Assembly (NCBI GenBank): GCA_017965425.1
Contig: JAGCPY010000039.1
Span: 11,389-75,388, forward strand
Origin: Bacteroidaceae bacterium
Lineage (GTDB): Bacteria; Bacteroidota; Bacteroidia; Bacteroidales; Bacteroidaceae
Length of the DNA: 64,000 bases
Direction: 5' to 3'
Below the pieces are notes generated by a model that was not told the origin of the DNA, did no database searches, and saw nothing but the letters and a program-made list of their open reading frames with translations. Each line of letters opens with the position of its first letter. Positions within the stretch are counted from its first letter, which is position 1. Positions 1-64,000 of the stretch are shown in pieces. The position numbers and the translations under genes are program-made.

Positions 1-412
1 CATTGAGATGGAACTTGCACTTGTACTCGCCGACGTAGGTCAGGGAACCGTGGGCGCTGGAACCGGCAAGGATGAACTCGTGCTCGATTGTCGTGCAGGT
101 GTTGGTGATGGTGACGTGGCCGCCATCGACGGTGGCCGTCACGCCTTCTGCCGTGTAGGGTATGTCAACCGACGCATGGTCGCCGTCCCATGTAACCGTG
201 ACCGGGTTGACGATGGTGATGGAATCTATCTCGGCCGTGGAATAAGTGAATCCTCCTATTTCGAGGCAGGAACCCGCTGCCGTGTAGGGCAGGGATGAAG
301 CTTCGGTCAAGGCATAGCGGGTGCTTTCGCCACCGCTCCAGACGCGGATCCATTGGGCATTGGCTGCCGTGGCGAAGACGGCAAGTGCTATGGTGGCAAG
401 TATCTTTTTCAT
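1..412 (-). CDS. Secreted protein, N-terminal part (ORF runs off the left window edge). Possibly a Cthe_2159-type carbohydrate-binding beta-helix protein.
   Basis: ATG at 412-410. It is absent from the ORF track because no stop lies in the window. My hand translation MKKILATIALAVFATAANAQWIRVWSGG...VTATVDGGHVTITNTCTTIEHEFILAGSSAHGSLTYVGEYKCKFHLN is open down to position 2. It has a signal peptide. The family guess rests only on the sequence pattern. Confidence 0.5.
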   Translation of the reverse strand, partial: MKKILATIALAVFATAANAQWIRVWSGGESTRYALTEASSLPYTAAGSCLEIGGFTYSTAEIDSITIVNPVTVTWDGDHASVDIPYTAEGVTATVDGGHVTITNTCTTIEHEFILAGSSAHGSLTYVGEYKCKFHLN

Positions 413-414
413 GA

Positions 415-873
415 TCAGTGAAGGATTTTCAGGGTTCGGTTTCCGAGTTTGGCGATGTAGAGTCCGCGTGGGAGGTCATTGAGGTTCATCTCGGCACGCT
501 GGTTGCTGACGAACTGCTGGCGGACGACCTGACCGTTGGCGTTGAAGAGCAAGAGGACACCCTGTCCGTCGGCCACGAGCTGACCGGCCTGGATGCACAG
601 CTGGCTGCGCTCGGCGGCAAGCCCCCGGACGGCGGTGGCCGTCTCGGTGAAGCTCAAGCGGTTGAGCGTGGACAGCGAAAGATGGGTCTCGGTGCCATCC
701 ACGGTCGTCACCACAAGGTCAGAGCCAGAGAAGGTAATGCGCTTGACGGTCTTCAAGGCGAAGCTCTGCTCCACGGTGCTGCTGACGAGCGTCAAATAGT
801 TATAGGTGCCGGCAACAGCGGTGACGCAGCAGCCAGCCACGAGCGCAAGGCTCAGGAGTAGTCGTTTCATCAT
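415..873 (-). CDS. Small secreted protein with a T9SS C-terminal sorting domain
   Basis: Signal peptide MMKRLLLSLALVAGCCVTAVAG. The C-terminus ...LPRGLYIAKLGNRTLKILH matches the T9SS type-A CTD pattern. Its stop lies 2 nt from the next gene's start. Confidence 0.6.
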   Translation of the reverse strand: MMKRLLLSLALVAGCCVTAVAGTYNYLTLVSSTVEQSFALKTVKRITFSGSDLVVTTVDGTETHLSLSTLNRLSFTETATAVRGLAAERSQLCIQAGQLVADGQGVLLLFNANGQVVRQQFVSNQRAEMNLNDLPRGLYIAKLGNRTLKILH

Positions 874-924
874 ATTTCGATTTTATCTTTGATTCCTTTT
901 TTCTTGTCTTTCCGCTCAATCTGT

Positions 925-1791
925 TCAGAACTTGATGCTGTGTCCGATGCTGATGGCATGTATGTTGTCATCGCCGTCGTCGTCGTTCTCGTGAGTGAAG
1001 ACGTAGGCAGCGGAAATCTTGAATGTCTTGGACACGCTGAACTCGACTCCAGCGGCTGCACGCAGCTTGTCGAGGTGCCAGCTGTCGGACATGTTGTTAT
1101 GGAACTCCACGGAGGCAAAGGGTTCACACATCCAGCCTTTCTTGTCGATGGAAAGCTTCAGACGCGAACGCAGCAGATGACGGTTCCACGCCGCTTTCTC
1201 CTTCACGACTTGATCCTCTTCGTCGTATCCTGTGATGTTGTTGCCGCTGTCGTAGGAAGGATCGCGGTAGCGGGTACGCTCCACGTCGCGTGCGTTTTGG
1301 TGCGTAAACTGGTAACGTTCACGCACAGCGACGCGCAGGGTTTTCCAAAATCGCTTGTCGGCACTGACGTCGAACGATATGCGGTGGCGGGGAACCCAAT
1401 GGGAAGCGTCGAGGTTGTAGCCCTGGTATGCACGTGTGACACCGTCGGCATCCACGATGCTGGTTCCTTGATAAGAGGAGAAGTCGTTGTCGCCTTTATA
1501 CTTATACTCGCACGTTTCGAGGAAATGCTTCTCGATGAAAGAATAGGAAAGGCCCAGCTTCACATATTTGCCCAGCTTCTTGTTGACGAAGACGCCGATG
1601 CTGGCGCGGTTGAAGTCCTTGTTCCATTCGGTCGTACGCAAATCGCCTTCTATGCCGACACTCCAATCATAAGGCAGCACTTTCGTCAGGTTTATCTCCT
1701 GCCAAAGACCGCCTGTGGTCTGTGTCGCGTTCTTTTGTGCATGGGCAGCCATTGGCAAAACCATGATGGCTGCAAGAATCAGTCTTTTCAT
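925..1791 (-). CDS. Outer-membrane beta-barrel protein, DUF2490-like
   Basis: The internal Met gives signal peptide MKRLILAAIMVLPMAAHAQ (start moved from 1869 to 1791). The sequence has an alternating beta-strand character and a terminal ...HSIKF. It sits 13 nt downstream of the DUF4956 gene, which is the usual context for this family. Confidence 0.55.
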   Translation of the reverse strand: MKRLILAAIMVLPMAAHAQKNATQTTGGLWQEINLTKVLPYDWSVGIEGDLRTTEWNKDFNRASIGVFVNKKLGKYVKLGLSYSFIEKHFLETCEYKYKGDNDFSSYQGTSIVDADGVTRAYQGYNLDASHWVPRHRISFDVSADKRFWKTLRVAVRERYQFTHQNARDVERTRYRDPSYDSGNNITGYDEEDQVVKEKAAWNRHLLRSRLKLSIDKKGWMCEPFASVEFHNNMSDSWHLDKLRAAAGVEFSVSKTFKISAAYVFTHENDDDGDDNIHAISIGHSIKF

Positions 1792-1804
1792 GTTGGTGGT
1801 GTGA

Positions 1805-2518
1805 TTAAATTTCCCTTGGCACACGTCCGTAGCGGGCGATGCTGTTGCCCACATCCTCCGGATCCTCATAGAAGATGCGGATGAGGGCGCTGTCCTTCAG
1901 GAAGTCGAGCATACCCACTTCGATGCGGGAGATTTTAAGTCCGGTGCGTTTCTCCAAGTCGGCCTTCAGCTCGTCGCGACGCGAGGCGGTGATGAGGCTC
2001 ACATTGTCGTACTTGATGATCTTCGAGCATTCCTGTTCAAGGACTTTGCTGCTCTCGAACAGCCATGCCATGACGATGAAGACGATGTTGACGAAGAGGA
2101 TGGTGACGATGCCCACGCCGTCCCAATAGTCAGCCTTCGGGTGGTAGTCGCCATGTGCCAAAGCGTTGATGACACTAAGGGCGATGAGCATGAACAAATA
2201 CGTCATCTCGCGGATGGGTACAGCTTCCGTGCGGAAGCGCATGATGCCGAAGATGGCGAACAGACCCATCGCGGCGCCGAGTTGCATTCCTCCGCCGTCC
2301 ATCAGGCTGACGAGCAGGAAGATGCTCATGGCCATGAGGATGAAGATGAACATATAGTCGCGGCGGTGGCTGCGGGGGAAGTAGAACTTGCGTGCAACCA
2401 CGGTAACGACAACGAGGTTAATCATGAAGCGGATGACCAACGAGATGAACTGCTGGGGGTCAAACAAGGTAACGCCAAAGAGATTACCAAGTTCGTTGTT
2501 GATTTGGGTGAAATCCAT
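1805..2518 (-). CDS. DUF4956-type integral membrane protein
   Basis: Multi-pass membrane protein carrying LFAIFGIMRFRTEAVPIREMTYLF, typical of DUF4956. It is paired with a VTC gene. Confidence 0.7.
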   Translation of the reverse strand: MDFTQINNELGNLFGVTLFDPQQFISLVIRFMINLVVVTVVARKFYFPRSHRRDYMFIFILMAMSIFLLVSLMDGGGMQLGAAMGLFAIFGIMRFRTEAVPIREMTYLFMLIALSVINALAHGDYHPKADYWDGVGIVTILFVNIVFIVMAWLFESSKVLEQECSKIIKYDNVSLITASRRDELKADLEKRTGLKISRIEVGMLDFLKDSALIRIFYEDPEDVGNSIARYGRVPREI

Positions 2519-2561
2519 TTTGGGTGTATTGGGTTAAAGTTTAATGTTTTAAGTTTAAAGT

Positions 2562-3359
2562 TTAAAGTGAGGGTTGGGGGAGGCGGAAGTCTGTGCCGGT
2601 ATATTTGGAGATGCGGACGAGTTTGGGCTTGAAGAGGTTGTTTTTCAGCTTGTCGTTTGTCATCACCGAGCCGATGCAGTACTTCGAGAAGCCGGAGGGT
2701 TTGATGCGCAGCTGCCGCAGGATATCGAGCACGGGCGAGAAGACGTTGCCGTCGCGTTTCAGTTCGATGATGACGAGCTCTCCAGTGCCTTCGTCTCGTA
2801 CGGTTTCGAAGTTGTGGAAATGGACGTTGAAGTCAATCGTCAGGCGTTCCGTCTTTCCATAGTTGACGAGGGTGATGCGCTGGAACTGGTTCTGCACCGT
2901 GGGGATGATGTCGTCGAAGGTTGCGCCTGTCAGCCCCTGGATGAAGGGCGTGCCTCCGGCATCCACGACGTCCTGTCGTTCCTGCGACGGCACGGTGATG
3001 CGTTTCTTCTTCGTGCGACCGTGGTTGTTCTTGGTCTTCACTTCCAGGAAGGTCAGGTTTGAATCGAGGTAGGTGCGCACGCGAATCTTCTGACGGGGAG
3101 CCCTGGCGTTGTGATGCTCCAAGAAAAAGCGATGTGAGGGCGTGTCCCAATAAGTGGTACGGTAATTGGCGATGCGCTGGCCGTCAATCTGCTGGGCAAA
3201 GTACTGACCTTGGGCCAGCTCCAGGAGTTCAGACAGCTTGCGCTTGTTGGTCACGAACTTCGTGTCGGTGCGGTTCATGAGCTTGATGCCACTCATGTCG
3301 TCAAGGGATATGGGCGACAACAGACCGAGCCATTCCTGTATGTTTTGGTCGAAATTCAT
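2562..3359 (-). CDS. VTC-domain (polyphosphate-polymerase-like, triphosphate-tunnel) protein
   Basis: Start moved to the internal Met (MNFDQNIQEW...). Motifs: NRTDTKFV, TTYWDTP, KIRVRTY, LEVKTK, IIELK. Confidence 0.7.
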   Translation of the reverse strand: MNFDQNIQEWLGLLSPISLDDMSGIKLMNRTDTKFVTNKRKLSELLELAQGQYFAQQIDGQRIANYRTTYWDTPSHRFFLEHHNARAPRQKIRVRTYLDSNLTFLEVKTKNNHGRTKKKRITVPSQERQDVVDAGGTPFIQGLTGATFDDIIPTVQNQFQRITLVNYGKTERLTIDFNVHFHNFETVRDEGTGELVIIELKRDGNVFSPVLDILRQLRIKPSGFSKYCIGSVMTNDKLKNNLFKPKLVRISKYTGTDFRLPQPSL

Positions 3360-3486
3360 GTCTTTTCGTACTTTTTCGGGGGCAAAGATAGAAATAAGTT
3401 TAAAGTTTAAGGAGTAAAGTTTAAAGTTTTTGCGTCTTTTTGGTGTTTTTTTCATCAAAAAGGCTTGTCGGCTCAACCAAAAGCTC

Positions 3487-3494
3487 TATCTTTG
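3487..3494 (+). promoter_or_regulatory. Bacteroidetes -7 box (TAnnTTTG) upstream of frr
   Basis: TATCTTTG lies 40 nt upstream of the frr ATG. Confidence 0.45.
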
Positions 3495-3533
3495 TCGCCG
3501 AAAGGACCTTTAACTTCAATCTTTACACCTGAT

Positions 3534-4094
3534 ATGGCAGAAATGAAAGAAATCCTCTCCAATGCGGAAGAACGCATGGAAGAGGCCGTGATGTATCTCG
3601 ACGAAGCCCTTTCCCACATCCGCGCGGGCAAGGCGAACGTGAAGCTGCTGGACGGCATTCGGGTCGATAACTACGGTGCGATGGTTCCCATCAACCAGTG
3701 TGCCGCCGTGACGACGCCCGATGCGCGCAGCATCACCATTAAACCTTGGGATAAGTCGATGTTCAAAGTCATCGAAAAGGCTATCATTAACAGCGACCTC
3801 GGCATAATGCCCGAGAACAACGGAGAGCTGATCCGCATCGGCATTCCGCCCCTTACCGAAGAAAGGCGCAAACAGCTGGCCAAGCAGTGCGGCAAGGAAG
3901 GGGAGCAGGCTAAAGTCAGTGTGCGCAATGCGCGTCGCGATGGCATCGAGCAGCTGAAGAAAGCCGTCAAGGATGGTCTTAGCGAGGACCACCAAAAGGA
4001 CGGCGAAGATGACCTCCAGAAGATGCACGACAAGTTCATCAAGCAAATCGACACCCTCCTTGCCGCCAAGGAGAAGGAGATCATGACGGTGTGA
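3534..4094 (+). CDS. frr: Ribosome recycling factor
   Basis: [19 protein letters not shown]...[20 protein letters not shown]...[12 protein letters not shown] is full-length Frr-like. The start is set at the internal Met, downstream of the promoter box. Confidence 0.95.
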
Positions 4095-5089
4095 AAGGCC
4101 TCGTCATCCGCAATACGGGAAGCTGGTACGACGTTCGCACGGACGACGGCCAGCTTTTCGCGTGCAAGGTCAAGGGCAATTTCCGGCTGCGCGGCATCCG
4201 CTCGACCAACCCCGTGGCTGTTGGCGATATCGTCGAAGTGTTGCCGCCCGCCGCGCCGGCGAATGGCGCTGCGACGATTGACCTGTCTCCCACCGGCGGA
4301 CAACAGGGAGCCTTCATCACCGACATCCATGACCGTCGGAACTATATCATACGCCGCGCCAGCAACCTGAGTAAACAGAGCCACATCCTCGCGGCCAACG
4401 TAGATTTGGCCTGTCTCGTGGCCACCATCGCCCACCCCGAAACCTCTACCACCTTCATCGACCGTTTCCTGGCTTCGGCAGAGGCTTACCGCGTGCCCGT
4501 AGCCCTCATTTTCAACAAGGTGGACCTCTACGACGACGACCAGCTACGTTATCTCGAGGCCGTCGTCGCCCTTTACCGTCACCTCGGCTACGCCTGCCAC
4601 ACCGTGTCTGCCGTGACTGGCGAAGGACTGGATAACCTGCGGAGCGAGCTGCGGGGACGGACATCGCTCCTGAGCGGCAACAGCGGCGTCGGCAAGAGCA
4701 CCCTCCTCAACTGTCTTGTCCCGGAGGCGCGCGTCAAGACCGCCGAGCTCAGTCTTGCCCACGACCAGGGACTGCACACCACGACGTTTTCTGAAATGTT
4801 TGACCTCCCGTCGTCTGACGATGTGGCAGATGCGGGCCGCATCATCGACACACCGGGTATTCGCGGTTTCGGCACCTTCGATTTCGAACGCGAGGAGGTC
4901 GGCCACTACTTCCGTGAAATCTTCAGCATCGGACGCGGTTGCCGCTTTGGCAACTGCACCCACACCCACGAACCTGGCTGTGCCGTACTAAAAGCCCTCG
5001 ACAATCACGAGATTGCCGAGAGCCGTTACCAATCTTATCTTTCCATGCTCGACGATAAGGACGAGCGCAAGTATCGCGAGAAGTTCTGA
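4091..5089 (+). CDS. rsgA: Ribosome small-subunit-dependent GTPase A
   Basis: GTG start overlaps the frr stop (GTGA). Circularly permuted GTPase motifs [18 protein letters not shown] and DTPGIRGF are present, plus a C-terminal Zn cluster C[13 protein letters not shown]. Confidence 0.9.
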
Positions 5090-5097
5090 CGCCTCGC

Positions 5098-5679
5098 CTA
5101 TTGAGGTGCCTGGATGTGTCCGTCGCGGAAACTCATGTGCATCATGTGCGCAGAGCGCGGAACCAGAAAAGCATCGAAGTCGATCTGCCAGTGCTTACCG
5201 TCCAGACTCATGAAGCCCTCCGTCAGAACCAGTGGATAGTTCTTCACCGTCACCACTTCCGTCTGCGGGTTGCGGTTAGGCATGGCAATGCTGTCCACTG
5301 CCGCCGAGAAGTCCCACGCAGAGCGGTCTTCCCGCAGGGTGGCCGTCCGTGGCTTGCTGAAGAGGTAGGCGGTGTCGTTCTTGACGACGCTCACGTCTGC
5401 CAGCGTGACCGTTCCCCACGTCTCGCTCTCATACGTGAGGCTGCACAGCGTGCCTTCCTTATTGGTGAGAGCGATGGTCAGCGTGTCGCCCTCGGACGGA
5501 ATGAAGGAGGAATAGGCGTTGCTGCCCAACGTCCAGCCGCCATACTTGCCGGCCAGCGTGTTCACGGTGGGCGTTTCCGGCGTCTTTCCGGGTTCCTTTT
5601 CGTCATCGTCGCCGCAACTGATGGCGAATCCCGTGCAAAGCAGCAGGGAAAGCACCATCCATGTGATTCTCTTGTTCAT
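5098..5679 (-). CDS. Lipoprotein, possibly with a lipocalin/calycin-like fold
   Basis: Internal Met start gives MNKRITWMVLSLLLCTGFAISC (lipobox). The fold assignment is a guess. It is divergent from the TonB-dependent receptor gene. Confidence 0.5.
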   Translation of the reverse strand: MNKRITWMVLSLLLCTGFAISCGDDDEKEPGKTPETPTVNTLAGKYGGWTLGSNAYSSFIPSEGDTLTIALTNKEGTLCSLTYESETWGTVTLADVSVVKNDTAYLFSKPRTATLREDRSAWDFSAAVDSIAMPNRNPQTEVVTVKNYPLVLTEGFMSLDGKHWQIDFDAFLVPRSAHMMHMSFRDGHIQAPQ

Positions 5680-5730
5680 GTTCGTTGTGTGTAGAATAAA
5701 TAAAGGTAGGATGTTTTTCGTAATCGGCTG

Positions 5731-5738
5731 CAAAGATA
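5731..5738 (-). promoter_or_regulatory. -7 box (TATCTTTG on the minus strand) for the lipoprotein gene
   Basis: The plus strand reads CAAAGATA, 52 nt upstream of the ATG at 5679. Confidence 0.4.
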
Positions 5739-5845
5739 AGTTCTTTTTCCCAAACAGGCGCAAGGAACAAGGAGGATTTTTCCATCGGGGAAGCAAAATA
5801 CCTAAAAATGTGTAACGGGGATGCTGTGGCCGTTCCTTTTTATGC

Positions 5846-5933
5846 GCGTACACGTTCCACACAGAAGGTGTAAACGTTCGACCCCGAAGGTAAAGACGTT
5901 CAGCGTGGAAGGTAAAGACGTTCCAGCCGTTGC
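5846..5933. repeat. Array of four phased 22-bp repeats (family R1)
   Basis: Units start at 5846, 5868, 5890 and 5912: GCGTACACGTTCC.., GTGTAAACGTTCG.., GTAAAGACGTTCA.., GTAAAGACGTTCC.. Confidence 0.8.
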
Positions 5934-5998
5934 ATAAAAAGGTGGAGGAGGCACGGAAAATACCTACTTTTTATGATGTGCATTCGGCGGAAAAGTCG

Positions 5999-6006
5999 TA
6001 TCTTTG
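5999..6006 (+). promoter_or_regulatory. -7 box upstream of the TonB-dependent receptor gene
   Basis: TATCTTTG lies 22 nt upstream of the ATG at 6028. This supports 6028 rather than 6004 as the start. Confidence 0.45.
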
Positions 6007-6027
6007 CCGACGGAAATACACAAACAG

Positions 6028-8595
6028 ATGAAAGCAATACGGTTTCTGATGCTGCTGACGGCATGTGTGGGCGTGCCGATGGGGTCGCGTGCCGACGATG
6101 GCCCCCAGAGTCTGCCGGCGGACTCTCTGCGGACGACGGACATCGAGGAGGTGGTCGTCGTTTCAACCCCCAAGGAAAATCAGTGGCTGCGGCAACAGGC
6201 GCTCTCGTCGTCGTCGTTCTCACAGGATATGATGCGCGAGCGTGGCATCGACGGGCTGAAGGATTTGTCGGCTCAGGTGCCGAACCTGTTCATTCCGTCC
6301 TACGGTTCACGGCTTACGACCAGCGTCTATGTGCGTGGCGTGGGTTCACGGACAGGCACGCCCGCCGTGACGCTCTACGTAGATGGGGTCCCCCAGTTGA
6401 CGCCGGCAGGCTTCGACTTTAACTTCGCGGGGGTTGACCGCATCGACGTCCTCCGTGGCCCGCAGGGAACGCTCTACGGACGCGGGTCGATGGGCGGCGT
6501 CATCCGTGTGTTCACCAAGAACCCCATGCACTATCAGGGAACCGACATCCAGCTCGAAGCGGGCCAGACGGCAGGCTCCACGCCTCTTGATCGGCAGGAC
6601 GGCGACGGCGCAGGGCATTACCGTCTGAACCTGACCCACTACCACCGCATCAGCGACCACTTTGCCTTCAGCGGCCATCTCTTTGGCGAATACGACGGCG
6701 GCTTCTTCCGCAACGGCGGACGCGACAACGAGCTGATTGATACACAGACAGACCTCGGCGCTCGGATGCGTTTCATCTACCAGCCCCGCACAGATTGGCA
6801 CTTCGACCTGACGCTGTCCCACGAGTGGCTGCGGCAAGGCGGCTACCCTTACGAGTACCGTGGCGTGGTGGGCGCACCCACGACCCCAGATCCCGAGACG
6901 CCCGTCGGCACCATCGGCTACGACAACCGCAGCGGCTACCGACGCCAACTCACGAATGCGGGGCTGACCGTGGAGAAGACGTGGCCGAAGTTGGTGCTGA
7001 CCAGCGTATCGGGGTTCCAACGGCTCGACGACCAAATGGATCTCGACCAAGACTTCACCACGACCAACCTCTACACGCTGATCCAGCGACAGCACATCCA
7101 CACCCTTTCCGAAGAAATCATTCTGAAAAACGCCCCGTCATCAGCCGACGACACACGCTCATCGAACCGCTACGCGTGGCTCCTCGGCGGCAGCGTCTTC
7201 CACAGTTGGGCACGCACAGAAGGCCCCGTCACCTTCCATGACGACGGACTCGGCTGGCTGAACGGCCTCGTCAACCGACAGGCCAACACCCACTTGCCCA
7301 CCATCGTCAGCCACGACGAACAGGGAGCAGAAGCCTACCGCATGAACTTCCTCTTCGACAACCTCATAGAAGGCTCCACCCTGGGCTTCCCCGGCGTCTA
7401 TAAGACACCGACGACCAACGCCGCTCTCTTTCACCAAAGCACGCTGTCCGATTTGTTCGGCGTGCAGGGCCTGTGCCTGACAGCCGGCCTGCGTGTGGAT
7501 TATGAGCATTTCCGTCTGAACTATGACGCCCACTACGGCTTTGGTCAGCGCTATGGTCTGAACGGGCGCCTCACCTATCCCGATGGCAGCGTGCGCGAAG
7601 GCATGACGCTGGTGCCCACCAGGCATTTCGAGGTCGCCGACGGCCTCTTGGGAGAATGCTCAAAGGACTATCTGCAACTCCTGCCACGTGTGACGCTGCA
7701 ATGGATGTTGCCTGCCTCGCAGACCTTCGGCGAACGTTCGTCGGTGTATGCCACGGTGTCCCGTGGACATCGCTCGGGCGGATACAACATGCAGATGTTC
7801 AGCGACTTGTTGCAGACACGTATGCAAACGGCCATCATGAAGAACGTGGCCGACGCCACCGTTCCCGTGGTCGAAGCCGTGGCGATGATTCCCCCTGACG
7901 TCCGAGATAAAGTCCGTGACATGCTCATCGGCATGGGCACCCAGCAAGAGCTCAACGTGCAGGAGGCGACATGGTATAAGCCCGAATCGTCGTGGAACTA
8001 CGAAGTCGGTGCCCACCTCAACCTCCTGGAGCAACGCCTGCAAGCCGACGTGGCCGCCTTCTGGATGCAAACCCGCGACCAGCAGGTGTCGAAAATGTCG
8101 TCGGGCGGGCTCGGACGCGTCACCGTCAATTCAGGCGAGAGCCGCAGCATCGGTGCCGAAGCGGCCTTGCGCCTTCACCTGGCAGACGGATGGCTACTCC
8201 AGGCGGCCTACGGCTACACACATGCCCGCTTCTGCGACGACAGCCGCGACACATTTGTCCCCTTCGTGCCGCGTCACACGCTCACAGCCGGCATCACCCG
8301 CGAATGGATGTTGCCTCACCGCTATCAGTCCTGGCCAGAGGCCATCGTCGTTCATGTGGATTACAAAGGAGCCGGGCGCATCTATTGGACGGAAAGCAAC
8401 AGCGCTTGGCAGGATTTCGCGGGAACGCTGAATGCCCGGCTCGCGGTCAAGCAAAAGGATTCGGAACTGGCCTTCTACGTCCACAACCTGCTGGCGACAC
8501 ATTTCCAGACTTTCTACTTCGAGACCATGCAACGCGGCTTTGCCCAATATACACGACCAGCGGAGCTGGGATTCCAACTCCGCTGGAGGTTTTGA
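6028..8595 (+). CDS. TonB-dependent outer-membrane receptor (siderophore/metal type, not SusC type)
   Basis: Signal peptide MKAIRFLMLLTACVGVPMGSRA. Plug motifs: VVVVSTPKE, YVRGVGSR, IDVLRGPQGTLYGRGSMGGVI. Terminal ...FQLRWRF. Confidence 0.85.
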   Translation: MKAIRFLMLLTACVGVPMGSRADDGPQSLPADSLRTTDIEEVVVVSTPKENQWLRQQALSSSSFSQDMMRERGIDGLKDLSAQVPNLFIPSYGSRLTTSVYVRGVGSRTGTPAVTLYVDGVPQLTPAGFDFNFAGVDRIDVLRGPQGTLYGRGSMGGVIRVFTKNPMHYQGTDIQLEAGQTAGSTPLDRQDGDGAGHYRLNLTHYHRISDHFAFSGHLFGEYDGGFFRNGGRDNELIDTQTDLGARMRFIYQPRTDWHFDLTLSHEWLRQGGYPYEYRGVVGAPTTPDPETPVGTIGYDNRSGYRRQLTNAGLTVEKTWPKLVLTSVSGFQRLDDQMDLDQDFTTTNLYTLIQRQHIHTLSEEIILKNAPSSADDTRSSNRYAWLLGGSVFHSWARTEGPVTFHDDGLGWLNGLVNRQANTHLPTIVSHDEQGAEAYRMNFLFDNLIEGSTLGFPGVYKTPTTNAALFHQSTLSDLFGVQGLCLTAGLRVDYEHFRLNYDAHYGFGQRYGLNGRLTYPDGSVREGMTLVPTRHFEVADGLLGECSKDYLQLLPRVTLQWMLPASQTFGERSSVYATVSRGHRSGGYNMQMFSDLLQTRMQTAIMKNVADATVPVVEAVAMIPPDVRDKVRDMLIGMGTQQELNVQEATWYKPESSWNYEVGAHLNLLEQRLQADVAAFWMQTRDQQVSKMSSGGLGRVTVNSGESRSIGAEAALRLHLADGWLLQAAYGYTHARFCDDSRDTFVPFVPRHTLTAGITREWMLPHRYQSWPEAIVVHVDYKGAGRIYWTESNSAWQDFAGTLNARLAVKQKDSELAFYVHNLLATHFQTFYFETMQRGFAQYTRPAELGFQLRWRF

Positions 8596-8617
8596 TTGAC
8601 AAAGGATTTCGCGTGAC

Positions 8618-8935
8618 TTACTCGGCCTCACCGTATTCCAGTTCGCCCTGCACGACCCAGATGAGGTCTTCGGGCGAGAAATCCCCGTACTTATCTTTGC
8701 GTGCACGTTCGGCGATGGCGGCAGCAATGACTTCGGTGTCAAGGTCAACAAAGCCGTCCTCGTCGGGTTCCTGTTCCAGCAACCCGCTTTCCACGTAGTA
8801 GTCGGCCAGCACGTCGATGAAGTAGTAGAGGTCTTCGTCCGTGAACTTAACCTTCACTTCCTGAGGCAGATAGGCCTTGATGTATTCCACGGTCTGCACG
8901 TCGTCGGCAGCCTGCTGAAGAAGATCGTCTTCCAT
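8618..8935 (-). CDS. Small acidic hypothetical protein
   Basis: 105 aa, very acidic, with no signal peptide. It lies 26 nt downstream of trxA on the same strand. I recognise no family. Confidence 0.5.
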   Translation of the reverse strand: MEDDLLQQAADDVQTVEYIKAYLPQEVKVKFTDEDLYYFIDVLADYYVESGLLEQEPDEDGFVDLDTEVIAAAIAERARKDKYGDFSPEDLIWVVQGELEYGEAE

Positions 8936-8961
8936 GATGGGATGGTGATGAGGCGGTCCGC

Positions 8962-9279
8962 CTATTTAAGAATGCTTTGCAACTTGGCTTCGAGCGCTGC
9001 CTTGGGTGCAGCCCCGATCTGTTTGTCCACCACCTCGCCGTTGCGGATGAAGAGGATGGTGGGGATGTTGCGCACGCCGAAACGGATGGCAAGCTCATCG
9101 TTCTCATCGACATCGACTTTGCCGATGATGGCCTGGTCGGCGTATTTCTCTGCCAACTCTTCAATGTATGGACCGATTTTCTTGCAGGGACCGCACCAAG
9201 TGGCCCAGAAGTCCACGACCATAGGCTTGCCCTCGTTGACAAGCGCGTCAAAAGATGAATCTGTGATTGCTAATGCCAT
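8962..9279 (-). CDS. trxA: Thioredoxin
   Basis: Carries the WATWCGPCK active site and has thioredoxin length (105 aa). Confidence 0.9.
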   Translation of the reverse strand: MALAITDSSFDALVNEGKPMVVDFWATWCGPCKKIGPYIEELAEKYADQAIIGKVDVDENDELAIRFGVRNIPTILFIRNGEVVDKQIGAAPKAALEAKLQSILK

Positions 9280-9357
9280 AATGTAAAGTTTTTAATGAAT
9301 GATGATATTAATGTTTGTTTTCAGATGTTCTGCAAAATAGATGCCAAAACGGGAATG

Positions 9358-12300
9358 TCAAGTCTGGTTAATGGCGTAGGAAAGCCCTTCCTGACTCTTG
9401 ATGTAGTCGATGAGGTCGCGACGTACATTGATTTGTCGGGCACGGCTTCGCAAGGTCAGGTGCATCTTTCCTTCCGGGTCGAGGATGCGGAAATAGAGAC
9501 TGGTGTTTCCCTTGTTGTTTTTCAGCAGTTCGTCCAGCGAGAGGACGATGTCGTTGTTGAGCCCGCTGAGGGGCAGGGTGATGGTGATGCTCTCGACGAG
9601 CTGGTCTTTCACATTGCTGAGGAACTCGATTTTGCCAATACAGATTTCGATGCGGTTGGCATTGAATTTTCCTGGTTGCACGCGGGCGGTGATGAAAAGC
9701 GTGTTGCCGATGTCCATATAGTTGCACCACGTCGCCCAATCTTGCCCCCACAGCGCCAGCTCATAGCTGCCAGAGAAATCCTCCAAGGTCACAATGCCAT
9801 AAGGTTGTCCGCTTTTCCCGATGCCCTTGCGCTGGGCGGTGACGATGCCTCCGAAAGTAATGTCTTGGTTCAGAAGCCGTTCGCGGTTCGCCAATTCCAC
9901 GACATGCGTGGTGCAGACGTCGTTCAGGATAATGGAGAAATCGTCCAGCGGATGTGCCGAGAGGTAGATGCCAACAAGGTCGCGTTCTTTGTTCAACCGT
10001 TCCAACACGCTCCAGGTTTCAAAGTCCGTGGGGATGGAAGGGGTGGCCACCTCAACAGCGTTAAAGTCGCCGAACAAAGAGCATTCAGCGCTCTGCTTAC
10101 TCTCCTGATAGAGAATCCCGTAACGGACAAGCGTGTCGATGAAAGGTTCTCCCTTTGCATTCGTCGCGAAGAACTGTTCGCGCTGGATGTTCTTGAAGCT
10201 GTCGAGCGCACCGCTGAGCACGAGGCTTTCCATGCCACTGCGCTTGACAGCAGGGATGTTGACGCGCTGAACGAAATCGAAGATACTGGTGAAAGGACCG
10301 TTTTTATCGCGCTCTTGGATGATGGCTTCGACAGCCGTCTCGCCCAAGCCCTTGATGGCACCCAAGCCAAAACGCACATTGCCATCGACATCGACGCTGA
10401 ACTTCTGGCGGCTTTGGTTGATGTCGGGACCGAGTGTACTGATGCCCAAGGCCTTGCACTCGCTCATCAGTTTGGTGATTTCGTTGATGTCGTCGAGGCT
10501 TCGGCTCATGACGGCAGCCATGTATTCGGCAGGGAAGTTGGCTTTGAGCCATGCCGTCTGGTAAGCCACCCAAGAGTAGCAAGTCGCATGGCTCTTGTTG
10601 AAGGCGTAGGAAGCAAACTTCTCCCAGTCGGCCCATATCTTCTCCAGTTTCTTGGGGTCGTGGCCATTGGCCTGCCCTTGCGTGATGAACTGAGGCTTCA
10701 TGTGATCCAGCTTGTCCTTCAGCTTCTTGCCCATTGCCTTGCGCAGGGTGTCGCTCTCGCCTCTGGTGAAGTTGGCCAGTTGGCGTGAAAGCAACATCAC
10801 TTGCTCCTGATAGACCGTGATGCCATAGGTGTCCTTCAGGTACTTTTCCATACAAGGAATGTCGTACTCCACAGGCGCGCGACCTTGTTTGCGTTCTATG
10901 AAGTTGGGAATATAGTCCATCGGTCCAGGCCGGTAGAGGGCGTTCATGGCGATGAGATCCTCAAAAGTCGAGGGCTGCAACTCACGCAGATACTTCTGCA
11001 TACCGGCAGACTCAAACTGAAATGTGCCCACGGTGAGGCCGTCGCAGTACAGCTGGTAGGTGGCCGGGTCTTCGATGTCGATGTGGTCGATGTCCACACA
11101 GATGCCCAGGCTCTCCTTGATGATACTGACGGCTTCCTTGATGATGCTCAACGTCTTCAACCCAAGGAAGTCCATCTTGATCAATCCCGTCTCTTCGATG
11201 ACGGAACCCTCGTACTGGGTGCAGAGCAGCTTTTCACCCGTTTCCTTGTCTTCGGCAGTCGAGACAGGAACCCAGTCGCTGACGTCGTCGCGACAGATGA
11301 TGACGCCGCAGGCGTGTACGCCGGTGTTGCGGACATTGCCCTCGAGCATCTGGGCATAACGGATGGTGTCGCGCATGACTTCATTGGGCGAGGCCGCGGC
11401 TTGTTGCAGTTCGGGCACACAGGCGATGGCATTGGTCAGGTTCATCTTGCGTGGCTTGCCGTCGGGACCATCGGGCAGGCGGTCGGGGATGGTCTTCACG
11501 AGGGCATTGGTCACGTCGAGCGGCAATTTCTGCACCCGGGCCACGTCCTTGAGTGAAGACTTGGTGGCCATCGTGCCGTATGTGATGATGTGTGCCACGT
11601 TCGGCTCGCCATATTTTTGCGTGACCCATGAGAGGACTTTTCCACGCCCGTCGTCGTCGAAGTCAACATCTATATCGGGCAAGGAGATACGGTCTGGGTT
11701 CAAGAAGCGCTCGAACAGAAGGTCATATTTGATGGGATCCACCTTCGTGATTCCCAGGCAATAGGCGACGGCAGAGCCGGCAGCGGAGCCACGGCCAGGG
11801 CCGACACTCACCTTCAGTTCGTAACGGGCGGCATTGATATAGTCCTGCACAATGAGAAAGTATCCCGGGAAACCCATTGTCTTCATGACGTGAAGCTCGA
11901 AGTTCAAACGCTCCTTGATATCCTCGGACAGCGGATCACCATAAATCTTTCGTGCGCCCGCATACGTGAGTTCGGCCAAGTAGTCGGCTTCCAGCTTCAG
12001 GCGGTAGAGCTTATCGACGCCGCCCAGACGCTGCACCTTCTTTTCTGCCTCTTCGCGGGAACAGATGACGTTGCCGTGTTCGTCACGCGTGAACTCCTCG
12101 AAGAGTTCTTCGTCCGTGAACCGCTTGTGGTAGTCTTCTTCCGTACCGAAACTCTCCGGGATGGGAAAGTTTGGCATGATGGGGCCGTGGTCGATGCTGT
12201 AAACCTCCACCTTGTCAAGCACTTCGCAGGTGTTGGCCAGCGCTTCCGGCACGTCGGAGAAGATCTCATTCATCTCGGCACGGGTCTTGAACCATTCCTG

Positions 12301-13086
12301 CTTAGAATAGAGCATACGCTTGGGGTCGTCGAGGTCGCGTGCGGTTCCAAGGCAGATGAGCCGGTCGTGTGCTTCGGCGTTCTCTTCGTCAACGAAATGA
12401 ACGTCGTTCGAGCAGATGACCTTCACGCCAAGTTTGCGGGCCAGTTCCATAATCACCTTATTCACCTGCTGTTGCAGAGGATAGGTTTCGCGGTTAGCGC
12501 GCTGGCTGGGGTTGCGCACCTCATGACGTTGCATCTCCAAGTAGTAGTCGTCGCCGAAGACACGCTTATACCACAGGATGCGCTCCTCTGCTCCGGCGAT
12601 GTCACCCTTCAAGATCAGACGGGGTATCTCGCCTGCCAGACAGGCGGAACAGACAATCAGTCCCTCGGCATGTTTCTCAAGCTCGTCGTGGTCGGTGCGT
12701 GGACGCGTGTAGAAACCATCAACCCATGACTTCGACACCAGCTTGATGAGATTGTGGTAGCCTTTCTCGTTCTTAGCCAGCACGATAAGGTGATAGCGGT
12801 TGTTGTCGCCACGGTCCTTGTCCTTATCATAGAGCGTGCGTTCTGCCACATACATTTCGCAGCCGAAGATGGGCTTGAAAGGGGGCTTCCCTTCTTCTTT
12901 CAGGGCTTTATTCTTCTTTGTGACATAATTGAAATATTCCTTCACGCCCATCATGTTGCCGTGGTCGGTGATGGCCATGCCCCGCATTCCGTCCTTGAGG
13001 GCCTTTTCCACCAACTTCGGGATGCTGGCTTGTCCGTCGAGGAGAGAGTATTGTGTATGGACGTGAAGATGAACGAAGTCCTGCAT
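9358..13086 (-). CDS. dnaE: DNA polymerase III alpha subunit
   Basis: The PHP domain start [18 protein letters not shown] sets the start at the internal Met. Other motifs: [23 protein letters not shown], and a C-terminal OB fold. Confidence 0.95.
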
Positions 13087-13188
13087 GTTTGTATATACAA
13101 TATGTGCGAAAACGGCGATAAAAGTACAATTCTTTCCTTGAATGACCAAAAAAGAAGCGTTTTTTTTTGCGCCTTATCAAATTATCAC

Positions 13189-13196
13189 TACTTTTG
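13189..13196 (+). promoter_or_regulatory. -7 box upstream of psd
   Basis: TACTTTTG lies 41 nt upstream of the ATG at 13237. Confidence 0.4.
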
Positions 13197-13236
13197 TCGT
13201 GCAAAAGCGAACATTCACGGTCAAAAAGACAAGAAA

Positions 13237-13941
13237 ATGGTGAAGCGTTTGAAAAAACTGAAAAAGAATATACGATTTCATAGTGAGGGTACTGAGACAC
13301 TCTTCTTAGGTGCCTTGGTGCTCGTTGCCCTCTGTGCATTGTTTGGCGTAGCCTTCGGCTATGGGAGCATTCCCTTCTGGATCATCGTGGCCTTCTCAAC
13401 TGCCATTTATTTGGTGGTAGTCAATTTCTTCCGTTGTCCAATCAGGTTGTTCCAAGGCGACACGGACGGCATTGTCGTGGCTCCCGCCGACGGGAAAGTT
13501 GTCGTCGTTGAAGAGGTGGATGAGAACGAGTATTTCCATGACCGCCGACTGATGATCAGCATCTTCATGAGCGTGTTCAACGTCCATGCCAACTGGATTC
13601 CCGTAGATGGCGTCATCACCAAGAAGGAACATCACAACGGCCGCTTCATGGCCGCTTGGCTGCCAAAGGCCAGCACCGATAACGAGCGCTCCACAGTGGT
13701 CATCGAAACGCCATCGGGCACCGAGGTTTTGGTGCGTCAGGTGGCTGGTGCCGTCGCCCGCCGCATCGTCACCTATCCCGCTGTGGGTGAGGAGTGTTTC
13801 ATCGACGAGCACATGGGATTCATCAAGTTCGGTTCGCGCGTCGATGTCTATTTGCCCCTTGGCACCCAACCGCTCGTACATGTTGATCAGCGCACCACCG
13901 GCAACGAAACCATTCTGGCGAAACTAGAAACCGAAGGATAG
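13237..13941 (+). CDS. psd: Phosphatidylserine decarboxylase family protein (short form)
   Basis: The true start is the internal Met (MVKRLKKL...), because the upstream part of the tracked ORF overlaps dnaE. It has two N-terminal TM helices and a processing-site-like FGSRVD. Confidence 0.85.
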
Positions 13942-13999
13942 AATCTTGTCCGCTCGCCACTTCTCACTCTAACTTTTATCACACACACTCTCTTCCCCA

Positions 14000-14692
14000 A
14001 TGCTTCTCAACTTCCCTAACGCCCTGACCTGTTGCAATCTCATTTGCGGTTGCATGGCCACGGGCGCCGCTTTTCATGGCCATTTCACCTGGGCACTGGC
14101 GATGATTGTCGCGGGTGCCGTCTTTGATTTCTTCGACGGCATGGCCGCCCGCGCCCTCGGCATCAGTTCTCCCATTGGCAAGGAACTCGACTCGCTGGCC
14201 GACGTCGTCACCTTCGGCGTGGCACCTTCAGCCATGCTCTTCCAGCTGTTCGGGATGGTTCAATACCCCGTCTGGATGCAGTCCTTGGCCCCCTATCTGC
14301 CCTACACAGCCTTCCTCATGGCAGCCTTCTCGGCCTTGAGGCTGGCCAAGTTCAACCTCGACACGCGACAGGCCACCAGCTTCATCGGCCTGCCAACGCC
14401 TGCCAACGCCCTCTTCTGGAGCGCACTCATCGTGGGCGAACTGCCCTTCCTGTGTTCGCCACGTTTCAATGCCCTGTTCCTCTTTCTGTTCATGCTGGCG
14501 TTCAGCTTCTTCCTCATCGCCGAAGTCCCCCTCTTCGCCTTGAAGTTCAAGAGCCTCTCATGGGCAGACAACAAGGTCAAATACATCTTCCTTCTCGGCT
14601 CGGTCGCCTTCCTGCCACTGGGCATCACCGCCATCCCCTGCATCATCCTCTGGTACATCGTCCTCTCGTTGGTGGCATGGAAAATCAAGTGA
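14000..14692 (+). CDS. pssA: CDP-diacylglycerol-serine O-phosphatidyltransferase
   Basis: Carries the CDP-alcohol phosphatidyltransferase motif DFFDGMAARALGISSPIGKELDSLADVV. It is a multi-pass membrane protein and sits next to psd. Confidence 0.85.
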   Translation: MLLNFPNALTCCNLICGCMATGAAFHGHFTWALAMIVAGAVFDFFDGMAARALGISSPIGKELDSLADVVTFGVAPSAMLFQLFGMVQYPVWMQSLAPYLPYTAFLMAAFSALRLAKFNLDTRQATSFIGLPTPANALFWSALIVGELPFLCSPRFNALFLFLFMLAFSFFLIAEVPLFALKFKSLSWADNKVKYIFLLGSVAFLPLGITAIPCIILWYIVLSLVAWKIK

Positions 14693-14793
14693 AGAGCCAC
14701 AAGGTTCCTCCTCCAGCCATTCTCCTTGAAAGAGAAGAATAGACACCCGACACTCATCTCAATCATTTATTATCAATAGAACCCGTCTTCATT

Positions 14794-15543
14794 ATGGAAA
14801 AGAATACTGTCTGCTCAGCAGCAAGCGCTTCCAGCCCTCGCTTCAAGAGGATTCTCCTCAAGCTCTCGGGCGAAAGCCTCATGGGAGAACAGCGCTACGG
14901 CATCGACGAGCATCGTCTGGCCGACTACGCACAACAAATCAAGGACATCCACGACATGGGCGTTCAGATTGGCATCGTCATCGGCGGCGGCAACATCTTC
15001 CGCGGCCTCAGCGGAGCCGGCAAGGGCTTCGACCGCGTCAAGGGCGACCAGATGGGCATGTGCGCCACGGTCATCAACTCCCTCGGACTCAGCTCTGCCC
15101 TTGGCGCCATCGGCGTGCCCAGCCGCGTGTTCACGGCCATCCGCATGGAACCCATCGGTGAGTTCTACAGCAAGTGGAAGGCCATTGAAGCCCTCGAACG
15201 CGGAGAGGTGGCCATCATGAGTGGCGGAACCGGCAACCCCTACTTCACCACAGATACCGGCTCCTCCCTGCGAGGCATCGAAATCGAGGCCGATGTCATG
15301 CTCAAGGGCACGCGCGTCGATGGCGTCTATACCGCTGACCCCGAGAAAGACCCGACGGCGACCAAGTTCACCGACATCTCTTTCGATGAGATTTACAACC
15401 GAGGACTGAAAGTCATGGATCTCACAGCCACCACCATGTGCAAGGAAAACGACCTGCCTATCTACGTCTTCAACATGGACATCTACGGCAACCTCGCTCG
15501 CGTCATGGCCGGTGAACCCATCGGCACCCTCGTCCACAAATAA
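14794..15543 (+). CDS. pyrH: UMP kinase
   Basis: Motifs KRILLKLSGESLMG, VIGGGNIFRG and SGGTGNPYFTTD. Confidence 0.9.
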   Translation: MEKNTVCSAASASSPRFKRILLKLSGESLMGEQRYGIDEHRLADYAQQIKDIHDMGVQIGIVIGGGNIFRGLSGAGKGFDRVKGDQMGMCATVINSLGLSSALGAIGVPSRVFTAIRMEPIGEFYSKWKAIEALERGEVAIMSGGTGNPYFTTDTGSSLRGIEIEADVMLKGTRVDGVYTADPEKDPTATKFTDISFDEIYNRGLKVMDLTATTMCKENDLPIYVFNMDIYGNLARVMAGEPIGTLVHK

Positions 15544-15575
15544 TCAACTTCAAGGTTTTACGGCCACACATTCTT

Positions 15576-15663
15576 GTGTACACCTCCCTTTGTGAAGGTG
15601 TACGCCTTTCCCCACAAACGTGTACACCTTCCACGCGGAACGTGTACACGTTCTGTTTTCCGT
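15576..15663. repeat. Array of four phased 22-bp repeats (family R1)
   Basis: GTGTAC(A/G)C cores sit at 15576, 15598, 15620 and 15642, exactly 22 bp apart. Junctions form palindromes such as GAACGTGTACACGTTC. Confidence 0.85.
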
Positions 15664-15706
15664 CGCTCCGTGTTCTTCACCCTTCGTTCTTGCCTTTTTC
15701 GCAAAA

Positions 15707-15802
15707 CCCTCACCATCCCTCACCAATCCCTCACCAATCCCTCACCTGTATTCTGTTCACGTTCAGTCGCTTATCTGAAAAGGTGAGGGATTGAGGGTTT
15801 TT
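15707..15802. repeat. CCCTCACC hairpin element (family R2), terminator-like
   Basis: CCCTCACC(a/at)n tandem copies ending in CCCTCACCT, then a 33-nt loop, then AGGTGAGGGATTGAGGGTTTTT. It lies downstream of pyrH. Confidence 0.8.
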
Positions 15803-15870
15803 CGTGTAAAAAACAAGGAGTAGAGAGGGAGGAGGGCATGAATAGGCCTGCAACAGACACCATCTGACCC

Positions 15871-16539
15871 TCACAATTTCCGAATCAACGTGAGACCGTC
15901 GCGCAGCGGCAAGATGACACGCTCCACGGCAGGGTCGGTGGCTACGAGGTCGTTGAAAGCTATGATGCCCTGTGTTTGAGCATCTTTTCCGTTAAGCGGC
16001 TGGTCCGCGACACATCTCTCCGCATCTTCGACCACATGCCCGTCCCATAGCGTGTTGTCGGCTATGATGAAGCCGCCAGGACACACACGAGGCAGGACCG
16101 CACGATAGTAATCGACGTAGTGACGCTTGTCTGCATCCATGAAAACAAGGTCGAAAGAGCCGTCCATCATTTGCAACTTATCGTTCGCCAGCAACTCCAA
16201 CGCATCGCCAATATAGAACCTGATCTTCTCTGCCCAAGGCGAGTTCTCAATCCACGGTCGCGTGAAGTCCTCCTGTTCATCGTTGATCTCGATGGTATGC
16301 AACACGCCATCAGGTTCGAGCGCACTGGCCATGCTTAGTGCACTGTAACCGGTGAAGGTGCCGATCTCAAGTACCTTCTTAGGACGAATCATGTGGACAA
16401 GCATCCGCAGTACACACCCTTGCAGATGGCCACTTGCCATGCGGGGATAGTTCAAGTGCAGATGGGTCGCCCGCCAAAGTGCGTGCAGGTACTCAGGCTC
16501 AGGGTCGATGTGAGAAAGTATGTAATCGTCAAGAGACAT
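15871..16539 (-). CDS. Class I SAM-dependent O-methyltransferase (caffeoyl-CoA OMT-like)
   Basis: LEIGTFTGYSAL SAM-binding motif, FDLVFMDADK, and IIADNTLW. Confidence 0.8.
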   Translation of the reverse strand: MSLDDYILSHIDPEPEYLHALWRATHLHLNYPRMASGHLQGCVLRMLVHMIRPKKVLEIGTFTGYSALSMASALEPDGVLHTIEINDEQEDFTRPWIENSPWAEKIRFYIGDALELLANDKLQMMDGSFDLVFMDADKRHYVDYYRAVLPRVCPGGFIIADNTLWDGHVVEDAERCVADQPLNGKDAQTQGIIAFNDLVATDPAVERVILPLRDGLTLIRKL

Positions 16540-16954
16540 GAATAATCCCTTCCACCGCCAGGCGATAGCTGTCTAAGCCGAAGCCACAAACGACACCACG
16601 GCAGGCAGCACTGATGAGGCTGCGGTGGCGGAACTCTTCACGCTGGTGGACGTTGGAGATATGCACCTCCACGGCAGGAGCAGGCACCGCCTTGAGCGCA
16701 TCGTGAAGGGCAATACTGGTATGAGTGTAGGCTCCGGCATTCAGGACGATGCCGTCCACGTCAAAGCCACAGCGATGGATGCAATCGATGAGATCGCCCT
16801 CATGGTTGCTCTGGAAATAGTCGAGATGCACATCGGGAAACGCTGCACGCAACTCGTCAAGATAGTCTTCGAAGGAACGGGCACCGTAGATGCCTGGCTC
16901 TCGACGACCCAGGAGATTCAGGTTCGGACCATTGATGATTTGAATTTTCTTCAT
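16529..16954 (-). CDS. aroQ: Type II 3-dehydroquinate dehydratase
   Basis: MKKIQIINGPNLNLLGRREPGIYG, NHEG and HISNVHQREEFRH. Its 3' end overlaps the OMT start by 11 nt. Confidence 0.9.
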   Translation of the reverse strand: MKKIQIINGPNLNLLGRREPGIYGARSFEDYLDELRAAFPDVHLDYFQSNHEGDLIDCIHRCGFDVDGIVLNAGAYTHTSIALHDALKAVPAPAVEVHISNVHQREEFRHRSLISAACRGVVCGFGLDSYRLAVEGIIHVS

Positions 16955-16964
16955 GAGGGCAGTC

Positions 16965-17930
16965 TTATTGGTTACGGTTAATCACAAAATCAAGGTAGAG
17001 GGCAAGAGCATCAGCCACCTCGCGGTCACGGAGGTGAGTGAGTTGCGCCATCGCTTCCGTCCGCAGACGTTGCATCTCAGCATTGGCATAGTCAATGCCG
17101 CCACGAGCTACCGCAAAGTCAACGAGCTCCTGCATCTCATCGTGAGAAGCTTCAAGTCTTCGCACCTTCAACGCCAAGGCTCGGTGAGCCTCGTCTGCAC
17201 CGCGCAGGGCATACAGCACGGGCAGCGTCAGTTTGCCCTCGCACATGTCATTGCCCTTGGGCTTGCCAGCATCGGACGTCGCCTGGAAGTCAAACACATC
17301 GTCACGCATCTGGAAGCAAAGACCCGTCAGATGGCCAAAGCGCTCCAGACAATCGGCCACCTCCTCATCCGCACCGCCCAGACGAGCACCCAGACGGGCG
17401 CACGTGGCAAAGAGGGCAGCAGTTTTCTTTGAGATGACTTCATAATAGGTGGCTTCCTCGAACGTCGTACGTTGCGTGACATCCAGTTGAAGAAGCTCTC
17501 CATCCGCCAATTCCTGACCAAGCCATGCCATTCGTCCAACCGCCTCCAACGAAGCCGTCCGCGTAATGGCCAAGAGAGCCGTCGAGGTGATGAAGTCACC
17601 AACCAACACTGCGGCCTTGTTGTCGAACAACGCATTCACCGAACGCTGGCCACGGCGCATGTTGCTCTCGTCAACGACGTCGTCATGCACCAAGCTCGCC
17701 GTATGCAGCATTTCCAACCCCGCTGCCACGTGCAAGGCCGGCTCTGAAACGGCTCCGCCCTCGCGGGCACACAAAAGGACAAGCGTGGGACGCAACATCT
17801 TACCCGCCTTGCGAGTCACATGGTTCAACGCTGCCGAAAGCAACGGATTCGCTGACTGCAAGTAGGAACGGAAAAGACTGGCATACCTCTCCAGTTCCGC
17901 ATGAATGGGTTGTTGGATAGCCTGAAGCAT
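16965..17930 (-). CDS. Polyprenyl diphosphate synthase (trans-IPPS, octaprenyl/heptaprenyl type)
   Basis: The two Asp-rich motifs LVHDDVVDES and FQMRDDVFD. Confidence 0.85.
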   Translation of the reverse strand: MLQAIQQPIHAELERYASLFRSYLQSANPLLSAALNHVTRKAGKMLRPTLVLLCAREGGAVSEPALHVAAGLEMLHTASLVHDDVVDESNMRRGQRSVNALFDNKAAVLVGDFITSTALLAITRTASLEAVGRMAWLGQELADGELLQLDVTQRTTFEEATYYEVISKKTAALFATCARLGARLGGADEEVADCLERFGHLTGLCFQMRDDVFDFQATSDAGKPKGNDMCEGKLTLPVLYALRGADEAHRALALKVRRLEASHDEMQELVDFAVARGGIDYANAEMQRLRTEAMAQLTHLRDREVADALALYLDFVINRNQ

Positions 17931-18065
17931 ATTTCGGGCACAAAGGTACAGAAAAGTTCAGAGTTTGTGGCGGAGAGACGAGAGAAAAACACCGGTAAAC
18001 ACAAAAAAGTGCACGTTTTTAACCTAATTCACGCTACTCTCCACCCTAAATTCTAAACTTTTTCC

Positions 18066-18073
18066 TACCTTTG
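18066..18073 (+). promoter_or_regulatory. -7 box upstream of the radical SAM gene
   Basis: TACCTTTG lies 9 nt upstream of the ATG at 18082, giving a near-leaderless transcript. Confidence 0.4.
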
Positions 18074-18081
18074 CGTCCGTT

Positions 18082-18861
18082 ATGGCAACAGTTATCTATC
18101 CTTCGCCCATCTTCGGGCCTATACACAGCCGACGCCTCGGCGTCTCGCTCGGTATCAATCTCCTGCCGGCTGACGGCAAAGTGTGCTCCTTCGACTGCAT
18201 CTATTGCGAATGCGGCCTGAATGCCTGGCACCGCCCACATCTGAAAATGCCCACACGCGAAGAGGTGCATAACGCCCTCGAAGAACGCTTGCAGCAGATG
18301 AAAGCCCAAGGTCCAAAACCTGACGTGCTGACATTCGCCGGCAACGGAGAACCCACCTTGCATCCTTCGTTCCCGGAAATCATTGAAGACACCATCAAGC
18401 TGAGGAACAGCTACTTTCCCGAAGCGCGTATCAGTGTTCTCAGCAACGCCACGCAGATCCTACGCCCTACCGTACACCAAGCCCTCATGCGCGTGGACAA
18501 TAATATATTAAAGCTGGACACCGTTGATGCCCAGTTCATTCGCGCTGTCGATCGTCCGAACGCCGCTTACGACGTCCACGCCATCATCGAAGGCCTAAAG
18601 GCTTTTGACGGTCACGTCATCATACAGACCATGTTCCTCTCTGGCACTGATTCCGATGGCCACGATGTCACAAACACAGCCGACCACTTCGTACGTCCTT
18701 GGCTCGACGCCCTTCAGGAAATCCGTCCCGAACGGGTAATGATTTACACGATTGACCGTGAGACACCTATCCGCACGCTGTTCAAGGCTTCACCCGAAGT
18801 GCTCGATGCCATCGCAGAACGGGTTCGGCAGTTGGGATTCGACTGTTCAGTGGCGTACTGA
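18082..18861 (+). CDS. Radical SAM protein of unknown function
   Basis: CxxxCxxC cluster CSFDCIYC near the N-terminus, and GNGEPTL. No SPASM-like C-terminal Cys cluster. Confidence 0.75.
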   Translation: MATVIYPSPIFGPIHSRRLGVSLGINLLPADGKVCSFDCIYCECGLNAWHRPHLKMPTREEVHNALEERLQQMKAQGPKPDVLTFAGNGEPTLHPSFPEIIEDTIKLRNSYFPEARISVLSNATQILRPTVHQALMRVDNNILKLDTVDAQFIRAVDRPNAAYDVHAIIEGLKAFDGHVIIQTMFLSGTDSDGHDVTNTADHFVRPWLDALQEIRPERVMIYTIDRETPIRTLFKASPEVLDAIAERVRQLGFDCSVAY

Positions 18862-18924
18862 CCACAAGGAATATTACCTGATAGATATAGGTACTATCAT
18901 TCGTTCCAAAAGTGTACAGACATG

Positions 18925-18957
18925 GAGAAGGGTGCGTCTTGATGGCGCACCCTTCTC
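18925..18957. terminator. Hairpin between convergent genes (possible bidirectional terminator)
   Basis: A 12-bp perfect stem GAGAAGGGTGCG / CGCACCCTTCTC with a 9-nt loop. There is no clear U-tract. Confidence 0.45.
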
Positions 18958-18986
18958 TCTATCATGATGGATGAAGAATCAAAGGT

Positions 18987-19139
18987 TTATTCTTCCTCTT
19001 CCCAGATGTCACCCCAGGCATTTTCTTTGCCGAGGACATCGGAATTGTCAGCTTTACCATCCATGAGGGAAATGGCAATCATGTTCTGAGCTGTTACGTT
19101 CTGCACTTCGAGGGCAGGAGTCATATAGTTCTTTTTCAT
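18987..19139 (-). CDS. Mini-ORF P3 (50 aa), paralog of P1/P2
   Basis: MKKNYMTPALEVQNVTAQNMIAISLMDGKADNSDVLGKENAWGDIWEEEE. The start is set at the internal MKK by analogy with P2. It lies 55 nt downstream of protein A. Confidence 0.6.
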   Translation of the reverse strand: MKKNYMTPALEVQNVTAQNMIAISLMDGKADNSDVLGKENAWGDIWEEEE

Positions 19140-19194
19140 AGTCGTATTCGATGATGAATAGTGAATTATAAAGTTCTTATTCTCAGATTGTGCA

Positions 19195-22100
19195 TTACTT
19201 AACAACAGCCTTCTTACCGTTCACAATGTAGATGCCCTTCACAGCCTTGCCGACACGTTGACCAGCGAGGTTGAAGATGACAGCATCCTTCATGCCTTCG
19301 GCCTCAAGAGCCTTGATAGCGGTCTCAAGGTCACCGAGCAGGTAAGCCTTCACGCCTGCAGCGGGAGCAACGAGGCAAGCGTGGTTAGCCGTCACAGTGG
19401 GGGTTACGTCTTCTACGAGGAAGAAGCCGACCTTGCCATTCTGGTTCTGGAGGACGTAGCTGCCTACAGGAGCTGGGATATCACTATAAGTTCCAACGAG
19501 TACACCAGCCTTGAGTTCGGCGGGAGCAATGGTGGGATAACCACTGACCTGGAAATCCTTAGCAGCCTCTGCGCTCAGGATGACAGGAGTGTGAGCGGCA
19601 ACCTTGCCTTCAACGGGAGTAAGGACAATTTCCTCACCATTGAGAGTAGCTGTAGCAGCGGTTACACCTGCGGGCATTGCAGCTTCGAAGGGAGCCACGA
19701 AGGTAGCATACTTGGCATCGGTGATGGTCACGTCAATCTGCTCTTCCACAGGACCGAGGTAGGTGAGGCGGAAGTTGTCAACAACGACCCATTCACCACC
19801 TTGATTATTTTCAAATTTCTCCATACCAATGGTAAGGGTTCCATCTGCACCAACAATAACATCATTGACGACGTTCTTGTAAAGACCAAACTCAAAGAAC
19901 TGAGCGGCTGTCTCATTACGATCGTCGGGGAAACGGCCAATGGCACTTGATCTGCCATATCCAGGTGCTTTGTCTCTTTCAGATACAATGGGGACAATGA
20001 AAGTCGAGGCAGTTACGCCCTTGCCGTTGGTTGCAAACAGGATTGCACCATCATCCTTAGTATTGTTTATTTCTTCAACAGCCTGTTCAAAACCGCCATG
20101 ACGATAGTAAGCTTGAGCAGCAAGACGGTACTTACCTGGAGCAAGACCCTTCAGCTCCTGGAAGAGCTTAGAGTTTCCGGCATTCCAAGTCTCAAAGTTG
20201 AAGTCGGGTTCCCAACCACCAATGTTAGTATTGCCACCCTTACCTTCAGGATATGTAATCTGCCACGGTGTCTGCGGGAATGCCAACTGAGCTTCAACGA
20301 GCCAATGGTCGAAGCCTGCGGCATGGATATAATAAGTTGCGTCAACGGGGTTCGATTCGCTTGCCGTAGCAAGTAATGCATCGCGTTCAGCCTTGCTCAC
20401 AAACTTCCATTGGTTAATGGCAAGGTCTGCTCCTTCGTTGTCTGTATCAACCTGCCACCAGTTGCCACGACGCTCGCCAGAATAGCCAAGCAAAGTTGCA
20501 CCCGTGTTGGTTGTGGTGTTAGAGATATTGTAAACACCAGGAGCTACTTCAAAGAGATACCAAGTATCACCATCACCTGGACAATCAACGTAACCGTTAT
20601 GATTGAGTGCATCGGAATTAGTGCGGATATTGGTGTGAATACGCCAGCCTTCTCCATTCTTTGTTAATGTGGCAATCTGGGCAGCAAAATTCACAGCAGC
20701 GTGAGTTCCATAATTTACACCACCTGTGAGATAGCGCTGTGCACCAATGTTATAAATATAATACTGACCGCCATCTTCAGGAGCGGAGCCTGTGAATACA
20801 TCCGGCTGTTTGTCAACGGCATTGATCCTACGAGCGGTGCGGAGAGCTTCAAGTGCCGGGTCAATCTCAGCAGCAGAAGTGGCGTTAGCAATCACGTCAT
20901 TGGCAGCGGTCACGTCAACACCTTCGGCTTCAGCCAAGACGGCTGTGGCCTTCAATACTGAGACATTCACGGCCTGTGCTGCGCTGAGAGCTGAGTTAAC
21001 AGCAAGGGTTGCGGCTGAAAGTTCTTCCTCATCTGTGGAGTTCAACTTACCTTTAGCATCCGTGATAGCTGCATTCAAAGCTGTAGCCAGTGTAGTGGAC
21101 GTATTGGAAGCATCCCATGCCTCAGCTTCATCAATCGCCTTCTGCAAAGCTTCGACCATCGCAGTCACGTCAATGTTGCTACCCATATAGGTAAGGCGGA
21201 AGTCATCGAAGGCCAGCCAGTCTCGGGCATTAGCTTCCAGTTTCTCGATACCGATGGTCATGCTCTTGGTCGTCACCACAGAAGTCACACCAGCATTCAA
21301 ATATGCATTGGGGTAATCTTGGAAGATGCGGTTGAAACCATCAGCATTGTCTGGATAGTGACCATAAGGAGCATTGGCATCAGCTGCGGGATAGAAGAAC
21401 AAACCATCGACCCAGGTCTGAGAGGCACCATCCAAGATGGACATGAAATTAGCCTTGTCGGCATTGATGAAATACTTACCAAGGATTTTTTCTGTGCCTG
21501 CTGCACGACGGTTTATGACTTCATCTCTGTCTCCATCGCGATAGTAACCCTTCACGGTCAGTTTGTACGTTCCGTTGGGGATGTTCTCAATGAGCTGGGA
21601 AATCTTGAAGCTGTTCGTGTTCCATACAGCGTATGAACGACGGTTCCAGAACCAACGTACATCGTCAAGATTGCCGCCATCACGACTCCATTGCCATGCA
21701 TTTCTGCGCTCATTTTCGTTGGCGAAGCTGGGATCCATGATTAAGAACGTAGCATCCAAAGGATTTTGTTCAGAAGCATTGGCCTCCAAATACTCGATAC
21801 GCTCAGCGCGAGTCACCAGCTGCCAAGTGCTCTTCGCATCCGTACCCATAGCCAAGTTGTCATTGTCGTCCAGGCCAAGGATTTGATCGCCAGACTTGAT
21901 GGTGTAGGCGTTTGTCACACCATTAACAGTCTTAGGTTCGATAGTCCACGTGGTTACACCATCACTTGTGTCCAGATAGAAGTTACTGGCATTCATGCTT
22001 TGGTTGTGACCAAACTTCGGATCAAGCTTCCAGCCGCCATCAAGGGCAGAAATACCGAACTCGAAGCCATAGGTACCTGTAGCACCACGGGTATTCCAGT

Positions 22101-22260
22101 CGCCTGTGTTTTTTTCGTTGTTCTGCAGCCAGAGACCTGTCTCCACGTTGTAGAGGAAAAAGTCACCTGCAGCCACCTCACTACCCGTGTAGGGTGAGGT
22201 TTGTGCCCACATGGACGATGCGCCCAGCAGGCTCAAAGCTAAAAGAAAAGCTTTTTTCAT
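19195..22260 (-). CDS. Giant T9SS cargo protein A: two (QxW lectin-like + DNFRLTY beta-sandwich) cassettes, a pre-CTD domain and a CTD
   Basis: Signal peptide MKKAFLLALSLLGASSMWAQ. Cassettes span aa 30-360 and 488-836, ending DDFRLTYMG and DNFRLTYLG. A helical Ala-rich linker separates them. The YATFVAPF domain follows. The CTD is ...IFNLAGQRVGKAVKGIYIVNGKKAVVK. Confidence 0.9.
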   Translation of the reverse strand: MKKAFLLALSLLGASSMWAQTSPYTGSEVAAGDFFLYNVETGLWLQNNEKNTGDWNTRGATGTYGFEFGISALDGGWKLDPKFGHNQSMNASNFYLDTSDGVTTWTIEPKTVNGVTNAYTIKSGDQILGLDDNDNLAMGTDAKSTWQLVTRAERIEYLEANASEQNPLDATFLIMDPSFANENERRNAWQWSRDGGNLDDVRWFWNRRSYAVWNTNSFKISQLIENIPNGTYKLTVKGYYRDGDRDEVINRRAAGTEKILGKYFINADKANFMSILDGASQTWVDGLFFYPAADANAPYGHYPDNADGFNRIFQDYPNAYLNAGVTSVVTTKSMTIGIEKLEANARDWLAFDDFRLTYMGSNIDVTAMVEALQKAIDEAEAWDASNTSTTLATALNAAITDAKGKLNSTDEEELSAATLAVNSALSAAQAVNVSVLKATAVLAEAEGVDVTAANDVIANATSAAEIDPALEALRTARRINAVDKQPDVFTGSAPEDGGQYYIYNIGAQRYLTGGVNYGTHAAVNFAAQIATLTKNGEGWRIHTNIRTNSDALNHNGYVDCPGDGDTWYLFEVAPGVYNISNTTTNTGATLLGYSGERRGNWWQVDTDNEGADLAINQWKFVSKAERDALLATASESNPVDATYYIHAAGFDHWLVEAQLAFPQTPWQITYPEGKGGNTNIGGWEPDFNFETWNAGNSKLFQELKGLAPGKYRLAAQAYYRHGGFEQAVEEINNTKDDGAILFATNGKGVTASTFIVPIVSERDKAPGYGRSSAIGRFPDDRNETAAQFFEFGLYKNVVNDVIVGADGTLTIGMEKFENNQGGEWVVVDNFRLTYLGPVEEQIDVTITDAKYATFVAPFEAAMPAGVTAATATLNGEEIVLTPVEGKVAAHTPVILSAEAAKDFQVSGYPTIAPAELKAGVLVGTYSDIPAPVGSYVLQNQNGKVGFFLVEDVTPTVTANHACLVAPAAGVKAYLLGDLETAIKALEAEGMKDAVIFNLAGQRVGKAVKGIYIVNGKKAVVK

Positions 22261-22319
22261 AAGTAAATAATTTAGTGAATAAAAAGGGTTAATAACTTCG
22301 TCACGTTATATAAGCGGCG

Positions 22320-22327
22320 CAAAGATA
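22320..22327 (-). promoter_or_regulatory. -7 box (TATCTTTG on the minus strand) upstream of protein A
   Basis: The plus strand reads CAAAGATA, about 60 nt upstream of the ATG at 22260. Confidence 0.4.
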
Positions 22328-22604
22328 CGGGAAAAGCTCTTTACGCGCGTAATACTTATTATTCAAAGAAGGACAAAAACAGGTCAAATGAAAAGAATGT
22401 GTTCATTTTATCCCATTCCATCGTACAATTTAACGTCTTTGACAAGGAATTGAACGTCCATCCGGGCATTTCTGCAGGAGCCTTGCTTTGAAGAGGAAGA
22501 GGTCTGGCAAGACAGGGGATCTCATCATTTATTGGCAAGAAAGAGGCAGAAGCGGACGTGCTTCTGCCTATTTCCATTATTGGAAGGATGTTGCTTCGTG
22601 AGGA

Positions 22605-22769
22605 TTATTCCTCAGCCTCACCCCAGATGTCATTCCAAGGATTGTCGTTGATGAGTGCAGCCTCACCATTCACAGTTTTTGAGCCGTCGAACAACAGGCT
22701 TTCGGCCAGCATACTGGCCACCTGCACCTTTGCAACCTGCAAGGCAGGAGTCAAATATATCTTTTTCAT
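22605..22769 (-). CDS. Mini-ORF P2 (54 aa), paralog of P1/P3
   Basis: Not in the ORF track (under 60 aa). Hand translation: MKKIYLTPALQVAKVQVASMLAESLLFDGSKTVNGEAALINDNPWNDIWGEAEE, with a TAA stop. Its ATG is 1 nt after the stop of protein B. Confidence 0.65.
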   Translation of the reverse strand: MKKIYLTPALQVAKVQVASMLAESLLFDGSKTVNGEAALINDNPWNDIWGEAEE

Positions 22770-22770
22770 C

Positions 22771-25700
22771 TTATTTGAGTACTTTTTTACCGTTAATAAT
22801 ATTGACGCCCTTCTGCGCCTTGCTCATGCGCTGACCAGCCATGTTATAGATGGCAGCGTTGGCATCGACGTTGGCATTCACGTTCTCGATTGCGGTTTCC
22901 ACATCACCCTCGAAGAAGAAGGCCTTGATTCCTGCAGTGCTTTCGAGATAGCCTTTGCCCTTGGCAATAGTGGTGTTAGGATTGACGCGGAAGAATCCGA
23001 CTTTGTTTTCAGGCTTGGCCAGTACGTACTGAGTGCCATCTGCAACTATATCGGCAGCGGCAGCCTTCAGGTCATTGTTGGTTCCGAGAGCGGCATCTGT
23101 GGTCTTGCTGACATCGAATGTGCCAGCAGCATCGGCCTTCACGACGACAGCTGCACCAGCGGGTACGGTGGTAACAGGTTCGAGGTTGACGTATCCATTC
23201 TGCTTCTGAACAGCAAAGGCGCTGACAGCGTCGTTGGTGCTGAAGTCAACATCGAAGGGAGCAACGAAGGTAGCATAGCCGGCATCACCGATGGTGACAG
23301 GAGCTGCCATCTTAGCTTCGAGGCTGAAGTCGCAGTAGGCACCGCCCCAGTTCTGCTCGATGTACATTGCAAGTACATTGTCACCTGCAACGAGCAGCGA
23401 TGGATCAATCTTAACAGTTCTCCAGTCGTCCTCTCCGCCAGTCCAGTCGAATTCATTCCATACCTTTGTGCCATTGAGGAATACTGCACAGTCGTCATCG
23501 TGAGTAACCTTCAGCGTCAGTGTAGTGAACTCGGCGGGGTTTTCTACGTAGAAGTGACGACGGAACCAGAAGGTGTTGTAGTCGTCGACCCAGCGGGTAT
23601 GATAGGGACCGAATGAGCCAAGAGGCATCATCAACTCGCCCCAAGCGGAGTCGTCGAAGTCTGCTTCTGTCCAGCCTGTTTCGACATCAACGTATTCTTC
23701 ATCGCTTACGCCATTTGCATAGCGGAACTTAGCGTAATAAGGTGTGTTCTCTTCTCCACGGTTGGGCAGGAGCACAACCTCAGAAACCTTAGCGTTACAA
23801 GTTTTGCAGACACCATGTTCATACTGGTGGCCTGTAGGATAGACGGACTTGATATACAATGACTTGCATTCGGTGCATTCATAAATTGCCTTACCCTCTG
23901 CTGTGCAGGTCGGCTCTTCAATAGTAACATTCTCACCGTCATAATTGTGTGCCTGGGCGTTAATCCAGAACTCACCGAGCTGGAAGGCATCGGCAATCTG
24001 AGTGGCTGTGAACTTGAAGAACTTGTAAGTCTCAGTACCGTTCACGGGGAATTCAAACTCTTCCCTGTTCTTCGCCTGAAGCTTATAGCTCTTTACTTGT
24101 TCGTCGATGACGGTCCACGTCTGGTTGTCGTTAGAACCTTCAATCTTCCAACTGACAGGATTGCGACCGGGATAGCCGTAGGTGTCGTTACCCGTGACGA
24201 GGCTGTACTGCGTCACAGCCACGGGCTTGCTGGCAATGATGATGGCCCAAGCGTCGTCAACGCCAGAGCAGCCGAACTTGGTAGAGGCATCATTGTCGAG
24301 AAGTGCGGAGAGCGGAGAGTCGCCCCAACCGTTGCCGCCAGTGACGATGGCATAGCCCACGCCATCAGCATCATGACGCTTATAATCGGGCTCGGAAACG
24401 GTCAGCTCATAGCTTGCTGTCCAGCCTTGGTCGGCAGTAGTAGTAACGGTAATCATGACCTTACCTGCCTTCACACCTGTCACGGTACCATCAGCAGCCA
24501 CGGTGGCAATGGTCTCGTCAGCAGATGTCCACTCGAAGGAAGCACCGTCAAGGTTCTGCACTTCGGGCAGATACTGAGCCGTAGAACCTACGATGACAAG
24601 GCGGGTGTCTTTATTATAGGTAACGTAAGCCTTATCATCAAGTTTCTTGTAGCCATAGCCGTCAAGCGTACCCTTAGCTGGTTCAACAAATGTTGCTGTA
24701 GCTGCATCGTAGAAACCGAAGACACCGTCGTGACGAATGACAGGCTGGAAGTCATAGACGGTCTCGCCTTCTTCCTTGATGGTCAGATAGTAGATGCGTC
24801 CGCGGAAAGGCTGATCCCATTCGGGATTGGCGAAGAAAGAGATATTCCGGGAAGATGCGTTGAAGGTGGTTTGCCCTGTGGGATAGTCAGTACCGTTCAC
24901 GTTCAGGTTACCCAGTGTTGCAGCCACGGTGATGTCCTGGTTGTGACCGGGATAGTCGGCATGGTTATCGTTGCGGTAGCCGCCGACGAAGTAACCGAAC
25001 TGAGTCTGGTTGCCATTCTGATAGAGAGAGATACCGTTGCCGGCATCACTGCCGTTACGGCCAGAGAAGATGGCACGCCAGTCGCCACCGCTGTAGCTTT
25101 GGAACTTGACATCAACTTCTGTGGAAGCCTTGGCAACATAAGGTGTGGTGAACACATTCTCTCTGGCAGCGCCAGTGCTCTCAATGTACTCCAAAGCCGT
25201 ATATTTGTTCGGGTCTGTCCAATGGAGTTGGTACTTGACAGGATAGTCCACGAATTCGATGTTGAGGTTATCAAAGTGGAAGAAGAAATCTTTGTTATCA
25301 TCACCCACACCGAACTGAATAGCCAAAACAGCTTCTGTACCATCGGCAGTAAAAGTAAATGAATAAGGCTTATTATCTAACACAGCTTGTGGCAAACCTA
25401 CATAGCCAAGCACTTCTCCGCCAGCACCAGAAGGCACGAACCCACGGTTAAAGTCCCAGTTATTATCGACAAAGAAAGGTATGAGGGTATAATTGCTCCA
25501 TGAATTCCATCCTTGAGAGCTGAAGTTGAAGGAAACCCGATAGGTCTCACCCTTGGTCAGACCTGTGACTTTGCATTGATAAGGTTCCCAATCATCCTTA
25601 CCATTATAAGGATTAAAGAAGTTATTATTGCCGCTGTTTTCAATGTGTCCGTAGGTCTCTTCATATCCCCAACGGCAAGTCCAGTTGTTCATGTTCTGGT

Positions 25701-26691
25701 AGTCGGTATCGGTGATGGGTTTGTAGACAGATCCTTTGTCTTCCCATGCTGTTCCGTTCCACTTGTATTCGTGGTTGTCCTTGGTGTTGATGACGAGCTT
25801 TCCTTTATAAACGGTGATGCCGGCGTCGGCGGCAATCTCCTGTCCGTCTGGGCTGAGCTCGAACTTCTCGTTGTTAGCCGATTTGAAGATGGAGCCAGTT
25901 ACCTTATCCTTCAAGGCTCCGATGCCTTCAGCATCAACAACGGGCACGAGGTCCATGACGAGCGTCTCTCCCTCAAAGATTTTGAAGGAATAGAGCTTCA
26001 TGAGCGTAAACGAGTTGTCGGGATGGTTTTCATGGCAGAGGTCAAAGATATACATCGGTGTGATGCCGCCCTTGGATTCGCCCTCGCCAGTGATGGTGGC
26101 ACAAGGGTCTGTCTGGCCGTCCTTATAGACATTCAGCGTCAGTCCGGAGGCATCTACCTTAATCTTTTCGCCTGTGGGGATAACAGCTGTTCCGCGAACT
26201 TCACCATTGCGTGCGAAGCATCCGCTGTTTTGTCCATCGAACCGCCAGAAGAAGACAAACATGTTAGCTCCGTATCCTGAGCGTGCGCCAAAGGGAGCCT
26301 GATAGTTTTTGTCAGCAGCTTGGATATCACACTCCATGACGATGCGCGTGTTGGCCTTGTGCACATAGCCCGTGTTGATGTAAGGCATTGTGGTCATGGA
26401 AGCATTCGTGGCAATGTACTGAATCTCCGTCACACCGCCGCCAGCAACCTTCAGGGTGCTGACTTCGGGATAGAGTCCACACTCCTCATAAAGGTTTTGG
26501 TTGTTACGTGCATAGTACTTTCTTGCCTTCATGTCGAAGACATAGGGGTCTGAGCCCTGATAGCCCGAAAGGCTTTCAATGGGCGTTGCGTCAATGGGGT
26601 CGTCATAGACGACTTCATTGAGTCCTCCTTGTGCCTGAGAGGATAGTGTTCCTCCAATCAGGCAAAGCGCTAAGAGAAGAAATTTTTTCAT
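22771..26691 (-). CDS. Giant T9SS cargo protein B: mosaic of lectin and Ig-like domains
   Basis: Signal peptide MKKFLLLALCLIGGTLSSQAQ. Two copies of a ~190 aa domain (aa ~88-280 and ~498-680, the second starting LEYIESTG). A Big_2-like domain (VTGVKAGKVMITVT). An F5/8 type C-like domain (aa ~775-912). A 5-Cys cluster (aa 929-966). A jelly-roll domain (aa ~1003-1127). A GYATFVAPF pre-CTD domain. The CTD is ...IYNMAGQRMSKAQKGVNIINGKKVLK. Confidence 0.9.
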   Translation of the reverse strand: MKKFLLLALCLIGGTLSSQAQGGLNEVVYDDPIDATPIESLSGYQGSDPYVFDMKARKYYARNNQNLYEECGLYPEVSTLKVAGGGVTEIQYIATNASMTTMPYINTGYVHKANTRIVMECDIQAADKNYQAPFGARSGYGANMFVFFWRFDGQNSGCFARNGEVRGTAVIPTGEKIKVDASGLTLNVYKDGQTDPCATITGEGESKGGITPMYIFDLCHENHPDNSFTLMKLYSFKIFEGETLVMDLVPVVDAEGIGALKDKVTGSIFKSANNEKFELSPDGQEIAADAGITVYKGKLVINTKDNHEYKWNGTAWEDKGSVYKPITDTDYQNMNNWTCRWGYEETYGHIENSGNNNFFNPYNGKDDWEPYQCKVTGLTKGETYRVSFNFSSQGWNSWSNYTLIPFFVDNNWDFNRGFVPSGAGGEVLGYVGLPQAVLDNKPYSFTFTADGTEAVLAIQFGVGDDNKDFFFHFDNLNIEFVDYPVKYQLHWTDPNKYTALEYIESTGAARENVFTTPYVAKASTEVDVKFQSYSGGDWRAIFSGRNGSDAGNGISLYQNGNQTQFGYFVGGYRNDNHADYPGHNQDITVAATLGNLNVNGTDYPTGQTTFNASSRNISFFANPEWDQPFRGRIYYLTIKEEGETVYDFQPVIRHDGVFGFYDAATATFVEPAKGTLDGYGYKKLDDKAYVTYNKDTRLVIVGSTAQYLPEVQNLDGASFEWTSADETIATVAADGTVTGVKAGKVMITVTTTADQGWTASYELTVSEPDYKRHDADGVGYAIVTGGNGWGDSPLSALLDNDASTKFGCSGVDDAWAIIIASKPVAVTQYSLVTGNDTYGYPGRNPVSWKIEGSNDNQTWTVIDEQVKSYKLQAKNREEFEFPVNGTETYKFFKFTATQIADAFQLGEFWINAQAHNYDGENVTIEEPTCTAEGKAIYECTECKSLYIKSVYPTGHQYEHGVCKTCNAKVSEVVLLPNRGEENTPYYAKFRYANGVSDEEYVDVETGWTEADFDDSAWGELMMPLGSFGPYHTRWVDDYNTFWFRRHFYVENPAEFTTLTLKVTHDDDCAVFLNGTKVWNEFDWTGGEDDWRTVKIDPSLLVAGDNVLAMYIEQNWGGAYCDFSLEAKMAAPVTIGDAGYATFVAPFDVDFSTNDAVSAFAVQKQNGYVNLEPVTTVPAGAAVVVKADAAGTFDVSKTTDAALGTNNDLKAAAADIVADGTQYVLAKPENKVGFFRVNPNTTIAKGKGYLESTAGIKAFFFEGDVETAIENVNANVDANAAIYNMAGQRMSKAQKGVNIINGKKVLK

Positions 26692-26735
26692 AGGTTGGTT
26701 GTTAAGTTAATAAAAAAGGTTATAGAAAATCTGCA

Positions 26736-26743
26736 CAAAATTA
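26736..26743 (-). promoter_or_regulatory. -7 box (TAATTTTG on the minus strand) upstream of protein B
   Basis: The plus strand reads CAAAATTA, about 45 nt upstream of the ATG at 26691. Confidence 0.4.
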
Positions 26744-26903
26744 AAGGTGATGTTAGTTATGAATGCGTCATCCTTTGTTCAAAAAAGGAAAAAAACGTGT
26801 CAAAGCGTTCAAAAAGAACGATATTTACTGTTGGAAAGAGCAAAAAGGCAACCTCGAAAGGTCAAGAAATGACGGGTGACTGCTAAAAGACAACCCGCTG
26901 AAG

Positions 26904-26990
26904 GTCCATATCTTCTTTCATAAGGTGTACACCTTCCGGCAGGAACATACACACCTTCTCCCTGCAATCCATACACGCTATCATGTCTTT
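26904..26990. repeat. Degenerate array of four ~22-bp repeats (family R1)
   Basis: Units start at 26904, 26925, 26947 and 26969. The second unit contains the palindrome AAGGTGTACACCTT. Confidence 0.7.
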
Positions 26991-26999
26991 TTCCGTGGA

Positions 27000-27223
27000 C
27001 ATCCCTCACTCCCTCACCTATTAGCTCATCTGTTTGAAAACAAGCCGTTTGCAGGTGAGGGTTCGGTGAGGGAATGGTGAGGGATGGTGAGGGATATTGC
27101 ACATAAACACGCAATCCCTCACCATCCCTCACCATTCCCTCACCATTCCCTCACCATTCCCTCACCTGGAAACAGCTCATTTCCAAGAGGATGAGGAACA
27201 AGGTGAGGGATTGAGGGATTTTT
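27000..27223. repeat. Double CCCTCACC hairpin element (family R2)
   Basis: Two CCCTCACCT-N33-AGGTGAGGG hairpins with loops at 27020-27052 and 27168-27200. Between them is a central palindrome of GGTGAGGGA(a/t) tandem copies around 27096-27113. The element ends GGGATTTTT. Confidence 0.85.
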
Positions 27224-27262
27224 GGGTGAAAATTCCATGTACGGATGAATGAATCCAAAGGT

Positions 27263-27454
27263 TTAGCGACTCCAATCGTCATCCCAGATGTTGTAGCTGT
27301 TGCCTTTCACGGCATCGTCACCGTCGCCTCCATACATCGTGGAGGGATTGAGTTCGATGGCATTATTATCTCCAACTTCATTGGAAGTGTTCACGGGCAA
27401 TTCCAACACCATATAAGTTTCCTGCAAGGCAGGTATGATATATGTCTTTTTCAT
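27263..27454 (-). CDS. Mini-ORF P1 (63 aa), paralog of P2/P3
   Basis: MKKTYIIPALQETYMVLELPVNTSNEVGDNNAIELNPSTMYGGDGDDAVKGNSYNIWDDDWSR. The tracked ORF extends 19 aa further upstream, into a repeat arm. Confidence 0.6.
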   Translation of the reverse strand: MKKTYIIPALQETYMVLELPVNTSNEVGDNNAIELNPSTMYGGDGDDAVKGNSYNIWDDDWSR

Positions 27455-27463
27455 ATCTTTTAA

Positions 27464-27610
27464 AGACCCACCCCACCCCCTCCCTGTATGGGAGGGGAGC
27501 GACTGGCGCATGATAGGAGTTATCGGGTCATGGTTTAGTTGTTTGTATTATGATTGATATTTGTCTTCCACCCCTCGAGCCCTCCCTGACGGGAGGGTTG
27601 GGGTGGGTCT
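27464..27610. repeat. GC-rich inverted-repeat cassette (family R3), MITE-like
   Basis: Left arm AGACCCACCCCACCCCCTCCCtgtatGGGAGGGG. Right arm CCCTCCCtgacGGGAGGGTTGGGGTGGGTCT. The interior is AT-rich. It fills the gap between the protein C stop and the P1 start. Confidence 0.8.
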
Positions 27611-27625
27611 GCTGAGAGAGGGTCT

Positions 27626-36573: not shown

Positions 36574-38893
36574 CGTCGTTGCCAATGCCGCGGGAGCGGT
36601 TGGGTTGTGAGCCAAGGTCGAAGCGGAGAGAGCCTCCACGAAGGAGGTCTTCGTGACGGAGGTAGTTGCGGGCATAGGGCTGGCCGTTGAAGGTCATGCG
36701 CTGGATGTAGGGGGGAAGGTTGGTTCCGACGGGAGAACCGTCGGACACAGAGGCGTCGATGGTGAGGTTCTTGCCAGAGGAAAGGTGGAGGGTGGTCTTG
36801 CGGAAATAGGGCGTGCCAAGGGCGTATTCGCCAGAACCAGGACAGACGGGATAGAAGCCGAGAGCAGAGAAGACATACCAGGCAGAGGTCTGGCCGTTGT
36901 CCTCGTCACCACAGTAGCCGTCGGGAAGGGGCGTATAGAACTTATCCATGACCTCACGCACGCGTTGCTGTGTTTTCCAAGGCTGGCCTGCCCAGTCGTA
37001 GAGGTAGATCATGTGCTGGATGGGCTGGTTGCCATGAGCGTAGTTGCCCATGTTCATAATCTGCATCTCACGGATTTCGTGGATGACACCGCCATAGTAG
37101 CTCTCGTCGAAGAGAGGCGGCACGTTGAACACGGAGTCGAGCATGGCAACGAAGACATTCTTGCCACCCATGAGGCGGATGAGACCCTCGGGGTCGTGAA
37201 AGACAGACCAAGTATAGTGCCAGGCATTGCCTTCGGTGAAAGCATCGCCCCACTTGAGCGGGTTGAAGGGTGATTGGAACTTGCCATCTTTGTTGCGGCC
37301 ACGCATCAGCTTTGTTTCGGGGTCAAAGACGTTGCGGTAGTTGAGGGCGTGCTCACGGAAAGGCTTGAGTTCTTTCTCTTTCTTGCCGAGTTTTTTGCCG
37401 AGCTGATAGATGCACCAGTCATCGTAGGCATATTCAAGGGTGCGAGCTACGGACTCGCGGATATCGACATCATAAGGTACGTAGCCGAGGCGATTGTAAT
37501 GGTCGAAGCCGAGGCGACCGGTTGAGGAAACTTGCGGGTGGACAGCGTTTGCACCGTGTGTGACGGCTTGCCAGAGGGTTTCGATGTCGTAGGGGGAGGA
37601 CTTGACGGGTAAACCGTCAAGCACACTGAGTTTCAAGTAGGCATCGGCGACGACGGAAGCGGAGTTGTTGCCCACCATGCAACCACGATGACCGGGACTG
37701 GCCCATTCGGGCAGGAAACCACTTTCCTTGTAACAGTTGACGAGACCTTCCTGCATCTGGAGGTTCATTTCGGGATAGACGAGGTTGAGCAGGGGGAAGA
37801 GGCAACGGAAGGTGTCCCAAAAGCCCGTATCAGTGAAATAATAGCCAGAACATACCTTGCCGGTGTGGGGGCTGTAGTGAATGGGCTGACCAGCAGCGTC
37901 GTACTCGAAGAAGGAACGGGGGAAGAGCACGGAACGGTAGAGGCAGGAATAGAAGGTGCGCAGGTGGTCGATATTATCGTCCTCGACTTCGATGCGTCCG
38001 AGGACATCGTCCCAACGCTGACGTGCGCCTTCGCAGATTTGGTCGAAGGAAGAGTTGCCCAGCTCTTGCAAGTTGCGTTCGGCTTGTTCGAAGCTAATGA
38101 AAGAGGAAGCTATGCGGAGGGTTACTTGCTCACCGCGCCGTAAAGAGGGGAAGCCTACCACAGCAGTAGCATGATCAGCCATCAGCTCGACACGACCTTC
38201 TTGGAGCTTGTCGCCATCGGCTGTCGCCACAAAGGAGATGGGATGGGAGAACTCGATGATGAAATAGTTCTTGAAGCCTTGTGGCACGCCACCGCTATTT
38301 TTGGTGGTATATCCCAACAGACGACGGTGCTGGGCATCCACAGCCACATAAGAACCCTTATCAAAGGGGTCGATGACCACTCGTGGCTCTGTCGTCTCAG
38401 GATAGGTCAGACGCATCATGGCAGCACGGGTGGTGGGAGTTAGTTCTGCCACCACGTCCCAGTCGGCGAGATATACCTTATAATAATAAGGTGTAGCAAC
38501 TTCGGCTTTGTGGCTAAACCAAGAGGCACGGTCATCTTCTTTGAAAACGGTGCGGGTAGTTGGCATGATGGCAAACTGACCGTAGTCGTTGATCCAAGGT
38601 GAAGGTTGATGGGTTTGCTTGATACCACGGATTTTGTCCTCGGTATAAACGTAAGCCCAACCATCGCCCATACGCCCTGTCTGGGGTGTCCAGAAGTTCA
38701 TGCCCCATGGCAAGGCGATGGCTGGATAGGTGTTACCCGTGGACAAAGAATGCTTGGACATGGTGCCCACGAGGGTGGAAACGTAAGAAACAGACCCACC
38801 CCCGGCCCTTCCTGAGAGGGAGGGAGCGGTTACCTTTGCGGGCAAAAGAGTGGTTGTTAATAAGGATATGAATAAAACGAATATTTTTTTCAT
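36548..38893 (-). CDS. GH92 exo-alpha-mannosidase
   Basis: Motifs YVSTLVGT...GNTYPAIALPWGMNFWTPQT, TLEYAYDDW, GDEDNGQTSAWYVFSALGFYP. The signal peptide MKKIFVLFISLLTTTLLPA is followed by a repeat-encoded linker PSLSGRAGGGS. Confidence 0.9.
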   Translation of the reverse strand: MKKIFVLFISLLTTTLLPAKVTAPSLSGRAGGGSVSYVSTLVGTMSKHSLSTGNTYPAIALPWGMNFWTPQTGRMGDGWAYVYTEDKIRGIKQTHQPSPWINDYGQFAIMPTTRTVFKEDDRASWFSHKAEVATPYYYKVYLADWDVVAELTPTTRAAMMRLTYPETTEPRVVIDPFDKGSYVAVDAQHRRLLGYTTKNSGGVPQGFKNYFIIEFSHPISFVATADGDKLQEGRVELMADHATAVVGFPSLRRGEQVTLRIASSFISFEQAERNLQELGNSSFDQICEGARQRWDDVLGRIEVEDDNIDHLRTFYSCLYRSVLFPRSFFEYDAAGQPIHYSPHTGKVCSGYYFTDTGFWDTFRCLFPLLNLVYPEMNLQMQEGLVNCYKESGFLPEWASPGHRGCMVGNNSASVVADAYLKLSVLDGLPVKSSPYDIETLWQAVTHGANAVHPQVSSTGRLGFDHYNRLGYVPYDVDIRESVARTLEYAYDDWCIYQLGKKLGKKEKELKPFREHALNYRNVFDPETKLMRGRNKDGKFQSPFNPLKWGDAFTEGNAWHYTWSVFHDPEGLIRLMGGKNVFVAMLDSVFNVPPLFDESYYGGVIHEIREMQIMNMGNYAHGNQPIQHMIYLYDWAGQPWKTQQRVREVMDKFYTPLPDGYCGDEDNGQTSAWYVFSALGFYPVCPGSGEYALGTPYFRKTTLHLSSGKNLTIDASVSDGSPVGTNLPPYIQRMTFNGQPYARNYLRHEDLLRGGSLRFDLGSQPNRSRGIGNDDAPYSFSK

Positions 38894-38957
38894 CGTGCTT
38901 TTGAATATTGTTCTTATTAGGTAATCGCTCCCTAACAGGGATGACGGGGGTGGGTCT
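38792..38957. repeat. GC-rich inverted-repeat cassette (family R3) straddling the GH92 start
   Basis: Left arm AGACCCACCCCCGGCCCTTCCTgagAGGGAGGG lies inside the GH92 codons. Right arm ...GGGGGTGGGTCT lies 23 nt from the upstream gene's stop. The interior carries the GH92 ATG and signal peptide. Confidence 0.8.
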
Positions 38958-38979
38958 GGGTCTATTATTATCTATCCTC

Positions 38980-40080
38980 TTACCACTGAATGGCCTGATC
39001 TTCGTTCGGGATCTGCGTATTGAGCTGGCGTTCGAGAGTCAGGATGCCCTTGACGGTGTAGGGCATTTCATAGCCTTCAACGGAAGTGTAGTCGGTATAG
39101 TTGTACTCGATGCCACTGATGATGACATAGCGATGTTTCAACCACGGCTGCACCTCATCCATCTGCTCATAGATGCGATAAGCCGTCTGACCAGTGCTCT
39201 GGAATTTGTTCTTGTCGGCGTTGTCAGACGTGAGAACGACATGTCCCTCCGTCCCATCTTCGTTATCAGGTACGAATTGGAAGAAGACTTTGTAGTTTTG
39301 GCGGTCAACACGTGTCTCATCGATGTTGCCGGCATAGAAGAAGATGCTGTTCTCATTGACCACATAGCCTCTTGCTGTTTCCATACCCGTAGCATTTGTG
39401 GGGTCGTCAGCATTGGTGATGGTCAGTGTAGTAGCCGAATAGTTGCCCGAATAATCGTTGTAGGGATAGATACGCAACATAGCTTTGGCATAGTTCTTAC
39501 GAGGATGAGGCTGATAGCCGTCACCTCTCTGAATTTCAAGGGGAAGCACCCACTTATCAACCATGTTGATACCACCATTCTTAGTGAAGTCGAACTGAAT
39601 CTTCAACAAAGCTACGTCTTGTCCGTTGGCAATCTGGATCGTGGATGGATAAGTGGCAAAGTCACTCATATCCTTATAATATAAATCGGTGATATCTGCA
39701 CGATAGGCAGGATTTCCAAAACGCTCGAAGTTCAGCTGGGCGAGTGTGTCGCTGTGTCCAATCTTCACAAGGAGGTCTTTGTCGTTATCTGTTGTTCCGC
39801 TGACAATGACTGGCAGCTCATAGTGTGAGAGCCCCGTACTACCATAGATAGCATTGCCATTGTCATCATGACGGGTGTACGGGACATAGACTGCCGTAAC
39901 GCCGTTGTCGTTCAGAGGAGCCTTAAAGCTGATAAAGTGTTCATACTGCTCTTCCTTCCACTCGTCGTTGCAGGCTGTCAGGAAGGGGACAATCAGCAGG
40001 AACAGCAGCCCCACCCCCCTGCCCCTCCCTATAACGGAGGGGAATAAAGACCTTAATATATTGCTCTTATATGTTTCCAT
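38980..40080 (-). CDS. PUL-encoded surface lipoprotein (SusE/F position, possible glycan-binding protein)
   Basis: Lipobox ...LLFLLIVPFLTAC. It sits immediately downstream of SusD. The family is not assigned with confidence (DUF4973/DUF4361-like is only a guess). Confidence 0.6.
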   Translation of the reverse strand: METYKSNILRSLFPSVIGRGRGVGLLFLLIVPFLTACNDEWKEEQYEHFISFKAPLNDNGVTAVYVPYTRHDDNGNAIYGSTGLSHYELPVIVSGTTDNDKDLLVKIGHSDTLAQLNFERFGNPAYRADITDLYYKDMSDFATYPSTIQIANGQDVALLKIQFDFTKNGGINMVDKWVLPLEIQRGDGYQPHPRKNYAKAMLRIYPYNDYSGNYSATTLTITNADDPTNATGMETARGYVVNENSIFFYAGNIDETRVDRQNYKVFFQFVPDNEDGTEGHVVLTSDNADKNKFQSTGQTAYRIYEQMDEVQPWLKHRYVIISGIEYNYTDYTSVEGYEMPYTVKGILTLERQLNTQIPNEDQAIQW

Positions 40081-40156
40081 AATGATTCTAATATATGAAT
40101 GTTTATTCTTGTTAGGTGACCACCCCCTCCCAAAAGGGAGGGTGAAGGGTGGGTCT
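40007..40156. repeat. GC-rich inverted-repeat cassette (family R3) straddling the lipoprotein start
   Basis: Left arm AGCCCCACCCCCCTGCCCCTCCctataacGGAGGGG is translated as PSVIGRGRGVGLL. Right arm CCCTCCCaaaaGGGAGGGTGAAGGGTGGGTCT ends 1 nt from the SusD stop. Confidence 0.8.
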
Positions 40157-40157
40157 T

Positions 40158-42404
40158 TTAGTCATTATATTGCCATCCAGGGTTCTGTACCAGATTCTTG
40201 TTGCGTTTGAGGTCGGTATGAGAAATCGGCCAGAAGTACATCTTATCATTGAAATTGGCAGAGAGATTGTACACGGGGATAACCTGCATGAACTCATCGC
40301 GGTTTTGTTGTGTCTGGAAGACATTCAAACCATAGACACGCTTGTTTTCCTCGACAGGTGCATCCATCCAACGACGGAGATCGAAGTAGCGCTTGCCTTC
40401 ACCCATGAGTTCAATCATGCGCTCACGCTTGATCTTCTCGCGGAAGAGATTGGCATCGTTATAGACTTCGGCGGTATAATCATGCAAACCTGCACGGATG
40501 CGAACAGGCTGCACACCATTCTTCATTTCATCGATGTCGCGGCTGATAGTGATGTCCTGTCCCTTCCAGCTCTTGATGGTATAGCTCTTGGTGAGCTCGT
40601 TGAGGCATTCGGCGTACATCATCAAGATATCAGCATAGCGCATGGCAGGCTCAAACTTCTCACGGAAGTGACCATAGTCATGTTGTGCGTCACGGAAGTC
40701 ATCAGGATGGTAGAACTTCTTGATACCGATGCCTGTGCGGAGATAAGAGAAGGCATTGATATAGCCATTACCGCCCGAACGGTAGTAGAAAATCTGAGCA
40801 TTGCGCTGTGAAGAGGTGGGATTCTGAAGCTGTTCCCAGTAGCTACCACTAAAAGCTACACTGGCATAGAAACGCGGTTCGCGTTTCACATATTGCTTGG
40901 AGACGTTCATGCCAGGAAAACGGCGCAAGTTCTGGGAGAGTTCAGGATAATCTCCGTTCTGGATCTCACCACGACTGGTCCAGCCTGTTTCACGCTCCAA
41001 CGAGTTACCAGCATCATAGCCTTCGACACCGTCCTTACGCCATTCGCGATACATGCCAGGAGCATCTGTACCGTCTTTCATATAATATGTGTCACACATC
41101 TTCTGAGTCATACCGTGTGTGTTCCATCCATTCAGGGAAACAGGCATGGAGTGTGCCACCATAGCGCCGAGACCGTTATCATTATCCCCCATGTTCATGT
41201 TGGAACCACGGGTGAAAATCAACTCGGGATTATCGACTGCACTGGCTGTTCCGTTGAAAAGGTTGCGATAGGAGAGATAGGGGTCGATATCCTTCCAACC
41301 TTTAGGCCAGTTGTTCTCGGAAAAGACAGGGTCATAGTCAGGTGTCACGGTGAGCGGAGCACCATCAGCTTCCACGGTATTGATACCAGCATGATAAAGC
41401 TCATATCCACCAAGGTCCATGACATCCTTGCAGGCAGCCGCAGCACGAGCCCATTTTGATTCGTCATAGTCAAGTGAGAGGAGGTGAGTTCCATCGAAGT
41501 TCACCAATGCTTTGGCAATATTATCCGTTACGGTGGCAGGATGCTTACCATTCTTCAGTTGTCCGTTCGCCAATGGACTGGCGGCGTAAGTGAGTGCGAT
41601 GGCACGGGTTGCCAAGCAGGCGCCACGTGTAGGACGAGCGATGTTAGCCTCGTCTCGCTTGGTCGTCCAGCGGGGAGAAATCTCGTTGGCGGCCTTGGCC
41701 ATTTCGTTGGCAATATAGTTAGCACACTCTTCGTAGGTGGCACGTGGTGTGGCCAAGTCATCGTATTCCAACGTATAGTCTGCGCCTTCATCGGGCATGA
41801 TGGGCACAGGACCGAACTTACGGAGCAAGAGCCAATAATAATAGGCACGCACAAAGCGAGCCTGACCTTTTCTGTCAAGACGATCTTCCTCGCTCAAGTC
41901 GGTATTCATGTCGATGTTCTTGATGAAAATACTGGCTTGGTAGATACCTTGATAGCTGCGCACCCATGCATTTTGTCCAACACGTTCTGTATAACCTCCT
42001 TCGCGGAAAGTATTATAAGAGGTAAAACCACGGTCTTTGGCATCGCCATAAGCATAGTCACGATCGCCGTAGTAGATATCATCGGCGAAGCAGAACGGGT
42101 TCCAGTCACTGTTCTCTCCACCGGTTCCGCCCTTGGAGCACACCTCAAAGTTGCTGCCCGTCAGGAATGAAAAGGCATGAGCCAGCCACATGTCAACCTG
42201 TTCACGGTCTGTGAAGACGCTCTCCAGTGTCTTGCGGTCTTCAAAGTACTTGTCGGAATCAAGATCGGCACAGGAAGTCATTAGGAATGCAACCAGCAGG
42301 AGTAGCAGACCCACTCCCCTGCCCCTCCATAAGGAGGGGAGTATATACTTTTGCATATTACTCTTTTTCATATTTGTATTCATTTTTCTTTCTAATGAAA
42401 TCAT
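40158..42404 (-). CDS. SusD/RagB-family nutrient-binding outer-membrane lipoprotein
   Basis: Lipobox LLLLLVAFLMTSC. The size, the TPR-like helical N-half and the C-terminal ...NPGWQYND are typical, and it sits directly downstream of SusC. The start is ambiguous (ATGs at 42404, 42383, 42371 and 42356). Confidence 0.85.
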   Translation of the reverse strand: MISLERKMNTNMKKSNMQKYILPSLWRGRGVGLLLLLVAFLMTSCADLDSDKYFEDRKTLESVFTDREQVDMWLAHAFSFLTGSNFEVCSKGGTGGENSDWNPFCFADDIYYGDRDYAYGDAKDRGFTSYNTFREGGYTERVGQNAWVRSYQGIYQASIFIKNIDMNTDLSEEDRLDRKGQARFVRAYYYWLLLRKFGPVPIMPDEGADYTLEYDDLATPRATYEECANYIANEMAKAANEISPRWTTKRDEANIARPTRGACLATRAIALTYAASPLANGQLKNGKHPATVTDNIAKALVNFDGTHLLSLDYDESKWARAAAACKDVMDLGGYELYHAGINTVEADGAPLTVTPDYDPVFSENNWPKGWKDIDPYLSYRNLFNGTASAVDNPELIFTRGSNMNMGDNDNGLGAMVAHSMPVSLNGWNTHGMTQKMCDTYYMKDGTDAPGMYREWRKDGVEGYDAGNSLERETGWTSRGEIQNGDYPELSQNLRRFPGMNVSKQYVKREPRFYASVAFSGSYWEQLQNPTSSQRNAQIFYYRSGGNGYINAFSYLRTGIGIKKFYHPDDFRDAQHDYGHFREKFEPAMRYADILMMYAECLNELTKSYTIKSWKGQDITISRDIDEMKNGVQPVRIRAGLHDYTAEVYNDANLFREKIKRERMIELMGEGKRYFDLRRWMDAPVEENKRVYGLNVFQTQQNRDEFMQVIPVYNLSANFNDKMYFWPISHTDLKRNKNLVQNPGWQYND

Positions 42405-42464
42405 ATAATAACAAATCTTTTAAGTAACCATTCCCTCCCTCAAAGGAAGGGTTAGGGTGGGTCT
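42307..42464. repeat. GC-rich inverted-repeat cassette (family R3) straddling the SusD start
   Basis: Left arm AGACCCACTCCCCTGCCCCTCCataaGGAGGGG is translated as PSLWRGRGVGLL. Right arm ...GGAAGGGTTAGGGTGGGTCT overlaps the SusC stop codon by 2 nt. Confidence 0.8.
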
Positions 42465-45400
42465 ATATATTCACTTGCAAGCCAGCGGTAATGGCCTTGG
42501 TAATAGGATAGTCTTCGCCACGAGGCTGCAGGGATTCAGGATCCCAGGTGTCGAACTTCTTATGTAGGAAGAAGAGGTTGGTGGCCGACACGTAAACACG
42601 AATGTTCTGGAAATGAATCTTGTTGACGATGCGCTTGGGCAAGGTGTAACCGATGTCGAGGTTCTTTAAGCGAAGATAGCGACCATCGCGGAGCCAGAAT
42701 GTTGAGTTGCGGTCGTTGTTGCTGTTGCCTCCATAACTCAAACGAGGATAATTTGCATTGGGATCTTCGTTGGCAGTAATGCCCAGCTTGGTAGCTGTCT
42801 CGGAATCTACCCAACGGTTGTCGAGCATTCCCTTGAAGATATTACCCCACTGGCTTTCACTGAACGCCCAGACGCACTTGCCATAGGTCGAGAAGGTGCT
42901 CTTACCTGCTCCTTGGAAGTGGAGGTTGAAGTCGAAGCCCTTCCAAGTCACAGAAACACCGAGGCCATAGATAAGACCAGGCCGGCTGGTGGCACCGATG
43001 GCACAAACGTCACCATCATTGACAACACCGTCACCATTGACATCCTTATACTTAATGTCACCAGGTTGTACCGTACCGAATTCCTGTGTCGGTGAGTTGC
43101 GGATGTCATCATAATCCTTGAATAATCCTAAGGCAATGAGTCCGCGCACTTGATCAACACGGTAACCATACTGGTTCTGATAAGCATAGACGTTGTTTTC
43201 CTCGTCATACTCATCTATACGGTTCTTGCTATAGGTGATATTACCACGAACTGTCAATCCTACATCTCCGAACTTGTCGTTATAGCTAAAGTTTCCATCA
43301 AAACCACGAGAGGTGACAGCACCCACGTTGGCTTTCGGATAGTTCCAGCCATTATCATCCCAATATTCAAGACCAACAGTCGTTGGCAGGAAGCGGCGCT
43401 CCTGGAAGATACCAGTACGTTTTTCATCGAAATAGTCCATCGTCAACGAGAATTTGTTGTTGAAAAGGACGAGGTCAATACCCAAGTCATTCTTCGTTGC
43501 AACTTCCCATGTGACATAGTCAGAAGACACCTGACGATAGCGGACGGAACCATAAGAATTCTGTCCATTCTGTCCCCAAGTATAACCGTTTCCAGAAGCC
43601 TCCAATGTATAAAGATAGGGGAAACGGTTGCTGCCAGTGGCATCTGAACCGACCTTACCGTTGGAGAAGCGAATCTTGAACATATCCAACCATTTCACTT
43701 TGCCTTTCACCCAAGGTTCCTCGCCCACGTTCCAAGCCACAGACCAAGCAGGGAAGAAGCCCCAGCGGTGGCCGTCGGCAAAGTTCTCGGAACCGTTATA
43801 ACCGAAGTTGAAGTCAGCGAAGTAACGCGAAGCAAAGTTGTAAGTTACTTGAGCGGCCAGTCCCTTGTTCTTACGTGATACGGAATTTTTCACGTCAGTG
43901 CCCAAATTCTGGGTGCTGATGTCCTGATCCTCGGTGAACTTCATATTTGCGGCGACATTGTGATAGTCTCCGAACTTACGGTCCCAATGCAAGAGCAGGT
44001 CGAGGAACTCACGGCGTGAGCCACTGTTGGCACTCGACTGTGTCATGTCGCGCACCGACTGCACCTGTTGGAAATCGAGCAGACCGGTCTCGGTGTTGCG
44101 AGAGCGTGCTGCATATAGAGCAGGCAGGCGGTGGTGCTGGATGCTGTTGCTGTTATAGGTATCATAACCGAAACGGCCCGTGAACCTCAGACCTTTCGTG
44201 ATGAAGCTGAAATCCTGCTCCAAAGTGACGTTGGTCTGGATGTTGTTCTGCCATTCAGTGTTATAACCCGTCTGCGTGGAGCTGACCCAAGGGTTAATAT
44301 AGTTTTCATCGAGGGTGTAAACTGTAACACCATTCTCCTCAGACTCGTTAAATACACCCTTGGCTGGGTAAGTTCCATTGCTGTAAAGCACTGGAGTGTA
44401 AAGAGGATTGTAACCGAACATCTGCCCCCACACCTTATCATCACCGATACCAGGGCTATTGCGTTTGTTCAGATTGCCACTGATACCAAGCTTAAGGACG
44501 GTTGTTTTGGTGATGTCCACATCAACGTTCATACGGTAATTCCAGCGGTCATAGTTAGCATTGGTATCATAACGGTCACGTAGTGTCTTGTCGGTCTTAT
44601 ACATACCTTCATCCTGTGTGTAAGCCATAGATACATAGTAGCGAGCCGTTTCGCCACCACCACTGATGTTCAAGTTGGCACGGTAGCTCATGGCACCGTT
44701 CTTCAACAACAGATCTTGCCAATCGACGTTCGGGTAGAGGTCGGGGTCAAGGCCATAGCGGATGATGTCAAGTTCCACAGGCTGATAGAGGATACCGAGG
44801 TTGCGTGTGACACGAGCCTCGTTGAGATAATTGGCATAGTCGAAACCGCTGACGAATTCAGGCGTGATGGTGCGCGTGTTGTAAGAGGTTTCCACCTTGG
44901 CATTGATATTCACCTTACCGGCCTTACCATGTTTGGTGGTGATGAGGACGACACCGTTAGCACCCTTGGAACCGTAAATGGCCGTGGCGGAAGCATCTTT
45001 CAGCACCGAGAACGACTCAATGTCCTCGATATTGATGTCATCGAGGTTTTCGCGTTCGAAACCGTCAACCAGGATATAGGCCGAAGAGCTGGCACCAAAG
45101 GTGGAGATACCGCGAATCCAGAATTCCGAGGTATTCTTACCAGGTTGTCCAGACTTCTGGTATGCCATCACACCTGCGACATTACCTGCCAGCGTGTTCG
45201 TCAGGTTGGAGGTGTTGAAATGCTTCAGTTCTTCCATCTTGACGTTGGTGATAGCACCCGTCAGGGTGAGCTTCTTTTGAGATTGCATACCCGTGACAAC
45301 GACTTCGTCAAGAGCACTGGTGGCTTTTTCCTGAAGAGTAATATCAATTTTCTGCTGGTCTTTGACCACCACTTCCTGAGTTTCAAATCCCATGAAGGAG

Positions 45401-45618
45401 TAAACCAGCGTCTTGTACTGTTGCACCTTGATGCTGTATTCACCGTCGATGTTGGTGATTGTTCCCAAACCTTTTGAGTCTTTCACAATGATGTTGGCAC
45501 CTGGGAGCGGTTCACCTGTGGCATCCTTGACGACACCCGTCACGGTGACTTCCTTCTGTGCCAGCACCGAGAAGGTGGTGCCGAGCAAGAGGAACAATGT
45601 GGCAATATATTTCTTCAT
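42463..45618 (-). CDS. SusC/RagA-family TonB-linked outer-membrane transporter
   Basis: Carboxypeptidase-regulatory-like N-terminus VTGVVKDATGEPLPGANIIVK. Plug motifs FWIRGISTF, SFSVLKDASATAIYGSKGANGVVLITTK. 1051 aa. Confidence 0.95.
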   Translation of the reverse strand: MKKYIATLFLLLGTTFSVLAQKEVTVTGVVKDATGEPLPGANIIVKDSKGLGTITNIDGEYSIKVQQYKTLVYSFMGFETQEVVVKDQQKIDITLQEKATSALDEVVVTGMQSQKKLTLTGAITNVKMEELKHFNTSNLTNTLAGNVAGVMAYQKSGQPGKNTSEFWIRGISTFGASSSAYILVDGFERENLDDINIEDIESFSVLKDASATAIYGSKGANGVVLITTKHGKAGKVNINAKVETSYNTRTITPEFVSGFDYANYLNEARVTRNLGILYQPVELDIIRYGLDPDLYPNVDWQDLLLKNGAMSYRANLNISGGGETARYYVSMAYTQDEGMYKTDKTLRDRYDTNANYDRWNYRMNVDVDITKTTVLKLGISGNLNKRNSPGIGDDKVWGQMFGYNPLYTPVLYSNGTYPAKGVFNESEENGVTVYTLDENYINPWVSSTQTGYNTEWQNNIQTNVTLEQDFSFITKGLRFTGRFGYDTYNSNSIQHHRLPALYAARSRNTETGLLDFQQVQSVRDMTQSSANSGSRREFLDLLLHWDRKFGDYHNVAANMKFTEDQDISTQNLGTDVKNSVSRKNKGLAAQVTYNFASRYFADFNFGYNGSENFADGHRWGFFPAWSVAWNVGEEPWVKGKVKWLDMFKIRFSNGKVGSDATGSNRFPYLYTLEASGNGYTWGQNGQNSYGSVRYRQVSSDYVTWEVATKNDLGIDLVLFNNKFSLTMDYFDEKRTGIFQERRFLPTTVGLEYWDDNGWNYPKANVGAVTSRGFDGNFSYNDKFGDVGLTVRGNITYSKNRIDEYDEENNVYAYQNQYGYRVDQVRGLIALGLFKDYDDIRNSPTQEFGTVQPGDIKYKDVNGDGVVNDGDVCAIGATSRPGLIYGLGVSVTWKGFDFNLHFQGAGKSTFSTYGKCVWAFSESQWGNIFKGMLDNRWVDSETATKLGITANEDPNANYPRLSYGGNSNNDRNSTFWLRDGRYLRLKNLDIGYTLPKRIVNKIHFQNIRVYVSATNLFFLHKKFDTWDPESLQPRGEDYPITKAITAGLQVNI

Positions 45619-45647
45619 AATAATCTATTCTTAGATGTTCTACACGT

Positions 45648-47426
45648 TTATTCCTCACTTGCGGGCTGTTCCTGTGCAGCATCCACATTCTCTTCCATCG
45701 TAATGGTGCGGATACAGTAGTTGCTCGTGTCGAGAATATAGAAAATCAGGGTATTCTCTCCTGTAATGGCGTCTTTGTGTACGTCGTTGACCAGTCCTGT
45801 GGGACGGTGGAATCGGGCGAAGTCGCGCAATTCTCCGTTTTCATTACCGTAGGTCTCGCCATCGGCGTGCGTGGCGGCGCTGCCACCAGCGTATGTCTTC
45901 ACGATACCTTCAGGCGTGAGCAGACGAATGGCATCATTGCGGCTGTCACAGAAATAGAAGTCATAAATGTCATCTGAACCAGCAGCCTCATAGGCTTCGT
46001 TCTTCACAAAAGTACCTTGGTAGGGACGACGCAGACGAGCACTCTTGCCAACACCGTCGGTGAAGCCCTCGGCACTCATGTCACCTGCGATGACGTAGGG
46101 GGCAGAGAAGCGCTTCGTGGTTTCGTTATAATCTGTCCGGAGGATGTAGTTACGGTTGATGACCACAATGTAAGCAAATTTGCCGGAAGGATGAATGTCA
46201 ATCTGGAACTCCCAATAGGTATCCTGCACGGTGAACAGAATCTCAAAGGCACCTGTTCCCGCACTACTGCCAGAGGCAAGGTCGGTGAGGTTGTTGTTCA
46301 CGTATGGATCCCAACTGTAACCAGCACCGGGAAGCAAGGTATCCCAATACTTTTCCATATCCAGACGAATCACCTCACCTTTCTGGTAACTGGTAAAGTA
46401 CAACTCACCATTGACTGGGTGCAAACTGGCACCGTTGCATTGACGGTAGTTGGCCAACTGGCGAACCTGTGAGTTACGGCTAAAGTTTCCTTCTGCATCA
46501 CGATCGACGATATATACCGAGTGGGCACGATAGTTAGGGTCATCGTTATCAGCAGAGATGATGAGATGCTCACGCCAGCGCTTCTGATTTGGCGTGGCAT
46601 GATTGATCCAATCATCGGGAGCACGTCCGATAATCACACTGTCTTGCAGCTCTTCATCCCAGGTCTTCTCGAAGCTTCCGTCTTCATTATAGGCGAAGGG
46701 ATCTACAGCGAAGTCGATGGTGCGCAAGCGTTCGTTGGAAAACATCGACAAAGGAAGAATGGTCTGCACTGTCTTTTCCTTCAAGTCCAGAAGCTGAATA
46801 CCGTGAGCGACAGTGCCAAAGTGGGGTTCCTGATCATAGACAATGAAAAGGTGGTCATGGTTGTAGGGCGAGAATTGCATGACACCATCGTTCTTGAAAC
46901 CGCTGACGTTTTCTGACGAAGTGGCGTATGAACCATCGACCCAGACGACATCGTCTTCACGTTCGTAGCTCTTACCGCATAGGCGTCCGACCACCATCTT
47001 ACGTTCGTAGGTGAAAAGATCCTTTGCCACACCTTTCTGCTGTTGAACACTGACGGCCACGGCACCCGTAAGCACATTGTGGTCGATTTTATCGTAGGCG
47101 GCACTGGGCACGTATGCATAGAGTGCCGTGCTGCGAACACTGACGACGACAGCTTCCTTTCCACCAATGGTCACATGCACTTGTGAGGTGTCATTCCCGA
47201 AGTTACTGCCCTTGATGCAGATTTGCTGCCCCACGCTTCCAGATTTCGGTGTGAAGTCCGAAATAACGATGGGTCGCGAGGGGTCATAAGCATCAGATCC
47301 CTGCACACCTTGATAGTCCTCGGCAGTCGTCGAGGACTCACAGCTGAGCATGACACTGCTCATGGTCACCAAAGCGGCCATGAGCAGTAAGCATGTTAGT
47401 TGTTTGTTTTTCAGTTTTCTTGCCAT
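45648..47426 (-). CDS. IPT/TIG-domain lipoprotein with a beta-propeller-like C-terminal region
   Basis: Lipobox SSVMLSC. IPT/TIG segment ISDFTPKSGSVGQQICIKGSNFGNDTSQVHVTIGGKEAVVVSV. It sits immediately upstream of SusC. Confidence 0.7.
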   Translation of the reverse strand: MARKLKNKQLTCLLLMAALVTMSSVMLSCESSTTAEDYQGVQGSDAYDPSRPIVISDFTPKSGSVGQQICIKGSNFGNDTSQVHVTIGGKEAVVVSVRSTALYAYVPSAAYDKIDHNVLTGAVAVSVQQQKGVAKDLFTYERKMVVGRLCGKSYEREDDVVWVDGSYATSSENVSGFKNDGVMQFSPYNHDHLFIVYDQEPHFGTVAHGIQLLDLKEKTVQTILPLSMFSNERLRTIDFAVDPFAYNEDGSFEKTWDEELQDSVIIGRAPDDWINHATPNQKRWREHLIISADNDDPNYRAHSVYIVDRDAEGNFSRNSQVRQLANYRQCNGASLHPVNGELYFTSYQKGEVIRLDMEKYWDTLLPGAGYSWDPYVNNNLTDLASGSSAGTGAFEILFTVQDTYWEFQIDIHPSGKFAYIVVINRNYILRTDYNETTKRFSAPYVIAGDMSAEGFTDGVGKSARLRRPYQGTFVKNEAYEAAGSDDIYDFYFCDSRNDAIRLLTPEGIVKTYAGGSAATHADGETYGNENGELRDFARFHRPTGLVNDVHKDAITGENTLIFYILDTSNYCIRTITMEENVDAAQEQPASEE

Positions 47427-47448
47427 TATTTATGAGTTTTAAAGGTTT

Positions 47449-49899
47449 TCATTGTTTATCCACGAGGACGCGCATCCAGTGGCCTGCGATAACGGAACGT
47501 GCCTTGAAGCCCACCATGAGGGCGGTCTTGGTGTCATACCAGTCGCTGATAGGAACACGAGAACGTGTTTCGTTTACATAATCGTAGAGCGGATTGACGA
47601 ACTGCAGGAAGTCTTCTTTGGAATCGGCCATGCCAGCTGTCCACATGATCCAGTCGCTCTTGGTGTAGTCACGACGACAGTCAAGCGGCAGTCCATACTT
47701 GTTTTGCTTTGTGAGATAGTATTTCACGTCACGGGCCATCGCGTCATTCGGGAAGAGGTTCAACCCCCAGAGCTTGTCCCAAATCATGTTATACTTCTGA
47801 CTCCACGTGTCTTCGCGGTCGAAGGCAAGGCGATAGTGGTCGCCCTCACGTGCATCCTGTTCCCATTTGACAGCCATCTCACGCGCACGATTCATATATT
47901 TCTCAGCCGTCTCGGCATCGCCTTTGATGCGCGCCATCTCTGCATATCCGGCTACACCCATGATAGCCTTTACGCTGAGGTTGCAGTTGTGAGCCCAGTG
48001 TCCGGCAAAGTCGTCAGTGCAGAGCTGGTTACTGGGATCTTGTCCATTTTCTGAAAGATAGTCGGCCCAGGTCGTGATGATGTCCCAGTACTTATCGACA
48101 TACTTGGTGTTGCCATCGATGCGGCAGAGGTGGGCGGCCAGCGTGAGCATGTTACCGGCTTCCTCAAGAGGCATGTCACCTCCATAGACCTGACCATTGG
48201 CAATGGGATAGGTTCCGAGATCGTGCGCAGCAAAGGGCTTCGTCCAGCGTCCGCTGAGGCTGTAGTCGAAAATGCTGGTCATCTGTGCCTTTTGCAGTTC
48301 AGGGTTATAGATGAGGAAGAGCGGTGATTCGGGATAGGTCAAGTCAACCGTGTTCACACATCCGTTGGAGTTGTTCTCCTTTGAGAAGAAAAGCAAGTTG
48401 CCCTGATCATCACGGAAGAGCTTGTGAGCGGCGATGACGTGGCGGTAAGAAGCAGAGAGCAGTTCGGCATACTTCTTATCGCCAGACTTTTCGGCATCGT
48501 CGTAGATGACTTTATCAAAATCACGGCAACGCTGCATAATGCTGGCATACTCGCTGTTGAGGCGGTTGAACATGTCGAAGATGGTCACCTTGCCGTCATG
48601 TGCCCAATAGCCTTTGTAGCGTTTGAACATGTATTCGATGTCCTGAACTTCATCGTAACCAATGAGCATATAGCTGGCTGCCGAGCTCACGTTGCCAAAG
48701 TTGTGAGTATAGACGAGCTGGTCGCCCTCTGCCAGAGATACTTCGCCGTTGATGGCAGGGATGTAGAGATAACCCCAATCGATGCAAATGCCGTCGCCCT
48801 TCTTGGCAAGAATGGGCTGTTCGATAGTACCGCTCTTGGCATACTGGATGCCGCCTTCAGTGATGATTTCGGAAGTCGTGGCCTGTACAGGCTTGTTGAG
48901 CACCAACTCACGGGCTGCACTGATGCTGAGCTGCACGTCGTGTGCCTGTCCGTCGGTCGAACGCACTTGGTAGGAAATGTAGTTGATGGGCGAAGAGAGC
49001 AGGTCGTAGTCATCCATCAGCATCGGAGCAGTGAAGACCACATCGAGCTCCACAGGTCCGCAAGCGAAAGTATAATAAGTGTTGGTGGCCAACACATCGA
49101 CGCTTTTCTGTTCGGCAGTGAGGATGTTCGATTTCTCTTTGGAAGCATTGCAGAATAATCCAAAGTCCGTATAGGCTCCGCCAGTGGTGTTATGGCAGTG
49201 GGCGGCAATGATGTTCTCGCCCTCGTGGAGCAGTCCTTTCAGGTCGCCGACGAGATGCAGTCGTACGCCCTCCACCCATGTCTCTCCGGTGTCAGCCACC
49301 TTCGTGCCGTTGAGATAGAGTTCAAAGACGTCATCGTGGGAATAGATGACCCAAAGATCTTCCTGCAAGTCCTCGGCAGAGAGGTTCACTGTGCGGCGCA
49401 CATAGAGGTCGCTGTTCAGGTCACTCCAGTGTGTACGCACGAAGCTCAAGCCGTCTGAGCCCCAAGCGGCACGTCCGCGCATCCAGCCCTGCGGCTGGAA
49501 TCCAGGCTGCTGCCAGCCTTCACGCTGCACAGTTCGACTGTAATCGGCCTCCCATGCCTCTTCGTCAGCCATTGGCACGATGCTTTTCAGGACGACGCGT
49601 TCGGCGCCCATCCAGCGATAAGTCTGTCCATCTACCGCCAGCAGGCCCTCCAACGGCTTCTCGTCGTTCGTCCAATGACGGGTTGTGCCGTCTGTCAACT
49701 TGTCGTAAGGCGACCAAATGGAAAAATAGGGGTCAGACACGACGAGCGGCACCGACGGTGCACGCAGTTCCGTTGTCTGATAAGGCACAAAAAGGTCTGA
49801 ACCTGGAACGGCACCCTGACGGGAACAGCTCGTTCCACTCACTACCACCGCCAAGAGAGCGGTTTGGAAAAAAGCATTCAATTTTTTCATTTTGCTCAT
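47449..49899 (-). CDS. Glutaminase-A-like (DUF4965/DUF1793 family) putative glycoside hydrolase
   Basis: LRAPSVPLVVSDPYFSIWSPYDKLTDGTTRHW...DGQTYRWMG and the C-terminal (alpha/alpha)6-like region are typical of the family. It is the first gene of the minus-strand PUL run. Confidence 0.7.
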   Translation of the reverse strand: MSKMKKLNAFFQTALLAVVVSGTSCSRQGAVPGSDLFVPYQTTELRAPSVPLVVSDPYFSIWSPYDKLTDGTTRHWTNDEKPLEGLLAVDGQTYRWMGAERVVLKSIVPMADEEAWEADYSRTVQREGWQQPGFQPQGWMRGRAAWGSDGLSFVRTHWSDLNSDLYVRRTVNLSAEDLQEDLWVIYSHDDVFELYLNGTKVADTGETWVEGVRLHLVGDLKGLLHEGENIIAAHCHNTTGGAYTDFGLFCNASKEKSNILTAEQKSVDVLATNTYYTFACGPVELDVVFTAPMLMDDYDLLSSPINYISYQVRSTDGQAHDVQLSISAARELVLNKPVQATTSEIITEGGIQYAKSGTIEQPILAKKGDGICIDWGYLYIPAINGEVSLAEGDQLVYTHNFGNVSSAASYMLIGYDEVQDIEYMFKRYKGYWAHDGKVTIFDMFNRLNSEYASIMQRCRDFDKVIYDDAEKSGDKKYAELLSASYRHVIAAHKLFRDDQGNLLFFSKENNSNGCVNTVDLTYPESPLFLIYNPELQKAQMTSIFDYSLSGRWTKPFAAHDLGTYPIANGQVYGGDMPLEEAGNMLTLAAHLCRIDGNTKYVDKYWDIITTWADYLSENGQDPSNQLCTDDFAGHWAHNCNLSVKAIMGVAGYAEMARIKGDAETAEKYMNRAREMAVKWEQDAREGDHYRLAFDREDTWSQKYNMIWDKLWGLNLFPNDAMARDVKYYLTKQNKYGLPLDCRRDYTKSDWIMWTAGMADSKEDFLQFVNPLYDYVNETRSRVPISDWYDTKTALMVGFKARSVIAGHWMRVLVDKQ

Positions 49900-50245
49900 T
49901 CAGTTATAATGGATTTCGTTGTTCATTCTTAAGATGTTTTTCCTGTCAAACAATCTTCTTACACTTACCCGGACTTCTCCTGAAAACTTTTCAAACTAAA
50001 CTAATACTAACTAACTAAATAACTATGTATAACAACAAACGAGTCTTCATGTTCTCTAAACTAACCTTTGTTTCATCCGCATTCATCTACGTCAGAGACT
50101 TTTTCAACGGCAAAGGTCATCATTTCCTATGTAAAGAAAGGGCAAATGCTCTTCAAAACACAAAAAAAACCGTTCATCTGGCAACTTTAACCTTTTGCTA
50201 TAAATTTATTGCACCATTATTGTTGCTTTCTGAAATACTATTGCT

Positions 50246-50253
50246 ATATTTGC
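50246..50253 (+). promoter_or_regulatory. -7 box upstream of GH43 gene 1
   Basis: TATATTTG lies 25 nt upstream of the ATG at 50278. Confidence 0.4.
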
Positions 50254-50277
50254 AGCCGAAAAGACTAACACGCTCCC

Positions 50278-51303
50278 ATGAAAAAGAGCTTATTTATCCT
50301 TCTTATCCCCTTGTTCCTGTTCGGGATGGCAGCTTGCCATCAGCCCCGTCCGTCCACCCAACAGACACAGATGCTTTTCCGTTCCGGTCACTACCCACAC
50401 GCTTTCTTCTGGAACGGCACCTATTATTATACAATGCAGCCCGATGGCAACGACATCACCCTCTATGCGACCCGAGACCTATCTCTCTTGCCGCAGTCGC
50501 AGCATAAGGTCGTGTGGAGTGCCGACTCACTGGGCTTCCAGCATTTCTGGTCACCAGAAATCCACCGCATCAACGGACGATGGTACATCTACTTCGAGGC
50601 CGATGATGGCAACACCGACAACCACCAGCTCTACGTGATCGAGAATACCGGCGACGACCCCATGCAGGGGACATGGCAACTGCGCGGACCGCTTCAGACC
50701 AACGAAGACTGGAACTTTGGCATTCATCCAAACGTCCTCAGCGTCGGCGGAGAACTTTACCTGTTCTGGTCAGGATGGCCAAAGCGACGCGTGGAACACG
50801 AGACGCAATGTATCTATATCGCCCGCCTCAGCGATCCGTGGACCGTCGCCTCCGAGCGTGTCATGCTTTCACGTCCTGAATATGAGTGGGAACGCCAGTG
50901 GATTAACCCCGACGGCAGCCGCTCTGCCTATCCCATCTACGTCAACGAGAATCCACAAGCACTACTTTCACCCGACGGACGCCACGTACACCTTTATTAT
51001 TCTGCCAGTGGCATTTGGACACGCTACCATGTTCTTGGCGCACTCTCGGCTCCGGCTAATGCCAACCTGCTCGACCCTGGAGTATGGACCAAAGCGCCCG
51101 AACCCGTGCTGGTTGATACGGCTGTTTATGGAGCTTCCAACATCTGCGTAGTGCCTGACACCGTGTCATCGTCGGATGCAAGTCGTGCGTTGCTACTCTA
51201 CGATGCTCTTTGGATGGAGGATGGGCATGAACAACGCAGTGTCTTCCTCAAGACAATCAGCTGGACCGATGACGGACAACCCGTGTTCTGCCAACCTACA
51301 TAG
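50278..51303 (+). CDS. GH43-family glycoside hydrolase (lipoprotein)
   Basis: Lipobox LFGMAAC. Motifs FWSPEIHRINGRWYIYF and NENPQAL. Confidence 0.75.
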   Translation: MKKSLFILLIPLFLFGMAACHQPRPSTQQTQMLFRSGHYPHAFFWNGTYYYTMQPDGNDITLYATRDLSLLPQSQHKVVWSADSLGFQHFWSPEIHRINGRWYIYFEADDGNTDNHQLYVIENTGDDPMQGTWQLRGPLQTNEDWNFGIHPNVLSVGGELYLFWSGWPKRRVEHETQCIYIARLSDPWTVASERVMLSRPEYEWERQWINPDGSRSAYPIYVNENPQALLSPDGRHVHLYYSASGIWTRYHVLGALSAPANANLLDPGVWTKAPEPVLVDTAVYGASNICVVPDTVSSSDASRALLLYDALWMEDGHEQRSVFLKTISWTDDGQPVFCQPT

Positions 51304-51316
51304 GTTTTTTCTTGTA

Positions 51317-51519
51317 AATAGTCTCAATCCCTCACCTCTTGCAGTATTTGACTGTCGGATAATTATTTACGTGTGAGGGAATGGTGAGGGAATGGTGAGG
51401 GATGGTGAGGGATTCAGGAAAAGCCTCACCATCCCTCACCTATCTCTCACCAATCCCTCACCTGCAACACGTTGTCATCCAAATATTTACTACAAAAGGT
51501 GAGGGATTGAGACTTTTTT
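51317..51519. repeat. Double CCCTCACC hairpin element (family R2)
   Basis: Two hairpins with 33-nt loops at 51338-51370 and 51464-51496. The centre is a palindrome of GGTGAGGGA tandem copies. The element ends GAGACTTTTTT. It lies between convergent genes. Confidence 0.85.
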
Positions 51520-51564
51520 CAGGAAAAACCTCATGTAGAAGTGGAAAGAGAACGTAACGAATAA

Positions 51565-51646
51565 GTATGCACGGCAGAAAGTACAGACCTTTCAGGCAGA
51601 AGGTGCAGACGTTCCCGACAGAAGGTGTACAGCTTCCGTCAGTCAC
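51565..51646. repeat. Array of ~22-bp repeats (family R1)
   Basis: Units start at 51565 (a short 16-bp unit), 51581, 51603 and 51625, e.g. GTGCAGACGTTCCCGACAGAAG. The last unit overlaps the hybrid regulator's stop codon. Confidence 0.7.
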
Positions 51647-54600
51647 CTGTTTGCTTTTCGCTCTTGAGCTGAGTAAGATAGTCCTTCGGCAGTACGCCAT
51701 ATTTGGCGCGGAAGCACTTGGCGAAATAGGAACTGGAGGTGAAGCCCACTTGGTCGGCCACTTCCGTGATACGCTGCCCTTGACGCAACAGCTGTGCGGC
51801 ACGTTCGAGACGCTGGGTCTTCATGTAGTCAACGGGTGTCAAGTCAGTGAGTGCCTTGATTTTCCGATAGAAGCTGCTGCGGCTCATGTTCATCTGTTCG
51901 GCCAGGATGTCGATGGAGAACTGCTCGTCCTTCATATTCTGCCTCACTAACTCTTGCAAGCGTTCCATGAACTGTAAGTCCTGCTGGTTGATACCGAACT
52001 CGCTTTCTGCGGTGAGGGCGGCTTGCGCGCCATCCACCTGCTTCATACGTTCGTAGAAGCTCTGGCGGATGCGCAAGAGGCTGGAGATTTGAAGGTGAAG
52101 CTGTTTCATGGAGAAGGGTTTCTCCATGTAAATATCTGCTCCGCTCTGCATTCCTTCGAGTTTGGCTTCCATCGTGGTCTTTGCTGTGAGCAGGATAACG
52201 GGAAGATGCGAGTAATTGATGTCGGATTTCAGCTGACGGCAAAGCTCGTTGCCGTCCATGCGCGGCATCATAAGGTCAGACACGATGACATCGACTTCAT
52301 GATGGCGAAGCACATCGAGAGCCTCGACCCCGTCGTGTGCCTTCATGACATGATACCACTTTCGGAGACCGTCTGCCGTGGCGCGCAAGAGCTCTTCATT
52401 ATCCTCGACGAGCAGGATGCGGAACGAGCGTGTGCCCGCAGAAGCGGGAACGGTTTCAGCCGACTCTGTCACATTCTGCGAATCAGGCTCTCTCAGAGCA
52501 CTGGCGACCGTCTTGTCCTGACGGATGGGCAAGGTAAGGGTGAAGTTTGAACCTCCGCCGACGGCATCAGTATAGCTGATGTCGCCTCCGTGAGCCTTGG
52601 CCAGCATTTTGGCGTATGAAAGGCCGAGTCCTGTGCCGAGGTGAGCAGCAGTGGCGTCGCCCGCAATCTGGTAATAGACATCGAAGATGCGGTCGCGCTC
52701 AGACGGAGGCACGCCGGGGCCGTCGTCGATGATGGAGATGGCGAACACGTCCTCCGCCGTCTGCTCCAAGCGGATGATGACCTCGGAACGGGCGTACTTC
52801 AAGGCATTACCCAAGAGATTCATCAAGACCTTGGATACCTTGTCGCGGTCGAGGGTGGTTTGGATAGGCACTTCGGGCAGTTGCAGCTGCAACGACTGTC
52901 CCTGCACCTTCATCGGATCCTTGAACTGTCGGTAGATGCCGTCCAGCAGTTGCGTCACATCGCAAGGTGTCATCTGCAGGTTGATGCTGCCGCCGTTCTC
53001 GACTTTCTGGAAGTCGAGCAGCTGATTGGTAATACCCAAGAGGTAGTTGGTGTTGCGGCGGATGGCGTGGACGTGGTTGCGGTTCTCGTCGGAGAGTTCG
53101 CCTTCCTCCATCTGTTCCAAAGGAAGGTTGATGAGGCTGAGAGGCGTCCGTATCTCATGGACAAGATTGATGAAGAAGTTGATCTTCGACTGGAAGTTCT
53201 CTTTCTCTTGCAGCAGACGGAACTCCTCCATGCGTGCTTCATAGCTCCGACGGAACCGCTGGTTTGCACGAAGGAACAATAAGAAGATGAGCAAGATAAA
53301 CGCCAGGGCGTATGTGACGTATGCCCAAGGCGTTCGGTACCACGGCGAGAGGATGGTGATTTGCAGTCGAGCGTAGTTCTTGACATTGTCGTCGCCCGCC
53401 TCGCGCAGCAGGAACTCGTAGGTGCCAGGGAGCAGGTTGGAATAGGTGACTTCGCGGTTCTCGGAGCCGCGAACCCATGTCTTGTCGAAGCCTTGCATGA
53501 GATACTCATAGTGGATGAGCGTGCGTCCGCTGTAGCGTGGCGAAGCAAAGTGCAACGTGAAATGGTTGTCTGTGAACGGCAAACGGATGGATTCGACGGT
53601 GTAAAGCGAACGGTTCAATCCCAGACGTTTCAGCTCGTCCTGACTGTCTTCGACATTAGGGAAAGTGAGATGCGTGATGTAAACAGGGGCCTGCACTTCA
53701 CTGGGTTTCATCTTTGCAGGGTCGAAACTGATGATTCTGCCGTTGCAACCTACGTGAATACGTCCGTCGGGAGTGCTGCAAGAGGCATTCCAAGGTTTCT
53801 GTTCACGCACGTTGCTGGACGAACTGGTGAAAGCATTCCACTGGAGGCGGCGGTTGCGACCGAGGTAAGCAAGACCGCCGTCTGTGCCCAGCCAGAGAGC
53901 GTGGTAAGCATCTTCCTGAATGAAGTAAACCTGTTCTGTCTGTGACAATGTCCCGGGCATGCCCACCCGCTCAAAGTCGTCCGTTTTAGGCTCATATCGG
54001 CAGAAGCCACCCCCTTTGGTGGCTACCCAAACGTATCCTTGACTATCGCAGGTGATGCTGGTGACTGCATTGTTGGGCAGTGAGCGCAGGTCGTCGGGTC
54101 GTGCCAGATAAGAGGTAAAGGACGATGCCCCTTTCCGCTTGACGAACAGACCGTGGCTGTCACTGGCGGCCCAGATGTTGCCACCGGTATCTTCGGAAAT
54201 AGCTGTGAAGCCTGTCATGGAACTGATTTCGGGGAAGAACATGAAGTGGTCGTTCTTGCGGTCATAGAGCCGCAAGCCCCAGCTGGTACCGACGTAGATG
54301 TCACCCCCAGAGGTTTTCAGCAGGCTGTAAACCTCGTTAGAGGCTATGGAATAGGGACGGTCAGCAGAATAAGTATAGTGACGCAAGGCTCCCGTGGACG
54401 TGTTCAGCACATACAATCCCGCGTGCAGCGTTCCTATCCACAGGTCGTCGCCGTCTTCCATGAGCACGCTCACCTCGGTGATAGGCTGTTTCAGCACTGC
54501 CGGATGGTGGATGCCCTGTCCACCATTTTCCTGTACATAAAGTCCGGCATCGGTGCCCACCCAGAGCCGTCCGTCGCGAGTGAGGCAAAAGGCCATTGCC

Positions 54601-55676
54601 ATGTTACGCGTGCTGCCTTCGATGGTGGGCAGGAATGTGGTCTCGAGGCTGTTAGGCACTGGCGAACGATAGCAGATGCCGCCATGCTCGGTCAAGACCC
54701 ACAGCGTACCGTCGTCGCTGGTCAGCAGGCCGTTGATGCAGTCGTCGCTCAACCCGTCGATGGCCGATGCCGGGTCGTCCATGCGGCTGAAATGGCTGGT
54801 GCTGATATCGTAGGCATACAAGCCGTGGTCGGTGCCCAGCAGCAAATGGCCGTCGTCCTGGGCCAGAAGGGCACGGATGAAGGTGACACCTGACGGCGTG
54901 GGCACCAGATCAATGGCATGGTTCTCTGGGTTAAGGCGGTAAAGTCCCTGGTCACACCCCATAAACAACCGACTGCCGACGTGTTCGACACACATCAGGT
55001 TCTTATCGACCACAAAACCTGGCACGTCGTACTGACGCTGGAAGTTGCCGTCCTGGTCATAAACCAGAAGCTGACCGTCCAACGATACCAGATACACCAG
55101 TCCGTCCGTTCCGATGGTCAGGTCCGAGAAAAAACTGTTACGCCGACTGTCCTGGGTGAGAACACCGCTTTGAGGATTATAGAGGAAGAGTCCTTGTCCC
55201 TGTGTGCAAATCCAGATGAGGCCGTTCTGCGTCCGTGCCATCCGTCCGACAGTGGAACTGACCAGCACACCATAGCGCGTCGCCTTGTCGAAGCGTGTAA
55301 ACGCGTTGGAATCGCGATGATAGATATATAGGCCGAATGAACCGCCGAACCAGATGTCGCCGTCCTGTTCCAGCAAAGAGGTGATGAGGTTGTTCTCGAA
55401 GGCAGCATCAACCATGTTGCGGTAGATGGTATTGCGTTGGCCGTCGTAGCAGTTCAGGCCATTGGCCGTGCCCAGCCATATAAAGCCGTATCTGTCCTGC
55501 AAGGCACATAGGACGCGATTGTCCGCGAGGCCGTCAACGGCCATATAACTCTTGAAATTCAACGGAGCCGCCGACATCTGTGGGCTGACCAGAAGCAGAC
55601 CACACAGACACCATAGCATCAAGAGAGAAAGCAAATGTCTTGCCATGCGTTCAACTTTGAAGGCGAAATGTCTCAT
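51639..55676 (-). CDS. Hybrid two-component system regulator (periplasmic beta-propeller sensor, HisKA/HATPase, receiver, AraC HTH)
   Basis: Propeller repeats, then a TM helix, then HEIRTPLS (the H-box), GTGLGLSYAK (the G2 box), the receiver ILLVEDNEELL...DLMMPRMDG, and the AraC HTH C-terminus. The start may instead be the Met at 55646. Confidence 0.9.
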   Translation of the reverse strand: MRHFAFKVERMARHLLSLLMLWCLCGLLLVSPQMSAAPLNFKSYMAVDGLADNRVLCALQDRYGFIWLGTANGLNCYDGQRNTIYRNMVDAAFENNLITSLLEQDGDIWFGGSFGLYIYHRDSNAFTRFDKATRYGVLVSSTVGRMARTQNGLIWICTQGQGLFLYNPQSGVLTQDSRRNSFFSDLTIGTDGLVYLVSLDGQLLVYDQDGNFQRQYDVPGFVVDKNLMCVEHVGSRLFMGCDQGLYRLNPENHAIDLVPTPSGVTFIRALLAQDDGHLLLGTDHGLYAYDISTSHFSRMDDPASAIDGLSDDCINGLLTSDDGTLWVLTEHGGICYRSPVPNSLETTFLPTIEGSTRNMAMAFCLTRDGRLWVGTDAGLYVQENGGQGIHHPAVLKQPITEVSVLMEDGDDLWIGTLHAGLYVLNTSTGALRHYTYSADRPYSIASNEVYSLLKTSGGDIYVGTSWGLRLYDRKNDHFMFFPEISSMTGFTAISEDTGGNIWAASDSHGLFVKRKGASSFTSYLARPDDLRSLPNNAVTSITCDSQGYVWVATKGGGFCRYEPKTDDFERVGMPGTLSQTEQVYFIQEDAYHALWLGTDGGLAYLGRNRRLQWNAFTSSSSNVREQKPWNASCSTPDGRIHVGCNGRIISFDPAKMKPSEVQAPVYITHLTFPNVEDSQDELKRLGLNRSLYTVESIRLPFTDNHFTLHFASPRYSGRTLIHYEYLMQGFDKTWVRGSENREVTYSNLLPGTYEFLLREAGDDNVKNYARLQITILSPWYRTPWAYVTYALAFILLIFLLFLRANQRFRRSYEARMEEFRLLQEKENFQSKINFFINLVHEIRTPLSLINLPLEQMEEGELSDENRNHVHAIRRNTNYLLGITNQLLDFQKVENGGSINLQMTPCDVTQLLDGIYRQFKDPMKVQGQSLQLQLPEVPIQTTLDRDKVSKVLMNLLGNALKYARSEVIIRLEQTAEDVFAISIIDDGPGVPPSERDRIFDVYYQIAGDATAAHLGTGLGLSYAKMLAKAHGGDISYTDAVGGGSNFTLTLPIRQDKTVASALREPDSQNVTESAETVPASAGTRSFRILLVEDNEELLRATADGLRKWYHVMKAHDGVEALDVLRHHEVDVIVSDLMMPRMDGNELCRQLKSDINYSHLPVILLTAKTTMEAKLEGMQSGADIYMEKPFSMKQLHLQISSLLRIRQSFYERMKQVDGAQAALTAESEFGINQQDLQFMERLQELVRQNMKDEQFSIDILAEQMNMSRSSFYRKIKALTDLTPVDYMKTQRLERAAQLLRQGQRITEVADQVGFTSSSYFAKCFRAKYGVLPKDYLTQLKSEKQTGD

Positions 55677-55707
55677 AGCTTATCATATATATAAGGATAT
55701 TACCGCG

Positions 55708-55715
55708 CAAAGTTA
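55708..55715 (-). promoter_or_regulatory. -7 box (TAACTTTG on the minus strand) upstream of the hybrid regulator
   Basis: The plus strand reads CAAAGTTA, 32 nt upstream of the ATG at 55676. Confidence 0.4.
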
Positions 55716-55832
55716 ATCCTTTTTGTAAAAAAGAACAAAACATAAAAGTAAGGTTATGAATGAAATCCAGCGATTGAAACGATATTTTCCCTTTCTGAAC
55801 AATTATTTTCCTTCCTCTTGTGCGCAAGCCCG

Positions 55833-55840
55833 TACCTTTG
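55833..55840 (+). promoter_or_regulatory. -7 box upstream of GH43 gene 2
   Basis: TACCTTTG lies 24 nt upstream of the ATG at 55864. Confidence 0.45.
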
Positions 55841-55863
55841 CCTCAGAAAACAAACACATCGTT

Positions 55864-57105
55864 ATGAGAAAGAACATTTTTATCTTCGTATTGACAGCCA
55901 TGTCCCTGTCTGCACAAGCACAGATGCAGTACGCCAACCCCGTGATTACCCGGTCAGCTCCCGACCCGACGATTATCCGAGATGGCAGGATTTTCTATCT
56001 CTATTCGACCGAGAACATCCATAACGTGCCCATCTATGCTTCCCGCAACCTGACGGAGTGGTCCTACGTCGGCACCTGCTTCACCGACCAGACTCGCCCG
56101 AAGATGGTTCCTGACGGCAGCATCTGGGCGCCCGACATCAACAAGATTGGCGACAATTATGTCCTCTATTATTCCAAGAGCAAATGGGGCGGCGAGTGGG
56201 AATGCGGCATCGGCGTGGCCACAGCTAAATCACCACGCGGACCGTTCAAAGACGTGGGCAAGCTGTTCATCAGCAGCGAAATCGACGTGCAAAACAGCAT
56301 CGACCCGTTCTTTATAGAAGAAGAGGACGGGCGCAAGTACCTGTTCTGGGGAAGCTTCCGCGGCATCTACGGCATCGAATTGTCTGAAGACGGACTCAGC
56401 CTCAAGCCCGGCGCTGAAAAGCAAAGGATTGCAGGGACAGAGACAGAAGCCACCTACATCCACAAGCGCGACGGCTACTATTATCTTATTGGCTCCGCCG
56501 GCAGTTGCTGCGAAGGCCTCAACAGCACCTATCGTCTGGTCATGGCACGCTCCAAGAACCTGTTCGGACCATACGTCAACAAAGAAGGCAAAGCGGCTTT
56601 GGACAACAACTTCTCGCTCCTCCTGCAAAGAAGCACACGCGTCGTCGGCCCTGGTCATTGTTCTGAAATCGTCCAAGACGATGCCGGACAAGACTGGATT
56701 CTTTACCACGGCTTCGATGTCGATGACCCCGAAGCAGGACGAAAGGTTTACCTCGACCCAGTGTCTTGGGTCAACGGCTGGCCCATGATCCGCCGCAGCA
56801 TGCCTTCCGCGACAGGCGACGCTCCCCTCTTCGGAGCCTCTGCCGACGTGGAAGAACTGCCCGCTGAGGCCGAAGGCTTTGTCGTTCTTCCACGTTCTGT
56901 CCGCGACAGCTTCACCATCCACTCCACGTCAGACACGTCGCTCTTCCGCTGGCGGCTGGTGGGCCTACACGGCGAAGTCGTCAAATCTGGCAGTGGACAA
57001 AAGAAGGCAAAGGTCAACATGGCCGACGTCCCCGAAGGAATGTACATTGTCACTATCAACAGCAAGAAGGGCGAAACAAGTCAGAAAATCCTGCGCCGTC
57101 CGTGA
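55864..57105 (+). CDS. GH43-family glycoside hydrolase with a T9SS CTD
   Basis: Internal Met start gives MRKNIFIFVLTAMSLSAQAQ. Motifs NPVITRSAPDPTIIRDG, IWAPDINKIGDNYVLYYS, TEATYIHKRDGYYYL. The CTD-like end is ...VPEGMYIVTINSKKGETSQKILRRP. Confidence 0.8.
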   Translation: MRKNIFIFVLTAMSLSAQAQMQYANPVITRSAPDPTIIRDGRIFYLYSTENIHNVPIYASRNLTEWSYVGTCFTDQTRPKMVPDGSIWAPDINKIGDNYVLYYSKSKWGGEWECGIGVATAKSPRGPFKDVGKLFISSEIDVQNSIDPFFIEEEDGRKYLFWGSFRGIYGIELSEDGLSLKPGAEKQRIAGTETEATYIHKRDGYYYLIGSAGSCCEGLNSTYRLVMARSKNLFGPYVNKEGKAALDNNFSLLLQRSTRVVGPGHCSEIVQDDAGQDWILYHGFDVDDPEAGRKVYLDPVSWVNGWPMIRRSMPSATGDAPLFGASADVEELPAEAEGFVVLPRSVRDSFTIHSTSDTSLFRWRLVGLHGEVVKSGSGQKKAKVNMADVPEGMYIVTINSKKGETSQKILRRP

Positions 57106-57167
57106 AGATTGGCAGGAATTTTGCCTTTAATGAATAGGTATTTCTCCCGCGTGTGGCGTTCTCGCCG

Positions 57168-57175
57168 TACCTTTG
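57168..57175 (+). promoter_or_regulatory. -7 box upstream of protein D
   Basis: TACCTTTG lies 65 nt upstream of the ATG at 57240. Confidence 0.45.
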
Positions 57176-57239
57176 CAGCAGATTTTTTGACGAAAGCTAT
57201 AACGTAAAAACATCTTATTCACTAAAAACATCAACGTCT

Positions 57240-60170
57240 ATGAAGAAAAGTTTACTTCTTGCACTGGGCCTCTTCGCAGGCATGACTGCACAGGCACAGC
57301 TGACCGAGTCGCCTTGGAAGAGTGCCGAGCCGGCTGACGGAACGTTCTATCTCTACAATGTGGAGACGGGCTTATGGTTGCAGAACAACCGTCGCGTCCA
57401 GGATCAATGGACAACCCACGTACAGCTGGACAAGCACGGTTTCGACTTCATCCTCACAGCCCTGCCCGATGGTGGCTTCCAGCTCAATCCTCGATTCGGC
57501 CACAACCACAGCCTCAATGGCGGCGAAGCCAACTGGGGTTACATGGACACGGGTGATCCTGTCACAGCGTGGGATTTCAGTCCTTCTTTGGACGGTCTCG
57601 GCTATGAGATTACCCACGACAATTTGAACCACTACCTGAATGTCACCGTCGATAGCTTGATTGACGACTTCGGAGAATGGGGTACATGGCAGCTCGTCAC
57701 GAAGGAACAGCGTATGGCTGACCTCGAGACCGCCACAAAGGCCAACCCGAAGGACGCCACATGGCTCATCGACGACTGGGACTTCGCCAACCAGAATGAG
57801 CGAAACAGCAGCTGGATTCGGGAAATCAACGGTTCCGGTTCGGGCATCGCCTTCAACCAAGGCTGGCCAGGCAACCGCGCCGTAGAGTGCTGGAGCAGCG
57901 GCCACGGCGAGTTCTATCAGCTCATCACAGGTCTGCCCAACGGCACGTATGGCATGAAGCTCCAGGGCTACTACCGCGACGGCTCCACAACTGGCGTCCT
58001 CGCCAAGCGTGAGGCTGGAGAAGAAGAAATCCGCGCCTGGTATTTTGCCAACGACGTATCCGCTCCTTTCATGTCTATTCTTGACAATGGCGTTGAAGAG
58101 GAAATTCCTGATGTCTATAGCAGCACATCCGGTTTCTTCGGTCCTGGCGACGGTGGAAGCGCCCTGCCACGTGCCTCCAACGGCTTCTTCCTGGGTTACT
58201 ACTGGAATCCCGAAATCAAGGTCGTTGTCAGCGACGGCACACTCCGCATCGGTGTCCGCAAGGAATCCGACGTGGCTGACGACTGGCTCGTCTTCGACAA
58301 CTTCCAACTCACTTATTACGGTTCGGACATCGACATCGACGAGGTTCGCGATAACCTGCTGAAGACCATCGACGAGGCTGCCGCATACGAGGGCAATGTC
58401 CTCCCCGTCCTCGCTGCTGCCAAAGAGACCGCCGAGACCGCTAAGACCTCGACCGACGCGAAGGTCATTGCTCAAGCTGCTACAGGCTTGCAACAGGCTT
58501 TGGCTGCCAACAAGGCGATGGTGGCTGCGCTCGCTGCTGCCGAAAAGGTTGTCAGTGAAGAATGGAAGCCCAACTTCTTCACCACGGCATACGCCACCGC
58601 ACAGAGCGCATCTCAAGGCACGGAGGTTGCTGACATCAATGCCGCAGCTGCCGAATTGACGAATGCCGTCAACGATGCCAATGGTGCCATCCTCACCCGT
58701 TTCTTCTTCCTCCAGACCATTCCATTTGCTCAGAAGGACGGCGTGGCTGCCGACATCATCTCTTCCACCAGCACCACTATCGATGCCAGCGAAAGCCTCG
58801 GTGCCATGAACAGCGCCCTCGACCTGCTCCGCACTGAGCGCAAGATCATGAACGCCGACAAGCACGCCGATGTCTTCAAAGGCGCTGTGCCTGAAGGCGG
58901 CGAATTCTACATCTATAATGTTGGTCTGAAGCGTTTCCTCTGTGGAGGCGGCGACTGGGGTGCACACGCCTATGTAGGCTTCCCCGGTGTGGAAGTGACC
59001 CTCATCTTCGACACCGCTTATCCTGAAGGCGGCGAAGAATACTCTGGTTTCCATATTGACACCCACCTGAACAACGGCGGCGAAAACGAGTACCTGAACT
59101 ATGGCGGTTACATGGACACCCCGAAGGGCGACCTCTGGGAGTTCATGCCCGTGGAAGGCAAGGAAGGCGTTTACAACATCGCACGTGCCAACAAGGAAGC
59201 CAACGCAGAAGGCCAGCGCATGTTGCTCGGCTATCGTCCCAACACCTACGGTAACATCGACACCGACATGTACGGCGAAGACGTTGCCGGCAACCAGTGG
59301 AAGCTCGTCACCCGTGCTGAGCGCGATGAGCTGCTGAAGACCGCCACCAACGACAACCCGCAAGATGCTTCCTACAAGATTGCCTGCCCGAACTTCAACC
59401 AGCGTGAAGACGACAGCGCATGGCTGCATGAAACCGGAGTCATCTTCGGACGCGGCGGCAACAATCCTGACTTTGCCTTTGAAGCTTGGAACACAAGCAG
59501 CCTCGACCTCTCGCAGATTGTCTATGAACTGGAACCCGGATGGTACAAGCTCTCTGTCAACGGCTTCTACCGCGATGGCGACCACGAGAACCAGATTCGC
59601 GTTCTTGCCACTGGTGGCGAAGCACGTCGCGATGCAGAAATCTTCACCGAAGATGGCACCACCCTCAAGCTGTTGAACATCTCTGCCGAAGTAGATAAAG
59701 CTCCTGGCATGGGTGACCGTCGCGCTCCACGCCCATTGATCCAAGCTGTTGACGAGGAAGGCAACCCGCTCTTCTACGAAGACGGCACCGAAGTAATGGT
59801 GGAAGACGAAACCGCCGATCCGCTTTACATTGGTGAGTTCCCCTACAACATCTACCAGTCCTGCAACTTCTTCCAGTCGGGTCTTTACAAAAACAGTATG
59901 CTCGTTCAGGTTCCTGCCAGCGGCGACCTCCTCATTGGCGTCAGCAAGGAACGTGATGACATGCCACGCGACTGGGTGGTTGTCGATAACTTCCGCCTCA
60001 CTTACTACGGCACACAGAAACCCGACGCAGATGCCATCGAAGCTGTCCGCGACGAGGTCGTGAAGACACGTGGTGAGAGCCGCATCTTCAACCTCCAGGG
60101 CGTAGAGATGAAGGGCAATCTCCAGCGCGGCCTCTATATCCAGGATGGCCAGAAGGTGCTGGTGAAGTAA
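57240..60170 (+). CDS. Giant T9SS cargo protein D: two lectin/beta-sandwich cassettes and a CTD, paralog of A and C
   Basis: Internal Met start gives MKKSLLLALGLFAGMTAQAQ. FYLYNVETGLWLQNN closely matches protein A. The cassettes end DNFQLTYYG and DNFRLTYYG. The CTD is ...IFNLQGVEMKGNLQRGLYIQDGQKVLVK. Confidence 0.9.
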   Translation: MKKSLLLALGLFAGMTAQAQLTESPWKSAEPADGTFYLYNVETGLWLQNNRRVQDQWTTHVQLDKHGFDFILTALPDGGFQLNPRFGHNHSLNGGEANWGYMDTGDPVTAWDFSPSLDGLGYEITHDNLNHYLNVTVDSLIDDFGEWGTWQLVTKEQRMADLETATKANPKDATWLIDDWDFANQNERNSSWIREINGSGSGIAFNQGWPGNRAVECWSSGHGEFYQLITGLPNGTYGMKLQGYYRDGSTTGVLAKREAGEEEIRAWYFANDVSAPFMSILDNGVEEEIPDVYSSTSGFFGPGDGGSALPRASNGFFLGYYWNPEIKVVVSDGTLRIGVRKESDVADDWLVFDNFQLTYYGSDIDIDEVRDNLLKTIDEAAAYEGNVLPVLAAAKETAETAKTSTDAKVIAQAATGLQQALAANKAMVAALAAAEKVVSEEWKPNFFTTAYATAQSASQGTEVADINAAAAELTNAVNDANGAILTRFFFLQTIPFAQKDGVAADIISSTSTTIDASESLGAMNSALDLLRTERKIMNADKHADVFKGAVPEGGEFYIYNVGLKRFLCGGGDWGAHAYVGFPGVEVTLIFDTAYPEGGEEYSGFHIDTHLNNGGENEYLNYGGYMDTPKGDLWEFMPVEGKEGVYNIARANKEANAEGQRMLLGYRPNTYGNIDTDMYGEDVAGNQWKLVTRAERDELLKTATNDNPQDASYKIACPNFNQREDDSAWLHETGVIFGRGGNNPDFAFEAWNTSSLDLSQIVYELEPGWYKLSVNGFYRDGDHENQIRVLATGGEARRDAEIFTEDGTTLKLLNISAEVDKAPGMGDRRAPRPLIQAVDEEGNPLFYEDGTEVMVEDETADPLYIGEFPYNIYQSCNFFQSGLYKNSMLVQVPASGDLLIGVSKERDDMPRDWVVVDNFRLTYYGTQKPDADAIEAVRDEVVKTRGESRIFNLQGVEMKGNLQRGLYIQDGQKVLVK

Positions 60171-60228
60171 ACACTGTCGGAAACCTGCGCAAAGACTTGC
60201 GCAAACAAACGACAAAGCAAGCGAAAAT

Positions 60229-60265
60229 GGAGGTCGTGTCAGCAGACACGGCCTCCTTTCTTTTG
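60229..60265 (+). terminator. Rho-independent terminator downstream of protein D
   Basis: GGAGGTCGTGTC-agca-GACACGGCCTCC (12 bp with one G-U pair) followed by TTTCTTTTG. Confidence 0.7.
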
Positions 60266-60325
60266 ATATTAATAGGTGAGCGAACAGTATGAAGCTGTCA
60301 AACATCGACACGAAAAACTTGGAAC

Positions 60326-60384
60326 GTGCACACCTTCAGCCTAGAACGTTTAAACCTTCCGAACGTAACGTCCACATCTTCAAG
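60326..60384. repeat. Degenerate R1 repeat units
   Basis: GTGCACACCTTCAGCCTAGAAC at 60326, GTTTAAACCTTCCGAAC at 60348, and a further decayed unit at 60365. Confidence 0.55.
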
Positions 60385-60436
60385 GCATTTTATTCAGAAA
60401 CGACACTCCACAGCTCCTACCCATGTCTTTTTCGTG

Positions 60437-60514
60437 AAAAATCCCTCAATCCCTCACCTACAAGTTCCTTTTATTCAAGCAGTTATCGCAAAAGGTGAGG
60501 GATTGAGGGTTTTT
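60437..60514. repeat. CCCTCACC hairpin element (family R2), near-perfect
   Basis: AAAAATCCCTCAATCCCTCACCT, a 33-nt loop (60460-60492), then AGGTGAGGGATTGAGGGTTTTT. Confidence 0.85.
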
Positions 60515-60775
60515 CATGAAAAACAAGGGTGGTGAGAGGTCAGCATCCGTTTACGAAAGCGAAAACTGGCGTTGTAGCTGGCTATACAGGCGGCCTCCCC
60601 GAGGGATGACATACCCTTGCTCAACTTGCCACGAGAGAAGTTCTTGGCGTAGTACGCAGGAGGTTTGGAAGCAAAAATTGTTCAATGCGACGCTAAAATC
60701 TTTTCAATCTGCTGCTTTGCCCGTTTTTTCCTTCGTTTTGACGCCCCCGTTTTTGTCTGTTCGTCTGAAATGCAG

Positions 60776-60783
60776 TACTTTTG
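60776..60783 (+). promoter_or_regulatory. -7 box upstream of the CotH gene
   Basis: TACTTTTG lies 12 nt upstream of the ATG at 60795. Confidence 0.4.
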
Positions 60784-60794
60784 ACCCCGAAAAC

Positions 60795-63700
60795 ATGAAA
60801 AGAATCCGTCATATCGTCTTTGCCATCATGCTGTCAGGGTTTTGTGCCCCGACCGTCATGGCCATTCCCCGATGGGTTGACGTCACCGCCGAATACTTCC
60901 GCAACCCCAGCTTTGACCGTCAGGACAAGTCCGACTGGACGATAGAGGGTGAAGCCCGCTCGCTGGCCGCCGTCAACAATGGCTGCATAGAAATGTGGTG
61001 GGGCTGGATGAACGCCTACCGTGAGCTGCAACTGCCTAATGGGCATTACCGGCTCAGCTTGCAGGCGTTGTTCCGCTTCCGTCGTCACGAATGGGCCTAT
61101 TCTCAGTACCTCGAAGGAGCAGACGAACACAGTGCTTTCGTGATGGCCAACGACGTACAGGCCGAGGTCCTCAGCGAATACACCTTCGGCTTTGACCATG
61201 AGGTGGGAAGATGTTACACGCCCAACGACAGCATCTGGTTCCCCAACTCGATGGAAACGGCGGAAATAGCCTTCAACCAAGGCGCTTACCCCTGTGAGCT
61301 GGAAGTGGAGGTGACGAATGGCCGACTCCATATCAGCATCTTCAACGACAATGCTCCCGAACTTGTCCACAGCGACAACTGGCTCGTCTTTGACCAAATC
61401 AAGCTGGAGCGTTTAGAAGAAATCATAGCGCCCACGGAAGGCGACCTCTGCGTGAACGAGGTCATGGCGGCCAACACAGACTTTCAGCTGAGCCCAGCCT
61501 TTAACTTCGACAGCTGGATAGAGCTCTTCAACCGTTCGGAAAAAGAGCTGACGCTGACTGGTTGCTACCTGAGCGACGACGCTGCATGGCCGACCAAGTG
61601 GCGTCTGCCCGACGGCATCGGCAAGATGGCCGCACACGGCTTCCGGCTGATTTGGTTCGGCAGCAACGGCATCCGCCCGCAACAGGCACCGTTCAAGCTC
61701 GACCCCGAGGGCGGCTCTCTCTTCCTCTCGGATTCCCAAGGCCGCCTGCTCCTGAGCTTCACCTACCCCGAAGCCATCAGCCGTTGCTCCTATGCCCGCA
61801 CGACCGACGGCGGGGACAGCTGGAGCTGGACGGACAAGCCCACACCAGCAACCAGCAACGAGAACACGACCTACGCAGACGTCCGCACCGAAGCTCCCCT
61901 CATCGCCACGGAAGGGGCATTGTTCGACGAATCGCTGCGCGTCATCGTGAAGAAGCCCAAAGACTCCACCCTGCGCTTTACCACCGACGGCAGCACGCCG
62001 ACAATGGAAAACGGCGACACCTCAGCCAACGGCATCTTCAACATCACGGAAACCACCAGCTTCCGTTTCCGCTGCTTCTCAGAAGGTATGCTGCCCAGTC
62101 CCGTCGTGAGCAGGACGTTTCTGCGACGCGACCACCCGCACACGCTGCCCATCATTGCCATTTCCACGCCCGAAGAATACCTCTATGACGATTCCATTGG
62201 CGTTTACACGCGCGGCGTGAACGGCTGCACCGGCAACGGACAATCCACGCCGGCCAACTGGAACATGGATTGGAACCGCCCCGTCAACTTCCAGTACATC
62301 CTTCCCGAAACGAACACGGTGGCGCTGAACCAAGATGTGGATTTTGCCATCTCCGGCGGATGGACACGATCGGGAGGCACGAAATCCTTCAAGCTCAAGG
62401 CCGACCGCGTCTATGAGAACCAGAACACTCTCCCCTACCCGTTCTTCGATGTCAAGCCATCCATCCGCAACAAGACCCTTCAGGTGCGCTTCGGCGGCAA
62501 TGATTCAGGCAGCCGCATCAAGGACGCCGCCCTGCACGTCATCCTCCAGCGTTCAGGCATCGACCTCGACGTGATGTCCTACCAGCCCGCCGTCCACTAT
62601 ATCAACGGCCACTACCGAGGACTCATCAACGTGCGTGAACCCAATAACAAGGATTTCGCCTTTGCCAACTGGGGCATCAGCAAGGACGAACTGGAGATCT
62701 ATGAACAAAGCCCAGACTCCGGAGCTTTCATGATGCTCGGCAAGAGCGACGTGCTCCTACACCTCTATGAACTCTCGCAAACCGCGGCTCAAGCCGATTC
62801 ATACGCCGAGATCTGCGACCTCGTGGATATCGATGAATTCACAAACTACATGGCCGCTGAACTTTACCTGGGGTCTTGGGACTGGCCCGACAACAACCTG
62901 AAAGCCTATCGCGCGAAGAACGGCGGACGCTATCGCGTCACGTTCTTTGACCTTGATGCCGCTTTCGGAACCGACGGTCGCGTCTGGGACGAGGAAGGCG
63001 AAGTCTATATTGGCGGCAACGCCTTCAAATGGATTGACGGAATGCAATGGCACCGTTATGATTATATCTATGACACCAGCGAGCATCGCTACGGAGAAAT
63101 CAAGTTCTGCACGTTCTTCCTCAACCTGTTGGAGAACGACGATTTTCGGCGACGCTTCATCACCACATTCTCAATGATGGGAAGCATTTTCGAGCCTAAC
63201 CGTGCTGCGGAAATCCTCGATGAATTGGGCGAACGCGTGCGCGAGACCATGTCTTGGGAGGGTGCCAGTCCCGACGGCTCGCTAAACGAAATTCGCAACA
63301 ACCTCAAGGGTCGTGCGGAAAAACTGTCGAAGCAGATGAAAGACTATGAACGCTTCCGCCTGAAAAACATCGCAGCCCAAGACGTGCACATCGAAGCGGC
63401 TCCTAAAGGTGGCGAGATCTTCATCAACGGCGTCCGTGTTCCCTACGGCGAATACAAAGGCAAGCTATTTCCTCCCGTGACGCTCAGCGCACAGGCACAT
63501 GGAGGCTATCGCTTCATGGGATGGCGCCTGGCAGAAGATACCAATCGCTACCTCACGGGTGCACAGGAGATGGAACTGCCCGCCGGCGAGGACGTTCATC
63601 TTGTTGCCGCTTTCCGCAAAATGACCTTGGGTGAACGCAAAGCAGGCTGTCCGCCCGTCTGCATGAATGAAGTCAGTGCGGCCAACACGATATATACGAA

Positions 63701-64000
63701 CGACTATTTCAAGCGTGCCGACTGGATTGAACTCTACAACACAACCAACGAAGATATAGACCTGACAGGCTACTTCCTGAGCGACGACCCGACAAACCCA
63801 GAGAAGTATCAGATTTCGACGGAAAGCCCTGCGGTCTCCACCATACTTCCCGCCAACGGTTACTGCCTCGTGTGGTGCGACGGCAAGGAAGCCATCAACC
63901 AGCTTCACGCCCCGTTCAAGCTCGATGCCGACGGCGGCATGGTCTCGGTCACTTCTGCCGACGGCACGTGGAAGAATGTCCTCTATTACCCGCCTCATCA
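60795..64000 (+). CDS. CotH kinase-family protein with an N-terminal DNFRL-type beta-sandwich and two lamin-tail (LTD) domains (3' end beyond the window)
   Basis: Not in the ORF track because no stop lies in the window. My translation is open from MKRIRHIVFAIMLSGFCAPTVMA to the edge. LTD 1 is CVNEVMAANTDF...WIELFNRSEKELTLTGCYLSDD. A FTTDGSTPT segment follows. The CotH core is PIIAISTPEEYLYDDSIGVYTRG...DELEIYE...AAELYLGSWDWPDNNLKAYR. LTD 2 is VCMNEVSAANT...WIELYNTTNEDIDLTGYFLSDD. Confidence 0.85.
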   Translation, partial: MKRIRHIVFAIMLSGFCAPTVMAIPRWVDVTAEYFRNPSFDRQDKSDWTIEGEARSLAAVNNGCIEMWWGWMNAYRELQLPNGHYRLSLQALFRFRRHEWAYSQYLEGADEHSAFVMANDVQAEVLSEYTFGFDHEVGRCYTPNDSIWFPNSMETAEIAFNQGAYPCELEVEVTNGRLHISIFNDNAPELVHSDNWLVFDQIKLERLEEIIAPTEGDLCVNEVMAANTDFQLSPAFNFDSWIELFNRSEKELTLTGCYLSDDAAWPTKWRLPDGIGKMAAHGFRLIWFGSNGIRPQQAPFKLDPEGGSLFLSDSQGRLLLSFTYPEAISRCSYARTTDGGDSWSWTDKPTPATSNENTTYADVRTEAPLIATEGALFDESLRVIVKKPKDSTLRFTTDGSTPTMENGDTSANGIFNITETTSFRFRCFSEGMLPSPVVSRTFLRRDHPHTLPIIAISTPEEYLYDDSIGVYTRGVNGCTGNGQSTPANWNMDWNRPVNFQYILPETNTVALNQDVDFAISGGWTRSGGTKSFKLKADRVYENQNTLPYPFFDVKPSIRNKTLQVRFGGNDSGSRIKDAALHVILQRSGIDLDVMSYQPAVHYINGHYRGLINVREPNNKDFAFANWGISKDELEIYEQSPDSGAFMMLGKSDVLLHLYELSQTAAQADSYAEICDLVDIDEFTNYMAAELYLGSWDWPDNNLKAYRAKNGGRYRVTFFDLDAAFGTDGRVWDEEGEVYIGGNAFKWIDGMQWHRYDYIYDTSEHRYGEIKFCTFFLNLLENDDFRRRFITTFSMMGSIFEPNRAAEILDELGERVRETMSWEGASPDGSLNEIRNNLKGRAEKLSKQMKDYERFRLKNIAAQDVHIEAAPKGGEIFINGVRVPYGEYKGKLFPPVTLSAQAHGGYRFMGWRLAEDTNRYLTGAQEMELPAGEDVHLVAAFRKMTLGERKAGCPPVCMNEVSAANTIYTNDYFKRADWIELYNTTNEDIDLTGYFLSDDPTNPEKYQISTESPAVSTILPANGYCLVWCDGKEAINQLHAPFKLDADGGMVSVTSADGTWKNVLYYPPH

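Follow-up and report, generated by a model that had tools for sequence, protein, structure and literature searches.

The Rickettsia palindromic elements (RPEs), attributed to Ogata et al. 2000 (see also PMC3733652), are reportedly 100–150 bp long, and many are said to lie in frame within conserved protein-coding genes and to be translated into additional peptide at the protein surface. The repeat family described here, represented by elements E1–E4 in the DNA of a Bacteroidaceae bacterium, likewise includes palindromic copies that are in frame in conserved, apparently functional genes (17 of 61 doublets, among them copies in a UvrA that can be compared with solved structures). This resemblance is one of kind, as E1–E4 come from a different phylum and presumably form a different sequence family. 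Unlike RPEs, they are built as doublets of a tagged short hairpin; N-terminal fusions that carry a start codon make up a quarter of the doublets, and the arm motif occurs in other phyla too.

The family also resembles the REP, BIME and REPIN-RAYT systems of Proteobacteria (PMC3116915, PMC3337134, PMC3733652, PMC6006769) in that its unit is a short hairpin, one end of which bears a conserved tag. As in REPs and REPINs, inverted doublets able to form a long hairpin predominate, tandem clusters are found too, and target-site duplication is lacking (0/61). Copies lie shortly after stop codons and supply stops through their termini or loops, some are found in ORFs and N-termini, and the two arms of a doublet are kept symmetric. 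However, the described REP superfamilies have GTAG or CGTC tags (PMC3733652), and the tag AGAC(CCACCCC), with its 3' end ...GTCT, is neither. Moreover, the new family is not predominantly extragenic and has a much larger intragenic fraction (28% of doublets lie in frame within ORFs and 25% overlap N-termini), its interiors are variable, unlike those of REPINs, and the sampled loci yielded no cognate RAYT with flanking repeats of the family. Correia/NEMIS, ERIC and RUP MITEs have DDE-type terminal repeats and target duplications (PMC3733652). E1–E4 are similar to them as small inverted-repeat elements that sit beside coding sequences, are co-transcribed with operons and form strong hairpins, but have neither DDE-type terminal repeats nor target duplications.

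Results

Four elements of one repeat family lie in the window

We analyzed a 64,000-nucleotide stretch of contig JAGCPY010000039.1, here called the window, in which a preliminary description had reported four elements with a shared layout. All four are present at the coordinates given there. They are 147–166 bp long and comprise eight arms, all on the gene-sense minus strand, and every arm consists of the tag AGACCCACCCC followed by a CCCTCCC-loop-GGGAGGG hairpin. The sequence AGACCCAC occurs 11 times in the window against 2.1 expected, a number reached in none of 100 shuffles, and eight of these occurrences are the arms, which form four convergent pairs. The common terminus proposed at the outset was AG(A/C)CCCAC; the proximal end of E3 has the variant AGCCCCAC. 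Rfam covariance models gave no match to E1–E4 at E ≤ 1. Separately, Rfam miRNA matches at 27002–27218 mark another hairpin repeat, distinct from E1–E4.

E4 (42307–42464, minus strand) occupies the SusC/SusD junction. Its forward, C-rich distal arm (about 42424–42464) carries an AG that overlaps the SusC stop codon TAG at 42463–42465, and this 2-nt overlap had been recorded correctly. The AT-rich interior (about 42349–42423) holds in-frame ATGs at 42404, 42383, 42371 and 42356, and the reverse, G-rich proximal arm (42307–42348) encodes YILPSLWRGRGVGL. Judged by its orthologues, SusD likely starts at the ATG at 42371 (MKKSNMQKYIL). E3 (40007–40156, minus strand) is found at the SusD/DUF4973-lipoprotein junction. 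Its distal arm (about 40115–40156) lies 1 nt past the SusD stop, again in line with the earlier figure, its interior contains GGTCACCTAACAAGAAT and an ATG at 40080, and its proximal arm (about 40007–40050) encodes FPSVIGRGRGVGL. At the DUF4973/GH92 junction, E2 (38792–38963, minus strand) has a distal arm (about 38920–38957) with a degenerate hairpin and an additional tag copy that reaches out to 38963. The gap to the upstream stop is 22 nt rather than the 23 nt first given, and only 16 nt when the additional partial tag AGACCCAG at 38956–38963 is counted. The E2 interior, with an ATG at 38893, codes for the entire GH92 signal peptide, and the proximal arm (38792–38834) encodes KVTAPSLSGRAGGGS, which follows the signal peptide and precedes the GH92 N-domain. 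The interior motif ACCTAA.AAGAA.AA..ATTCA, previously noted in two elements, is real and is shared by E2 and E3. E1 (27464–27625, minus strand) lies 3' of a 1792-aa gene (stop 27626–27628), with arms at 27568–27610 and 27464–27509 and a tag-like AGACCCTC at 27618–27625, immediately after the upstream stop TAA. Because the ATG of a small ORF (MKKTYII...) falls just downstream of E1, this element is possibly wholly untranslated.

These elements belong to one repeat family that bridges an upstream stop and a downstream start, as had been suggested. Of about 8 junctions in the PUL, just 3 have one.

The gene-proximal arms of the PUL elements are almost certainly translated

The host genes, all on the minus strand, are SusC (42463–45618), a SusD-family gene (40158–42404), a DUF4973/BT_3044-like lipoprotein gene (38980–40080) and a GH92 gene (36548–38893). 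The proximal arms of E4 and E3 fall inside the signal-peptide n-regions of the SusD-family protein and the lipoprotein, respectively. That of E2 corresponds to residues ~21–34 of GH92, whose first Pfam domain match begins at residue 37, after the signal peptide and the arm. SusD and DUF4973 have no other plausible start 5' of the hydrophobic core and lipobox Cys, and therefore their gene-proximal arms must be translated. In addition, the arm peptide stays in frame in those orthologues that have it. Sequence comparison thus indicates that the arms in SusD, DUF4973 and GH92 are almost certainly translated, and the preliminary description is borne out on this point. The hydrophobic core of each signal peptide (and the lipobox) is derived from the host and not from the element.

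Some details of that description need adjustment. The proximal arms share a reading frame only in the 5' stem (CCC TCC, encoding PS) and not in the terminal tag, which is read as GGT GGG TCT (GGS) in GH92 and as GTG GGT/GGG CTG (VGL) in SusD and the lipoprotein. The absence of Met between arm and Cys has an exception in SusD, where a Met useless as a start is found three residues before the Cys, and an in-frame GTG in the SusD and lipoprotein tags had been overlooked.

The family consists of convergent doublets of tagged hairpins

We scanned 185,579 species genomes with a DNA pattern, and the figures below are drawn from the matches listed. Approximately 97 of the 120 stretches among these matches come from Prevotella, Prevotellaceae or Bacteroidaceae MAGs, mostly of rumen or gut origin, and these loci contain at least 223 arms. 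An arm profile with a threshold of ≥11 bits yielded at least 318 matches in the sampled loci and 1 in reversed-sequence controls. The comparison data are almost all MAG or metagenome assemblies, which can misassemble repeats. The unit of the family is an arm of ~40–50 nt, composed of the tag AGACCCACCCC, ~3 variable nt, a hairpin with a 7–8 bp stem and a GNRA-like loop, and then AGTRRTTACC. A sequence logo of 197 arms displays an invariant AGACCCACCCC followed by the CCCCTCCC-loop-GGGAGGGG hairpin. The usual form is a convergent inverted doublet with outward tags and a variable AT-rich interior; among the matches listed, neighboring arms are convergent (+-) in 66 cases, divergent (-+) in 2 and tandem in 15. 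Lone arms occur in 5' coding sequence (L174), tandem arrays are also seen (L013), and the arm motif is present in other phyla, with arms in Chloroflexota, Sphingomonadales and Steroidobacter as well as Bacteroidota.

The element edge is sharp at AGAC. The target-site duplications expected of the MITE-like element first proposed are missing: none of 61 refined doublets has a duplication of 3 nt or more, and 2-nt duplications number 5 of 61 against 3 expected. Interiors are mostly unrelated between elements, even within one genome, and doublets with mismatched tags (AGACCCAC with GGAGGGTCT) are common. Within a doublet, the loops of both arms are identical in 24 of 51 cases (47%), compared with 14% for different elements of the same genome and 3.9% for random pairs. 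The preferred loops (GTGA, GTAA and TGTGA) appear if reading starts at the arm's own terminus, which for the two arms means opposite strands.

Because the doublet looks alike on both strands, any transcript reads the forward arm, the interior and the reverse arm in that order. The forward arm is C-rich and often provides or adjoins a stop codon, the interior is AT-rich, and the reverse arm is G-rich and rarely contains a stop. We rejected the idea that the arms are specially stop-free, since reverse arms are open to no greater extent than shuffles of matched composition. One stop, located in the loop, is enriched in forward arms.

Our literature search found no description of the family, an abundant palindromic repeat in Prevotella of the rumen and gut that apparently had not been described before. 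When the N-terminal peptide encoded by the arm was used as a profile, it gave only 5 weak matches among 5.8 billion proteins, a poor yield explained by the inability of such short matches to reach significance in a collection of that size.

Elements abut stop codons, fuse to N-termini and lie within housekeeping genes

Seventeen of the 61 refined doublets (28%) lie in frame inside long ORFs. A further 15 (25%) are N-terminal fusions like those in the window, and these are found on secreted proteins and on cytosolic ones such as RNase HII, RibB, PdxA and PaaK-like proteins. Eight doublets lie between convergent stops and 13 follow a stop, and most doublets that are neither intragenic nor N-terminal abut stop codons. 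Offsets to the stop concentrate in two places, with 23 cases at -1 to -8 and 9 cases in the hairpin loop (+21 to +24). The UvrA of locus L079 contains two clean element-coded inserts of 35 and 49 aa. It is otherwise collinear with solved UvrA structures, whose chains are contiguous at both insert points. PurL, GltB, PriA-like and other ORFs also remain open through inserted elements. The same arms are found in all frames. They occupy cytosolic housekeeping genes, C-termini and the space between convergent genes.

Elements differ between orthologous loci

The comparison of orthologous junctions that the preliminary description had called for revealed presence and absence. Locus L001 has all three of E2, E3 and E4, and locus L004 lacks E3 and E4 (spacers of 15 nt and 52 nt) but keeps E2. 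Approximately 110 of 120 SusD orthologues among the matches listed have no arm peptide. This distribution suggests that E3 and E4 were acquired after divergence from element-free relatives and that E2 is older. Where SusD is identical between loci, E2 still varies in loop sequence, in the number of arms and in the number of tag repeats, with all variants in frame, and GH92 is 833 aa long in one strain and 861 aa in another with identical SusD. We also attempted an empty-versus-filled-site comparison for GH92 (L004 arm RPTPDPSRQGGE). It was set aside because the site forms a variable loop in all three orthologues, which makes the insertion boundaries unreadable. Element-free SusD orthologues start with MKTKNIKYLL..., resembling the interior-coded MKTYKSNILRYIL, and for this reason some interiors may be native sequence flanked by separately acquired arms.

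Discussion

We consider it probable that E1–E4 are copies of a REP/RPE-like, high-copy repeat of Prevotellaceae, and that translation of the arms is a tolerated by-product rather than a designed function. Copies at or in genes would survive only if the arm is read in frame, if it ends the upstream ORF, or if an ATG in the interior restarts translation. Bacteroidota initiate translation without Shine-Dalgarno sequences from A/U-rich leaders, which would allow restarts from interior ATGs. Sequence and orthologues suggest that E2–E4 are of this restart type, which would join their proximal arms to the n-regions of SusD and the lipoprotein and to the N-terminal linker of GH92. Mobility might perhaps depend on a single-strand, hairpin-recognizing mechanism of the Y1/HUH (RAYT) type, and the two arms could conceivably be kept alike by gene conversion within the doublet. 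In 1.75 Mb of sampled loci, no arm has a RAYT-like ORF as its neighbor. A regular expression for HUH/Y motifs matched nothing in the initial 125 loci, and a set of 244 loci gave a single weak candidate. This RayT-like family, weakly matched by NCBIfam (E = 1.5e-4, short of the cut-off; one JGI name 'RayT'), was provisionally discarded as the cognate transposase: its homologues are highly conserved, yet they have no arms within 4 kb in four distinct places (five loci). Some observations run counter to the favored explanation. Interiors are not conserved between copies, which is unusual for REPINs that are copied whole, and the tight stop-codon placement, together with the ATG-bearing interior at four junctions, could reflect targeting or functional selection.

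The preliminary description had proposed a MITE-like element exapted as a start and signal-peptide cassette. Such a portable cassette would end the upstream cistron, provide an AT-rich leader, a start and a cationic n-region (GRGRG), and move between junctions to drive translation and export of PUL proteins. This proposal is supported in part, in that a single ATG-bearing interior (GGTYACCNAACAAGAAT ... ATGAAnACAnATAAGAGCnATATACnAAGGTATATACT) recurs at four non-orthologous junctions: TIG/SusC (L132), SusC/SusD (window, L001 and L152), SusD/DUF4973 (window and L232) and a junction upstream of an unrelated 2497-aa gene (L221). Metagenomes, moreover, contain at least 10 unrelated families of secreted proteins or lipoproteins with the YILPSL.GRG.GVGLL arm at their N-termini; these families begin M-x(7-14)-[KR]YILPSLxGRGxGVGLL followed by a hydrophobic core. 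The distance between distal and proximal arms in N-terminal fusions is narrow (87–134 nt), and E2 is kept across orthologues whose SusD proteins are ~68% identical. However, the same arms head cytosolic proteins and sit within the UvrA, PurL, GltB and PriA-like genes, most interiors are unrelated, and lone arms exist without a partner (L174). Hydrophobic core and lipobox come from the host, element-free orthologues have ordinary signal peptides, the gain and loss of arms between strains appears unstable rather than tuned, and the identity between E3 and E4 is explicable by gene conversion between repeats 2.3 kb apart. The preliminary description had itself named random positions and frames as a refutation, and the scattered frames and placements found here contradict a dedicated cassette; we regard the exapted cassette as unlikely. 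It is also unlikely that the doublet acts as a mobile, strand-symmetric 'cistron junction' that rewires PUL initiation and export in Prevotellaceae, with a 40-nt arm type shared across phyla. Such a junction would in either orientation offer a C-rich hairpin near the stop, an AT-rich leader with a start codon and no Shine-Dalgarno sequence, and an open G-rich arm coding for a cationic n-region, and it would spread by hopping or gene conversion.

The elements might alternatively act in the mRNA, where 5' AGACCCACCC would pair with 3' GGGTGGGTCT in a long-range helix that encloses internal starts and tunes translation, processing or stability. In the case of E. coli REPs, hairpins placed right after stops are known to influence mRNA decay as well as upstream translation. 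Every element is predicted to fold, at minimum free energy, into a single long hairpin (z = -4.5 to -6), but any inverted doublet automatically yields such a hairpin. Similarly, the arms of E2 orthologues co-vary in their termini (CCAC/GTGG in the window versus TCTC/GAGA in L004 and L001) and loops (TGTTA/TAACA versus TTCGA/TCGAA), but this is equally expected from gene conversion at the DNA level or hairpin-dependent transposition. On a single transcript the loop preference would show in one arm only, whereas the GNRA-like loop is read from each arm's own terminus, which suggests that symmetry is kept in the DNA and not in the transcript. The E3 and E4 arms of the window differ in spacer, stem and loop and consequently pair poorly beyond 8–11 bp, mismatched tag pairs are common, and many copies enclose no start codon. 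A functional RNA helix is quite improbable in our estimation. A size of 100–190 bp, imperfect inverted termini and many copies would suit a classical DDE-transposase MITE, an insertion-sequence derivative that arose by deletion and retains terminal inverted repeats. The target-site data given above speak against this origin, the arms are themselves hairpins that also occur singly or in tandem (L013), and 1.75 Mb of loci revealed no related insertion sequence that has these termini, which leaves a DDE-type MITE very improbable. Inverted repeats around a ~60–100 bp AT-rich segment beside SusC/SusD genes also recall the invertible, phase-variable segments upstream of Bacteroides susC/susD and capsule loci. 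The interior nevertheless has a constant orientation in orthologous copies (window, L001–L004, L132, L152, L198 and L232), the identical core spans just 8–11 bp, copies lie within housekeeping ORFs, and no recombinase gene is adjacent in the PUL; inversion is exceedingly unlikely. We thus reject invertible segments, given the constant orientation and lack of a PUL recombinase, and DDE-type MITEs, given the lack of target-site duplications. An integron attC reading was also tentatively set aside, as the element termini look unlike attC core sites.

A palindromic repeat that is translated into hundreds of Prevotellaceae proteins affects gene calling, both in the choice of starts and in the prediction of signal peptides, and also gives rise to spurious small ORFs such as P0121–P0125 and affects homology searches. 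It extends the presence of selfish DNA within protein-coding genes from Rickettsia to a free-living, abundant lineage, as Prevotellaceae are dominant in the rumen and in many guts. That the 40-nt arm recurs in other phyla merits separate study. The inserted copies are natural experiments on the tolerance of signal peptides and enzyme loops for extra sequence, and the family generates strain-level length variation in surface proteins for glycan utilization. If the junction elements alter mRNA stability or start-site use, they would bear on PUL stoichiometry, that is, on the proportion of SusC/D to the enzymes.

Inverted arm pairs at PUL gene junctions

All four elements of the preliminary description were present, each built from two inverted arms: E4 (42307-42464) between SusC and SusD, E3 (40007-40156) between SusD and a DUF4973/BT_3044-like lipoprotein, E2 (38792-38957) between this lipoprotein and GH92, and E1 (27464-27610) after the gene for a 1792-aa protein. 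SusC (42463-45618), SusD (40158-42404), the lipoprotein (38980-40080) and GH92 (36548-38893) are encoded on the minus strand, and GH76 and the 1792-aa protein lie downstream of GH92 in the PUL. In each arm the tag AGACCCAC(CCC) is separated by a few variable bases from a CCCTCC(C)-loop-GGGAGG(G) hairpin. The window contains 11 copies of AGACCCAC versus 2.1 expected, a count reached in 0 of 100 shuffles, and 8 of the 11 matches are arms of the four convergent pairs. The distances reported between the upstream stop and the distal (forward, C-rich) arm are confirmed at 1 nt for E3 and as a 2-nt overlap for E4; at E2 the gap measures 22 nt, not 23, and contains an extra partial tag. At E1, a tag-like AGACCCTC immediately follows the upstream stop TAA.

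In gene sense, the SusD N-terminus ends in MKKSNMQKYILPSLWRGRGVGLLLLLVAFLMTSC before ADLDSD, the lipoprotein begins with METYKSNILRSLFPSVIGRGRGVGLLFLLIVPFLTAC before NDEW, and GH92 begins with MKKIFVLFISLLTTTLLPAKVTAPSLSGRAGGGSVSYVSTLVGTMSKH, its Pfam N-domain starting at residue 37. The proximal (reverse, G-rich) arms had been described as sharing one reading frame. This is true of the stem, where CCC TCC encodes PS in all three genes, but the tag is read as GGS in GH92 versus VGL in SusD and the lipoprotein. An in-frame GTG inside the tag is in principle a conceivable start for SusD and the lipoprotein. The proximal arms of all three genes are very probably translated, as proposed. Among SusD relatives, the arm peptide YILPSLxGRGRGVGLL occurs in P0001 (90%), P0003 (69%) and P0017 (65% identity), and in decayed form in P0002 (82%).

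In all reverse arms, among them 42307-42330 and 40007-40032, the G-rich strand (e.g. GGGAGGGGCAGGGGGGTGGG) is also a canonical four-tract G-quadruplex motif that would rival the hairpin; for E3 and E4 this strand is the mRNA sense strand, and the motif falls within the first codons of the gene. Directly past E1 is a small minus-strand ORF, 27263-27448 (MKKTYIIPALQETYMVLELPVNTSNEVGDNNAIELNPSTMYGGDGDDAVKGNSYNIWDDDWSR), which has neither a Pfam match nor an obvious signal peptide. A second repeat family, unrelated to the arms, occupies intergenic DNA at 15689-15817, 27001-27220, 51296-51538 and 60438-60514, where tandem 10-11-mers, GGTGAGGGA(AT), form nested inverted arrays and hence long hairpins. 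The unit GGTGAGGGA occurs 23 times in the window versus 0.57 expected; its arrays give spurious sub-threshold miRNA 'hits' in Rfam and overlap a 108-aa ORF (26809-27135) that is probably not a gene.

A family of palindromic repeats

A scan of 185,579 species, each represented by one genome, for AGACCCACCC-N(2-8)-CCCTCCC-N(3-6)-GGGAGGG yielded at least 120 stretches. About 97 of the 120 matches listed came from MAGs of rumen or gut Prevotella, Prevotellaceae or Bacteroidaceae, a few Paludibacteraceae included. An nhmmer arm profile (threshold at least 11 bits) identified 223 arms in these roughly 97 Prevotella, Prevotellaceae and Bacteroidaceae loci and 318 over all sampled loci, versus 1 in reversed sequences. 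Adjacent arms were convergent, with tags outward, in 66 cases, divergent in 2 and tandem in 15, and the doublets measure 63-224 bp, for the most part 95-186 bp. At AGAC the elements have a sharp boundary, flanked by a weak A/G preference alone. Target-site duplications of at least 3 nt, a check proposed in the preliminary description, were seen in 0 of 61 doublets. No Rfam family matched the elements, and no description of this repeat family was found in the literature searched. The comparison sequences were nearly all MAG or metagenome assemblies, and ORFs were called by simple open-frame analysis.

The same arm, of about 40 nt (AGACCCACCCCC..CCCCTCCC-loop-GGGAGGGGAG) was also found in Chloroflexota, Novosphingobium, Sphingomonas, Steroidobacter and Peristeroidobacter isolates, Singulisphaera and other genomes (loci L021, L022, L023, L035, L040, L041, L046-L048, L053, L056, L060, L066, L074-L076, L085, L105, L106, L118, L121, L123 and L124). 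These are 23 stretches among the matches listed, versus at most a few by chance, and their common bases extend past the search pattern. Their layout is often divergent (GGGGTGGGT-N30-AGACCCACCCC), and the Steroidobacter hairpin is followed by a T-run, resembling a terminator.

Placement relative to reading frames

Automatic classification of 61 refined doublets placed 17 in frame within long ORFs, 15 as N-terminal fusions (interior ATG, reverse arm read into a gene of at least 100 codons), 8 between two convergent stop codons, 3 exactly filling a stop-to-start spacer and 13 otherwise after a stop; 5 were unclear. Stop codons lay at -1 to -8 relative to the tag in 23 cases and in the hairpin loop (+21 to +24) in 9, and 71% of forward arms carry a loop stop in one frame (TGA/TAA in GTGA/GTAA loops). 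Intragenic copies yield recurring peptides in all frames, such as RPTPNPSREGGE, THPQPLPxREGS and DPPPTPPVREG from forward arms and TPLPxREGxGVGL, PSLxGRGxGVGLL and SPPLQGGAGGGS from reverse arms. The interrupted ORFs encode M16 peptidase-like and PriA-like proteins, PurL, GltB (several copies), UvrA (three copies), radical-SAM and GH35 proteins and a histidine kinase. Solved UvrA structures match UvrA from locus L079 over its full length except at residues 215-249 and 631-679, which are exactly the element-coded peptides; the solved chains are contiguous across both insert points (233 to 237; 607 to 607). Such in-frame peptide inserts resemble those of Rickettsia palindromic elements. N-terminal fusions extend beyond exported proteins to RNase HII, RibB, PdxA, a PaaK-like ligase and an MFS transporter.

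Metagenome contigs were scanned for the E4 arm subtype (GTATATACTCCCCTCC-N(3-7)-GGAGGGG), giving 124 arms, of which 33 fit the criteria for N-terminal fusions and the remainder were mostly in short frames. In the 33 fusions the long ORF opens with M-x(7-14)-[KR]YILPSLxGRGxGVGLL, after which come a hydrophobic core and either a lipobox Cys or an AxA site. At least 10 unrelated families are represented, including an efflux outer-membrane lipoprotein, a BamA/TamA-like protein, the window SusD with the adjacent DUF4973 lipoprotein, further SusD-like proteins, several lipoproteins and a 2497-aa protein. A distal arm was detectable 87-134 nt upstream in 22 of the 33 and had decayed in L183 and L132. 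In L174 and L238 it is absent and the upstream stop lies 4 nt ahead of the ATG, and therefore an arm can sit singly in a 5' coding region. At five other loci (L190, L195, L205, L207 and L209), tandem repeats of the AGGAGT(A/T)T / AGGAGTAAGG type, some 100 nt in total length, lie directly upstream of paralogous MRAWKDKKYILPSL... lipoprotein genes, each with a lone proximal arm.

Turnover in orthologous PULs

Comparison of orthologous SusC/SusD junctions, as the preliminary description had suggested, revealed insertion polymorphism. Ordinary signal peptides (e.g. MKKNIAKYVLLMACGIGLLAAC) occur in about 110 of 120 SusD orthologues among the matches listed (54-69% identity). The syntenic PUL at L004 has armless SusC-SusD (15 nt) and SusD-lipoprotein (52 nt) spacers but nevertheless carries E2 at the lipoprotein-GH92 junction, whereas L001 has E2, E3 and E4, with the proximal hairpin of E3 deleted. 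From this distribution, E3 and E4 are read as lineage-specific gains and E2 as older.

L001, L002 and L003 encode an identical SusD, yet their E2 copies differ. One loop is TTCGA in one locus and TTTA in another, and E2 of L003 (~9714-9960, versus 9448-9660 in L001 and L002) has an added proximal arm, while its 15-nt tag repeat, GGGGGGAGAGTCCAC, is present in triplicate. GH92 is consequently 861 aa long in L003 versus 833 aa in L001 and L002, with the frame intact. In L232 (minus strand, upstream of GH92) the proximal arm is tandemly duplicated. A duplicated 60-nt unit is also among the differences at the GH92 N-terminus, and all of these variants are in frame. The elements are thus dynamic on a strain time-scale.

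A GH92 surface loop (around residue 425 in the window; L004:10684-10720; the same loop in L001) differs in 3 of 3 orthologues, holding a recognisable single forward arm (RPTPDPSRQGGE) in L004, SVLDGLPVKSSP in the window and a longer S/P/G-rich tract in L001, whose GH92 has a second S/P-rich insert close to its C-terminus. Some low-complexity linkers of this kind may derive from decayed arms.

Origin of the doublets

The preliminary description offered two readings. We regard as unlikely that the element is an exapted, portable start and signal-peptide cassette. One ATG-bearing interior is indeed common to four junctions, which is the one good argument for it: the window E3 interior is 91% identical over 43 nt to that of E4 in L001, the same interior (distal arm, GGTYACCNAACAAGAAT, AT-rich stretch, ATGAAnACAnATAAGAGCnATATACnAAGGTATATACT, proximal arm) stands ahead of SusC in the P0002 genome (L132), and it also precedes the unrelated 2497-aa gene behind an unrelated upstream gene (L221). 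However, most interiors are unrelated between elements, even inside one MAG; the E2 interior encodes a complete ordinary signal peptide; and armless SusD orthologues begin MKTKNIKYLL or MNTKNIKYIM, similar to the interior-coded MKTYKSNILRYIL. Either a native spacer plus 5' end can gain an arm on each flank, or doublets can move whole with fast interior divergence. Gene conversion across the 2.3 kb that separate E3 from E4 would explain their near-identity in L152 and L232. Because a convergent doublet is identical on both strands, every transcript runs from the C-rich forward arm to the G-rich reverse arm, and oriented insertion is not needed.

Less probable still is the other reading, a putative long-range RNA helix enclosing the internal starts. 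The predicted fold is a long hairpin (z = -4.5 to -6), but any inverted doublet would fold in this way. In 24 of 51 doublets the two arms share one loop sequence; the corresponding rate is 14% for same-genome arms from different elements and 3.9% when arms are paired at random. Read from each arm's own tag, i.e. on opposite strands, the loops are GNRA-like (GTGA, GTAA, TGTGA). Orthologous E2 copies vary between genomes with both arms changing in step (tags CCAC/GTGG in the window versus TCTC/GAGA in L004 and L001; loops TGTTA/TAACA versus TTCGA/TCGAA). This pattern fits copying that depends on the hairpin, or intramolecular conversion; selection on an RNA helix would be compatible with it too, but is not needed to explain it.

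We consider it likely that the arms belong to a selfish, REP/RPE-like palindromic repeat family, whose surviving copies would be those that end, restart or pass through reading frames. They resemble REP/REPIN elements moved by Y1/HUH transposases in having a hairpin tagged at one end, an arrangement in inverted doublets or tandem clusters (L013 here), no target duplication and sites just past stop codons (PMC3116915, PMC6006769, PMC3733652), although the tag is neither GTAG nor CGTC. REP termini supplying stop codons, and REPs within ORFs and at N-termini, have been described (PMC3733652).

No cognate transposase for the arms was found in the sampled loci. The sole candidate, L183:8486-9646, has no arms within 4 kb in the four distinct places (five loci) examined. 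It matches NCBIfam REP_Tyr_transpos weakly (E = 1.5e-4, below cut-off). Its family is highly conserved and counts 3136 homologues (P0126-P0245 and loci L245-L249 among them; best 72-86% identical, ~340-430 aa), one of them named RayT by JGI, with HUH-like (PDHLHAVI) and Y-like (YVRMNPQR) motifs, no Pfam domain and a length that varies through a low-complexity insert, (IPAQG)n. Its neighbours are McrBC or WYL genes, or phage-like genes (Bro-N/ANT, DUF3987).

Five public-catalogue 'proteins' of 53-74 aa (P0121-P0125) are mostly translated arms (e.g. ...LPSLTGRGRGVGLL...). Arm repeats appear to seed spurious small-ORF predictions in public catalogues. Most worth pursuing are the recurrence of the arm across phyla and the doublets that may donate start codons.
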